Part shown: positions 1 through 64,000 of the stretch, piece by piece
Position numbering within the stretch: position 1 is the stretch's first letter
Layout of the letters: every line of letters starts with the position of its first letter
Assembly: GCA_030390025.1 (NCBI GenBank)
Contig: CM059446.1
Span: 38,254,001-38,318,000, forward strand
Length of the DNA stretch: 64,000 bases
Direction: 5' to 3'
Source of the DNA: Squalus acanthias
Taxonomy: Eukaryota
The notes under the pieces: model-generated
Told to the model about the DNA's origin: nothing
The model's database searches: none
Seen by the model: only the letters and a program-made list of their open reading frames with translations
Made by a program: the position numbers and the translations under genes

Positions 1-59
1 TTTGAAAAAAAAAAATAAGGCTGTGGCATTATTTCATCTCCCAGCTGAAGTTCCATTTT

Positions 60-262
60 GTCCGCACGCATCAATTCCCTGAAAAGGTCGCTGGGTAGCA
101 ATCAGCTGCAGGAAGCCCGGCCGATTTGTACCATCCACAACCCAGGGGCACTGAAGTCAAGTGTAGTCCACCTGCTGCTGCTTCATTTAAGATCAGCTAA
201 CTCACACCACACCAGCCATTGACCCTGAGACCTTCTCGATCTGTATAACAAAACTACTCAGA
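60..262 (-). mobile_element. Ancient tRNA-derived SINE fragment (AmnSINE2-like)
   Basis: Reverse strand resembles the copies at 37830-38205 and 55235-55960 (shared blocks such as cccaggggcactga, gatcagctaactca, ctgagaccttc). Family name from recall. Confidence 0.5.
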
Positions 263-3200
263 GCCCACAGTTGTACACTTTTAAACGCAAAGCAATATTA
301 TGTACACTAAATAGATAGATGTGCACACAAATACTTCACCTTGAATATTGGCTTGTACAAATTCATGCCAAATATGTAACATTTCTTGATAAATGTTTTA
401 TAAGGAACCGCCAAAGTAAATACTCAAATGAATATATTGACCTTTTAATTAGATATAGGCATTACAAAATGATGGCCCTAAAATTATGCTACGCCATTTT
501 AACCTATGAGTCCTTAACATACTTGCATGAAATTCCTTTGCCTGCTATTGTGCCAGAGAGATTAACTCATTTATTTTATTTTAAATGGGTTAACACTTCC
601 ATCAACTAGCAGACAAAGGAATTCTATAACAAATGCAGTAAGTGTTCATATACTAATATTACACAGGCTAATTTCAAGGCCTGCATTTGTTCTGTTTTGT
701 TCAAAACATATTCAAGTTCCAGCAGTGTTTTAGGAGGAGACATTGCTTATCTGCCTTTTATTGCTAGTCTGGGCTTTCTTCAATTATCCAGGACGTATGA
801 GAGAAGATGGACTTTATAAAAAAAAATCTCTATACCTATAAATATGTAAACCATTTAAAACACATGGTTAGAATTTCATGTCATTTCCACAAAGCTTAAA
901 TATTCAAATACCTAACTCTGGAACTGAAGGTGCTGCAGATCTTTCTGCTACTGAAACGGATTTTCAGAGTTTCTCAGTGCTATCAATTAGACGTTATTAG
1001 AGCAAGTGGCAGACATAATTATTGAAAATTCACGTTACAAGCTGCATACATTTCTGATGAGCGGGAATTTATTTTGGTGAACCTTTTGGAAAACTAAGAT
1101 TTGCAGCTTTACTTCGCCCCTTGACTGCCTGTGGAAAAAAAATCCCATTCGTCTAGCTCGCAGTCAGTAACTGCTCCACCCTAGTAACAGTGCACAACCG
1201 GCACTTTAGGTAAATAATCCGTGTGTGTAGTTACTTCACAGTAAGCAAGAAAAGGAGGAAGCAGTTGAAAATACGTTTACAAATTCACCTTGGCAGTATT
1301 TCACACTATCAATAGGCTTGCTGTTGCAGTTTTAATTTGCTCTTTGTACTGAAGGGGCTTAGGTTAGTTAATTTCAATTTTTGATTTCAAAAGCTATCAA
1401 ATATTGCTCATATGAGAAATCAATTTTCTCAGTTGCCCTGTTTTTTGACAGCAGGGAGTTGCCATTGGTTATGAGGCGGTCACATGACAGTGCTGAAGAT
1501 TAGTTCAGTAGGTCTGTGTCACTGGCACCTCAATTACTGGCTGCCTCTTGTAATTTAGCTTTATAACACCTAATTCAGAGCCGAAACTCATATATAATTC
1601 ATGAAAGCTTCCACAAGAGTAATTGTGAAATAAATTGCCATAGAAAATATCCATTTGTGACTAAAATTTATATTTAGAATGTATGCAGCATTTGGCGTTT
1701 CTGCTGTGGTGTCTCCATGTATTGTAACAAACAAAAGAAGAATTTGAACGAGGAATGTTTCCCTGACCACCCTTACCCGATTGAAAAGATACTTTCACTA
1801 ACACTCATTACTGATTACCATTTAATTTTTTCTCTCTCTGAAGTTAACTAAAGAAAAAAACACTTTGTTTTTCTTCCCATTTTTTCTGTTGATTCCATCC
1901 TCTGTGTTGTTATGGCAACAAGGTAGGTGAGGCCTACTCAACTGACAACCTCAGCTGTCATCCTCACCTAAAAGCTTTGTAATTGCTCTCATTTGCATAT
2001 GACAATTAGCCAAGATAGCTCACAGCAAGAGATTGAACCTTTCTTGTTCAAAGTATATAAAACGCATGACTATTATTTTGAAAGATATGTTCCATGTGGT
2101 TATGCACTCAGACACAGCAATGGACCTTTTCATCTTATTCTCATGATAAACAAAAGGAAAAGCCTCATTCTCAGTGTAAGACATGTCTATCAGCTATGGA
2201 GTGAAAAACACAAAGTCTTCCCATTTTGTTCTCCTCATATAGACAAAAAATATATACCGGGTTCCACACAGTGGATTTTTTTGCAGACAGAGGGGGACAC
2301 TAATGAAAAGCTCTTGAACTAGTCAGATAGCGACAATGTTTTTGGGAAAAAAAAGTGTCACTGCCCCTCCAACTCTCATCTGAGAGCAGGAGAAATAGAT
2401 CTGTCATTCATCCGCCTTAGGTCCGTCACCGTGTGTCGAAGCTTTTCATTTTGACGGCTCAGCTCAGAATGCTCATGAAAGCAGAATCTGTGCTACTGCA
2501 CTTTCTCTTGCCCTCGGATTTTGGAAGTTTAATGAAACTCGGGTGGCTTAATAAAGGCTGGGGCTCACATGAGTAATCCAGACAGTTTCTTTGGAAAAAT
2601 TTGTATTTTTCTGTGTATTATTCTAATTACTTAGGCGGAATGAAGGGGCTTTATAGTAGTGGATAGACGCTGGAGCGATGAGGTATCCACGCATTGACGC
2701 TACCCCAAGATTAGCCGGTGCCTCCCTCAATGAAAGTGTATTGCTCATATTTCCTTGAGTAAATATCCATACACATATTGCAATTTGCACCTATACAGCT
2801 GCATCTGCAATCTGTGACTTTTGTCCATGAGGGAAATAAACATTTCTTGCAATGTAGGAAATGAGATTGCAAGCTGTCTGAATTCTATTAATACCATTTG
2901 AAGAAGAAGTGTGATTATTTGATTTACTGGGTTGGGGGCGGTGGGGGTGGGGGGGCGGATTAACAACAGCTGCAATAAATATAATAAAGTAAAAAGTTTA
3001 CTGATTGTAAATGATACTTTGTTGCGATCTAATAATTCCATACACATTCTGCTCATTAGGCCAAATACAGCAGGAACAGGACTGAGACCTGCTGTGTGCT
3101 GTTTTTAAGTTCTTACAGAACTGTAAATACCAGTTTGCTTTCACTACCCAGAATTAAAGTAATGCAACACAATGTCGACAACATGCCTTCTAAGGATAAT

Positions 3201-6200
3201 TTTCTGCAAATTTGAAGTTGGACGCTGATACAAATCTCAGTTTTGACCGGGCCGAGTTCTGCATGGTTCGGCCTTGAATAAAGCCTAAGTATTCTTTAGA
3301 AATGGCTGAATTTACAGTTGACAGTTTGGAAAGAGAGCCAAGCCTGCTTTTTCACTTGACCATTGATTTCTACCAGCAAAGAGTGGTTCAGTTCTGGCTC
3401 TGAGTTTAGTGGGTTTAGCTTCTGATTCAACCAAAATAAATATGAGAATCAAGAACAGTTTGCTCTTCTCTGATTTATTTTTTTATTATTGAAGAAATAA
3501 CAGTACCTTTTTTTATTACATTAAAAAAATATATATATTAGCCGTACCAGTAAACAACAGCAAACAGTAACTAAATTATATTTAAAGCAACTTTCTTTTC
3601 CAAAATAATAAATGGCATTCATATTTTATGTTATCAGCTTTTTAACTCTAGTTTCACTGAATCAAATAATTAACATCATGTTGCCTCTCCATTCAATCCA
3701 GGCTATTACCTGAATGTAACACTGGTACTATGGAATAGAAGAGACTTATTTGGTTCTAAACATTATGTCCGTATTGTTATTACACAACATTTACAATGGA
3801 CTAGACGTTATTATGCAGTGAGGTTTCAATTGACCGAATAACGAAAAAGCACCTCATCTTCTCAGTTGTATCTATGAATAATTAAAAACCCTAATGTACT
3901 CAGGTCATTTGGGTTCATAGTGGAGTCTTAGCACAGTCGAAAACATCTCTCCTCATAGTGTACTTTTTTTTCTGCAATTTAAAATTCGGTGCCAGGTTCT
4001 GGGAAGAGCTAGGACTTGGCACAGGTTTTACTGTAATTTGCAATCTGCAGCGTATGCTAGCTGAGACCCTTTCCTTCAGCTTGCTTGGTAGAGTCAATAG
4101 GGGGCATCCCTCATCTGTCATAGAGAAAAAATAGCTGAATTCTAATTAGCATTCTATTTGTCAGCGGTAAGGTTGCTGTCGTTAGATTCTGGATCTCATT
4201 GTTTCAGATAGATTGCCAGCTATTTTTTTTTTCTTACCCCTGGCATGAGAGAACTGGTGCCTTATTTTATTACCAAAAGACTTAGGCTGAGGGAATGCTG
4301 GTGGAATGTGAGTCCTGTGTTTAAAAATGCCAACCGAGCTTTTTAGTTCCTGCTTTCATCTTGGCACTGTTGCCAAGGGCTGGCAGGGCTTCTATGCTCC
4401 TTGTGACTCAATGGAGTGCAACTGAAAAACTCAGGGATGCTTCAAATACTTAAACCAGGCTTTGGATCCTGACCAGAAAGGATCACGCTATGCGTCAATG
4501 GGGAGACCACAAAAATGAACCTCAATGCTTGCTTTTAATGTTTTTTTTCTCGAGTGTTAGAAACAAAACTGAATATAATGGTAGACTGCAAAATTACAAA
4601 TGTTTCAGATAAAGTCTTAGACAGTTTGCGAATTGCACATTTTACAACATGTTTTGAAAAGATTGGAAGATATTATATGGTACACCTACACATGAAAGGT
4701 GACATTATCTTACTTAAAATGACAATATTAGCTTTCATTAAGAGTATTCAAAGGAACATTGCTAGTACCAGACTTACAATATTTTTGCTTCATATCATTA
4801 AACCGCCATGCTAAATACATTTCATGTTTTCATAATATACTTTAAGGATTCTGTGTTCTCTGCCTCAATCTTAATTAATTAATATTCAGGAATAAGATGC
4901 TTATCTGAGTAACTATATCACCTATAATGACTAGTACACGCAAACAATATGTTGAAACTGCAAATATATACATCATTAAAAATCAAACATATTTGACATT
5001 ACAGCACTTGAATTATAATTTTAAAAAGGCAGATGCTTTGGAATACATAAGCAGCAATATGTAAGAAAATATGATTCTTGTGCCCTTTTATGATACAATA
5101 GTGTGAAATTACTCTGTTTTTTTAAAAGAGTGATTTCAAAAGCTGGAATTTGTGCAGTTTTTACATTTAAAATTCAATAAAAGACGTTAATAAATTAACA
5201 CATTTCAGCACTAGTTGTTTAAAAGTGGCACAAATCTCAATACAAGAAGTGACAGTTTAGATAGGCTTGCTTATCCCTGTACATACATGGACACAGAAGG
5301 GGAATTTAATGTAACTGTACAAAAAAAAAGCCTTGTGATTTATTAACTGTCTGGACAGTTGACTGCTGATGTGAAATTTACTGGTAATTTATCTCGTCTG
5401 AACAAGGTTTACGTTTTTGTTAGCATGATAGATCTGAAGAAATTCATAAATTGTAGTCAGCTTTGGCTTTTGTCAGTGTGAACTGTTTAAGGGCTAATGT
5501 CAATTAAAGTTTCAAACTGACACACAAACAGGTTTTATCACTCTGTCACATCCATCGACAAAGAACAGTGGAATGGAAGAAACCTACAGACCCTTTCCTA
5601 ATAGTCTCCGAACTTACCATTTTATTAGATTTTTTCATTTGGTGCAGGAATGTAGCTGTGGTCCTCAAAGGGTAAGAAAAAAAAATGGTTCCTCACAAAC
5701 TAAAATTCATTGGTATCTAAAGGTGAGAATACCAAGTAGGTTGAATATATTTCGGAGACAAATGTTTTTGCATAATGAATGCATACTTTGCTAGATAGTT
5801 CTGTATTTTCATGTCATTTGAGAATTCCATTTCCTATCTGTGAAGAGAGCCAGATGGCATTGAAATGGAATGACCTGTGAGATCGTAACCGCTACCAGCG
5901 GAAGCCTCCACTAATCCACAGTCTCCGTTTTGTTGAACTTTCCCCACATTCGCTGTCGCCTCCTCATTTTGCCCCTTGTCGGTGGTTCCCTAGAGCAGGG
6001 GAGCTGCACCAAGCATCTCTGCTGCCCTCTTTTCACCTTCTGAAAAATTAAGTCAGAATGAAAAGCAGGAGGGGAAGAAAAAACAATTACCTTAAGAGAA
6101 TATCTGCCTTTATTAAACTGCTTTCCATGTTATTGATTTTGTTTGGGGCCAAGGAAAATAATTAGACCTTGAGCTCTAATAGAATGCAGAATGCAATTTC

Positions 6201-9200
6201 ACCTATTACCCAAAAGTTATTATACAATGGCCTTTTTAATTACAGTTGCTGTTTTATCAATAATTAGCGTAATGTAGACAGATCTGGTTGTGGGAAATTT
6301 TTAATATTCCATATAATTTATTGACTGCTACTTTGCTGTTTGTTCCGACCTCTGCTTGTCACATTAAAGTTTACTGAAAGTTTTAACTCAGTGTTACAAG
6401 TTATAACTTTATTTATTCAGTGCAAAGGAAAGTAAATGAATGACGTGTGAAGATTACTTTCAAAATAATTGGCAAAACATAGAGAAGGCTGGATTATTCC
6501 TAACTCCCAGATTATCAGAGAATGCTGCTTCTGAACTATTCAATTAATTATTCTTTACTTGGATCACCATCTTCGTTGACATTTATAACGCTAAAATTTT
6601 AATAATATGTCCTTTAAAAAGGTTCAGTCCTGCATTAAAAATGAAAACATAATCAAATATGATCAAATTCAGATTCTGTATCTATAGTCGATCACTTTTT
6701 AAGAAGTACATTTCAGCCAATATAAATATCTGCTAATAGTTTAGCAAGAAATATCTTGCATACGATGTTTTCACTTTATCCTGCATTATAACACTTGTGG
6801 CTTGCCAAGTGTGGAAATTAAAATTATCTTTCACAGAAGTGACGTTGTCACCTGCATAACTGCCACTATTTCCCCATGAGACCACCTCTGCACTCTGCCC
6901 CAAAAGTCATTGTTTTTTTAAATGCACTTCCACCTGTACACCACCACTGCCATTTCCAAGGTTGCTCCAACCTCCGCTTCACTCCATGCCCTGATGAAAG
7001 CATTAAAAAAAATTAGAAAGTAATCCTTTCCCTTAAGACTGAAAATCTCAAATCCATATATCACAATAAGAACTACTATAAATTGTTTTAATACTTTAAA
7101 AATGCATTTATGTGTATTTTAAAATCATTCTCCTTCCTCAACTTCAACACCAGGTCCACACGAGTTATCATTGAGCTCTTTGCAGATAACTCTGTATCTT
7201 CCCAGCCCGAAACTAAAATGGGAATTGTATTATTTTTAAATCGGACAAATAAAAAGTGTTGCATTAAATCATTATCGTAAGCAGCTATGGCATTTTGGAT
7301 TTTATTTCCTCTTGTGAGGTTGGCATTAACTCAATCACATCTTTATTCTGAGTTAACCAGACAACTGAGCTCTAAATACAATTCCCCGCTGATACGCCAT
7401 CAATAGACATTTGAAAATGTATCAAATATTGTTTTCAGACTCCGGTTGTTCCACAAAATGATTTTTTTAAATCCAGATATATAAGCAGTTAACTCTTGGA
7501 AAGAAATAGTGTTAAAATTCATAGTAATTTAGTGATAGCAGTCTCCTGTTTCAAATGAGAATGAAAGGATTTTTTTTTTTAGATGCCAGTCCCAACACTT
7601 TTGTGCCTATTATTATTTTTTAGACAAATGATGTTTGCCTCATATTATCAAACGTTTGTCTTGTGCGCCTGCACGGGTTTAAAGCTGAGGGAGTGACAAT
7701 GCTGAAGCAACTAATTAGGACCTTTTCAAAAGGTTTGTGGACCAATAACTTTCATCTCTGTGCCATTTTGTTACAATGCAGGGATGGGGAATTATTCGGG
7801 GAAAAAAAAAACACAGGGCGTTAACCCCTGATGGTGAAGTGGCCATCTGGGGAGGTATTTTTTTTATTTATTTTTATTTGTTAAAGGCAAATTGCAGAGC
7901 CCATGCTCTTGCACAGTAATTCCGATTTCCCTGGTGCTAGTAGGAGTGACACAAATGGTGGCCCCATCATTACCACCTCATTTAAATATTAATGTGCTGT
8001 CTACTTGCGGCTATTTCCAAATTGATGCAATGGTGCTGAAAATAGCAAGTGTATGAGGTACAGGAAAGTGCAAATCATGCTTGTCCAGCATCGGCTTATT
8101 TATTTCTTTTTTAGGTGGTGGGGGGGAAGGAAATGTGTCCTAAAATTGTTAATATTTACCTATGTTGAACAAACTCCTTTTGCCTGGAGCTTTTTTCCCC
8201 CCCCTACGTTGACTCTGTGAAAACTGTGAGAAGCATTGAGGGTCTGAAGGAGATTCATTACCTTGCTCCTCTTTATTGTGTCCAGTTTGGGTTCCAACAA
8301 AGGCCAACACTCCAATCTGCCCTCCTTGTGTGTGGTGAGTTAACCAGGAGGCATGACAAGGCACCCACTCAACAAAAACTTATCCGGCAAAAGCTCTGAC
8401 AAAGGGCCTCTGGATTGTCTCATGCCCAACTTTTTAGGGTGATGTTCTTTGTAATATTAAGCTAATTAATAGAGCAGTATTGTCCTCGGAGCTATGGAAC
8501 AATATACAGCTCTGCTTCCCTTGTTCTTCCTGTTGAATGTATATGAACAGCCACAGCAAAGCCACATTGAGAAGGAGATTGGCATTACAGAACATTTGCC
8601 ATCGTGCTATGCAAAGCACGAGCAGTGTGTTTAAATTATGACAGCCTTCAAAAGAATTTTATGAAAGAAAGTGCTCATTTCTATAGCTTTATGATTATGT
8701 AGACGACATTCCTTTAAATAGGGAAAAGCTAAATTTCAGACCAGTGCTTAAAAAAAAATATCCTCAGGGGTCAGAAACCTCCCACATACTAAAAACGAAA
8801 TGAGTGTGCTTATCCATGAGGGAAGAGTGGAAACAAACTTTAACCTGAGCTTCAGGACAATAAACTGCACAGATTAAACCACCTTCTCAATTAACACCTC
8901 TCATGAAAATCCCTATGGGGTCAACGTTCTCTCCTGCGACATTGCCTACCTGTCTCGATTGCCTGAACACATGCCTTCGCTGAGTCCAGACGTAATACTG
9001 TCTTCATGCCAGGACTCTGTGACTCACAACAGATTATGTCCGTGTGCAAGAGAGATATGATAAGAGCTGCTGATGAGGGTCTGAGGTTAATATTTAAATG
9101 TGGCTGGGTATTGTGCTGGACAGTCATTCCTTTTACTTTCAATTAAACTGATAAACAAATTATTTTTTTTTGGACACCAATCTATTTAGTTCCAAAGCGT

Positions 9201-11434
9201 CCCAAACTTTCTTTTTTTGTACATTTGTTTCTTTGTAACACTCGATAACACTCCTAAATGGAATGAGTAAGACAGCTGATGTGCAAACCACACACTATCA
9301 ATCCACAGAAAGAAACTAATTTTTCAATTATCCAGCAGCAGTATTGCTGTATCCTGCTGTGAGATAAGACAAGGTTAGCAATTTTCAGTTTAATGATGGG
9401 ATACCATTATTAAAGCAATGTTCCCGGTGAAGTGTTGTTTATTTTTCTAGCATTCATGATGATAATTATACCTATTATAATTTGTGAAGTTATTATGTGT
9501 GTAGAACATCGCTACGCTGCCCCATTTCATATTAATACTTCAAGCAGGTATGTTTAATTCAGCAGAGAGAGACAAAAGAAAATCAGTGTTTGAACTCTCA
9601 GAAAAGTAAGTTTTTAAAAATTGGAAATTCTTTCAACCAGCAAACAATACTCAGTAGATTAGTGTGTTATATTATCTTGGACAGATATGTATTTGCAAAG
9701 TCTATACTTCATGCAACAAATATTTTAGCATGAATGCATTTCCTTCACACATCTGTTTTCTATTGTTCAACCATTCCACACCATCTATTCGCCCTGAATT
9801 AGTTGGTTTTGTCCTTACGTGTCCTGTAATAAATAGGATCAAATCAATGCAGCTGATTTATCAATACAGGTTACAGATCATTGGATCTTAAGCAATTAAA
9901 TGATCATTGGAGAATAACATCTTGTTTGAAATCTTGCGCAAATTACACACAGAGTTTTGATTTTCTTCCGACGTGTCACCGTAGTGATGGAGGGTTTTGT
10001 GTCACCTTTACATTTTGAGAGGTCAGAGGTTGCTTTCATATTTGACACGTACATCTCTGACATAAAGTCATAGGACTCCACACTTGTGATTTAATTGGTG
10101 CCACAGCAGTATTAACTGGATGTGCTATTGTTGTAGTTTGTTGCTTTGGGCATTTAAAGACAATAAAATAAAGCAACTATCCTTAAGATATCATAGTTTA
10201 ATTCCATTGTGCCATCAGATATAACTAACTTAACCTAATGCTTGGTCAAGTAAACTCAAAGTGAATTCCATGCATAGCATAATATGTATTTCTTGAGGAA
10301 CTGATGGAGAAATTTAAAGAGACATCATGCCACTAAAATAATTCTATTTTAATTGCGAAAATATTATGTAGTCAAAGGCATCAAATAATATTATTGGCAT
10401 GATCAAAGTAAAGAAAAAGCTTACAAGAGTTTCTAGACCCCATAGTGTAATGCCAGTTCATTTATTGCTGCATTATTGAATGTAGAGTGGTTTATGCATA
10501 TCAATTTATCAAGAAATCAATTTTAGAAAGTGTACACAATAACAAATACAGCATGCAATATCTAACTGAATGATGCCATTAGCTTTATTATGAACAGTTG
10601 TTGAAACTGGTGACAGTTAAAGAGAAGACTCTGCAGTATGGTACAAGGAAGTGACACTTCGAAGGGTCCAGTTGATGCTTTGAACCAAGAGAGTGAGGCT
10701 GGAATGGTTAATGAACATCATTTCAACTTCAAGGTGTGGTACTGCTATGGGATGAATTTGAGACCATCATTCATAAATAATTAAATATATTTTACAGTTT
10801 GCCTTCTCATTTTTTTTTGTTTATAATTTTCTCATTCCAATTTTTTTTGGCCACCGGGCATGTCGCATCGCACAGTGATGATTGACAGGGGCTCCTGCAA
10901 TCAATTCATATGATTTGACAAGCCTTGAGTTCAGGATTTATTTATCTGAAATGAAATCAGAGAATATTATAGCTTGGATATATTAGAATATTAAAATGTA
11001 GCAATTCCCAGGAATCAACAGCAGAATCTTTTTCAATAAACTCGTGCAATTGTTAATTCTCTGATTGCATAGCACCAACTGAGAACATGGATCACACGGA
11101 CAGTCACTCTTCACACTGCCGGAACAAAAAACTCACCAAAATCAAAAGAAATATACACAGAGAACTAAACAGTGCAATACCATTTGAAAAACTCTTTTGC
11201 TTTTGTTTGTGTAGTCACACTCCTTAAGTTTGAAATGAAGCATTGGCACTTCCAGTGTCAAAGCTTAAAAGTTGCAAATATGCGACATATAATTAGGTGC
11301 CTTGGCTCAGTGGTAGAACTCTTGCTTCTGAGTCATGAAGTCATGAGATCACCCCTACACTAGTGACTTGAGCACATAATCTAGGCTGACACTTCATTGT
11401 CCTACTGAGGGAGTGCTGCACTGTCTGAGGTACC

Positions 11435-12279
11435 GGCCAGAATTTTGGAGGCGGGACCGTTGTCAAAATGGCAACGATTGACAGCGGGCAGGAAACCCGC
11501 TGTCAACCCACCTCCAATCAATCTTCCCAAGTGTCAAGTCCCCGATTTGCTCATGGACCCGACACCTAGTGGCGGGAAGAGGATTATAGGCACTTAGCTG
11601 GCTGTTATCAGGTACTTGATACTTGTTAACAGGCTCTTTTTTATTTTACCGCTTCTGCCTCGGGTTCCCCAACATCTTGACACCACGCCAGGTGAGTGTG
11701 GTGTGTTGTGAGTCTGCTGTAATGTTTCTGCATTGGTGCAGAAGTGGTGTGAAGGATCCAATGGTGCACTGGTGAGTTTCAGAGGTAAGGAAATGTTGGG
11801 AAAATCATTTTTAATGCATTTACACTTTTCTGTAGGTAACAAGTTTTGAATTCACTGTCTGGTGCCACCTCATTGGGAAAACCTCTCTCACCAGTGACAG
11901 ATCGCTTCTGTAACCTCACCTGCAGCTGCCATCTGTTCTAGCCTAAGGAGAGAGTCACTGGAGAGCCTGGGTGCAAGAGCTCACCTGTGAACAGTCATTG
12001 ACAGTGTTTGCAGCACCTCAATGCTGTCAAACACTGAGAAATGAGCTGTCAAAGAAAAATTGTGCGTGGTCCCTTTAAGAAAACCGGCAGATGATGCGTC
12101 ATCAAATGACGTCATCTGACCGGCTTCCTCTTAATTGGCCGGCAAGACCGCAGGGCAGGCTTAACAAGGCCAATCGATGTAAAATCGCGTCCGCTGGCCG
12201 GATGCAGTTGGGGGCGGGACTGGAACCCGGAAACCAGCTGACCCGCTCCCAAGCCGCATCCATTTGCAAAATCGCAGCC
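11435..12279. mobile_element. Non-autonomous PIF/Harbinger-type MITE
   Basis: 3-bp TSD acc (11432-11434 and 12280-12282); imperfect TIR ggccagaattttg / caaaatcgcagcc. Removing it restores the SINE sequence. Confidence 0.8.
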
Positions 12280-12461
12280 ACCGTCTTTTGGATTAGACAT
12301 TAAACCAAGGCCCCATCTGCCCTCTCAAGTGAATCCAAAAGATCCCATGGTGCTATTTGAAAAAGAGCAGGGTGTTCTCTTTGAACTATCAATCCCTCGA
12401 CCAACATCGGCAAAACAAATTATCTGGTCATTAATCTAATTGCTGTTTGTTGAGTCTTGTC

Positions 12462-12570
12462 GGGGTGAAATTAGTCTTCAGGAGCCCATCTTATACCCTG
12501 CCCAATTTTCTTTACCATTGAAGGGGCTGCCGATTTACTGGCACCCATTTTGCGCTATCACCAAAGACTC
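12462..12570. mobile_element. Short MITE fragment inside the SINE
   Basis: Starts ggggtgaaatt and contains cacccattttgcg, like the hairpin MITE at 48952-49137; interrupts the SINE body. Confidence 0.55.
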
Positions 12571-13139
12571 CTGTTGAGCGTAAATTGGCTGACATGTTTT
12601 CCTATATTACAACAGTAATTACACTTCAAAAATATTTCATTGGCTGTGAAGCGTTTTGTGATGTGCTGAGGTCATGATACTGCTTCGGAGTGTTATAAGC
12701 AAGGTGATTGGTGAAGCAATCTACAGTTTTAGTTTTTGTACAAATTATAATACAGCTAACTTATTAACATGCATTTCCCTAAGTATACATGGGAGACTTA
12801 ATCAGTGATGCATTGGCAAACTTGTAGCATTCAGCATCAAAGGGAAATTTGATTATGTATGCTATCAAAGTTTGAAGGTTAAGTGATATGAGTCTGGAAA
12901 CTTGCTGTTAGTGTTAAGCTTGACGCCTCCTGTACTGGAGCGTTATTGATCTGTAATTTTGTAAGTGCCGTTTAGCCTACATTGACTGTCATTTTTCCAA
13001 ATGCAGAGTTGGGAACTGTGCAGAACTGTTCTTGCTGCGTGGGCTGCAGTGACCTGTACTGTTTCTTGCAAGGTGAGCTGCTGTTTACTTCAGTTCAGAT
13101 TCCAGGTTTTGCATACTGGTGTCAGCCATGGCTATGGTT

Positions 13140-13595
13140 TCAGCCGCGGCTCAGTGGGCAGCACTCTCACCTCGGAGTCAAAAGGTTGTGGGTTCACAGT
13201 CGCACTCCAGAGACTGGAGCACAAAAATCTAAGCTGACACTTCCCATGCAGGACTTGCAGGTGTCGTCTTTTGGGTGCGACGTTAAACCGAGGCCCCGTC
13301 TGCCCTCTTAGCTGGATTTAAATAACCCCATGGCACTATTTTGAAGAAAAGCGGGAGATTTCTCCATGGTGTCCTGGCCAATAGTTATCCCTCAACCAAC
13401 ATCACTAAAAATACTGGATTATCTGGTAATTATCATATTGCTGTTTGTGGGACCTTGCTGTGCGCAAATTGGCTGCTGCGTTTCCTACATTACAACAGTG
13501 ACTACAGTTCAAAAGTACTTCATTGGCTGTACAGCACTTTGGGACGTCCTGAGATTGTAAAAGGTGCTATATAAACGCAAATCTTTCTTTCTTTT
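13140..13595 (+). mobile_element. DeuSINE/SacSINE1-like SINE, near full length
   Basis: cagccgcggctcagtgggcagcac head, gggttcacagtc B-box-like motif, tail aaaggtgctatataaacgcaaatctttctttc. Confidence 0.92.
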
Positions 13596-13598
13596 ACT

Positions 13599-14686
13599 AT
13601 GGCTATTGCATTCAGTGCTCTACTAGCATTGCAATTGGCAGGAGTAGACCAGCAAGAGCAGGAAAGGAGTTCCTGTGATGTCAGGTAACATGCATGGTAT
13701 AACATCAGATCCCATTGCTATGCAACACAGTGAGTCTATCATAACCGACACAGCTACCTGGGAACTACAGAAGAGATGTGACCGAGGCTAAAGTTTGTCA
13801 CAAGGAGGCAGCGAAAAAGCATCTTCTTCAAAAAGGCCTCCAAACAAGATCTAACTTCTGTACAGTGCTGCCAGTGCTGTCAAAGTCACCTTGCTCTATT
13901 TTTAGGTGTCTAGTTCCTTCCACATTAGCACTGAGGACATCTGCAGTGTCAGCCAGTTTGCTGTCCACAGATGTACCAAGGAGGTCAGAGATGCATTATT
14001 CAAAAGGGTCAGTGACTTCATCACTGACCAACAGCAGCAATGTTATAGGAGAACATAATTGTACAGGTCTACTGGCTTTGTAAAAGCCAGGGATCATTGA
14101 GTGCACTGATGTTGCCATTCAGGACCCTCTACATGAACTGAAAGAGATTTATTCTCTCAATATCTAATTGGTATGCGACCATCAACACAGAATAATGCAG
14201 GTTCCTTGGAAACTCCTATGATATCTTCATTTAAAGGCAATTAGTTGTGTCACACTTATTTGAAGGGAAAGAAAAAATGGAAGGGTAGCTTCTGGGAGAG
14301 TAAGGCTATTATCTGCAGCTATGTCTTATGACAACATTTCAGTAATCACAGACAGAAGCCAAACACAGGTATAACAAAATTCACGCAACAACCAAAATCA
14401 TTGTTAAAAATATTACTGAGATCTTATGTCGCATCAGATGTTGTGACCTTTTCGAGAGTGCCTTTCAGTACAATCCCCTAGGGTTTCACAAATAACTTTG
14501 GTCTGTTGCATGCTCCGTAACTTTGGCCTCTAAAGGGGCTTAACCAGGTCGCAGAAGAGGCTGCCAAAGCTATGACAGAGCAAGATGATGAAAATGACAA
14601 TGAGGAATTAGTTGCCAACCCAGCCATGCATTAAAGAAGATTGGTGGGTCAGGCACTGATTCAAGATTCCTTCCCATGTGCGTTAG
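13599..14686 (+). pseudogene. Harbinger (HARBI1-like DDE) transposase pseudogene
   Basis: Manual translation across stops and frameshifts gives, in order: EDICSVSQFAVHRCTKEVRDALF; GIIECTDVAIQDP (cf. GAIDCTHVAIRAP); LVCDHQHRIMQV; GNSYDIFI; LLGE*GYYLQLCLMT (cf. LLGDKGYPL..WLMT); EAKHRYNKIH; LVCCMLRNF (cf. CCMLHN). Confidence 0.88.
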
Positions 14687-14889
14687 AGTTAAAGCATTTC
14701 TTAAAGTAGCAATTTAGATCTGCAAAGTAATAATTGCAAACCACCTTTTCCTACACAGTTCCCCAAAGGCCATTTATTCCTATCCTTTTGTCCTGCATTA
14801 TTCTAAACAATTACAACTAAATAGGCAGTACAATGTTCTAATCAATGCAGTGCAGTTATTAAATTCATTATGTCATGTGTGAATGTTGC

Positions 14890-17453
14890 CTGCATGATTT
14901 GCCACTTTTCTCCCCCTTTGTGCTTGTGCTTTGCTTGTGGCAGGTGATACCTAGTCTACTATTTTGTCTAATTGATTTTCCCTTGTGGACAGAGGACGTG
15001 TGCTGGCTGGCTGGCTGCAGAGCCTGCTGGGATTCTGTTGGCTCTAGTCCTCACTGTGAAGGCCCTGTGCCTGAGTCAACCATGCCCGGTGCAACCGTAG
15101 TTGGATGTTCCCGGCCTGCTTTCTGGCACTTGTACTGTCACTTGCTCGGGGATACTTGTTGGCCCAGATGTGGGGCAGGCTACAGAGCCAGCTGTTTGAT
15201 TCATACACAGTCCAGACATGCTGCAGCTGCTGGGCATTCCCTCAGCGATCCTGCCGATCTGAGAGCAGAGCTGTAGACAGCTATGAGATCTCTGAATCCC
15301 TACCTCAAGGCTGTTGCTCTGTGATCTCCCAGCATGTTGAAGTTGGCCAAGAGAGCATTGTGGCTCCCAAGTGAACTCCAATCTCTATAGCAACAATCTG
15401 AGCCTTTGTGACAGATACTCCCACTGTATCTATATCTGGTGCCACTAAGGACTCCACTGCCGATGTAACAGGAGTTGCCATGCACGTTACAGCAATGCAG
15501 TGCAGACAACCTTTCATGTTGGTCAGACCACACTTAGAGTACTGTGCAACGTTCTGGTCTCCATATTTCAAAAAAGATATAGAAGGCACTGGAGAAAGTG
15601 CAAAAAAGATTTACAAGGATGATACCAGAACTAAGTGGGTGCAACTATCAGGAAAGATTGAACAGGTTGGGGCTATTTTCTTTAGAAAAGAGAAGACTGA
15701 AAGGTGACCCGATAGAGGTCTTTAAAACTACAAAGGGGTCCGATAGGGTAGACGTAGAGAAGATGTTTCCACTTGTGAGGGAGTGCAAAACTAGGGGCCA
15801 GAAATATAAGATAGTCACTAATAAATCCAATAAGGAATTCAGGAGAAACTTTGTTACTCCGATAGTGGTGAGAATGTGGAATTCACTACCGCATGGAGTG
15901 GTTGAAGCAAATAGCATAGATAAGTACATGAGGGAGAAAGGAATAGAAGGATATATTGATAGGGTGAGATGAATTAAGATAGGAGGAGGCTCGTGTGGAG
16001 CATAAACACTGACATAGACCAGTTGGGCCAAATGGCCTGTTTCTGTGCTGTAAATTCTATGTAATTCATATACAATAGCACAGATCTGGGATGTGGACTG
16101 ATCCATACTCCTCCCCAGACCTTGCCGTTCACCATCATGGATGCAAGTGATTCCTGTCGGCAACCCTGCTCATACCTTGTTTGAATCCTTAATTACTACA
16201 GCAGAGGCAAGAACTGTACTGCCCCTATGTTTATCAGGTGCTTTTCAGCAGTCATCACCATTGGCTCCATTTCACGTATGCGTTGCAATTCACCCTGTGC
16301 TATCTAAATCCTCCAGGGTCTTTGTAGCCGTGCTGGTGCTTGGCACAAGTGATGATGGTGATGCAGGATACACTAAGATGCCAGCTTCCTTGTGGACACC
16401 GGCTGAGGCAACAGTCTGTTCTTCCATTCCTAGAAAAAGGTAACACAATGCAGCATCGAATAAGCACCTTTAAGTACGTCCCTCATTGCAATACATTCTG
16501 TGTGAAGCCACAGCAGTTGATTGAGTGCTTCTATGACATTCACGCAGTAGGACAATACTATCTGCCTTAATCATTATGGTAATAGCCATGAGCTCAGGGG
16601 AGGCCTCCAGCATCACTGTCCCTCACTCCCTCGATGCTCTCATCCTCAATTATTTTCAGGGAGGTCTGGCCAAAAACAGTCAATGGCTTAAATTGCTTGG
16701 GACCACCTCCTGTTCTGGTCTGTTCTCTCCTATTAAAAGCCACCTTATCTGCAAGCAGAAGTGAAAGTACATGGAGCAGTGTCAATGTTATATAGCTGCA
16801 CAGTGACAGGGACTTAATGCATGCTAGAAATTAAGGATGTACAGGACTAATTCCCCCATCCAGGAACTGAACGGGAAATTGTGGACCTGAACATCTTGAT
16901 TTTCATCCATTCAAATTAAAGAATGGAAAATCCAAGGCTATAAGCCCATGATTTCCCAAACAGCTCTTTCTGCAAGTTCAGCTCTTCCCTGGGAGCACGC
17001 AATCTGGGATCAAACCTTTATATTCCTTGTGTGAAGCCCCTTCAAAAATGGTGGTGGTACGCACAAGTTGCTATGTGCATTTCTTAATTTCACCTAAAAC
17101 ATATATCTTAAGTGTCTCTATTGAAACAAAGTATTCTTTGCCCTGATTCTACTATGCCAGCACTGCAGCCAGATAACCTACTGTGACTGCTTAGTATGTT
17201 CCAGCATAAGGGATTAAACTATTAACAGAGAGGATATATTTGCATGTGTACTTGGGACAGCTGTTTGTCATTGTTGGCTTACCTTAGCAGATTTCTTGAG
17301 GTCTGACATCTCCCTGATCTCTTTACACCTTCTCCCATGCCTGTTGCAATCGGTGTTTCTGGGGAGAGTGGCCATACAATGTCCTCTTCCTTCTAAGAGG
17401 GCATCCAATGCTGGGTCCATAAACTTAACTTTCTTTACTCTGTTGTGCCCCAT
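14890..17453 (-). pseudogene. Harbinger Myb/SANT-like DNA-binding gene remnant (multi-exon)
   Basis: Exon 1 about 17283-17453 (KFMDPALDALLE...DLKKSAK) followed by donor GTAAGC; next exon after acceptor ttctgcttgcag near 16749 (DKVAFNRREQTRTGGGP). Convergent to the transposase, as expected for Harbingers. Confidence 0.7.
15516..16066 (+). mobile_element. 5'-truncated CR1 LINE (ORF2 C-terminus and 3' UTR)
   Basis: LVRPHLEYCATFWSPY, then QKRFTRMIPEL...LFSLEKRRLKGD (ORF 15598-15972); 3' hairpin gggccaaatggcc and ttctatg tail. Confidence 0.92.
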
Positions 17454-17744
17454 TCCATAGTATTTTGGTCAGTTAACATCTGCCCTGGTCTCTTTAGCAC
17501 TACTTCAGCAGTTTAAATGACTCCTAATTACAGTTCACAGTTGATTATGAGGATTATTGCTTCTTCCACCTCATTGACCAGCTTGCTGTGTGACTGTTTA
17601 AAGCGCATGTTTTAGTGCACCCATTCAAACAGTAAAATCATCTGTTGATTCTTTGGAACCCTTAATAACTCAAAGTAATGCCCACGTAATCCTTCAAAAG
17701 CACATCAATGGTAATTTCTAGGCTATGCTATTTCTGGCCAGTTG

Positions 17745-18625
17745 CATTAAGTGGATGATCTCTTATTTACTAGTGTTCTATTTGAACTGGTTACCACAAA
17801 ATTATATCACGCTGTTGTTTCTCAGAGAAGTATTCTGGGAATAATTCTCTTCAGTGTATATTTGAATGACATCTCTCAAGTGGCCCATTACTGCAATGTA
17901 TGCAGATCACATCACACTGTATGCTCCTGTAACATCTTGCTAGGAATATTAGAACCTCAAAGCTGTTGACCAGTGAAATAGAGATAGAAGATTGTGTTGA
18001 GCCCAGAAAATGCAAAATGAATCAACCTTAGGATCTCACCTTCCACCATTTGGCAGTGAGATAGTACAAGAATGTAATGAGTTGGAACTGCTGGGGTTGA
18101 CTTTTACTACTGAAATAAGATGGGGCATCATCCAACCCAGCTTGTCAAAAAAGTTTGGCCAACATCTGACCAACACACATAGATTGAAACCCTATATGCA
18201 TATGCACATGAGCAGCTTACTCACTATCTGTAAGTTTTTATTTGTAGTAAGTAGGAAAATACACCTTGATGTTGGCTAGATGCTTCCAAATAATATCTAT
18301 TACTGCTTGATGGATTTCCAAAGCATGGTCTGTATATAATTAACATTGATGCAGGTATTGTTTCCTGTAGATATAGGTTCAACTATTGGCACAGACACGA
18401 TAGGCCAAATGGCCTCCTTCTCTGCCCTGCATTTCTATGATTCTATGATTCTATTGGCACAGAGGTGTACAATATCTGCTTTTGAGGTTTTCTATTGAAC
18501 CCAGCTCAGTGTTACACCTAAAATGGTCCAGACATGATGTCCTGGAAGTCCCATCACATAGTTGTGATGCACTTGGGGGAATCAGTGACTAGCACAATAG
18601 CAAACCCACATCCTGAATTTAAAAT
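17745..18625 (+). mobile_element. Old, degenerate non-LTR retrotransposon (RT region to 3' end)
   Basis: VVSQRSILGIILFSVYLND resembles the RT motif GVPQGSILGPxLFxxYIND; the 3' end aacccacatcctgaatttaaaa resembles the tails at 25762 and 63131. Confidence 0.6.
18396..18450 (+). mobile_element. 55-bp CR1 3' tail insertion
   Basis: taggccaaatggcct hairpin and (ttctatga)n tail, flanked by the 13-bp direct repeat ctattggcacaga (18383-18395 and 18451-18463). Confidence 0.8.
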
Positions 18626-19748
18626 TTTCACCCTTGTTTTCAAATCCCTCCATGACTTTGCCCCTCCCTACCTCTGTAACCTCCTTCAGCCCTACAACCC
18701 TCTGTGATCGCTGCGCTCCTCCAATTCTGGCCTCTTGCAAAGCCCCAATTTTCATTGGCGGCCGTGCTTTCAGCTGCCGAGGCCCTAAGCTCCGGAATTC
18801 CCTCCCTAAACCTCTCCACCTCTCTCTCCTCCTTTAAGACGTTCCTTAAAATCTACCTCTTTGACCAAGCTTTTGGTCACCTGTCCTAATGGCCCGTAAT
18901 TTCCGATAGGAGGCTTCCTGCGTGCGGCTGCCTCATTTCGGGAAAAAATCTATGCCCTTACCTGAGGGCTCCCAAGGTGCGGCCATTTCCATCCCTGGGC
19001 CTCTCCACAGTCGAAATGCGCAGGGCCCACGTATCCCAGGGGCACATACGTTTCGCAAGCGTCCCTGGGATCACGTGGGCCAGGCGAGCCAATGGGAGAA
19101 GGGAATCTCCCTTCATACTTTTGACAGATAGACCTGTCAAAAGTATGAATGGAGATCACCCCAAAAACACATCAAAACATTAAATGAACATTTTTAAAAT
19201 GAGTTAAAATTACATTAAATTAAATATTTTAAACAAAAATTTAATTTTTTGAAAAAATAATTCAAGTTTTTTACGGGGCTAAAAATAAACTTACCTTTTT
19301 TAAAAGTATTTTTAAATTATAAATGAGTGAAAAATTTTTTTTTTTACTTTTTTAAACTCTTATGCTGGTAAAAGCAGGCCTTACGCTTTTACCAGGCGTA
19401 AGATTTTTAAGTGTTTTCAGTGGGCGGAGGTTCTGCAGAAAGCGGAACTCTCCACCCGCAGAGGCCCTTCTCCAGGGCAGGCGTCCAATCTGTCAAGAGG
19501 ATTCTTGACAGATCGGAAATGCCGGTTTTCAGTGCATGCGCTTCACATGCCTGAAACCGGCATTTCCGATGTCCCTACGGGTGTGTACACAGCTCGTCCC
19601 CACCCGTAGGGATCGGAAAATACGGGCCAATATCTTCTTATGTGGCTCAGTATTATATTTAGTTTGATAACGCTCCTGTGAAGTGCCTTGGGACGTTTTA
19701 CTACATTAAAGGTGCTATATAAATGCAAGTTGTTGTTGTTGTTGTTGT
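18626..19748 (+). mobile_element. L2 LINE 3' end, split by a MITE
   Basis: Peptide-like IGGRAFSCRGPKLRNSLP...SFKTFLKIYLF; resumes at 19629; (gtt)n tail at about 19729-19748. Confidence 0.88.
18891..19628. mobile_element. PIF/Harbinger-type MITE, 738 bp
   Basis: TIR ggcccgtaatttccgat / atcggaaaatacgggcc (16/17 match); 3-bp TSD aat (18888-18890 and 19629-19631). Excision restores the L2 tail cctaatatc. Confidence 0.9.
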
Positions 19749-20239
19749 GTATGGTAGTCTGGCATTCCCTTCCTTAACTTATTGTGGGTTTTGTATCCCA
19801 CAGTTCTTCCCAGAATTTTAGGAGACAAATGAATAGTTGTTTATTGCACAAGCATTCACATTTTGTACCTAGCTTCTTTAATGTTGCTTGTGTCTGTCAG
19901 AGTCGTATTTTAGTATTAATGGCCTGGAGTTTCTGCTCGGTTTTTCGGGTGCAACTCGCCTGATATCGGTGTAACCGGAGCAAAAGATCGAGGAATTTCA
20001 AGCACAAATTCCGTTCAGCGCAATTTGAGTTTCCACGATCCTTTGTGCTAGTTTTAGGGTACACACTTTCTGTCTGTAAACCTTGCTTACTGCTTCCATG
20101 ATCTTTGGTCACAATTGTCTGTCAGCATTTACCATTGTAAGTAGCTATGTCAATATTTGCCGTCAATTTTAGTCTATTAGCTGTCACAACATAGCTACAG
20201 TCTCTGGCTCCTCGGTTTCTCTGTGGGATGAGTTTCTAA

Positions 20240-20605
20240 ACAACAACAACAACAACTTTCATTTATATAGCGCCTTTAACGTAGTAAAAACATCCCAAGG
20301 CGCTTCACAGGAGCGTTATCAAACAAAAATTGAGACCGAGCCACATAAGGAAGTGTTAGGACAGATGACCAAGAGGTAGGTTTTAAGGAGCGCCTTAAAG
20401 GAGGAGAGAGAAGTAGAGAGGCGGAGAGGTTTAGGGAGGGAATTCCAGAGCTTAGGGCCAAGGCAGCTGAAGGCACGGCCGTCAATGGTGGAGCGATTCA
20501 AATCAGGGATGTGCAAGAGGCCAGAATTGGAGGAGTGCAGAGATCTTGGCGGGTTGTAGGGCTGAAGACGGTTACAGAGATAGGGAGGGAAGAGGCCATG
20601 GAGGC
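20240..20605 (-). mobile_element. L2 LINE 3' end
   Basis: Minus ORF PYNPPRSLHSSNSGLL...GRAFSCLGPKLWNSLP...SFKALLKTYL; (caa)n tail at 20240. Confidence 0.9.
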
Positions 20606-22216
20606 CATAAAGCCTCTCCCAAATCTGTGTGTGTATATATAATATATATGTAAACTTATACTCAACAACTGGTGTGGACAATGCCATGGGCAATTTACTA
20701 GTGGTTATAATTTTCATGATGATTTAATATTTAATGATCTCTAAAAGTACAATGAAGATGTATACACCCATTGGGACACAGCAGTCCTTTCGAGTCAATG
20801 GGGAAGGGTATTGGTTTGATCCTGGACACTACAGTGGGATGGTTTAATCCATGTTTCCAAGCAACCTTCTATGTATGTAATTTCCAGCACCTTTATGCAA
20901 CTATTTTTGTCAGAAGTAGAATATATGTCTGCATGCTTCTTGAATGAATGAAGGAGTATGTATCAGTCTAGTGGTGGTGTGCATTTTATCTCTACTTCCT
21001 AGTGGGCTGATGGTGCTATGAGTTTGGACTTTATGAATACCTAGGAGGGGGCAATTTTTAACTGCCACCCACCCATTTCTCACCTGAAAAACAGGCAGCC
21101 AGCAGCTGAAAACCAGGGGGATACCTCAGCTGCCCCGCTAATGTCCAAGCCCGCCTCATACAATTTTCAGCAGGGCCTTCAAATGGAGGGGTGGCCCGCC
21201 CCGCCCACCTGTTTCTGGATTCTGTGCCCTCTAAAGCCAAAGTTGACAGTGGAATATATAGCAGGATGGTTATCTTTAAAAAATATGGGTTCCAAAGTCA
21301 CCTGGAACAAAAAGCACTCCCTATTTGATTGTTGTTAATCTTGTTTGTGGCACTAAAAAATAAATAATGCAGCAGATATTCTCCAAAGTGAATTTTCCTA
21401 CTGTGTATGTGCAATTTGATTTGGTGGAGATTCAACTATTTTACCAAACCCGGCATGCAATCATTATAATGTTGAAAACAAATGTTTATTCATGTTATCT
21501 TAACCTTTAAAAGACATATTGATATTAGTGTGACAATGGCGTGCATGGGAGTGACGCAGTAAAGCTATTGTACAGTCTGTGGGTTGCTTGGTATGTGCAG
21601 AGTTCACCTGGGAGGTCAGCGTAGCTGGTGCCAGTATCTTGGTATTGATTTTTAGTATACAATACTAGTCCTCTGTGATATCTGTGTATTGTCCATGGAC
21701 AGTGCTAGCGGTTTATGTAGCGTTGGCAGGTTTGGACACAGTTTCTATCCCTGTTGTCCTTACAAATAAGAGTAAGTGCTTCCAAAGTGCCTTTGATATA
21801 AAGTAATGTCACCATTGATTAGGTCTCTATAATAATGTTGAAGTGGCAACAACCAGCAAAGTACTAACAGATTGAAGAGCTTTCTCGGATATGTATATTG
21901 ACATACAGACTTCCAACTCGCATTCTCTTTGATGGGTTATTTTTCTCCTTTCTTCTATCCTTTATCCCATCTTTCCTTCTAAAAGATAAATATTTCCGTT
22001 TACTCTGAGGACGCTGCTGCTATTTCCACTGCTCCTGACGTGCTAATTCACCGGTGTGAAAATACCAGCTGATTCCCCGTGGCACCGCTCGCACCGTTCG
22101 ATAATGACATGTAATGTACAGGGTACTATTAACTCACACCGGTACCTCTCCTGCAGTGTTGCTCACGGTAAGTCAAAGGATATGCTGTTTGAAAAGGACA
22201 GAGGCATTGTCCTCTA

Positions 22217-22430
22217 TCATAGAATCATAAAATCATACAGTGCAGAAGGAGGCCGTTCGGCCCATCGTGCCTGTGCCGGCTCTCTGAAAGAGCTACTCAT
22301 TAGTCCCACTCCCCGGCTTTATCCCAGCGCCATGCAATTTTTTTCCTTTTTAAGCAGAGATCCAATTCCCTTTTGAAAGTTGCTATTGAATTTGCTTCCA
22401 CTACCCTTTCAGGCAGTGCATTCCAGACCA
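22217..22430 (-). mobile_element. CR1 LINE 3' fragment
   Basis: Reverse CR1 tail catagaatcataaaatcata, hairpin ggccgttcggcc, and ctttcaggcagtgcattccaga (WNALPER). Confidence 0.88.
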
Positions 22431-22764
22431 TTGGCAATGTATTATTCTGTTAGAAAGGCGGATCTGTGTGCCCACAACCTGGCCCTTTAAGGCCACACGG
22501 TATGATTGCTATAATTGGGCCATCCTAAAGTCAGTTAGAAGCAAATTGTTTCTCTGCTTGTAAATTAGTTTCTGTTTATAAATCCCTGGCTCCTCCCCCA
22601 ACTTTTAAATACTTGTTTGAAAGGTCTCGAACAAAGTGTCACATTTTGAAGTTTGACATCTCAGCTGAAACTGAGAAAGAGCAGAAGATAATTAATACAT
22701 AACATGATTACTTCCTCCAAGTATTCACAAGAGAAGACATGAGCAACACATCCTCATTAAATTG

Positions 22765-23040
22765 TGATAACCAGCTAGACAGAAGCCCTAGACAGGCTTA
22801 AAAGACTCAATAAAAAAAAATCGCCAGGTAGTCTGATATTTATTCCAGAGCACTAAAAGAGACAAGGGAGATTTATGAAGCATTGATGGTCCATTGTGAG
22901 GGAATCGTTGAAAGGTCCTGGTTGATTGTAAATACCTTGAGGTGCTGCCCATTTTCAAAAGATTTGACAAAGTAGGTGCAGACCATTGCAAACCCTTTAA
23001 GCTTACGTCAACACCAGGTAAAATGATGCAGTCAATTATT
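22765..23040 (+). pseudogene. CR1 reverse transcriptase fragment
   Basis: KSPG, VLPIFKR and DHCKPFKLTSTPGKMMQSII (cf. GNYRPVSLTSVPGKIMESII). Confidence 0.7.
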
Positions 23041-23249
23041 CTGCCTGACCAATTCCCACTGACATTTTTTAGGAAGTGACATCCTGACTGGAATATGCTT
23101 CTTGCAGGGTTTGGAATTTCTGACACTGTTGTTTGTACATAAAGCCAGTTAAAAGGATGTAACTACTTAAAGGTAACTGACCATGCGTGGAGGGTAAAAG
23201 TTGCTCGCTGAAAAAATATGTGGAGGGCTAAGACAAAAGACTGCAAATG

Positions 23250-23560
23250 ACATGTTGTGGGCAACAAGATCCAAAGTTGGCAAAGTGGAGGTGTTGCTGC
23301 AGGAGATGGGTGTGAAGAGTCTTACTTTGTTTGACAATCCACAAGAATCCACAGCATATCTGACAGGAGGTAATGGTCAGGGTCAGCACAGGATCTGGAA
23401 ACGGATGCTGGAGGAGATAGCATACATTAAGAAAGCTACCACGGTATAGCTACCTAACAGTACCATAAGCCAGATAGATAGCCCAAGTATGCATGTGACA
23501 AAGAGCAGCCTGTCAAGCTACTGCTGGCCCATGCAAAATCCTCAGGCAGCCCTATAGCTC
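23250..23560 (+). pseudogene. Gypsy-type LTR retrotransposon integrase core remnant
   Basis: LLQEMGVK...STAYLTGGNGQGQHRIWKRML resembles integrase STAYHPQxNGQxERxHRTLKxML. Confidence 0.5.
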
Positions 23561-23674
23561 TTCCATGATTTACCATGCATGTCCATACTCCAGCAGGGCA
23601 CACATTCAAGCTGCAACTTACATATGAAACCCTCACATGTCTATGTTCCTTATACATCCAGATCGCAAGGCTAT

Positions 23675-23840
23675 GGGGAAATTTTAACCTTACCCGCCTG
23701 GCGAGAAACTGATGGGATCGGATCGGATCGGTTGACCATTTACATTAAAGTAAATGGAAAGTAAAATTGGGCGAAGTGTAAGACAAGCGACTGATCCGAT
23801 CCCAGCCGTTTCCCATCTGATGGGTAAGGTTAAAAATACC
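23675..23840. mobile_element. Hairpin MITE, 166 bp
   Basis: TIR ggggaaattttaaccttaccc / gggtaaggttaaaaatacc; inner inverted pair gggatcggatc / gatccgatccc; TSD tat. Confidence 0.82.
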
Positions 23841-25761
23841 TATCTGTATTTAGGTAATTTAAGAAATATATCTGTTTATAAGCACCACTTGGGGGAAAGG
23901 GGATTTTGTCTAATGGGGGAAAAATAATTTGAATCTAAGTAGGTTAGAACACAGCAAATTCTTGTTAAACATTTAAAAATAAAAATGTAATGACTTGAAG
24001 CTGCACTAGAAAACGGTTGCAACATGTAACAAATTCACAGTCAGACTTCTTTAATATTTAAATGTTTAACCCAAGCCATTGTTAATCACCAGTTAGGGTG
24101 CATCCCCCGCTTGGCGGGACATCCATCCGCCCCAAGATGCCCCGTGACCCAGGCAGTGTTTCTACTCTCTGCTCATTTACAGGTGGAAGGTTGGCTCCCT
24201 GGCCTGTGCTGGGGATTTCTGTCCATCTGAGGCAGAGACTTGCAGAAGCAGGCCTTGTGGGCCTACCACAACAGAAAGAAGAACCAGCTGGCAAGCTGCC
24301 TGATTAAAAGAAGTTCTTGCCATGAAAATTTGTACTTTTGGCAATGGGCCCTGTTCATGAGAGAACTTGTACAGGCCCCTCTTCATTTTTCTCCTCAACG
24401 TCCCCTCCACCAACCTCTGAATGATGGGCTCTAGGGCTTCACAAGGGCAAGAATGTAAATTATCTGGGATAAAAATAATTTTTAATCGAAAATTACGGGA
24501 ACGCCACATCCATAAGAATAGATGCTTTCTGAGTGTCTAAAGACATCTAAAAGCTTCACCGTCAGAGGCCAATTTACTGATTATTAAATCAATTCCAGTT
24601 AAAGAAAAGGGTTCAACCTTGCAACTAATATGGAACAAATCAATTTGCAAATTTCTGTTTGTTCAACATGGGGGGACACGGGAGGTTTGCACTCTGTGCT
24701 ACCTGTTGACAAAATCATAAATCTAGATGTTATAAACTCGAGTCTGCCATAGCTACCTTCTCAGTAGCATCAGTGTTACTTCCTTTTATAAAAGTTGGTA
24801 CACACTGCTCTATCTCTTCTTATATAAAAGCGTGATCCGGAGGTGTAACAAGGAAATCCCCTTGTGGCCTGAACCAGATATCTCTGCCGTCTGCGCGTGT
24901 ATTTCTACAATCTCCCTTAAAGTGAACCGAGTTAAGACTAGATGAGGAAAGTCCAGGATTGAATTGTTAATCTGATTTATTGCATAGTAAGGTACAGAGT
25001 AGCAGATGTGATCAGATTCCCTTAATTCAATAGATAAATTAATCTTTGTGTAATCATATAAAATTAATGTACACGTTATGCTACCCCACTTCAGCGAGTC
25101 GCCTCGCTTAACTTAAACATCATAATTTCTTTGCATCTTGACATTTTGAGCCTGCCTTTTCTGGAATCTTTTTGCGTCAGCTGCAAGTTCTGTTGCCAAA
25201 GCTGGACTGTTTTAGGTATCTAACATTCTGCTTTATTCCCTGACCATTAACAGTGAGAAAGAAATCAAAAGCCTTCCAACACAATAGGTGTGAGGTGTCC
25301 ATCAGTTACGGAGAAAAGCCACTTAATTGCATATTATTTACAATCTATGAGGAAACAAGATTATCTTAACTGCCTACCATCTTAGACAGAGCATTCAAGG
25401 TAACTTTTTTTCCAAATACTTTTCTGTGGAGAAATGGTCGAAAAAACTGCTGAAACAGGACACTGGGTTTTGATTTTGCGGTATATTCAGGATGGTGAAA
25501 GTCCTCCTGTGGAGACAATTCATGATTATGGGAAACATTTCAACACATGAATCAAGAATTAGCGGGCATGCCACATTCTGGAATTATGTTTGAACTATGA
25601 TCTGTTACAATAAAATAGAATAAATAATTATTACACGTGGACGCCACCTTCCCATTGGTAGCCTGATAGATGCTGCCTTCCCGAACCAGCGCAATTGGCA
25701 GAATCTCGCCATTTTGACCTGGGGGGGGGGCGTGGCTAGTTTTGTGGGCGGGGCCCGATTA

Positions 25762-26256
25762 TTTTTTTATTCGTTTATGGGATGTGGGCGTCGCTGGCAA
25801 GGCCAGCATTTATTGCCCATCCCTAATTTTCCTTGAGAAGGTGGTGGTGAGCCGCCTTCTTGAACCGCTGCAGTCCATGTGGTGATGGTACTCCCACAGT
25901 GCTGTTAGGGAGGGAGTTCCAGGATTTTGACCCAGCAACGATGAAGGATCAGTGATATACTTCTAAGTCAGGATGGTGTGTGACTTGGAGGGGAACTTGG
26001 AGGTGGTGGTGTTCCCATGCGCCTGCTGCCCTTGTCCTTCTAGGTGGAAGAGGTCGCGGGTATGGGAGGTGCTGCCGAAGAAGCCTTGGCGAGTTGTTGC
26101 AGGGCATCTTGTAGATGGTACACACTGCAGCCACAGTACGCCGGTGGTGGAGGGAGTGAATGTTTAAGGTGGTGGATGGGGTGCCAATCAAATGGGCTGC
26201 TTTGTCCTGGATGGCGTCGAGCTTCTTGAGTGTTGTTGGAGCTGCACTCATCCAGG
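25762..26256 (-). mobile_element. Non-LTR retrotransposon 3' end (CR1/L2-group), about 495 bp
   Basis: WMSAAPTTLKKLDAIQDKAAHLIG...HRRTVAAVCTIYKM; colinear with 62511-63131; A-rich tail. Confidence 0.9.
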
Positions 26257-26905
26257 ATTCAGGCAAATTGAATCTTAAACCAGCGGAAAAGATCGCAGAA
26301 AACACAAACGTAAGTGGTTTTGGGCATAACTCACTTAACGTTTCGAATTCCCCGATCTTTTGCGCTGGTTTGGTCGACTTCAGCTGGATTGCGTTACTAT
26401 TACCAGCAAAAACAAGCAGAAGCTCAACCCCTCCTTCTTTGAGTATGAAAATTAAAGTTTCTACTCATTCAACCATTAACTCCTGCACATCAGGCACAGC
26501 ACGTTTAAGAACCTGTGATCGAGGAAGCTTTCCAATTTTGAATGTGACTCATGCTTATGCCGTAAAAGTGCTTTAAAAGAAACTGAAAATCCAATGCAGG
26601 TCTCAGTGAACATAGATTTAAAAAATGCTCAAAATATTGCAATAAAACACCTGAAAAATGACTTCCCTGCTGCACCTGAGCAAGCGCAATTGCAGCGACT
26701 TGTATATGAGGCTCTGTAGCTTGGGGTCATGGCCTGTTTTATTATTGGCGATGCGTTTAGGCGGAGGGATCAATAGATGCCCGTAAAAAGATCGAGGAGA
26801 TTTGAGTGTGTTGTACTTGCCTGTGTAACTCACTTACGCCCAAAATTGGTTTACGCCCAGGTTATACGTGTCTCTGGGCGCAAATACGGTGGAAATTCAA
26901 GGCCC
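26257..26905. mobile_element. MITE-like DNA transposon remnant
   Basis: CpG-rich, repeated ttacgcc motifs, ends in Harbinger-like terminus aaattcaaggccc. The other end was not identified. Confidence 0.5.
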
Positions 26906-27332
26906 TTATAGGAGCAATAATAATCACACTGACAGTCTTACTTTGATGGGACCCCATCTAGTATGAGATGATCAAGTCAGTATCTAGAGGGAAGAATTGC
27001 TGCATTCATGTTTTGTTACAGACAAATGAGGTGCCATCAGCAAGGACACAACTGAATTGTCTGTTTTGGAAAGGTAATCACATAGTAGGAATTGTAGCAA
27101 TGTTACTATATGACCTGTTATTAGGAAATAACCTAGATCCTAATGAAGTGTGCTTACTTGCAGTCAGACTGGGGCTGAAAAGCACAGCCAAATCAATTTA
27201 ATATTGATGGAGCTGGCTGTGGTGGACACTGACAACATTGTATAGGAGTGAAGACTTTCACCAATTGAACAAGGGAAGAGGGAATCTGGGACATTTTAAC
27301 CAGTGGGCTGTGCCCAAGGTCCAGTCGACAGA

Positions 27333-27478
27333 AGAACATAGAACATAAGAAATAGGAGCAGGAGTCAGCCATTTGGCCCTTCGAGTCTGCTCCACCATTC
27401 AATAACATCATGTCTGATCTTCGACCTCATCTCCACTTTCCTGCACTATCCCCATATCCCTTGATTCCCTTAATATTC
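27333..27478 (-). mobile_element. CR1 LINE 3' tail
   Basis: gaacatagaacataagaaataggagcaggag tail; minus translation GIKGYGDSAGKWR. Confidence 0.85.
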
Positions 27479-28198
27479 AGACTGAGCCCTTGCAAAGGTC
27501 GTGTGTATTCAGGCCTTGCAAACTGACAATGTGGCACAGCAAGAGCCAAGGAGATTTTCCAGGTATATGGAAGGGATATTGGCTCAACAATGAGTTTGAA
27601 ATAAACCATTTGTAAGGAATTAGAACTGTTCTGATAGATAGTAGTATCTTGGACATAGTGTAAAGCATTCTATTCAATGGACAGCAAGGGGTAGAAGGTT
27701 CAAAGCTTTGCTTACCACTGCATTTTATTATCTGACTTTTTTGAAGGATGCGGCACAAAATTTAAGATGTCTATCCAATGTCACAGTAAGGGTAAACAAG
27801 GAAATCAAACCAAAGTGAGGTTATGATCTCTATACCTTACCAACAAACCTTTTTAAAAGGGGCTATAGATACTGGGGTGGGGGTGGGGGGGGGGGAGGGG
27901 CACTGTTTTTAAGGAGGTGGGGAATAGATTCATCTTGATGTTGATGGATTGCATATCCAGATATCCACAGGCAGATGTATTCACATCAGTCCTGCAGCGG
28001 TAACTGTCCATTCTCCATTTGTAATATTTTGAGGGGTTTCCAGAACAAGCTCTGTCTGACCAGAGTACCAATGCTCTGGTCCAGTTGTCCTGCAGCTGTG
28101 GAAGCAATGCCATATCAAGCAATTCTGCATCACTCTGTGCCATACTCAAATAAATGGGCTGGTGGAGAAGTCTAACAGCATACTGAAGCAAATTCTTT

Positions 28199-28970
28199 GG
28201 GCTGGATTTTCAATGGCCCGTGGAGTCGGGTTTGGAGGCGTGTGGGGGGTTAAAATTGCGAAAAGTGACGGGCGGACCTGATCCCGACTCCAGTCCGCCT
28301 CCACGCAATTTTGACAAAATTAGTCGCAGGGTTCCCGACTCCGTCCCGCCTCCAAGAGGCAGGAGAGGCCATTAAAGCCCTGAACAAGCCCTAAATTGGC
28401 TCTGTAATGCCATTTTGAAATGTTTTAGCTAGTTTAACCCTTTTCTGACATGAAGCACACCTGATGTGAAACACGCCAGTGAAACCTGATGGGAGCACAA
28501 GTGGATAGCTGACTATCAGCTGCAGGTCCACTATTACAACGGAGATATGATGAAGGTAGTAGTAGTATTAGGTCTGAAAGTCGCCTCTGATGCTGCTGCA
28601 TTGAATGTCTTCAGAGACTGCCTGGCCTTTGCTGTGAGAGGACCTGGATGCAAAAAATCTCTCTCTCTCTCTCTCTCTCTTTCTCTGAGCTGCTGCTCAT
28701 TTTGCATCCAGGTCCTCTCACAGCAAAGGCCAGGCAGTGTCTGAGACCAGGCAGTGTCTGAAAGCCTTCAATGCAGCAGCAATGATGACATCATCAGAGG
28801 CGACTTTCAGACTGAAACCACTAATTGGTTCATGGGTTCCCACATGCTGGAACTCAATTGCCCAATTAAGTGAAAATTGCATCAATCTCCCACATCCAAT
28901 TGCAGACGGGTGGATAACACGAAATGTGGATGACACGACCCCAACCCGCCCCAGTATCAAAATCCAGCCC
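28199..28970. mobile_element. PIF/Harbinger-type MITE, 772 bp
   Basis: Perfect 12-bp TIR gggctggatttt / aaaatccagccc with TSD ttt on both sides. Confidence 0.9.
28572..28812. repeat. Internal inverted repeat around a (CT)n microsatellite
   Basis: 39-bp perfect arms at 28617-28655 and 28700-28738; 21-bp outer arms at 28572-28592 and 28792-28812; (ct)n at about 28659-28685. Confidence 0.92.
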
Positions 28971-29171
28971 TTTGTGCTTACACTGAAAAGAGCCCCCGTA
29001 ACTGCAATCAAAAGAATCCATACCTCTTTTCTACATATGAAGAGGTACCCAAGAAGTCAATAAAGTTCTTGTGCTTTGAACTATTATACAGACGCCGGAT
29101 CCGCAGAATGTTTTTGATGAGCAAAGAGGCAGAATCAAGGACAAGCATAATGCAAAGACCCAAGAACTCCA

Positions 29172-29327
29172 AATAAAGTGCTACTTCTACTGCCAGTAAG
29201 TCAACACAAATTACAGCCCAATTAGGAAGGTTCTATAGTGGACAACCATAATGATGTGAGTTACGTGGTTGGGATAACATCTCAGTGTCAGGTTTACCAT
29301 GTTAACATGCTAAGATCCTATCTTGAC
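29172..29327 (+). pseudogene. Gypsy integrase C-terminal (GPY/F-like) remnant
   Basis: NKVLLLLPVSQHKLQPN*EGSIV...DVSYVV...QVYHVNMLRSY (cf. GDKVLVLLP...KL..W.GPY.V...NY.V...VYHVNLLK.Y). Confidence 0.7.
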
Positions 29328-29881
29328 CAGAAGGCGTCATGCAAGTAATTCCCTGAGGCCTTGTTCCCTGCCCGAAGCCTCATTAAATGAGAGCACAGTT
29401 TGGAGATGGGTTTGATTCTATGGCTCCTGGTTCCATTCAGTGAGACTCCATGCTAAAAGTGGAGTTTTGCTGTGAGGGTTTTTCACCGAGAGGTTAAAAT
29501 TGCTTCGGGATGGTTGGAAGTCATCTTGTTTAAGTCAAGAAAGATGACCCACTGATGTGGGGAAGAATGATAAAATGTATGAATCGAATTAAGTGAGTCT
29601 GATCATAACTGCTGTTCTGTATGTTCACCTTACTGTGTAATAAAGCAGCTTAACGACCCCTTTCTGGTCTAGTCCCATCAAGTGTTTGCTCAGTCTGCAT
29701 TTAAGAAGATTGAAGAAGTACATAATTGAAAGACACAAATATCCAGATCGGATCACAAAGGAAATGATATTGTTATACCACTGGTGTTTGCTATCCTATA
29801 GGTAGATATTGGGCGGGACAAATTAACTCTGGAATATAAGAGGCGCAAGGCATGCATACAGGAGTGACCTGTTCCACCGAA

Positions 29882-32537
29882 ATGATCGACAAGATGGCTC
29901 CTGTGCTGGCAGCTCCCTAGGGAGCTCCTTTGCCATCCTTGGCCATCCGTTGCCATCCTTTGCTCTTTTTCCTCCCAGTCTCCTCTCTTCTGCTGTTTAA
30001 TTTCCCCTGGCTCTAATAGTGGGTGTATTTTATCCCTAACTGCAAGTTCAAGCTGCAAGGTTAAAGTTACCTGAGCCCACTGCCCATCCCCCGACCATGC
30101 CTGTTCTTTGTTCTCAGTGAGCACTGGCTCTTCACTTAAACTTAGCTCCCAAATTCCCAGACCTCTCTGCCGTCAAGACTACGCTTCTCCACTAGACTAG
30201 TGATCTAGTGACTAGTGGATCGCGAGTGGAGTTCGGGGCCAGGGATCGCGAGAATATCAGTGCTAATTTGACCCTGTGAGAGACAACATCATTCATGTCC
30301 GAGGCCGGGACCCAGGAGCGAGGACGAGCCCAGCAGCGAGGTCAAGGCCCAGGAGTGGCGCAGCGTGGACCAGCAGCGGGGTCGGGGCCCAGGGAAGGTG
30401 CGGCACAGGCCAACAGCGAGGTCGGGAGGACCACAATGCATCCTACGAAACCCAGGCAGAGAGGACCTGCGGGAAGGAGGGAGGAGGACAGTAGGAGTAT
30501 GTTTGTGTGTGTGTGCTAGGCCGTTGTAGCAGAGCCTGGTCTCCAATCGTCTTGGATCCCCTTGCCATTGGACCAAGACCTTGCTCTGTCAAGCCCGTGT
30601 GGTAGCTGGTGTGCAACGGCCACCCCACATTAAAATAATTCACTCATAGGCATCTTCCACCCTTTTAAATGAAGTTCGGGACCTGGAATGTCAGGACCCT
30701 CATGGACAACCCCAGCAGTGACAGACCGGAACGCCGTACTGCTATCGTTGCCCGGGAGCTCAGACGTTTCGACATTGACATCGCCGCCCTAAGTGAGACC
30801 CGGCGGGCAGGGGAAGGCCAGCTCAAGGAGCAAGGCGGTGGCTACACCTTCTTCTGGAAAGGCAAACCTGAAGAAGAACGCCGCCTCCATGGGGTAGGCT
30901 TCGCCATAAAAAATGAACTAGTTGGGCGTCTCAGAGACTCCCCTAGCGGTATAAACGAGCGCCTCATGACTCTTCGGCTCACCCTAACCCGGAACCAGTG
31001 CGCTACGGTCATCAGTGCGTACGCCCCAACACTGGAAGCCACAGACGAGACCAAAGAGGAATTCTACTCCAGCCTCGAACAATCCCTGTCCCGAGTCCCA
31101 ACGGGCGACAAGCTGATCCTCCTTGGAGACTTTAACGCCAGAGTTGGAAAGGACACTGACCTCTGGGGAGGTGTGATCGGCAGAGAGGGGGTAGGGAAAG
31201 CCAACTCCAACGGTACCCTCCTCCTGTCGAATTGCTTAGAACATGGCCTTGTCATAACCAACACCTTGTTCCGTCAGAGAGACAAGTACAAGGCTTCAAG
31301 GCCACACCCTCGCTCCAAGCACTGGCACCTGCTGGATTACGTCATCAACCGAGCGAGGGACCGCAAGGACGTCCGCATCACCCGCGCCATGACAGGAGCT
31401 GACGACTGCTGGACAGACCACCGCCTAATCTGCTCTGTCATCTCCATCAACGTAGCCCCAAAACAGCGGCGGCAACAGAAACAATGCCGCAGGAAAATTA
31501 ACGCTGGAGCACTCAAAGACCCCGTTAAGAAAGCCCTATTCAGCCTGTGCCTCACAAACAACCTGACGACTCCCAGTGATGCAGAGACACATAGTGCCCA
31601 CAGCGCCTGGTCTGCACTAAAGGCCTCCATAATCAGCACCTGTGAAGAGACGCTCGGTCACTCGACCAGGAAACACCAAGACTGGTTCGACAAGAACGAC
31701 CAGGAGATCCAGGAGCTAATAAGCCGCAAGCGCAAGGCATTCCTGATCTGGAAACAGCAACAGAACTCGAGAGCAAGGAAGCAGCTCTACAGATGCCTGA
31801 AGGCCGAGGTCCAACAAAAAACTCGCGACCTAAAGAACAGATGGTGGATGGAGAAAGCGCAGGAGATCCAGCAGCTAGCCGACAACCACGATGTGCGTGG
31901 ATTCTTTAGCGCAGTCAAGACCATCTACGGCCCAAGCACCCAAGGCTCTACCCCACTGCGGGCCAAGAACGGAGAGGTACTCATCAAGGACAGAGAGGTA
32001 GTCAGTGCCCGCTGGAAGGAGCACTTCGAAGATCTCCTTCACCGCGACTCTGTCTTCGACGCGAGTGTCCTCAACTCCATCCCGCAGCATGCTACCCGCC
32101 ACCATCTCAGCACAACCCCAGCCCGGCATGAGGTTGAAAAGGCCATCCGACAACTGAAGAACAACAAGGCCTCAGGAGCAGATGGAATCCCCGCCGAAGC
32201 ACTAAAGCATGGCGGAGAAGCACTACTGGTGCGAATTCATGAACTCATTTCCTTATATCCCTGGCCCAAGACCGCACAAAGTGGAGGAGAAGCATCCGGG
32301 AAGGCGCCGAACACCTCGAGTCTCTTCGCCGGGAGCAAGCGGAAGCCAAGCACAGGCAGCGCAAGGAGCGCACGTCAACCCAAGCACCCCACCCACCTGC
32401 CCCTTCAACCACCGTCTGCCCCACCTGTGACAGAGACTGTAGGTCCCACATTGGACTCATCAGTCACCTGCAAACTCATTTTTAATGTGGAAGCAAGTCA
32501 TCCTCGGTTCCAAGGGACTGCCTAAGAAGAAGAGAAG
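29882..32537 (+). mobile_element. RTE-clade LINE with both ends and an internal RT deletion
   Basis: 11-bp TSD gttccaccgaa (29871-29881 and 32538-32548); about 790-bp 5' UTR; (aag)n tail; GC/CpG-rich relative to the flanks. Confidence 0.93.
30669..32525 (+). CDS. RTE ORF: AP endonuclease plus linker, RT domain deleted, out-of-frame tail (618 aa)
   Basis: APE motifs TWNVRT, LSETR, YAPT, GDFNA, LDYV and TDHRL, then KASGADGIPAE (pre-RT). Homology breaks at about 32255-32260 and there is no YADD. A shifted frame from 32261 encodes LAQDRTKWR...CPTCDRDCRSHIGLISHLQTHF*, the RTE C-terminal C2H2 finger. Confidence 0.88.
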   Translation: MKFGTWNVRTLMDNPSSDRPERRTAIVARELRRFDIDIAALSETRRAGEGQLKEQGGGYTFFWKGKPEEERRLHGVGFAIKNELVGRLRDSPSGINERLMTLRLTLTRNQCATVISAYAPTLEATDETKEEFYSSLEQSLSRVPTGDKLILLGDFNARVGKDTDLWGGVIGREGVGKANSNGTLLLSNCLEHGLVITNTLFRQRDKYKASRPHPRSKHWHLLDYVINRARDRKDVRITRAMTGADDCWTDHRLICSVISINVAPKQRRQQKQCRRKINAGALKDPVKKALFSLCLTNNLTTPSDAETHSAHSAWSALKASIISTCEETLGHSTRKHQDWFDKNDQEIQELISRKRKAFLIWKQQQNSRARKQLYRCLKAEVQQKTRDLKNRWWMEKAQEIQQLADNHDVRGFFSAVKTIYGPSTQGSTPLRAKNGEVLIKDREVVSARWKEHFEDLLHRDSVFDASVLNSIPQHATRHHLSTTPARHEVEKAIRQLKNNKASGADGIPAEALKHGGEALLVRIHELISLYPWPKTAQSGGEASGKAPNTSSLFAGSKRKPSTGSARSARQPKHPTHLPLQPPSAPPVTETVGPTLDSSVTCKLIFNVEASHPRFQGTA

Positions 32538-33120
32538 GTTCCACCGAACCCATGAAAATATCTATGGCAGCCTTAAACTTATAACTGTTTGTCCATTGTG
32601 AATGTTTTGTTTGAAGTTAATTTATAGATCCACTCTGTCTAGAAACCTGTGAATGAAGGGAATCTGTGCAGACAAAAGTGTATTTTTCTACTGTATTGCT
32701 GTGAACCCTATGACCTCCAATACTTATTTGTATACGGTATGTGAATTCTTCATTTATTTCATTCAAAACCTCAACTTCTAATAAATTAATAGGTTAATGG
32801 AGGAACTTTGCTTCAGTTCATCAGTTCTTGTGTTCTGCTCAGACAAAGTATTCCAATGGTCCAACAATTTTGAAAGTTATGCAAAAGGATGAAAACAAAT
32901 TAATTTTGCCATTTATAGACAGAATTTAATTCAATTAACAAGTTACGTTTTGCACCTGAAGAAGTTCTTGCACTTTGTATTTATTTTTATATATTGCAAT
33001 TTTAGTCATTTGTGCCTTGACTGTAAATAAATATATCAGTAGCTGTATAACCTCATCTGTGTTTAATATCCACTATTCTAAAATGAGTGCAGTACAGCCT
33101 GATTTAAACAAGGAAGGCCA

Positions 33121-33288
33121 ATACAAAAGCGAAATACTGCGGATGCTGGAAATCTGAAATGAAAACAGAAAATGCTGGAAATACTCAGCAGGTCAGGCAG
33201 CATCTGTGGAGAGAGAAACAGAGTTAATGCTTCATCGACCTAAAACGTTAACCATGTTTCTCTCTCCACAGATGCTGCCTGACCCGTG
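33121..33288. mobile_element. Penelope-like-element-derived hairpin (second family)
   Basis: 30-bp perfect inverted arms at 33191-33220 and 33255-33284; the left arm extends by aaatactgcggatgctggaaatctgaaa; possible TSD aaggaaggcc / aagaaaggcc. Family assignment from recall. Confidence 0.75.
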
Positions 33289-33475
33289 AAGAAAGGCCTT
33301 TACTGTATGTGGGGTAATCGTTAATCCTGGGGCTATGCACCTCTTCTAAGGGCAGATATCAAAACGGTGTAGCCTTCAAATCCAAGGAAGTTCACTTGCA
33401 GGAATCACAGTGACACGGCTGAGAGGGAAAACCGTTTGATGAAAATTCAAAATTGTAACACTGCCAACAAAACAA

Positions 33476-33572
33476 AGAGTGACCACACTTCAAAAATAAT
33501 TCATTTGCTGTGAAGCACTTTGGGACGTCCTGTGGTCATGAACGCTGCTGTATAAATGCAAGTTCATTCTTT
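33476..33572 (+). mobile_element. DeuSINE 3' fragment
   Basis: gtgaccacacttcaaaa...tgggacgtcctg...tataaatgcaagt. Confidence 0.8.
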
Positions 33573-33895
33573 CGTTCCACTGGCTATTCACAGGTTAAAC
33601 TAAGAGCAGCCATGGAGGCGTCCATTGCCTAAACTATCCTGTTGTCCTGTCCAGAGGAGAATATGTGGTGGACAGTGACACAATTAGGATGGGAAGGCAA
33701 TAGAGACACAAAAAGAAGAAAAATACATGGTACAACCACTTTAGACTACCCATCCAGAGAAATCACGATCAATTGAAATTTGAGGTATATTAATGAATAT
33801 TACTTCTTTTTAAAAGATTGAGTTATCTACTACAAATCTATTGCCTTCAGACCACCAGTCATTATACTTTTTCCTTTTCTTTGCTTACAGGTAAA

Positions 33896-34004
33896 GTTCC
33901 CTACATTATAACAGTGACTACAATTCAAAAGTACTTAATCGGCTGTAAAGCGCTTTGGGAAGTCATGAGGCCGTGTAAGGCGCTATATAAATGTAAGTTC
34001 TTTC
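33896..34004 (+). mobile_element. DeuSINE 3' fragment
   Basis: cctacattataacagtgactaca...aaggcgctatataaatgtaagttctttc. Confidence 0.82.
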
Positions 34005-34050
34005 TACAGGTGATTATAATGGAATGTGGGAATGTAATTGTGGACACTAT

Positions 34051-34695
34051 GGGGGGAATTTTAACACGAGTGAGCGTGTGGGAGTGGGTGCGGGTGGGGT
34101 TTAAATGGAGAAAAATTCCAAACGTGTCGGGAAGCCGGCTCCAACCCGCCAACTTCCAGGTTTTTCAGAGGCGGGACAAGAGACGGGCAGTCAACCCGCT
34201 CCCAGCAGGCGTGTTGGCAGTTTAAATATGTTAATGAGGCTGGCAGCTTCTGATTGAACTTCGGGAAACCCGCTAGCTGAAGCAAGGCGAGGACAGCTTC
34301 GAGGAGAAGGGAAGTGCCTTTACAGCACTGGTTGTGGGCCAGGTGGAGCAGGAGTGCTTCATCCCGGCCCCCCAAACTCCTCCCTCCCCCCCCCAACCCC
34401 TCCCATCAGACCCGCCCCCCCTCCCCCCCCTGCATACAATGTCATCCGGGGTCGGGAATTGGACTCCCCTCCCCAAGGTCAGGAATCGGACCCCACCCAC
34501 CCCCGGGATCGGAACCCCACTGGGGTCGGAGATCGGACCTACCTGGTCCTGCGGCCTGCTCCCCGCCCGACTGGAAGCCAAGCCTGTCAATCAGCTAAAA
34601 CTCCACAGGATGCGGGGAAACCCAGACTTCCGGGTTTCCGGTCAGAAACTCCGCCCCCCGCACCTACGTAACCCGTACGAGTAAGTACTCAGGCC
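34051..34695. mobile_element. GC-rich MITE-like element
   Basis: Abrupt GC/CpG-rich block starting ggggggaattttaac (Harbinger-like terminus) and ending actcaggcc; shares aacccgc motifs with the other MITEs. No clean TSD. Confidence 0.6.
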
Positions 34696-35954
34696 GATGT
34701 TGTAGCAGATTTATTCTGTCGGCAAATGCAGAAAAAGATGATAGCTTAGCAGCTAGTGTTGTCGATGTGAATGCACAAATACTTTGCACATTAACATTTC
34801 CTTGACCAGTATTTTAACACAGATATTAACCCGCTTACCTTAGTTATGAGATAGCATCTCCATTGAAATAGCGGACAAGGGAATGTCATACGAGTGTGTT
34901 AAACGCTCATTCCATATTATTAGCAACAGTAACTTCTTGGCTTACAACAGTAAGTGACCTGCCAATTAACCTGTGGATTTAATTAGGGTTGCATTTCCCC
35001 CTTAAATCGCAATTATTTATCTGGCTAGGAGCTGCGACAATAGCTTCTGTCCGACATATTCTTAGCAGCCAGTAGCCAGAGGGAGGCAGAAGTTGCCTGC
35101 TGAATTAATCTACACAGAAAAGGTTCCGTTATCTTAATGTTGCATCTTGTTGTATGTGACCATACTGAACAAGTGACATCGTCTCCTGCACTGTGGCTGG
35201 AATTTAAGTTTGTGGATTGTCTACATCTAGTCTCTATCATTATACTGCACCTACATCAAAATGGCTCATGTATTTCAATTATACCATTGTGCAACTTACG
35301 TATATTTTAAGTATGTTTTAAGTTCCGAAGGACAAAATTGGCTTGAAATTTAATAACAAGCATATTTCTGCAATATTTTAACACTTTGCTAGTTACAGGT
35401 ATACACACTGTTTTTAACCTCACAAAAGTTCTATATGTTGGTCAAATGTAAACATTCAAAGTAAGCGCACATATGATGGCTGAAAACATATTTCTCTTTG
35501 ATACTCAAAGCCTCATTTTAATGATGTAATAGGAGAGTGAAATTTGTCCTGTTAAGTTTGCTAAAAGAAGTTGTTATGACTGCAATATAGGAAATTCTGT
35601 TTTATACTGATGTACAGTTCTTGTTCAAATTATCAACAGGAGCAATTAGTCTTTGCCAAAGCTGATAGCTGCTTTTCCTTGCTGTGTCACTGACAAACAT
35701 GGGTACCTGAAAGAAAGAGCCTCCATTGCACTGGAAAAGATCATTAATGATGCAGTTACTAAAAGTAATGGTTTAAGACTGATGCCTGGCTTAGAATACT
35801 GTGTTGCTAGTTATACTGTTGAGTCTGCAATGTTCTCTAATCAGGAAAAACAGAAAGCTTGCACACATCTACACAGCTACTGAATGCCTGTTAAATTTTC
35901 ATGTCAAGAGCATGATTAAAATAAGACTTTTTGTCAGCTGTCTGCTAACATTAT

Positions 35955-36412
35955 GTTAGCTGTGGCTCAGTGGTAGCACTTGAGTCAGAAGATTGTGGGT
36001 TCAAGTCCCACTCCAGAGACTTGAGGACATAATCTAGGCTGACACTTCAGTTCAGGACTGAGGGTGTGCTGCATTGTTGGAGGTGCCGTCTTTTGGATGA
36101 GATGTTAAACCGAGGCCCCACCTGTCCTCTCAGGTGGACATAAAAGATCCCATGGCTGTATTTGAAGTAAAGCAGAGTTGTTCTTCCCATTAACCTGACC
36201 AATAATTATCCCTCAATCAACATCACTAAATCTGGTCATTCTCACATTGCTGTTTGTGGGACCTTGCTGTGTTCAAATTGGCTGCCGTGTTTCCTACATT
36301 ACAACAGTGACTACACTTCAAAAGTACTTCATTGTCTCTAAAGCGCTTTGGAACTTCCTGAGGTCCTGAAAGGCGCTATATAAATGCAAGTCTGTCTTTT
36401 CTTTTTTTTCTT
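35955..36412 (+). mobile_element. DeuSINE/SacSINE1-like SINE, full length
   Basis: A-box tggctcagtgg, B-box-like gggttcaagtccc, complete body and tail aaaggcgctatataaatgcaagtc plus a T-rich run. Confidence 0.93.
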
Positions 36413-37829
36413 TTAAAGACGATACAGGGACTTTCAAAAGTTCACCTGTGGTCAAATGAACTGCGTGACAACATTTCAAACTTTGCTTTGCCGTTGAGTT
36501 ATACTGGAGCTGAGACTAACGGTAGCGTGAGAGTACCCACTGCTATCTGCCAAAGCTGACTTCATGCCCATATTACACTGCACAGTTTGCATCGACATGG
36601 AGCTGAAACTGCTTTGCAGGCGCATGCACTGTGTAGCATAACTGGCCTTCCGTATAAAAATGTGGCAAAGAATGAGCACTGAGAGCATAAGTGTAGAGGG
36701 AAGTGAATAACAGTGTATTAATAAATCAATCAAAATACTTTAGCGAAACTGAGCAATGATTGTTTAATGATTAATCAGTCATTGAATATTGGTTAAGAAG
36801 AATTGATTGGAAAACATAATGATCGCTCCGGGTTTAATATAAACTCGTAAAGTCTTTGTTTGTACTAAATACGATTCGTAACTCTTGGATCCAGCACACT
36901 AAGGTCTCTTGTTCTTTGGACTGACCGTGGAATGTTAGCGTTTCACTGCTTGACCAAGAAGGGAGGAAACTCGCTTCAACACTGCAACAAAGGAGCAATA
37001 AATTCTACCTCGCTCAAAATCATTAATTTTAAACCTTTTGATATTAGAGCTGACCTTCTTGTGCACACGTCTTACTCCGTGAGGACCGTGCCAAGCAAAA
37101 GCTAGACTTCCTGAAGTGGTGTAATTTTCATATAAACATCAAGCAGAGTCGATGAGGGGGGAAAGTGGGGAGTCATCAAAGGACAGGAAGAGAAATTCTT
37201 GTTTTCCTCGAGTGCTGATTCATAAAATCAACAGACAGTTGTTTTAATAACTGAATGGTGGAGGTTCAGACTCCACTTTGGGGAATGAAGGACAGTCTCC
37301 TACAGATTTGTGTGCACTTTCTCACATTAATTTTATCCTGTTTCCGATAGCAGCCTCCCAACAAATTCATTACCACGCCCATGTACAGTGTTTATCATAA
37401 TGCTGATCTAGGAAAGGTCATATTCAACCGAGCAATTATCAAGTGCATCTGAAATAAATAACTGAATGGACAGCTCTTTATACTGAGAAGGAAGCCTAAA
37501 CAATATATTGGGATTTTTTTGCAACCCATATGATTTTATCTCCACTTTCTATCTCAGGATTTCTAAACTATGCACCTCTCCTGGTGAAAAGACTCGATTT
37601 GAGATCTCCTCCCAGGCCTCCTTCAATGGCTCTGTACAGCTGCGGCTAGGAGGGCACTGAAGCAGCCCAAGCTGTCTACTTGCCTTATTTGTTCCCTCTT
37701 GCTCTGTAAGGAAGCACTTGGCTTCCACTTGTACCCTCCCCTCAACCAGGTGGCAAGAGTTAAAATTCAGAATCCAGCTGCAAACTCCTATCCCACGACT
37801 CCTTGTTTTTCTTTTGAGTCTCCCCACCA

Positions 37830-38205
37830 GTTTTCTCCCATTCGCTCTCCTTCTAAATGCATTGACTCTCACTGGATAGGGCTCCACAGGCACCATTTAT
37901 CTTCCAGTACCTCTCTCAAGTGGCCACTATTCACGAGTGAGCCTTGAAAATAAGTGTCTGCAGGCTAAGTGACCATAGGGCTTATCACAGCTGATCCCGA
38001 CCCTGTCCTCATCTGTGTCCCCTCACGTGGGCTTCCAGCAGGAGCTATTGGATAGTTATCAGGAGCAGGAACCCTAGCTAGCTTTCCCCTCTCTAATCCA
38101 GGGCACTGAGGGCAAATAGAAAGACCTCACTGACACTCTGACTGAAATCAACTAGTTCAGCACACAACCTTGGATGCTCCTAATCTGTATGGCTCAGTTA
38201 CTCAC
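37830..38205 (-). mobile_element. Ancient tRNA-derived SINE (AmnSINE2-like)
   Basis: Reverse-colinear with 55600-55960 (ctgtcctca, ttccagcagg, aggagcaggaaccct, gggcactgagggcaa, ctgtatggctcag). Confidence 0.6.
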
Positions 38206-41200
38206 AGGATAAACTCATTGACCTATCAGGGCAGTTCCCACCACATCACTCTATGAGGCATTGCATTACAGCGCCAAAGTACTGAGGCATCCTGTTACCT
38301 AATTATAGGGTGTTTAATTACACTTTACTTCTACTAAGTGAAAAAGCTGGCAATTCTTTTTAAAATGATGTAGTTATAATACTATACAAAATTTTCATAC
38401 TTTGTATAACGACTTCTAAAACCTTCGTATCAAATGTTTACTAAACTGCTCTCTGAACTTTTCGTATTTTATTAAGTAACCCAGATTTCTTCGAACTTGT
38501 TAAAATTAAGTCATTTCACAATCACAAGAGACAGACGGACAGCTGCTGATGCAAACACAGGGGAAGAAAGCGATCTACTGTCTTCTAAATCCTACCGCAG
38601 TAAAGTAAAACTGATTAAACGCAAAGGTGAAAATTGACAAGTTTTCCACAACTCCTCTGGCTGTTTAGCCCAGTTTATATGCAAATCTCTACATCGTATA
38701 TGTTGATTTATTCTCCCAAACTACATGATACATTTTCGTCTTCCAGCGTTTATTTTTCCTTCCAAAAACAGCTAGAGCTAACCGTAGCCAGAAAAAAGAA
38801 GCCACAAAAGTGCAGTAAAGTATAAATACACAGCCCCATCGCTGACCCTCTTCTGTGTGTGCTGAGGTAGTGTTGTTGGTTTATCTGGGAGAAAATAGAC
38901 CATGCTTTCTTAAAGTGAAATGGGATTACTGCTATTGTCTCGCTTACAATGCTGAGGAGAATTAGCAATAGTTGTAGGCACTTAGTGAGGCTCTCAGGCA
39001 GAAGCTTATCCCAGATTTTGCACAATAAACATTTGAATATCAACAGTGTTTTGCAACTCCAGCGCAAATGTATAAACTTCTTCCCTTTTGAACCGAAATC
39101 CCTTCAAATGGTAGCACACCTTCTACACAAACATCTTGGCATTTTTTTTTCTCTTTCTTGCCGTTTTACAAACTTGGTGTGTTCAGTTTTGTGACACATG
39201 CTGTATAACCAAAAATATAAGCTGCGAATCCTAGTAAAGAAACCTGAAGTTCTCATTAAATATTGGCACAGTGCCACTCATTAGATAAATAACTTTTATT
39301 CCTCGGGCTTTACACTTTTGGGTGGACTTTGGTTTTGTTTTGCAGTGTTACAGTTTTAGCCTGTTTCTTTTTCCATCAGAATGATAGAGTGCCACTCTCG
39401 GCCTTCAACTGCTCGATCGGTTTCTACAAATTGAGACATAACTTTCATGTCCAGTGTTGTGCTTTGGCTAAAGCGATGCCCATTGAATTTGATACAATGA
39501 TCCTGTAGATGAAGTTATCTGTATCGCTGAATGGGATGGTGTCAGTGGGAGGGGAGAGACTGGGTCTGGAAAGAATGCTTTTTCTGAAATCCTGAAGGTC
39601 ACAGTCCAGCTGCTCTGTGAGGCAAAAGGACACCATTGCACTGGACAGGCACAAGAAAGAAAGCACTGTAAATAGAGAGCATCTAGCAGGAGTTTTAGTG
39701 CTCAGCGACAGCTATGGCACTTAAGACCTTTTTTTTAGAAGGCCGCGCTAGATTATGCTCAGTGTGGAATGGTACGAATGAAAAAATAAGAATTCCGTCC
39801 AATTTTCAGAGAAAGGTTGAGAAATAAGACGCCACCAAGTGTCAAAGGTAGGAAAAAAGGAAACAAGACCGACCTTCTCTAACTGTTTATTTTAAAGCGT
39901 TAGGCTTTCTTGTAACTTGCAACTAAAGAAAATATATATTTTTTCTCTAACTGAAGCTGAACATGATCATTTTTTTATTCTGCCAGTAACAGAGCCATTC
40001 TTTAATGTTGTAGTAGCCTCCCAGGACTGAACAGGAGATATGTACAGCACGGAGCATTCTGCCAGCAGTATCACTGATTCCCTTCAATTGATAACGGCAC
40101 CTCTCCTGATTTGACAGGCATCAGACACACAGAGGGTTTAATATATTTTTTCATGTCAGTGCCTGTTTACACAGAGCAGGTCAACAAAAGGACTGCTCCT
40201 ATCTCACAGAATATGTGATTAATGTTTGAACTGAGCCTGACAATATATTCCTTGGATGTCAGGGAAATGCTCCTCAAACTGATATTTAATCTGTTTCAAA
40301 ACTGCTGAGTTTAAAAATATATATATTTTAAAGTACATTTAGCATCTAACGTAGGTAGAAAAATCAATGCTTTTATCATTTTTTTCTTCTTTTCTTCAAA
40401 CTTTTTTTGAAGATTAACAGTGAGCAAACAAGTTAAATCCCCTTCCTGTCATATTACTCTAGTATCAAGAGTGCTTTGGCTTGGTAATAGTTCTATGAAG
40501 TTTGCTGATTCTAATACATTAGATATTTTAATAAACTGCTAAGTTGATAGGGCCTTTGTACGGTTGCATTCAAAATGGATTCAGAGTCTGTTGCGTTATC
40601 TGAGCAGATCAATAGATCATTATAAATACAGACACAGAAGCAAACTTACATTTGCATTGCTTAATGAAACCTTTCATTTCTACCTGCCTTTCTTATAATA
40701 ACAGAACAATGTGGCTGTTTTAAATGTACGAACAACAGCAATATTTATGCAATTAATTAGTAAAATCAAATAACTTAATTTGTTGGAACTGATTCATCAA
40801 TAAAACGATGAAAATCATTGGAAAACTATAAATTATTCTTCATCAATAAGGTTTGAAATATAATCCTAATTACTGTTCAAGTTACCTCTTTCCTTGACTT
40901 TCAAATCATAGTTTAAATTAAGAACTAACTTTATGTGTGAAAAATATAAACTATATGATCCCATTAGAGAAAATCCAAATATTATCTGTAAAGTAATTAA
41001 ATTAAATTTAAGACTAAGTTAACCAGACTTTACAGCTAGAAATATTCTAAAGGGTGCACCCTCATTATAAGGATACTCGTGGTCACTCTTTAAACAACAT
41101 GTTGTCAATGGTGCATTTTATATGTGCTTTATCCATCAGCAAGAGAACCATATAAATGTTACAGAGCGCCCAGTAATGGAACTGTACTCTTTCCGTATGA

Positions 41201-44200
41201 AATGCTGTTATTTCAAGTTGTAACCAGGACCACTGTCATGTGAAATTGTTTAAATAATTCAAAAATACCATTTCATTTTCAATGGTATTTATCGCGAAGC
41301 AATCCGTTTATTTCAAAATGACTAGCGTGTGTTTCATTCACAACTGCGTTTGAAACATTTAGTTTAAACAATTCGTGTTAAGACCTGCTACTGTGTAAAC
41401 GATTGGACAGAGCATTCATAAATCTGATCTTTGATTACTGCTCTTCTCTCACAATTATGGAAAAATCATTTTTACTTCTTTAAAACACTGCAATCTGGTG
41501 TGAGCATTGCAGTATGTTAAAAAAAACACTCCGAATATTTGATTTTTGACATTTATGTGGAGATGAGCTAAAAACACATCTAATAAAATGGCATTTCTGC
41601 ACACAAACATGTTTACTGCCTTCATTAGGCAGTTAGTGCAAGATATGCTTAATTTGTGCTCCAGTGAAAACTTTAAGGAATTGACCATTCAACTCTAAGC
41701 CATATATTTTTTGACTCGAGTCCATTAAGTTAATTGTGATTTACATAAATTGCAATATATTAGCATGAGATTGCTGAGCCAACTTTCAACATTGTGCTTT
41801 GCACAGTAATTTTTCTTGAGTAGATGTAGCCCTGTGCATACAAAGAACTGAAGGAAATTGTCATGAAATAAATGCCGAATATTGCATTAAGTGAAGAAAA
41901 TGTTCCAGTAGGGCCCACAGTTATTATAAGCACCTTTATGAATCTTTTGGGGAGGAAAACAAAACTGCTAATGAATTCCAATGATAACCATGTATAAATG
42001 TGTTTGTTTTAGGAGAAAACCTTGCTACAGATGCTCACAATTGATTCATAATCACATTGTCAACTATTAATTGAAATAAATTTATTAGATCATTTCCAAT
42101 TTTTCTTCCTTTTCCCGTGCTCGTTGTTTTTTAAAAAGTAATAGCAGGCATAGGCAGATCCAAGTGTGTTATTATTTATCTTATTAACTGACAAACGGTT
42201 ATTTGTTTGACAGCTAATGTAATCAGTTGATGATTATTTGAATACGTAGTTTATTGTTTATGTTGAAATTTGTATACGACAAGATCAGTTTATATATTAT
42301 CTATTAAAAAATACACAGGAATTTTGTGTATACACTTTACTGTATAAAAGGTCCGTCAATAAGGATGATAGGGATGTGCCCATGAGATGTGATCATGTTT
42401 CCCCTCTATTAATTATATCTTGACAAGGAGACATTGGCTGATCTGCAACATTCTGCATCCTCGTTTTTATATCTGGCATTTTAATGACATGATAATTTAA
42501 TAGGAACTAAACTGTGATTGCAGACCAAAGTGAAAACATGAAAACAGTTAAATAAGATGGAATAAGTGTCAATTTTATTGTAAAATACTAGTACTTTGTG
42601 TAAATGAATTGAAAGCAAAAGCAAATTTACAAGATTATTTATGCATCATGAACTACATTGAAGTAAGTTCTGCACATGTTGATCCAATTGTGCAGATAAA
42701 CAAATATGGAAGATTAATATGTCAGTTTTAATTTCTGATTTAATTAAGCCTCTAATGAACTAAATATAAAATAATACGTGGGTTTAAAAAATGGCGTGTG
42801 GGTTTCATAAAACCTTAAGTTTAAATCCTGTAAAATATATGTATTTGGAGAAGTGTCTTGTTTTGAATATAAATGTTGCATATTGTAAGCCTGTGTCTGA
42901 TTTTTAAAAAGATACATTATGAGCTATAATATTAAACAGCTTTTATTTTATTCTCACTAGAAAGAAGGAGCAGATGCAAAAATAATTTTTGCATCGAGTG
43001 GCAATCTCAGGCCCACACCAAATTATATATCAAAGTTTGATATTATTTAGAAAACAGCAATGATTTGGACTCTTCAAACTAATCTATTCACAGTCTCCAG
43101 AACTGTGACGTTATTCCATGTTACTCATGCAGTTATGTTACGAAATAGTTTCCCATTTGGCAAGTGTTAAGAACGTTAAGTATCACAGAGATCAAGGAAC
43201 AACTTGGTGACTGTGAACTTGGACGGGGATGGTTTGCCTTTAATGCTTGTGCAAAGGTTTCAGATATGGTTAGAGTGGAAGTCTCTTTGGAAGTGATTGA
43301 GAAACATCAGCAAACCTTTGGTCCACATCGGCGCAGTATTGTTCATTTCTCATCTGACATGAATGTGCAGTGAGCTCCCACGGAGCAAAATGGAACTCAG
43401 ATGCCATATTAAAAGTGTAGCTGAATCTCACGTGGACAGCGCTTACGTTAAAATTTGTTTTCATTTAACGAAACACGTTCTGTGCAATATCCTTTCTGAA
43501 AGTGGCCATTTCCGTGGTACCTTTCATTGGCCACAGTTCTCTTCATGTTAAATGATGGAGTCAAATCCTGAAATCATTGCTACAATACTGAGGTTACAAT
43601 CGACACATTTTTTTAGGCTGCTCTTCTGTTTGTAATGCACAAATAGGCCAAATAAAATATCTTAATTTCTCAAAGGCCCGTAAATTTACACAGTTGGAAA
43701 ATTATTGAAAAGCAGTACAACAGTTTACAACGAAAACTTTTAAGATTAAATTATATATCAATTGTTTCGTACAAACATAATAATGTTGACTGTTCAAGTT
43801 GAGCATAGAAAACATAACAGTCTGTACATTGGGATTACAGAAATTAAGTCACAAGCATATTAATGAAGGTCACTTTTTGGAATAGTAAATGATTTGTGCA
43901 TAAATTCATTGTTTTTTAAGGTTTGTTATAGAAAACCTGCTATAACAAGCATTGTACATTTTATTCAACTATCAGTTAGCTAATATTTTTCCCCAGATTC
44001 CAGGGTCTTCATCGAGTGCAGTAGAGGAAGGGATTTAACTCCCTGCTACTCTATACTGTACAATATTGCCCAACAACATTGCTAACATTAAATCAATGTA
44101 ATTGATAACTGAAACATATGCAATTATATTACACTGAAATCACTATATTTAAAATAGAAATGCGAATTCACTCTGATGGTTGGAAGCCAATTGCGACCAC

Positions 44201-46555
44201 TTTACTGAATTGTGTGATAACCACTTTCAGCAGGACTCACTGGGAAAGAGTTTAATAAGATTTATTGTTAATAGCTTTGTTTTCGAACAACGAGCGAAGG
44301 GAAAGAATCCTTTCTTCCGCTTTGGCCCTTTATTTACAGTGAGTGAAAAACTGCACCTGGGACTGAATGAAATTTAAAACCGTTGAATGAAATCTCCCAT
44401 TTGTCTAAGGATTTCATATGTTTCATTAACATTATAGGAACATGAATTATAGTGTGAAATTTAACTAAGCTGTACATTAATGTATATTTGTTAACACCAA
44501 AAATTCAATGTTCAACAGATGAAGTTGGATAAAACATATTAAAATGTATTGAATAATGGAGACTTATTAATGAAATGAAAGAGTTAAATATATGAATGCC
44601 CTGTTAAAAAACAATATTTTTACTAATATTTCTAGTCTCTGGAAATGACGAGGAAATTTTAACACTAGAGATATTTTTCCACAAGCAACAATAGGGTTTA
44701 TAGACAAATTATATTACATCACTTTGCCTGCTTTAGAGGCAATTGCATTGAGTTGAGGGCTGCAGTAAGCAGATAGATAGAAGCTTAAGTCGAATATGAT
44801 CTGATGAGCAAGTTAAGCTGGGTATCTCCCCTCCCTGACAAAATTAAAAGCCTTTGCCGCAATTTTTTGTCCTAATCACATACGTGATGCCATAATTGGT
44901 GATTGCCTTTAAAAAAAAAACTCCAGCTGCTGCTTCCAGTTCTGTGTCTGTCAGCGAGCAGCAGGCCATTTTATTTGATTTTTTGAAAGGAAGTTCATGT
45001 TGGACAGCTGCATTCTGTTCCCTTCAACCCCTGTCACAAATGTTCTGCATAAATGTAAGTGATATGATGACTGGACATGGTGTCTCTTATAATCATTGGT
45101 AATGATTATCTGGTTTTTGTGTAATGTGACACATGTGCAGTGAATGAGGCACAGGCAACATCTGGCATGGATTCAGCAATCTGAGGGGTTGGAGTCATTT
45201 GAATATGCATAGGGATTTGTTATTCTGCCTGCTTAGTGCCAGCTCGCCTGAGCCACAGCGCAGCCCTGTTTGCTAAAAGCAAATATGAAATAGGCCCGCA
45301 AAGCTCCTGCAAAGCTTCTTAAGCATTTTACCCATCGTTCCCTGCCTTAATGCCAAGCATATTGCTTATTTTTTTCTGTTTCCTTGCTCAAAGTGAAGTC
45401 TTTCAATGACCAGCCATCACCACAGCCAGCTCGCCCTCTGACACTTGCCAAGCTGTTGATGTGACCAGTACTAGCAGGCAGCACTGTGGCCCCCCTGATC
45501 TGGTCTTTCACTGTCTTTAGTATTAGCTACCTGCCTCTTCCTTGGCAGCAGGGACCGAACAGCTGTTATTTTTTTTTTTATTCTGTCGTGCAGTGATGTG
45601 AAGGCTCCTTTAATCTTATTTGCTATGTTATATCCACTGGATTTATAAAAAATCTGAGGGGACTTCTGACCTAAAGGTGTTACAGTCATATAAACTGCAG
45701 GTCATATGCTGTGCCCTTCGCACTGCTACTGGCTAAGCCTTTCAGTAGGCCCAGGTGGCAGTACTGGCAATTTGGCACGGGCACAAATCTAAGCAGCTCG
45801 GGGAAAAAAAAAAAAGCAGGTTTTTACAAATATAGCATATGTCCTAGTGATCTGCGAGTTTTACAGGAAAAGAAAGGAGGTGAGAAAGAGAATGAGCAAA
45901 AAAAAAAGGATCACGTTGGAAAGGAGGGAGAGCGAAAGAGAAAAGAAAAAGAAATGGGAGACTAATAGAGTTAAAGGACAGGAGGAATTGCTACAGACAC
46001 TCCAGAGCGATCTGAAGCTTTTATTTTAGGATGGTGTTGTGCGCCAGGGTCAATCCGGGCCTGACCCAAATTCAACAGCAAGGATAGAAACTTCTAGAAA
46101 AGTTGCTTGCTTGTGGGAAGGAGATTGTCGTGAGTGTGGGCACTTTTTTAATCGTGGAAAACCCTTTGTCAACTGGGAACAAATGCTTATGTGTCAGTGC
46201 GTCCAAATGATGTCATCAGCTCCACGTGTTAGTCATAAATAAATGTCGCCTTTGAGTTGTTTTCCGGCACTTGGTTACTTACGCCAGTTCAGACCGAATC
46301 ACTGTGAACTCTGATTGACCTGTGCCCTCTTATTAGTTGTTCAAGGTTCTGTTGCAAACAAAAAACCTGTGATGTTAATTCCACGTAATTTCTGAAGAAG
46401 TTAAGAACTATTATCGAGCTCACAGGATAAAACAGAAACAGTTATACCCCACCCCTGCCCAAACTCACTTCATGAGATTAAAATAAAGTGCTGGTTAAAT
46501 AAAAAAAGTAATTTCCAGGAATAAATAGCACATCCAGGTTGGCAATAGATAAGTT

Positions 46556-47003
46556 TAGAGTCATAGAGTCATAGATTTATACAGCACAGAAAGAGGCCCT
46601 TCGGCCCATCGTGTCTGCGCCGGCCATCAAGCCCTAGCTATTCTAATCCCATTTTCCAGCACTTGGTCCGTAGCCTTGTATGCTATGGCGTTTCAAGTGC
46701 TCATCAAAATGCTTCTTGAATGTTGTGAGGGTTCCTGCCTCTACCACCCTTTCAGGCAGTGAGTTCCAGATTCCAACCACACTCTGGGTGAAAAAGTTTT
46801 TCCTCAAATCCCCTCTAAACCTCCTGCCCCTTACCTTGAAACTATGCCCCCTGGTTATTGACCCCTCTACTAAGGGGAAAAGTTCCTTTCTATCTACCGT
46901 ATCTATGCCCCTCATAATTTTGTATAACCTCAATCAGGTCCCCCCTCAGCCTTCTCTGCTCTAAGGAAAACAACCCCAGCCTGTCCAGCCTCTCTTCATA
47001 GCT
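46556..47003 (-). mobile_element. 5'-truncated CR1 LINE
   Basis: SYEERLDRLGLFSLEQRRLRGDLIE and YKIMRGID...WNSLPERVV; (agagtcat)n tail. Confidence 0.93.
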
Positions 47004-47819
47004 GAAGCTGAAGTTTCTGGGGTAAAGAATTATATCTCTGCAATATATTAAAAGTGTTGCATATAGCTCACACTTTCTGTAAGGGTCATCTAACCTGTAA
47101 CTGTTTGTTGATATAAAACAGCATACCTTCCAACACATTGTAAGGACATCTCCTAGTATCTACTATAAATCATTAGGTGCTTCAAATTTTTGCTCTTTTA
47201 GGTTTATTTGAGGAAAATAAGAGAAATACTGGAACAATCGGTACCGCACTGTGGTGGGTGATGGTGAGAAGGTGAATCATATGTGCTTGAATTGCAGGAG
47301 ATCAAGTGTAGCCTCTTGTGCATCAGTGCTCTTCAGTGATCTAGGATAGGGGTTGTAGATACACATCCAATCCCTGGTGGTTTTGTGGTCAGTATTCATC
47401 CAGTGCGTCTGGTTAGGGGTGATATTCGATATGGGTCTGTATTCCTGGTGCTCACTGTAGCGTTGTGTCTTTTGAAGCCAGGACCTAAAGAACACAATTA
47501 TCTTTCATCTCTTCCTTCGTTCATTACTTCATGCATTTTAGCCAGCAATTTAAAACTCTGCAGAACCTGCAAGACATGTGTTCAGGCTTACTGAGAACAA
47601 CAAGAGGATGAGAAATTGGTCAGAAGCCAGCCCTAACTGACGGGATAAAAGTCTCTTCTTTCGTGACAGCTGTAAAGAGTCCTAAATAAAATTAGTTTGG
47701 ATAGTTTCGACTCGGTGCTTAGTGGACATTCATCCGTAGCGCAGCCACACATAATGTGACATTATAATTGGTAAATTTCACAAAAGGTGAGGCAGAAAGA
47801 TGGGCGGTGTGTGGAGCAA

Positions 47820-48010
47820 GGCAATGCTGCACTGACACAGTAAAGGGTGCTCTTCTGAAGATGGGGTTAAAGCACAGTGTAGTGGGAGTTTTTACCTTGC
47901 ATCTAAAGCAGTAGGCCTGGTCAGCATGTGCTTGATGCTGACACTAAGTACAAGAGGTGGAAAATCCTCCATTCTCCAGCATTGTCATCCTTCATTTTGA
48001 TGTGATTAAT
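47820..48010 (+). mobile_element. Possible ancient SINE-like fragment
   Basis: acagtgtagtgggagtttttacc...tgcttgatgctgacact...ccattctccagca resembles a widespread elasmobranch repeat. Recall only. Confidence 0.35.
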
Positions 48011-48654
48011 TTGCAACTCCTCAGCTGCTGGTAAGGGAACTGAATTTTTTTTTTTAAAAGCCACTTTCAGCCTCTGAGATTTTCCGGCCTAGCAAGTTTT
48101 GATGAAGCTTCCTGTAGGATAACTGGAAGTTTCATTTTCAGTATGATGTGGTAAACTTGCAAGACCGGTGATCTATACTCCCAGGTAGATAATAAATAAG
48201 TTGTTGGCGTAAGTAATTGTTTGTACACCTATTATAAATCATTAGGGTTTTCAGCAGCATCAAATTCACAGGCCAAAAAGGTTAAGAGATTTTACTCTCT
48301 GTTCTTTTTAGCTAAGATTTATGTAACAAAACAAAGGAATTGTCCATCTGCACACAATATATATACTAAATTTAACAACTGTGTGTCATTCTTAATGGCC
48401 TCTCTTTTTTTCAGCTGCAGAATTTTAATATGACCATTTTTTTTCATCCCCTAACATTTACAAAAAGTGCTGCTCTACAATATTAGAATATTAATTTCTT
48501 TGGAAAAGTTAAAATAATGCACTCCGCAACAGCAAAAAGAATGTTTCTTTATTAATAATGGTATTCATTAGAAAAAAAACCCGCGCTTCTAATTGTTGTA
48601 TTTTTAATCCTTTCGGCTTTTCTGACAAGCCATTTCTAACAGTATTGAACAAGG

Positions 48655-48885
48655 GATATACTTGTTTCTTAGAACTTCGAGTCTATAGAAAACCCACACG
48701 TACTGACTGCTATTTGCATTTCCAATCCAATCGCCATCCCACAGTAAAGACTGAGGTCATCAGCTCTCTGGTAGACAGAGTCCTTTCTTTCTGTGGAGGC
48801 AAACCTGTCAGTGAAGCAGGCACCACAGCACATCCAGGAGATCTTACAGAACACTGGGATCCCACTTAATCTACTGAACAGAATT
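48655..48885 (+). pseudogene. Penelope-like element RT C-terminal fragment
   Basis: VYRKPTRTDCYLHFQSNRHPTVKTEVISSLVDRVLSFC matches the PLE motif VYRKPTHTDxYLHxxSxHPxxxK...LxxRAxxIC. Confidence 0.85.
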
Positions 48886-48951
48886 ATTTACCTTTTATCA
48901 AAGTTAAACAGCCCTTTCCCGAGCACAGCGACTCTCACTTTGGACACACAC

Positions 48952-49137
48952 GGGGGTGAAATTGGACTTGGCTGGGAACGCAAAACAGGAGGAATCGCTT
49001 TAGCCGGCCATTATACCACACGCCTGCTATTCAGTTCTGTTGAAGCCAATGGAGCTGAATATGGGGCGGAGCGTACAACGGCCAACCAACGCGATACCAC
49101 CCATTTTGCGTCCCTGGCCATGTCCAATTTTACCCCC
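48952..49137. mobile_element. Hairpin MITE, 186 bp
   Basis: TIR gggggtgaaattggac / gtccaattttaccccc; inner pairs acgcaaaa / ttttgcgt and tattcag / ctgaata. Confidence 0.8.
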
Positions 49138-49734
49138 GCGGTCTTTCCATTTCTAGAGTTTTGTTTCAATTTGTTACACTGTCAAGCAACACAAAATGAG
49201 TGTTCACATTGGTTTCAATTAGAAGCCAAACTTGGCTTTGCCATGACCAAGATCTACACCAGAGGAACAATAAACCTGGAATTTACAGCTTTAGTTATGA
49301 GTATGATATAATGAATATTAGGAAACTACAAATAATAGTTGTGACTAATTAATAAAAAAGACACACAATAAAATAAAAGTTGCTCTTGTTGCATGCTATA
49401 GGTGTCTAATAAATTATGGGACGTGGGGGCTAAGTGCTCTCATCCAAAATTTCACCTTGTCGGGTTTAGGCTTGGTAGGACCAGATAGCTTATCATTGCT
49501 AAATTTTTATTTTCAGTAAGGCTTCTATTCTTGCTTGACCTAATTATATGGCAGCAGGATTGCAATTCAAGTCAGTGCAGCTGATCTCCTGCTTAATAGT
49601 ACTGTAAGTACAAAAAACCAGCAGTAAACCCAATTGCTGGAGTGTTTGTACTGGGGGAAACTGCAGATTATTTCTTAAAAGTACTGGTTACATGTTTACG
49701 GATTTTGTTTTGCCAAAACAGTCTTTTAGATTTC

Positions 49735-50384
49735 AGGTGGTAAAGGCTGTAAAAAAGGTAAATAGGATTCTGGGCTTTATACATAAGGGCATTGATTTTA
49801 AATGCAAGGAGGTGATACTGAATTTGTACAAGACTTTGGTTAGGCCACAGTCAGAATGTTGTGTGCAGATCTGGGCACACCATTACACGAAGGGATCTTA
49901 GAGCCATAAAAAGAGCACAGCAAAGACTCACTGGAATGATATCAGGAATTAGAGGAGAAAATTGGAAGGAAATCTTGAGAATCGGTAATTTTTTTTATTG
50001 CTACAAAGAAAAATAAGGGAGCTATAACAGAGGTTTTCAAAATTATGCAAGGTTTTGAGAGGGTAAATAGTGAAACATTGTTTTCACTGTTTGGTGCATG
50101 ATGCACAGATTGAAGATTATCACTGGAAGAACGAAAGAAAAGGCTAGAAGAAATTTTGTCAGTCGGAGAATTATTAGAACATGGAATGGTTTACCACATG
50201 TGGCTATTGAGACAGAGACTATAATATCATTTGAAAGAAAATTGGATAACTATTCGGAAAGGAAGAGCATAAAACGATTTGGAGAAATGGGAGCAAACAA
50301 CTTCTACTGAAGAACTGGAAGCCACACAGACATGAGTGGCTGGATGGCCTGCTTCTATTCTGTAAATTCTCTGTTTTCTATGAT
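49735..50384 (+). mobile_element. Older 5'-truncated CR1 LINE
   Basis: KAVKKVNRILGFI...LNLYKTLVRPQSECCVQIW and RTWNGLP; tail ttctatga. Confidence 0.88.
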
Positions 50385-51119
50385 GCTTAGTAGCATGAAC
50401 AGACAAAACTTTATAATTATCATCTGAATGATTGGGAATGATTCACCACTAAAATCAATTAATTATCAAATAACTCAACTTATGGTATTGCTTCAACCGA
50501 AATACCATTCCATGATTTCTTCTGCCCCATTGTACTTGAGTGCAAGTATCTCTACTCTTTGGCTGTATGAGCTACTTTGCCTGCACTCCTTTTTCAGTAC
50601 CCATCACCAGGTGAAATTCTGCATCAACACGTATTGCAATATTTTGTAGCTCCCCTACTTTATGCTGTTTGCTCCATGTTCTGCGTACATATTAATTTAC
50701 TGAACATTAAATAGTTTATCAGATGAAAATGGTCAGATCATGTCATGGGCTGAGCTGTGTGAGCCATTGTGGGTTAGGGTGAGTTGAGCCAGACCAGGCT
50801 TTCAAACATCTGTCTATAATTGGATAATCGGCAGGTGGAGAACTCCAGAAAACACGCTGTGCAAGCTAAACACACTCCAGTCTGCAACTGTGCAAAATTG
50901 CAGTCCAGGATTAGATAAAAAGAATACTAAATACAATTCTCAAGTGATCAACTCACCTTTCTGCAAATGAAAAAAAAATGTTATGACAACACAAGGGTGA
51001 AAACTGCTGTCAAGTCCGAAAGAGAAGGATTCACGGAATGATATTTAGAATAGAACAATAAGTGATATTAAATAGTTTGGTTTATTGGGAAGTGATCTGC
51101 AGTGATCAAAAGAACTTAT

Positions 51120-51283
51120 ATTTATCACATTGTTCTTTGTGGGAGCTTGCTGTGCGCAAATTGGCTGCCGCATTTCCTACATTACAACAGTGACGACACT
51201 TCAAAAGTAATTCATTGGCTGTAAAGTGCTTTGGGACGTCCTGAGGTAGTGAAAGGTGCTATAGAAATGCAAGTCTTTCGTTC
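51120..51283 (+). mobile_element. DeuSINE 3' half
   Basis: ttatcacattg...gcgcaaattggctgccg...aaatgcaagtctttc. Confidence 0.88.
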
Positions 51284-51569
51284 AAAATTAAGACTTTATC
51301 GAACATCTAAAGATGGTAAAAAGTTAAGGGACTTTTAGGATTACATGATAGTGAGATTGATTATTTCATAACCCTCTTGAGCAGAGGAGATCATACAGTA
51401 CAATTCTACTGCCATTTCTGATTTGATGCAAAGTGATTTTGAGTCTGTATTACCGTGAAAGTGACAGCGTAACTATAGAGTCAGGTCCTGATCTAATGGG
51501 ACAAATCAGTGTCAGACCCCCTTGGTAAGATCACCTCATGCCACTTGGGCTTGGCACCTGTGTGGAGCA

Positions 51570-52092
51570 TACCTCCAGTATAGGAAGGATATATTGGCCT
51601 TGTAGGGGGTGCCACGTAGATTTACCAGAATGATACAGGGGCAAAAAGGGTTAAATTATGAGGACAGGTTGCATAGACTAGGTTTGTAGTCCTTGAGCAT
51701 AGAAGATTAAGGGGTGATCCAATTGAAGTCGTTAAGATGGTCAAAGCAGTTGATAGGGTAGATAGAGAGAAACTATTTTCTCTGGTGGGGGAGTCCAGAA
51801 CAAGGGGGCATAGCCTTAAAATTAGAGCTAAGCCATTCAGGGGTGATGTCAGGAAGCACTTCTGCACACACAGTGGAAATCTGGATCTCTCTCCCCCAAA
51901 AAGCTGTTGAGGCTGGGGGTCAATTGAAAATTTCAAAAACAGATATTGATAGATTTTTGTTAGGCAAGGGTATTAAGGGATAAAAATCCAAGGCAGGTAA
52001 ATGGAGTTAAGACACAGATCAGCCATGATCTAATTGAATGGTGGGACAGGCTCGAGGGGCTGAATGGCCTACTCTTGTGCCTATGTTCCTAA
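51570..52092 (+). mobile_element. 5'-truncated CR1 LINE
   Basis: agatttaccagaatgatac (RFTRMI), aggggtgatccaattgaa (RGDPIE), 3' hairpin gggctgaatggcct and cctatgttcct tail. Confidence 0.9.
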
Positions 52093-52665
52093 GTAGGCTG
52101 AAGCCAGGTTTAAACAAGTGCTTAGGCGGTCCTTTCTAAACATACTTGCAGAGTCTCCCTACTGTTATGAAAGTGCGGGCACATCTGGCCACATTCTCCT
52201 AACATAAAAACATTTAGAATGTAAACACGCATGGGCAGAGCTTGCTCATGCTAAGTAGAGTGAGATCCACATCCCACAATATAACACCAGTCTTGCCAGC
52301 TACACTTCACACTGTACAGACTGGTAGTGCAATCTAACAGCAGAAATAGATAGCCACTGCAGATAAAGTGACTTGCCTTACGTATTGCGTATTAGCAGCA
52401 TGTTATTGCCAGAGGATACAGAAGATTAATTTACTGGTTAATTTTCTCTTTACCACTGAGACAGTTTCCCTTCCACATCAAAGGGATTGATTGTGAGTTA
52501 TCTGTTCTCAGCATTTCTTCTTTGTGCAGTGGATTTCTTAACTGCCATTGTTACACTGGTGCATGCATCAGTTGTTATCAACTATTTGTTGAGTTTGTTG
52601 CATTGCCAAGGGACTGTTGTCTTCCAAAGTCGTAGTTACATCTGTTTTGAAATGCTAAACACAGA

Positions 52666-53395
52666 AGGCTGGATTTTTCAGTGAACAGTGGACTGCCAAG
52701 AATCCAGATTCTTACCATATTTTCCAGTTCTGACTGAAAGCCCAGTAATATTTCAGTCACTGCCTGTTGGCTTTCTGCTGCTCTTTATGCCAGAAATATG
52801 AATATTTCCAGCAAAAAAGCCAAGGGGGAGATGAGGAGAATTTTTTCTTTTACTCGGCCAGTTGTTATGATCTGGAATGCACTGCCTGAAAGGGTGGTGG
52901 GAGCACATTAGTAGTAACTTTCAAAAGGGAATTGGATCTCTACTTAAAAAAAGAAAAATTGGCAGGCAGGGCTACGGGGAAAGAGCAGGGGAATGGGACT
53001 AATTGGATAGCTCTCTCAGAGGGCCGGCACAGGCACGATGGGCAGAATGGCCTCCTTCTGTGCTGTATGATTCCACGAAAAATGAGGGAAGGAAATCTGA
53101 CTGACTGTTTCATGGGGGAAAAAAAATCCTGGCCACAAACCTCCCACATTCTGAACATGTGGCAGGAATCCAGAGATGTCCAATTGGAGACAGAGCATTT
53201 AGCATCACCACTTAGTTATTTAAAAGAAAATCATGACTGGGCTGTAACTATACTGAGCCACCTTATCACCCTTTAATGCCCATTCTGCACCCTGTAATGG
53301 TGGGGCGCAAACCAAAAGCTGCTTTTTACTCGGTAGATCATTTCGGGGAAAATAGGCTGGCAAGTTTGCAACCCACCGAAAAATAAATCCAGCCC
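52666..53395. mobile_element. Harbinger-type MITE with a nested CR1 tail
   Basis: Ends ggctggatttt / aaatccagccc, the same TIR type as 28199-28970. Confidence 0.7.
52820..53075 (+). mobile_element. CR1 3' fragment
   Basis: tggaatgcactgcctgaaagggtggtg (WNALPERVV) and 3' end gggcagaatggcctccttctgtgctgtatgattc. Confidence 0.88.
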
Positions 53396-54599
53396 AGGAT
53401 TTGCAGTTGCAACAGTAGAAGCTCCATGGGTTTCTGAGGCATGGCAGCTTGTCCAGTGCAGTGTCATTCAGTGATGACTCACAAAACATGTTGTAGCTGA
53501 ACTGGTACTTTGAGACAATTAAAGTTCATATCACAAATACCACTACTCACAGAAATACAGTAGCTGGTACAGCAAAGGTGGCTAAAGAGGTGTGAAATTT
53601 TGACGTGCAGGTCTAGACGAGAGTAAATTATTCAGCTACTACGTTTTAACATTCTGCAAAAAGAAGCCCTGTTTCTATTATGATGCCAACAAAATTATAG
53701 CATGTCAACAGTGATTAAATGCACTTAAGCTAATGCTTTTAACCCTTTCCCTTCAGCAAAGAGACTTTTGTCAGCAAAATAGCATTCACTTCAATGAATG
53801 TTTTTTTCCGGCAAGGGGAAGGGGTTAACAGTACTTGGAATGAATAAAATTTGAGCAAAACAATAGAACCAATTTAATGGCAAATATATCACGCTGCGAT
53901 CAATTTAAAAAAAATACTTTAAAGCGTGATATTGAGCTTGAAATTGGGCACTATTGAGGAATATTTCACTTCAGAATAACAGTGGGGCACTCACCTTTCA
54001 TCTATTTTCAGTTCATTGTTTCTTAATCTTCTCATCAGAAGATTAATCAAGAAATTAAGAGTGGACAATAAATTGCTATTAATGGTTAAAAGCTTATGAA
54101 TTTCTAAGGAGACAACTTTCACTTTTCCGCACATATGTATTTAAACGGGGCACAAAAGCTTTGAGCAACTGGGGTTGATTTACCTCTCAGCATAAAGAAT
54201 CGATTTATGAGCTGGCTGATGGAGCTCAACAGATTAATATTAATTAGCCCTGCTAGTGATCTGCTCCTGCTTCGGAGCAGACTTAGTGACCAGTATCAGA
54301 GCAAATGAGAGATCTTCAGCAGCCATCACTGCCTCTATTGCTACGATAAGGCCCATCCTTATGTGTTTGAAGTGACTGAGAAGCATCAAAGTGAGCACGA
54401 GACTTCTGCTTAAATAATTTATGAAACTGTAGCTTGATTTATTTTTTCCTTTTGCAGTTTTTTAGTGATGTTTCGGGGTACTGGTAGATTTAGTTTATCG
54501 GAGAATATTGTTTGGTTTTTGATGCCCTGTTTTGCAGTTCCTTGCTGTCTGTAGCAATCTATGTCATCACTTTTTGATGTTTAACTGTCTGTCATTAGC

Positions 54600-55200
54600 A
54601 TCAGTGAATTTGCAACATTACCCTGAGAGAGGAAGCCTAGTGATGGATAGTACAGATCTTGGAGGCAGTACTAGGAACACGAGAGTGCCACTCCTTTCCT
54701 TCTTTCTACATTGCAACAACTTACATCCAGTCACCAATTTGGCTTCAAGGCAAATTGGCCAACCAGTGATGCTCTTGATCTCAGATTCCAAAATGGAGAG
54801 CTTTGGCCAATACTCAGTTTGGAGATCGGGAATGAACCCCTCAACATTTGCAAAGCCTGTAATTACTATACAGCATTTTGTACTTAACGAAAGAACTTTA
54901 GCGCCTTTCACAACATTAAGACATCCCAAAATACTTCACAGACGAGTACTTTTTGAATGTAGTCACTGTTGTAATATGGCCAAACACAACAGCCAATTTG
55001 CACACAACCAAGTTTCACAAATGGCAATGAGATTTGATGGGGTGTATTGAGCTTCTGTTATGGGGCGAATAAGTTTGATGATACCAGCCTTAATGCCACA
55101 ACGCCCTCCACCTCCTTCTACACTGCCCTGGACTTCCCACTATCACTGATCTTTCTCACTTTGGATGGAGCCACTCATTGCAGGGGTGTGATCAAATGTA
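54600..55200 (+). pseudogene. Degenerate LINE RT fragment interrupted by a SINE
   Basis: QLTSSHQFGFKANWPTSDAL (RT QxGFR..xSTxDAL motif) and, after the SINE, KFDDTSL (cf. FADDT). Confidence 0.55.
54890..55035 (-). mobile_element. DeuSINE 3' fragment
   Basis: tagcgcctttcacaac...gacatcccaaa...tgtagtcactgttgtaat...cagccaatttgcaca. Confidence 0.82.
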
Positions 55201-55255
55201 TACAAGTAGTCGTTATCAAAATCAACTTTAACCACTCCCTAGTGGTGTTGTACTG

Positions 55256-55597
55256 ATGCGGAGATGCCGGTGTTGGACTGGGGTGGACAAAATTGAGAGG
55301 TCGCACAACACCAGGTTATAGTCCAACAGTTTTATTTGAAATCACAAGCTTTCGGAGCTATCACTCCTTCCTCAGGTGAAGTAAATTGGATACAGAATCG
55401 CCAGAGCATATATAGATGGAAAAAAAAAGCATGTGTACTTTACAATTGTAAAGTACACATGCTTTTTTTTTCCATCTATATATGCTCTGGCGATTCTGTA
55501 TCCAATTTACTTCACCTGAGGAAGGAGTGATAGCTCCGAAAGCTTGTGATTTCAAATAAAACTGTTGGACTATAACCTGGTGTTGTGCGACCTCTCA
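55256..55597 (-). mobile_element. Penelope-like-element terminus with an inverted copy, forming a 304-bp palindrome
   Basis: TSD gtgttgtactg (55245-55255 and 55598-55608); 38-bp unpaired end atgcggagatgccggtgttggactggggtggacaaaat; palindrome 55294-55597 centred on tacaa|ttgta. The ORF track gives identical peptides on both strands. Confidence 0.9.
55512..55549 (+). ncRNA. Minimal hammerhead ribozyme motif (mirror copy at 55342-55379 on the minus strand)
   Basis: UCAC-CUGAGGA-A-GGAG(ugauag)CUCC-GAAA-GC-UU-GUGA: stem I UCAC/GUGA, core CUGANGA and GAAA, stem II GGAG/CUCC, 1-bp stem III inside palindromic AAGCUU. Activity untested. Confidence 0.72.
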
Positions 55598-57821
55598 GTG
55601 TTGTACTGAGCCATATAAAACAGGAAGGCCCCGGTTTCATAATTGGTGGGTAATGAGCTAAACTTTGCCAAGAAGGCAGTGAAGTACTACAATTGCCCTC
55701 AGTATCCCCAGGCTAGGGAGGGGAACATCGGCTTGGGTTCCTGATGACTATACAGTGAATCCTGCTGGAAGTATACCTTTGTGAACATTTGGTGAGGACA
55801 GGTACAAGTTTGTTTATGCTGCCCACCACCCCTCCCCCCACACTTTCATAGTTTAATAGCCTGCCGATATTTAATTTTGAGCGTGAAGAATGGCCGTTTA
55901 TGCAAGGCACCAGGCGGCTTCCAGAACCTGGGTAGATATCATCTTCAGGAGAGGAAGGGTTTGTGAAGAAAAATTAAGCAGGACAAAAAAGTGTCACCTT
56001 ATTAGTCATTCTACAGCAAAATAAAAACACGTTCTCACATAACTCCTGGACTCAATGGAGCCGAAAGTCATGAAGATTGGTAGACTGGACCAGAATGGCC
56101 CACTCCATCCCAGAGCTCATACTCGAATACTGCAAAATTGTGACCGGGAAAACGATCCATTACAAGATCAAGACTGCAACAGCAATGAAAGAATCTCTAG
56201 TGCTTGAGCCAGATATCTGTGTTAATGTGAGAAATAGAAATTCTGCTCCAACAGCACGTCAGCATTCTGTATCAGTCCCAAATGCATGTACAGAATGCCA
56301 GCAGCAAAGCCTGTACATTTATGAGCCTCTCTTACCTAGAAAACGTGTTTGCTGATAATGCCGCTGTCTGCAATCCTGCTCCCTGAGTACAGAAGTTCAG
56401 AGACAGAGTTAACCATCACCTGCTGAAGCTGGGTTGTTGGAGCATGCATTAGGCCACGGGAAGTCTCTGGACGTGCCCTTGTCACCCAGCATAAATTCTC
56501 AAGGCCTTTTTCGCACTCTCAGCAACTACCCGAGTCAATTCCGTGAGAAATCTGTCCTCATTAGCGCTGCCCCTGGCTGCACCCTGTTGTCATGCCACCT
56601 AATATACAAAAACAAAAACTAACGGTGGTGGCAGCTTTGCGGAAGAGATATAGTGGCCCTGGGGATTGCAGCAGCATGGAAATTGTAATGCTGACCTTCT
56701 GAAGAACAACATGACATTTCAGCATATAAATAAAGAAGCAATCCAGGCAAGCAATAAAGAGAAGCAAGGACAGCTTTGGTTATAAAGACAGTTAGAGTGG
56801 AGAGGAACAGGAGAAAGTGAAGTTGTGAGAAATTTGTAACAGTTAAGGACGGCACGTGCTGATGGGCTTCTGGTCATGATATTGTCATGCTGTAATGGGG
56901 TATATGTTGTATCTGACTCCACTGTGAAAACATTGGTTTACCATAATCACAAGATCGCCATTCATTACTAATATCACTTAGCACAACTTCAACTCCACAG
57001 TATGATCCATATTGTGTAACAAATATTAGCAATGAATGGGTTAATGCATTCTTATCAAATGTCTTTCCTCCATTATTATAACAAACCCATGAATCCATTT
57101 ATTTCAAATGCCTTCATTAAAGTAGCAGATGGAGGAAATAGCTTGCAAATGTGTAATGCATTTGTGAATACAACATCTGTATTTGTTGACTAAAATTATT
57201 TATTCCACTTCTCAAAGAGTATATATAACTCGCAGGTCTCCTTCATAAATCAAGTAAACGAGAACCCCGAAATTCGTTGGGATGGGATCCTGTCAGTTAC
57301 ATCAGGATTGTGTGCGCCGGTGCCCTCTAGCTCTATCCCTGCCCGTGTTCAGTGGGAGGACATTTAATTTCAATGCGGCAGGCATGTATAAGGGGGCCAA
57401 ATCTCTGGCATCTGCCTTCCCCATGCAGTCAGAAACTTTATTGCCTGCCTGCCATTGTGGGGGTTGCCATGTCTTCCACAAGTACCTGTATAAGGGCAGC
57501 AATCGAATCAGCCAATTCATTGAGGGACCGGGTTACCTCCTTAGACAGGACCTCAACAATGGGACCCAATCTGGATGATGCTGTGCTTCAACTCACTTGG
57601 CATACTGGCCTCCAGTACAACGGGTCTTGACTGAGCCAGTGGAGCAAGAACTTCCAGTGTAGGGAATCTTTCCACCCCCCACCCCACCCCCACTACCACA
57701 ACACTATTTGCCTTGTTAGGGGCGGACAGAGGTTCTGCCCCTTACAAAGCAGAAATCATAGAGGCCTGGAACAACTTGATCTTTTTTTCTAGGGGATCCA
57801 ACAATCTCCCACCCGAATTAC

Positions 57822-58550
57822 ATATAATTTCACAGAATTTACAGCACAGAAACAAACTGTTTGGCCCAACAGTCTTTGTTGCTGTTTATCCTCCCCACGA
57901 CCAGTGGTCCTAATCCAATCTCCCTTTATCCCCCTTTCCTACAAAGGCCTAATTAACCTATTCAAATGGCAACACGGTCTCTACTAGTGTATTCCACAGC
58001 CCCGCAAACCTCTGTATAAAAACATTTTTCCCGCTCTCTTTCCTGAAGTATTCTCCACGGATGCTGCCTGACCTGCTGAGTATTTCCAGCATTTTCTGTT
58101 TTTATTTCAGATTTCCAGCATCCGCAGTATTTTGCTTTTGTATTACTGAAATTGAATTTCATCTGCCCCTTTTTGCCCATTTCACCATCTTATACATATT
58201 CCTTTGCAGCTTCTTTTGGTCCTCAGAATTATTTACAATGCCACCTATTTTAGTATCATCTTCAAATTTGGACACGACCCCCTTTAATCCTATGATCTAC
58301 GTAGAGAACAGAACAGGTCCCAGAACAGAACCCTGTGCAACACCACTGTCCACTCGCAACCACTCTGAGAAACTGCCTTTAACTTCTACTCAATTTCTAC
58401 CTTTCCCGAATTCCATAACCCTTAATCTCCTCCAATAGTCTTCTATATGGTACCTTGTCAAAGGCTTTCTGAAAGTGCATATACACCACATCCACTGCAT
58501 TTCCCTCACTCACCATATCTGTCACCTCCTCAAAGAACTCTGTCAAGTTA
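57822..58550 (-). mobile_element. Fragmented CR1 LINE
   Basis: Reverse tail cagaatttacagcacagaaac; gaaccctgtgcaacaccact (SGVAQGS); ttagtatcatcttcaaatttg (KFEDDTK); accttgtcaaaggctttctgaaa (FQKAFDKV). Confidence 0.85.
58052..58145. mobile_element. Single arm of the 33121-family Penelope-derived element, inside CR1
   Basis: ctccacggatgctgcctgacctgctgagtatttccagcattttctg...cagtattttgcttttgtat is the near reverse complement of 33121-33212. Confidence 0.85.
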
Positions 58551-58970
58551 CAGTCGCAGAAACCTTGCAGAATTTCAGCCCCGTGTATCCAACATATCCA
58601 TGCCCTGTATTCTATTTCTGAGACATACGTGCACGACTTTTATGTGGTATAGTTTAAAATGTCACAGAACCTTACGTATTAAGAGTGGGGGTTTTGCTCA
58701 CAGTAGTGATTTTTATTGTGTTGTGTGGAGTAGTACACGGTAACATGCCAGAATATTTAGGGAACTCATCATCATAGTATTTGTGGTGTTATTGATCATT
58801 GGAGGGATGCAGCAAGGAATTTTGTATGTGATACTTATTAGAACTTGACCTTGGAGGTAAGTTTTATTTTAGTCTATTTTATTTAGGTGGAATTATGAGA
58901 TTTATTTAGGGGACAGGGACACCTGTGAGTTATTTATTTTCTATAGATATTAAGATGCGGCAAGGTCGGG

Positions 58971-59431
58971 AAAAAAAAAGAAAGACTTGCATTTATATAG
59001 CGCCTTTCACAACCACCGGATGTCCCAAAGCAGTTTACAACCAATGAAGTACTTTTTTGAAGTGTAGTCACTGCTGTAATGTAGCAGCCAGTTTGCACAG
59101 CAAGCTCCCACAAACAGCCATATGATAATGGCCAGATAATCTGTTTTTGTGATGTTGATTGAGGGATAAATATTGGCCAGGACACCAGGGATAACTCCCC
59201 TGCTCTTCTTTGAAATAGCGTCATGGGATCTTTTCCGTCTACCCGAGAGGGCAGACGGGGCCTCGGTTTAACATCTCAGCTAAAAGACGGCACCTCCGAC
59301 AGTACCGCACTCCCTCAGCACTGCACTGGAGTGTCAGCCTAGATTTCTGTGCTCAAGTCTCTGGAGTGCGACTTGAGCCCACAACCTTCTGACTTAGAGA
59401 CCAGAGCGCTACCAACTGAGCCACGGCTGAC
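58971..59431 (-). mobile_element. DeuSINE/SacSINE1-like SINE, full length
   Basis: Complete reverse copy from aaagacttgcatttatatagcgcc to actgagccacggctgac. Confidence 0.93.
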
Positions 59432-60159
59432 ATGCTATGGTGATATCTGGGGTGATGCGATTGCAATGGTTTCAGGTAGCCATTGCTGTTGATCAGAATG
59501 GGCACATATGCTTTACTAAATAGATACAAACCTAACAAAACCTCATAAAATAACATAAATATTCTCAAATAAAATTGTGGTATGTTGCTAATGTGAAACA
59601 TTTTAAATATGAAAAATTATGAAATAAAATCTATTGTCATCAATTCAATTTTCCTTTCTTACATTTGTTAGAATTTTTTTTAAAACGCGAAGTGTACTTT
59701 CACAGCAGTTATGCAGGATGTAGACTAGCAATGATTATCTGTTATTTAGGCTGCAAGTCATGTTTAATATTCATATAATGTAAAAATAAAAGTCGCCAAA
59801 ATAGAAAAGAACATCGGCACACACCTAATTAGTCAACTTCTCCAAGATCTGGTACAGAGAAAGAATTGGTATACAGAAATCATAGGAAATGTTAAGAAAT
59901 CTGGACTGTTTGTATCTACGTTGAGTTGTTATTTTAAGAGTTGTGGCCTTGACACACCAAAAGAAAAGTATAGCTCAAAAATTACTATTCCTAATATTAG
60001 CAGATGAAGAGTTAACAACTTCGCATAACATTCTTTTTTCCACAATGTTTTGCCGAGCATTAACCTATTTTAAATTAATGGGTTAACGGCAATTGTTAAA
60101 ATAGCAGAGAAATGTTTTATGAGCGTGCTAAGCATTTGTCCATTAATATTGCCAACAGT

Positions 60160-60388
60160 AATTTCTCAGCTTATATCTGTGTAAACTATCTCCAAAATAT
60201 ATCATCACAGTAATCTTTGTATCTGTTGTTTTTCCTCTCACGTAATTCAGTAATAAATTGTGTGGAGAATGAAGGAGCGGTTTAAAGTAAGCGTTTCACC
60301 TCACATAAAGCACTTAAAGATATATTGCCTTGGAAAGTATTAACATTTTAGGAACACTTCCCACAAAAACAGGTTCAATCACAGATCC
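60160..60388 (+). repeat. Local duplication, copy 1
   Basis: Colinear with 61487-61930: catcacagtaatctttg...ttcctctcacgtaattcagtaataaattgtgtggagaatgaaggagc...aaagtaagc...tcaatcacagat. Confidence 0.85.
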
Positions 60389-61486
60389 ATTCAAAGTTTA
60401 AGATGTAATGTAAAAACAGGAGTCGCCTGATTCTAATCAGTCTTGTGGTAATAGCCTATACAAATTTTATTAATTATAGGCGCCTATACGTTATATAGTC
60501 CATTTAGTAATAAGGCAATTAAAAACAATGCTATTCCCTACTGTTGTCTCATACCAGAAGTGATCAAAGAGCCTAGAGAAGGAGAGAGGAAAGTCTCTCA
60601 TGATGGGATGGGTCTTTTGCCTTGGGCTACACTGCCTCATTAAAGACAGAAAGATGCTGTTGATCGCCAATTAACCTGATTTGTTGGAACTCTGATAGAG
60701 ACCTCAGATGAAGCCAATTTTCTTTCCTAAATGAATGACAACAGTTATTGACAAAAATGCAGCTCTCACTTAAAAGGAACATAAAGGAATCAGTGAATTA
60801 TATGTATGTTTAGGAGAATTCAGAACGAAAGTATAAACAGTCTTTGATAAAGGAATATGTGCACTGCAGGGTTTAATTAGTGTGGGGAGCTGCTATGCAG
60901 TCCTGAAGCACCAGGGAAGGATAATATGATTTGTAAAGGCAATGGGAACGAGCCTTTTTGTTTATATTTCATAATTGTCATTATTAAAGTTTCAGTGCAA
61001 GTTTTCAAAACCCTTTTATAGAATTATCCACTGATCACTTTCCTGTAAAATTTTACAAGCTAATAACTTTTTCCTTTTAGTCATTTTGTCGTGGGAAAAC
61101 GATTATTGAAAAGTAGACACTGGAGATTTAGTTTGTAATTGAGAAGCTACACCATTATTATCACTACATCCTGAAATACGTGGAGACGAAAGGATATTTA
61201 GTTGTGATTTTGTTTTTATGGCATTCTCTTGACTGCTTATTCCTGCGTGTATTATAGTGAGTAAACAAAATGGCCCAATGACTAAACAGTTACAATGGCC
61301 AGGTATAGCTGCTGAGTTGGAATGCCAATATCTATGCAATGCTTTCATTTGCTGTGCATTCTGGTTCTTTGATTGTGTAAGAATCACCAAATTAGATTAA
61401 GGAGCAGGACTTATTACTAAATCATCATCATCTGACCAATGGCTCATACCTGATATAGTACGGACTATGGGATCTAGACAAATGTA

Positions 61487-61930
61487 ATGGTCTTACCTTG
61501 TATCTGTATATGGAATTCCCTCCCTAAATCTCTCCGCCTCTCCACTTCTCTTTCCTCCTTTAAGATGCTCCTTAAAACCTAACTTGTTAACCAAGCTTTT
61601 GGTCATCTGCCCTAATATCTCCTTATATGGCTCGGTGTCAAATTATTTTTTTTATAATGCTCCTGTGAAGCGCCTTGGGACGTTTTATTACATTAAAGGC
61701 ACTATATAAATCTAAGTTGTTGTTGTTGTAGATTACCTTCAAAAAATGGTCATCACTGTAACCTTTGTTATCTGTTGCTGTTCCTCTCACATAATTCAGT
61801 AAGAAATTGTGTAGAGAATGCAGGAGCAGTTCAAAGTAAGCATTTTACCTTACACATCACTTAAAGGTACATTACGCTCGAAAGTAAAATGTTTTAGAAA
61901 AACTTTCCAAAAAGGGGATCAATCACAGAT
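61487..61930 (+). repeat. Local duplication, copy 2 (interrupted by an L2 tail)
   Basis: catcactgtaacctttg...ttcctctcacataattcagtaagaaattgtgtagagaatgcaggagc...aaagtaagc...tcaatcacagat; similarity (tatctgt) continues upstream of the L2. Confidence 0.82.
61511..61729 (+). mobile_element. L2 LINE 3' tail
   Basis: tggaattccctccctaaa...aaggcactatataaatctaag(ttg)n; same family as 18626 and 20240. Confidence 0.9.
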
Positions 61931-62510
61931 TGAACATAAACCTGAATTGAAAGAAAATGTGAACATCCCACAGCAAACTTTTATAGTCAAGATTAGAAGA
62001 GCTGAAAAGTGCTTTTCATAATGCAAATTTCATTTCTAAAAACATTATAATGTGGCAAGAGCTTCAAAAGAACTTGTCCAAAAAATAACTCTGTAGCGAG
62101 TGTGTGTGGAGGGGACGGGGGTTGGGGGGGGAGGGGAACGACTTTGAGACTGGGGCAAATTGTTGGTTTCTATGACTTTTCTTCAGCAGTTGCACTGGAT
62201 AAAGCGTTCCAAATGAGGGATGGAATCAGCCAGCCCGGCCCAGGGAGCAATCCTGGAAACAGGGGGAATCAGTTAAAATCAGGCTTGAAGAACAGTATTA
62301 CAACACGTAGCATCAACAAAACCAGCCCAGAAGAATCAACAAGATCGGCCTAATGAAATGATAAGAAAGTAGGTACAATTAGTAAGAGAGAGGAGGAAGG
62401 TGGTGGATTCACAACAATTGGCCAAGGGGAGTGAGAGTAGGTGAATGATGAAGAAGTGGGAGGAATCAGTGATATTGGTCCACATGAATGAAGAGAAAAG
62501 AGGTTTAATG

Positions 62511-63131
62511 CCTGGATGAGTGCAGCTCCAACAACACTCAAGAAGCTCAACACCATCCAGGACAAAGCAGGCCGCTTGATTGGCACCCCATCCACCACTT
62601 TAAACATTCACTCCCTCCACCACCGGCGTACCGTGGCTGCAGTGTGCACCATCTACAAGATGCACTGCAGCAACTCGCCAAGGCTTCTTCGACAGCACCT
62701 CCAAAACCCGCGACCTCTACCACCTAGAAGGACAAGGGCAGCAGGCGCATGGGAACACCATCACCTCCAAGTTCCCCTCCAAGTCACACACCATTCTGAC
62801 TTAAATGAGAAGTCGCAAAACACCAGGTTATAGTCCAACAGTTTTATTTAAAATTACGAGCTTTCGGAGCTGCTGCCCCTTCGTCAGGTAGAGGTACCGT
62901 CAGGCATCTCCGCATCATTCTGACTTAGAAATATATCGCTGTTCCTTCATCATCACTGGGTCAAAATCCTGGAACTCCCTCCCTAACAACACCTTGGGAG
63001 TACCTTCACCACAAGGACTGCAGCGGTTCAAGAAGGCAACTCACCACCACCTTCTCAAGGGTAATTCGGGATGGGCAATAAATGCTGGCCTTGCCAGCAA
63101 CGCCCACATCCCAGGAACGAATAAAAAAAAA
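62511..63131 (+). mobile_element. Non-LTR retrotransposon 3' end (same family as 25762-26256) with a nested insertion
   Basis: MSAAPTTLKKLNTIQDKAGRLIG...; tail cccacatcccaggaacgaataaaaaaaaa. Confidence 0.9.
62804..62915 (+). mobile_element. 112-bp Penelope-like-element remnant (same family as 55256-55597)
   Basis: 12-bp TSD cattctgactta (62792-62803 and 62916-62927); one arm caccaggttatagtccaacagttttattt...ctttcggagc, then terminus ggcatctccgcat in the opposite orientation; hammerhead motif on the minus strand at 62855-62890. Confidence 0.88.
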
Positions 63132-64000
63132 TGGAAATTGCTCCAGGGAAGAGATATAGAAACATATGGGATCAGAGGGATCCAAGGGATTGAAAATGGA
63201 CTAAATCAACACGATTACCCAGATGAATGAGCAGAAACTGGGTGGAATCAGTAACACTGACTTGTATGAGTGATGAAGGACTGGGTGGCATCAGAACCAA
63301 CAAAGACAAATGGAACCGGGTGGAATCAGCAAGACTGCCCAGGAAAACAATGTGGAAGTTAGTCAAGTCACTGAGATTAGCCCAGATCAGTAATGTGGAA
63401 CCAACTGAAATCACAGAGACCGGCCAAGAGGAATAGATGTACAAGTGGGTCATCTTGCTAATTTCACCTACTTTCACACTCACATGGGCCAAATTCCACC
63501 TTCTTTCATATCATTCTCTCTCAATCAGAGGGACTGTTCCAGGAGAATATTTAGAAGCGGATAGGCCAGAAAGATTTTTATGCAAATAGATGGAATCAGT
63601 GAACATGTTTCTTATTAAAGAAAACCTCAAATATGCAAGCAGCTCATTATTAATCTTCCTCAGCCATGAGCTCCTAGCTCACACCCTACACTGAACATTT
63701 AATTGCACTCAAATTGTGCTATGAAATATTTGCAACAATACATTAATTCCTTTGTTAAAATAGAAGACAGGGGAGTTTCCTATGAACACATTGTGCATGT
63801 TATTACTATTAACAGTATGATTTCAACATTCAAGTGTGAATTAACATCCTGGATGTACCCATCACAACACATGGTATGGGTATTCATTAGTACATTATAT
63901 CCCCTCTATTCTTCAAGGTGTTAAAGGTATCTGCTCAGCTAACTCGAACTGGTGTATTGTTATTATTTATTCACAACCCGCTAATAATAGACTCTGTTAG

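Follow-up and report, generated by a model that had tools for sequence, protein, structure and literature searches.

How does a perfect palindrome of 304 bases come to lie in a genome? The one studied here is part of a 64-kb window, the whole stretch of DNA that was analysed, and consists of two 152-nt arms with no mismatch and no spacer between them. The next-longest perfect palindromes in the window have arms of only 8 nt. A repeat search lengthens the arms to 159 nt at 99%. A sequence-only reading had described these arms, a minimal hammerhead motif on each strand, a target-site duplication and an unpaired end. Arms and motifs were found as described. Duplication and unpaired end are both present, with lengths of 12 bp and 37 nt rather than 11 bp and 38 bp: because the direct repeat flanking the insertion measures 12 bp, 37 unpaired nucleotides remain, and 3 further nucleotides are common to the tail and the duplication.

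Table 1 Features of the palindromic insertion, in window coordinates
Feature	Position	Strand	Remarks
Left target-site duplication, 12 bp	55245..55256	+	Last 3 nt match the element tail (microhomology at priming site)
Tail of the Penelope-like element (PLE), 37 nt	55257..55293	-	Left arm only; matches 581-620 of the natural full copy L034:3021-6744
Left arm, the pLTR's final 152 nt, inverted	55294..55445	-	
Hammerhead motif, minimal type I, mirror copy	55342..55379	-	Exact mirror of 55512-55549
TATA-like box of left arm, outward-facing	55408..55414	-	Putative promoter element, from sequence and position relative to clustered 5' ends
Centre hexamer CAATTG, self-complementary, element's own	55443..55448	.	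Common to both arms (6-nt overlap), as parsed at the junction
Right arm, the pLTR's final 152 nt in direct orientation	55446..55597	+	Stops at the first (tail-less) 3' end site
TATA-like box ~30 nt upstream of hammerhead	55477..55483	+	Putative promoter element
Hammerhead motif, minimal type I	55512..55549	+	Predicted cut after 55545
Right target-site duplication, 12 bp	55598..55609	+	
Old dispersed repeat forming the right flank	55610..55790	+	39 other matches, 71-90%, mostly across 55680-55790

The parent element and its hammerhead motifs

Over its 152 nt the right arm is 100% identical to at least 13 places outside the locus (among 42 matches listed), and in those linear copies the sequence runs on upstream into a 3.14-kb element. 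A natural copy, L034, has the arrangement pLTR-ORF-pLTR with a 921-aa open frame, which matches RVT_1 (E=1.3e-8) and GIY-YIG (22.9 bits vs a cut-off of 22.6). The parent thus has the single ORF of an endonuclease-bearing (EN+) PLE, with a reverse transcriptase (RT) and a GIY-YIG nuclease at the C-terminus, and its unit of 3,138-3,140 bp has repeated ends in L031, L033 and L034, as expected of tandem or partial-tandem pLTRs. The one-sided tail and the 12-bp duplication at the locus are further EN+ PLE features. The tail is the stretch between the element's two 3' end sites and extends to the first ATG of the ORF. Between RT and nuclease, upstream of the GIY-YIG core, the linker carries C-x4-C-x2-C. 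A CX2-5CxxC linker motif is given for Neptune and Nematis, and not for Penelope/Poseidon, in PMC8557442. The motif points to a Neptune/Nematis-type parent, and we set the Penelope/Poseidon clade aside on the same ground.

The locus is almost certainly a young, 5'-truncated head-to-head pLTR insertion of an abundant endonuclease-bearing PLE. The suggested link to Penelope-like elements is thereby supported, the arms being the pLTR 3' end of such an element. The proposal of a non-autonomous, retrozyme-like unit is not supported: each arm is simply the 5'-truncated end of an autonomous element. We also considered a MITE or fold-back DNA transposon. In such elements, inverted repeats reach both termini and are recognised by a transposase. 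Here, one end has the 37-nt unpaired tail and the arms are retroelement 3' ends, and this candidate was rejected. Elsewhere among the copies, head-to-head arms of 3,507 bp, 99.97% identical, make up a nearly full-length pair at L031:2384-9628; each arm has the 921-aa frame, and another tandem unit comes after the pair. Two open frames adjoin the element at L033:1-1371 (-); one of them, by eye, we take to resemble an envelope- or fusion-protein-type sequence.

To judge age, we used four outside runs, two of one organism from two studies and two of relatives. The flank contig aligns exactly to 55256 and then continues for 237-2,471 letters that are unlike the element; these contigs apparently represent the empty site. 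Arms 100% identical to linear copies and a site apparently empty in all four runs agree with the very recent age that had been claimed. The right flank is an old dispersed repeat, which we assume to be SINE-like. That the insertion lies in an old SINE has been only partly shown, because the left flank aligned with none of the 11 copies of this repeat in which colinearity was looked for.

Other repeats were seen nearby; the host's repeats look like those of a cartilaginous fish. The window also contains, at 62803-62889, an older relative of the same pLTR end, 87 bp long; the two are 86% identical, and the stretch takes in the hammerhead region. A 206-bp repeat at 54850-55055, presumably SINE-like, is multi-copy in the window and missing from the contigs of two related organisms; these contigs have 35 extra letters at 55161. 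The 618-aa open frame at 30669-32525 (+) contains an endonuclease/exonuclease/phosphatase domain (E=8.3e-11). This frame is a LINE-type ORF that stops before any recognisable RT domain.

The two hammerheads are passengers of the pLTR and predicted ribozymes. Each consists of stem I (UCAC/GUGA), the core CUGAGGA, an extra A, stem II, GAAA and a palindromic AAGCUU. These parts are those of the minimal type I motif of PLEs: CUGANGA and GAAA boxes, an extra nucleotide before stem II, the pair G10.1-C11.1 and a palindromic remnant of stem III. Among fetched copies with the motif, collected with a search pattern that itself demanded the boxes, variation lay mostly in N7 and loop II, and stem II was retained through G-U and lengthened pairs. 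An Rfam search returned no match to a hammerhead model at E<=10; its matches to miRNA and sRNA families were all under the gathering scores and were dismissed as generic hairpin. Folding z-scores were weak (-1.84, barely above shuffles, and -1.19), and folding two strands together failed to give the dimeric hammerhead. Support for the hammerhead call therefore comes from the boxes and from the way the copies vary.

Head-to-head insertions across the genome

A 30-mer from the pLTR end has 10,163 + 10,080 = 20,243 exact matches in the genome. Among the first 100 of these listed, 28 pairs lie head-to-head and none tail-to-tail. For the variant found in the window the matches number 205 + 203 = 408, and 26 pairs occur in the first 100 of that listing. 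We fetched these 54 pairs and parsed 53, calling an arm tailed at >=30 nt and tail-less at <=12 nt. Exactly one arm was tailed in 52 of the 53 (28/28 and 24/25) and no pair was two-tailed; the remaining pair has a 13-nt tail match that overlaps its duplication. Each double-ended insertion in this census uses each start site once. Duplications reached at least 10 bp in 49/53 pairs and were mostly 12-14 bp. The head-to-head layout is a routine product of this PLE family. A rough scaling-up of the 28 pairs per 100 matches, counted within the first 13 Mb of a single chromosome, would put ~5,700 head-to-head insertions in the genome; with 2-3 of 53 pairs spacer-less, perhaps 200-300 of these would have no spacer.

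Single-ended copies were examined as well. We fetched 32 of the 43 unpaired matches in the 30-mer listing, four of which turned out to be pairs with a mismatched partner. Of the single-ended copies, 24/28 were tail-less and 4/28 tailed, which makes the tail-less site an independent priming site. Within pairs, the tail-less arm was the longer in 31, the tailed arm in 14, and the two were equal in 8 (p=0.016).

The inner ends of the two arms coincide far more often than permutation predicts. In the young subfamily they lie <=2 nt apart in 5/25 pairs (0.24 expected) and <=30 nt apart in 11/25 (1.71 expected); in the broader set the figures are 3/26 (0.81 expected, p=0.039) and 13/26 (5.25 expected). 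Direct joins had an overlap of >=3 nt in 14 of 19 cases, vs 4.4% by chance, a count that BLAST-defined ends may overstate. Strictly perfect spacer-less centres were found in 2/53 pairs, plus L063 with one arm mismatch, and spacers of hundreds of nucleotides were common. A genome-wide gapped pattern over the ~20-nt zone just upstream of the arm start gave 50 rows (48 loci), 12 of them perfect palindromes. Zero-loop palindromes with only a 2-nt overlap had AT at six loci (five arm haplotypes) and TA at two, and a junction with a 4-bp stem and a 5-nt loop recurred in 8 of the 50 rows. Both arms carried the same subfamily marker in 12/12 pairs (0.26 expected), and for another marker in 16/18 (0.19 expected). 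Five private variants were mirrored on both arms and 16 were on one arm, several of the latter being junction artefacts. Homopolymer concordance in the young set (24/26 vs 0.79 expected) was uninformative. A 9-nt self-complementary insert at L118, at first sight a mirrored non-templated addition in favour of a folded-back cDNA, turned out to be copied from arm sequence close by.

At the hammerhead's upstream edge, ~30 nt past the TATA-like box, a stretch of 14 nt (L034:3021-6744, positions 3628-3641) took in 15 of 56 inner ends; these ends were again BLAST-defined, with possible bias from subfamily divergence. The cluster hints at a transcript 5' end there. The idea that hammerhead cleavage produces the 5' ends was rejected, with 1/56 inner ends at the predicted cut. 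If transcription does start at the cluster, the two arms would drive outward, non-hairpin transcripts. The full hairpin folds, by prediction, into rod-like dsRNA at -290.6 kcal/mol; such an RNA would form only upon read-through from outside, the TATA-like boxes facing outwards.

The sequence-only reading had also envisaged an amplifying family, and here the centres are informative. A genome search for the exact centre of the window palindrome found one other locus, L041, with the same layout (one-sided tail, 12-bp duplication) and with variants mirrored in both arms. Arms of L041 are 93% identical to L034, those of the window 99.4%. Loci lacking the centre supply 2 arms identical to that of L041 and 19 identical to that of the window. 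Because L041 mirrors the variants of another subfamily, its centre arose separately, and the idea of an amplifying family did not hold. Six copies of a neighbouring centre likewise represent five haplotypes. With subfamilies and haplotypes differing at shared centres, centres recur at hot spots and are not amplified. The case of L153/L154 is of another kind: two copies of this 381-bp palindrome lie 108 kb from each other and match at 100%, an 18-nt templated insert at the centre included; their flanks are unrelated and each has its own 13-bp duplication (L158:1394-1774 and L159:1360-1740; G000 C2). Possibly a whole palindrome was re-mobilised, or a single intermediate gave both copies. Two further apparent twins were discarded, L155 as a local tandem duplication and L156/L157 as different subfamilies that share a centre.

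Target positions inside other host repeats were reused by independent insertions on different chromosomes or far apart, with near-identical 12-14-bp duplications (L039/L059/L132/L134/L143/L149; L015/L144/L145; L044/L045; L052/L118). Such reuse suggests that certain target sites are strongly preferred, with microhomology to the two start sites as a possible cause. At L036:2698-5750, three head-to-head insertions of different ages lie within 3 kb of a minisatellite-like region, with their tails all on the same side.

Routes to a palindrome

How were the two arms joined? The centre of the palindrome is not new sequence: CAATTG is already palindromic in the linear element, where the final 320 nt of the pLTR hold six natural palindromes of >=6 nt, CAATTG among them. 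Taking identity and mechanism together, we think it somewhat likelier right than wrong that the locus is a head-to-head PLE insertion whose two separately primed cDNAs joined at CAATTG. The GIY-YIG nuclease would make a 12-nt staggered cut in the target. Of the two target 3' ends, one would prime at the tail-less start site and its partner ~40 nt further 3', where the tail ends, both probably on the same RNA, so that one reverse transcriptase trails the other. The leading enzyme may then stall, and the trailing cDNA would arrive at about the same coordinate. There the two cDNA 3' ends could pair via a short self-complementary patch, or one could jump to the other, and each cDNA would serve as template for the other half. 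A join on a natural micro-palindrome gives a spacer of zero. The tail-less arm is usually the longer; a self-copy therefore cannot supply the tail, and priming must have occurred twice. The coinciding ends, the microhomology, the shared markers and the zero-loop 2-nt centres would all follow from a pair of polymerases spaced 40 nt from each other on a single RNA.

Biochemistry offers precedent and one difficulty. A purified PLE in vitro cuts and extends both target strands, starts at two sites, one on either side of the tail, and is predicted to be a dimer (PMC11167929); in the same work the start site showed no difference between strands, which counts against the proposed mechanism. Other observations are also awkward for a join of two cDNAs. 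The junction with a 4-bp stem and 5-nt loop fits a single folded-back cDNA well, and arms of 450-980 nt ending <=2 nt apart are natural for one and need the assumption of a shared RNA for two. Mirrored private variants are what a single template would give, but rare source copies or a fold-back would account for them as well. Of the two sets, one showed spacer length scaling with arm length (rho 0.50, p=0.009) and the other did not (rho 0.20, p=0.34). A join of two cDNAs and a single snap-back leave the same finished DNA, so the census cannot prove the joining step. The main texts of the openly available papers searched held no statement of a model with two primers on one RNA.

In the closest competing account, one cDNA folds at or near CAATTG and copies itself, and a second short cDNA from the other start site provides the tail and the anchor at the far end. 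Self-priming has been proposed from such palindromes (PMC3846280), and the strong excess of coinciding inner ends, long arms included, the recurrent stem-loop junction and the mirrored private variants all favour it. Yet the fold available at the cDNA tip here is one C-G pair closing a 4-nt loop, and at eight loci the centre is zero-loop with an overlap of 2 nt; a hairpin loop cannot be so small. Spacers of hundreds of nucleotides are also common, and a second primer is still required. We regard this account as possible but rather unlikely. A simple self-primed hairpin, as first suggested for this locus, cannot be the whole story, given a tail on one arm only and a longer tail-less arm in 31/45 unequal pairs; the broader suggestion, that the structure records an integration intermediate, is supported. 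A published scheme starts from self-priming on an antisense transcript (PMC3846280), which yields extrachromosomal hairpin or palindromic DNA, and lets asymmetric resolution by the endonuclease leave the tail at one end (PMC8557442). It agrees with the strictly one-sided tails. However, the tail maps to two RT start sites on the sense RNA (PMC11167929), element ends overlap the duplications by a few nucleotides at many junctions, as target priming predicts, and tail-less single insertions require no hairpin. For the window we find it improbable.

Less probable again is that the palindrome is a non-autonomous mobile unit, transcribed and re-inserted whole, as the sequence-only reading had it. 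The twin at L153/L154, with its unrelated flanks, shows another palindrome present twice. For the window palindrome itself, the only other exact centre has arms identical to linear copies of another subfamily, 19 arms identical to its own come from loci without its centre, the six copies of the neighbouring centre fall into five haplotypes, and no tandem hammerhead array accompanies it. A single, unrelated centre-sharer largely refutes the case at this locus. That the palindrome is an assembly artefact of fold-back long reads we consider scarcely credible. The filled allele did appear in the contigs of none of the four outside runs, contigs which break at high-copy repeats and drop variants. 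But a folded-back read would mirror unique flank and would leave neither duplication nor one-sided tail; here the flanks differ, the duplication has 12 bp, and the one-sided tail is that of 52/53 sister insertions.

The join of two cDNAs and the re-mobilisation of whole palindromes can be combined. In this more tentative picture a PLE dimer would prime two cDNAs on one RNA, one per start site and target strand, and the trailing polymerase would join the leading tip. Every double-ended insertion would then be a one-tailed palindrome, and an occasional one would be re-mobilised whole, as L153/L154 may have been, seeding non-autonomous hairpin units.

Comparison with known systems

The locus is an ordinary product of a known kind of element, and its architecture has been published: head-to-head pLTRs, palindromes at junctions and a one-sided tail are described in PMC3846280 and PMC8557442, the latter naming PLE inverted-repeat formation as an open question. 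Its significance lies in the family-wide pattern. From the one-tail rule, together with the coincidence of inner ends and the centres with 2-nt overlaps, comes a specific model that can be tested in the existing in vitro PLE system, and hundreds of long perfect palindromes in a vertebrate genome would be natural material for a study of palindrome decay.

The nearest relatives are the inverted-pLTR insertions of EN+ PLEs in Adineta vaga (PMC3846280; scheme in PMC8557442). Like the insertion described here, these consist of a 5'-truncated inverted copy joined head-to-head, with a palindrome or overlap at the junction, a 30-40-bp tail at one end only, a target duplication of ~8-12 bp, and TATA and initiator inside the pLTR. 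Unlike those described there, the arms here are only 152 nt and there is no ORF and no spacer; the parent also differs from the Adineta families in its C-x4-C-x2-C linker and its 20,000-copy scale. The hammerheads resemble the minimal metazoan PLE motifs of PMC4209133 in their core boxes, the extra nucleotide before stem II, the G-C closing pair and the palindromic 15.2-16.2, and differ from those presented there in the predicted cut triplet, CUU. Dual motifs 100-700 bp apart on opposite strands had already been reported (PMC4209133). The Poseidon element PAc from Anolis, studied in vitro, likewise has two RT start sites bounding its tail, a hammerhead just upstream of them, and cutting and extension of both target strands (PMC11167929). 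PAc belongs to a different clade, and the main text of that paper neither treats inverted insertions nor assigns a start site to each arm.

Non-LTR (animal) retrozymes are similarly short, ORF-less and pLTR-related, with a type I hammerhead (bioRxiv 10.64898/2026.07.22.740005). As described there, however, they form tandem arrays and are proposed to move as circular RNA, unlike the single head-to-head pair found here. Classification as such a retrozyme was rejected: the locus has no head-to-tail hammerhead repeats, and its exact centre occurs at two loci from different subfamilies, with no amplifying unit. In L1 twin priming, two target-strand primers on one RNA lead to a 5' inversion with microhomology. 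The L1 cDNAs copy different parts of the RNA, whereas the PLE start sites lie ~40 nt apart, so that the same sequence is copied twice and a palindrome results.
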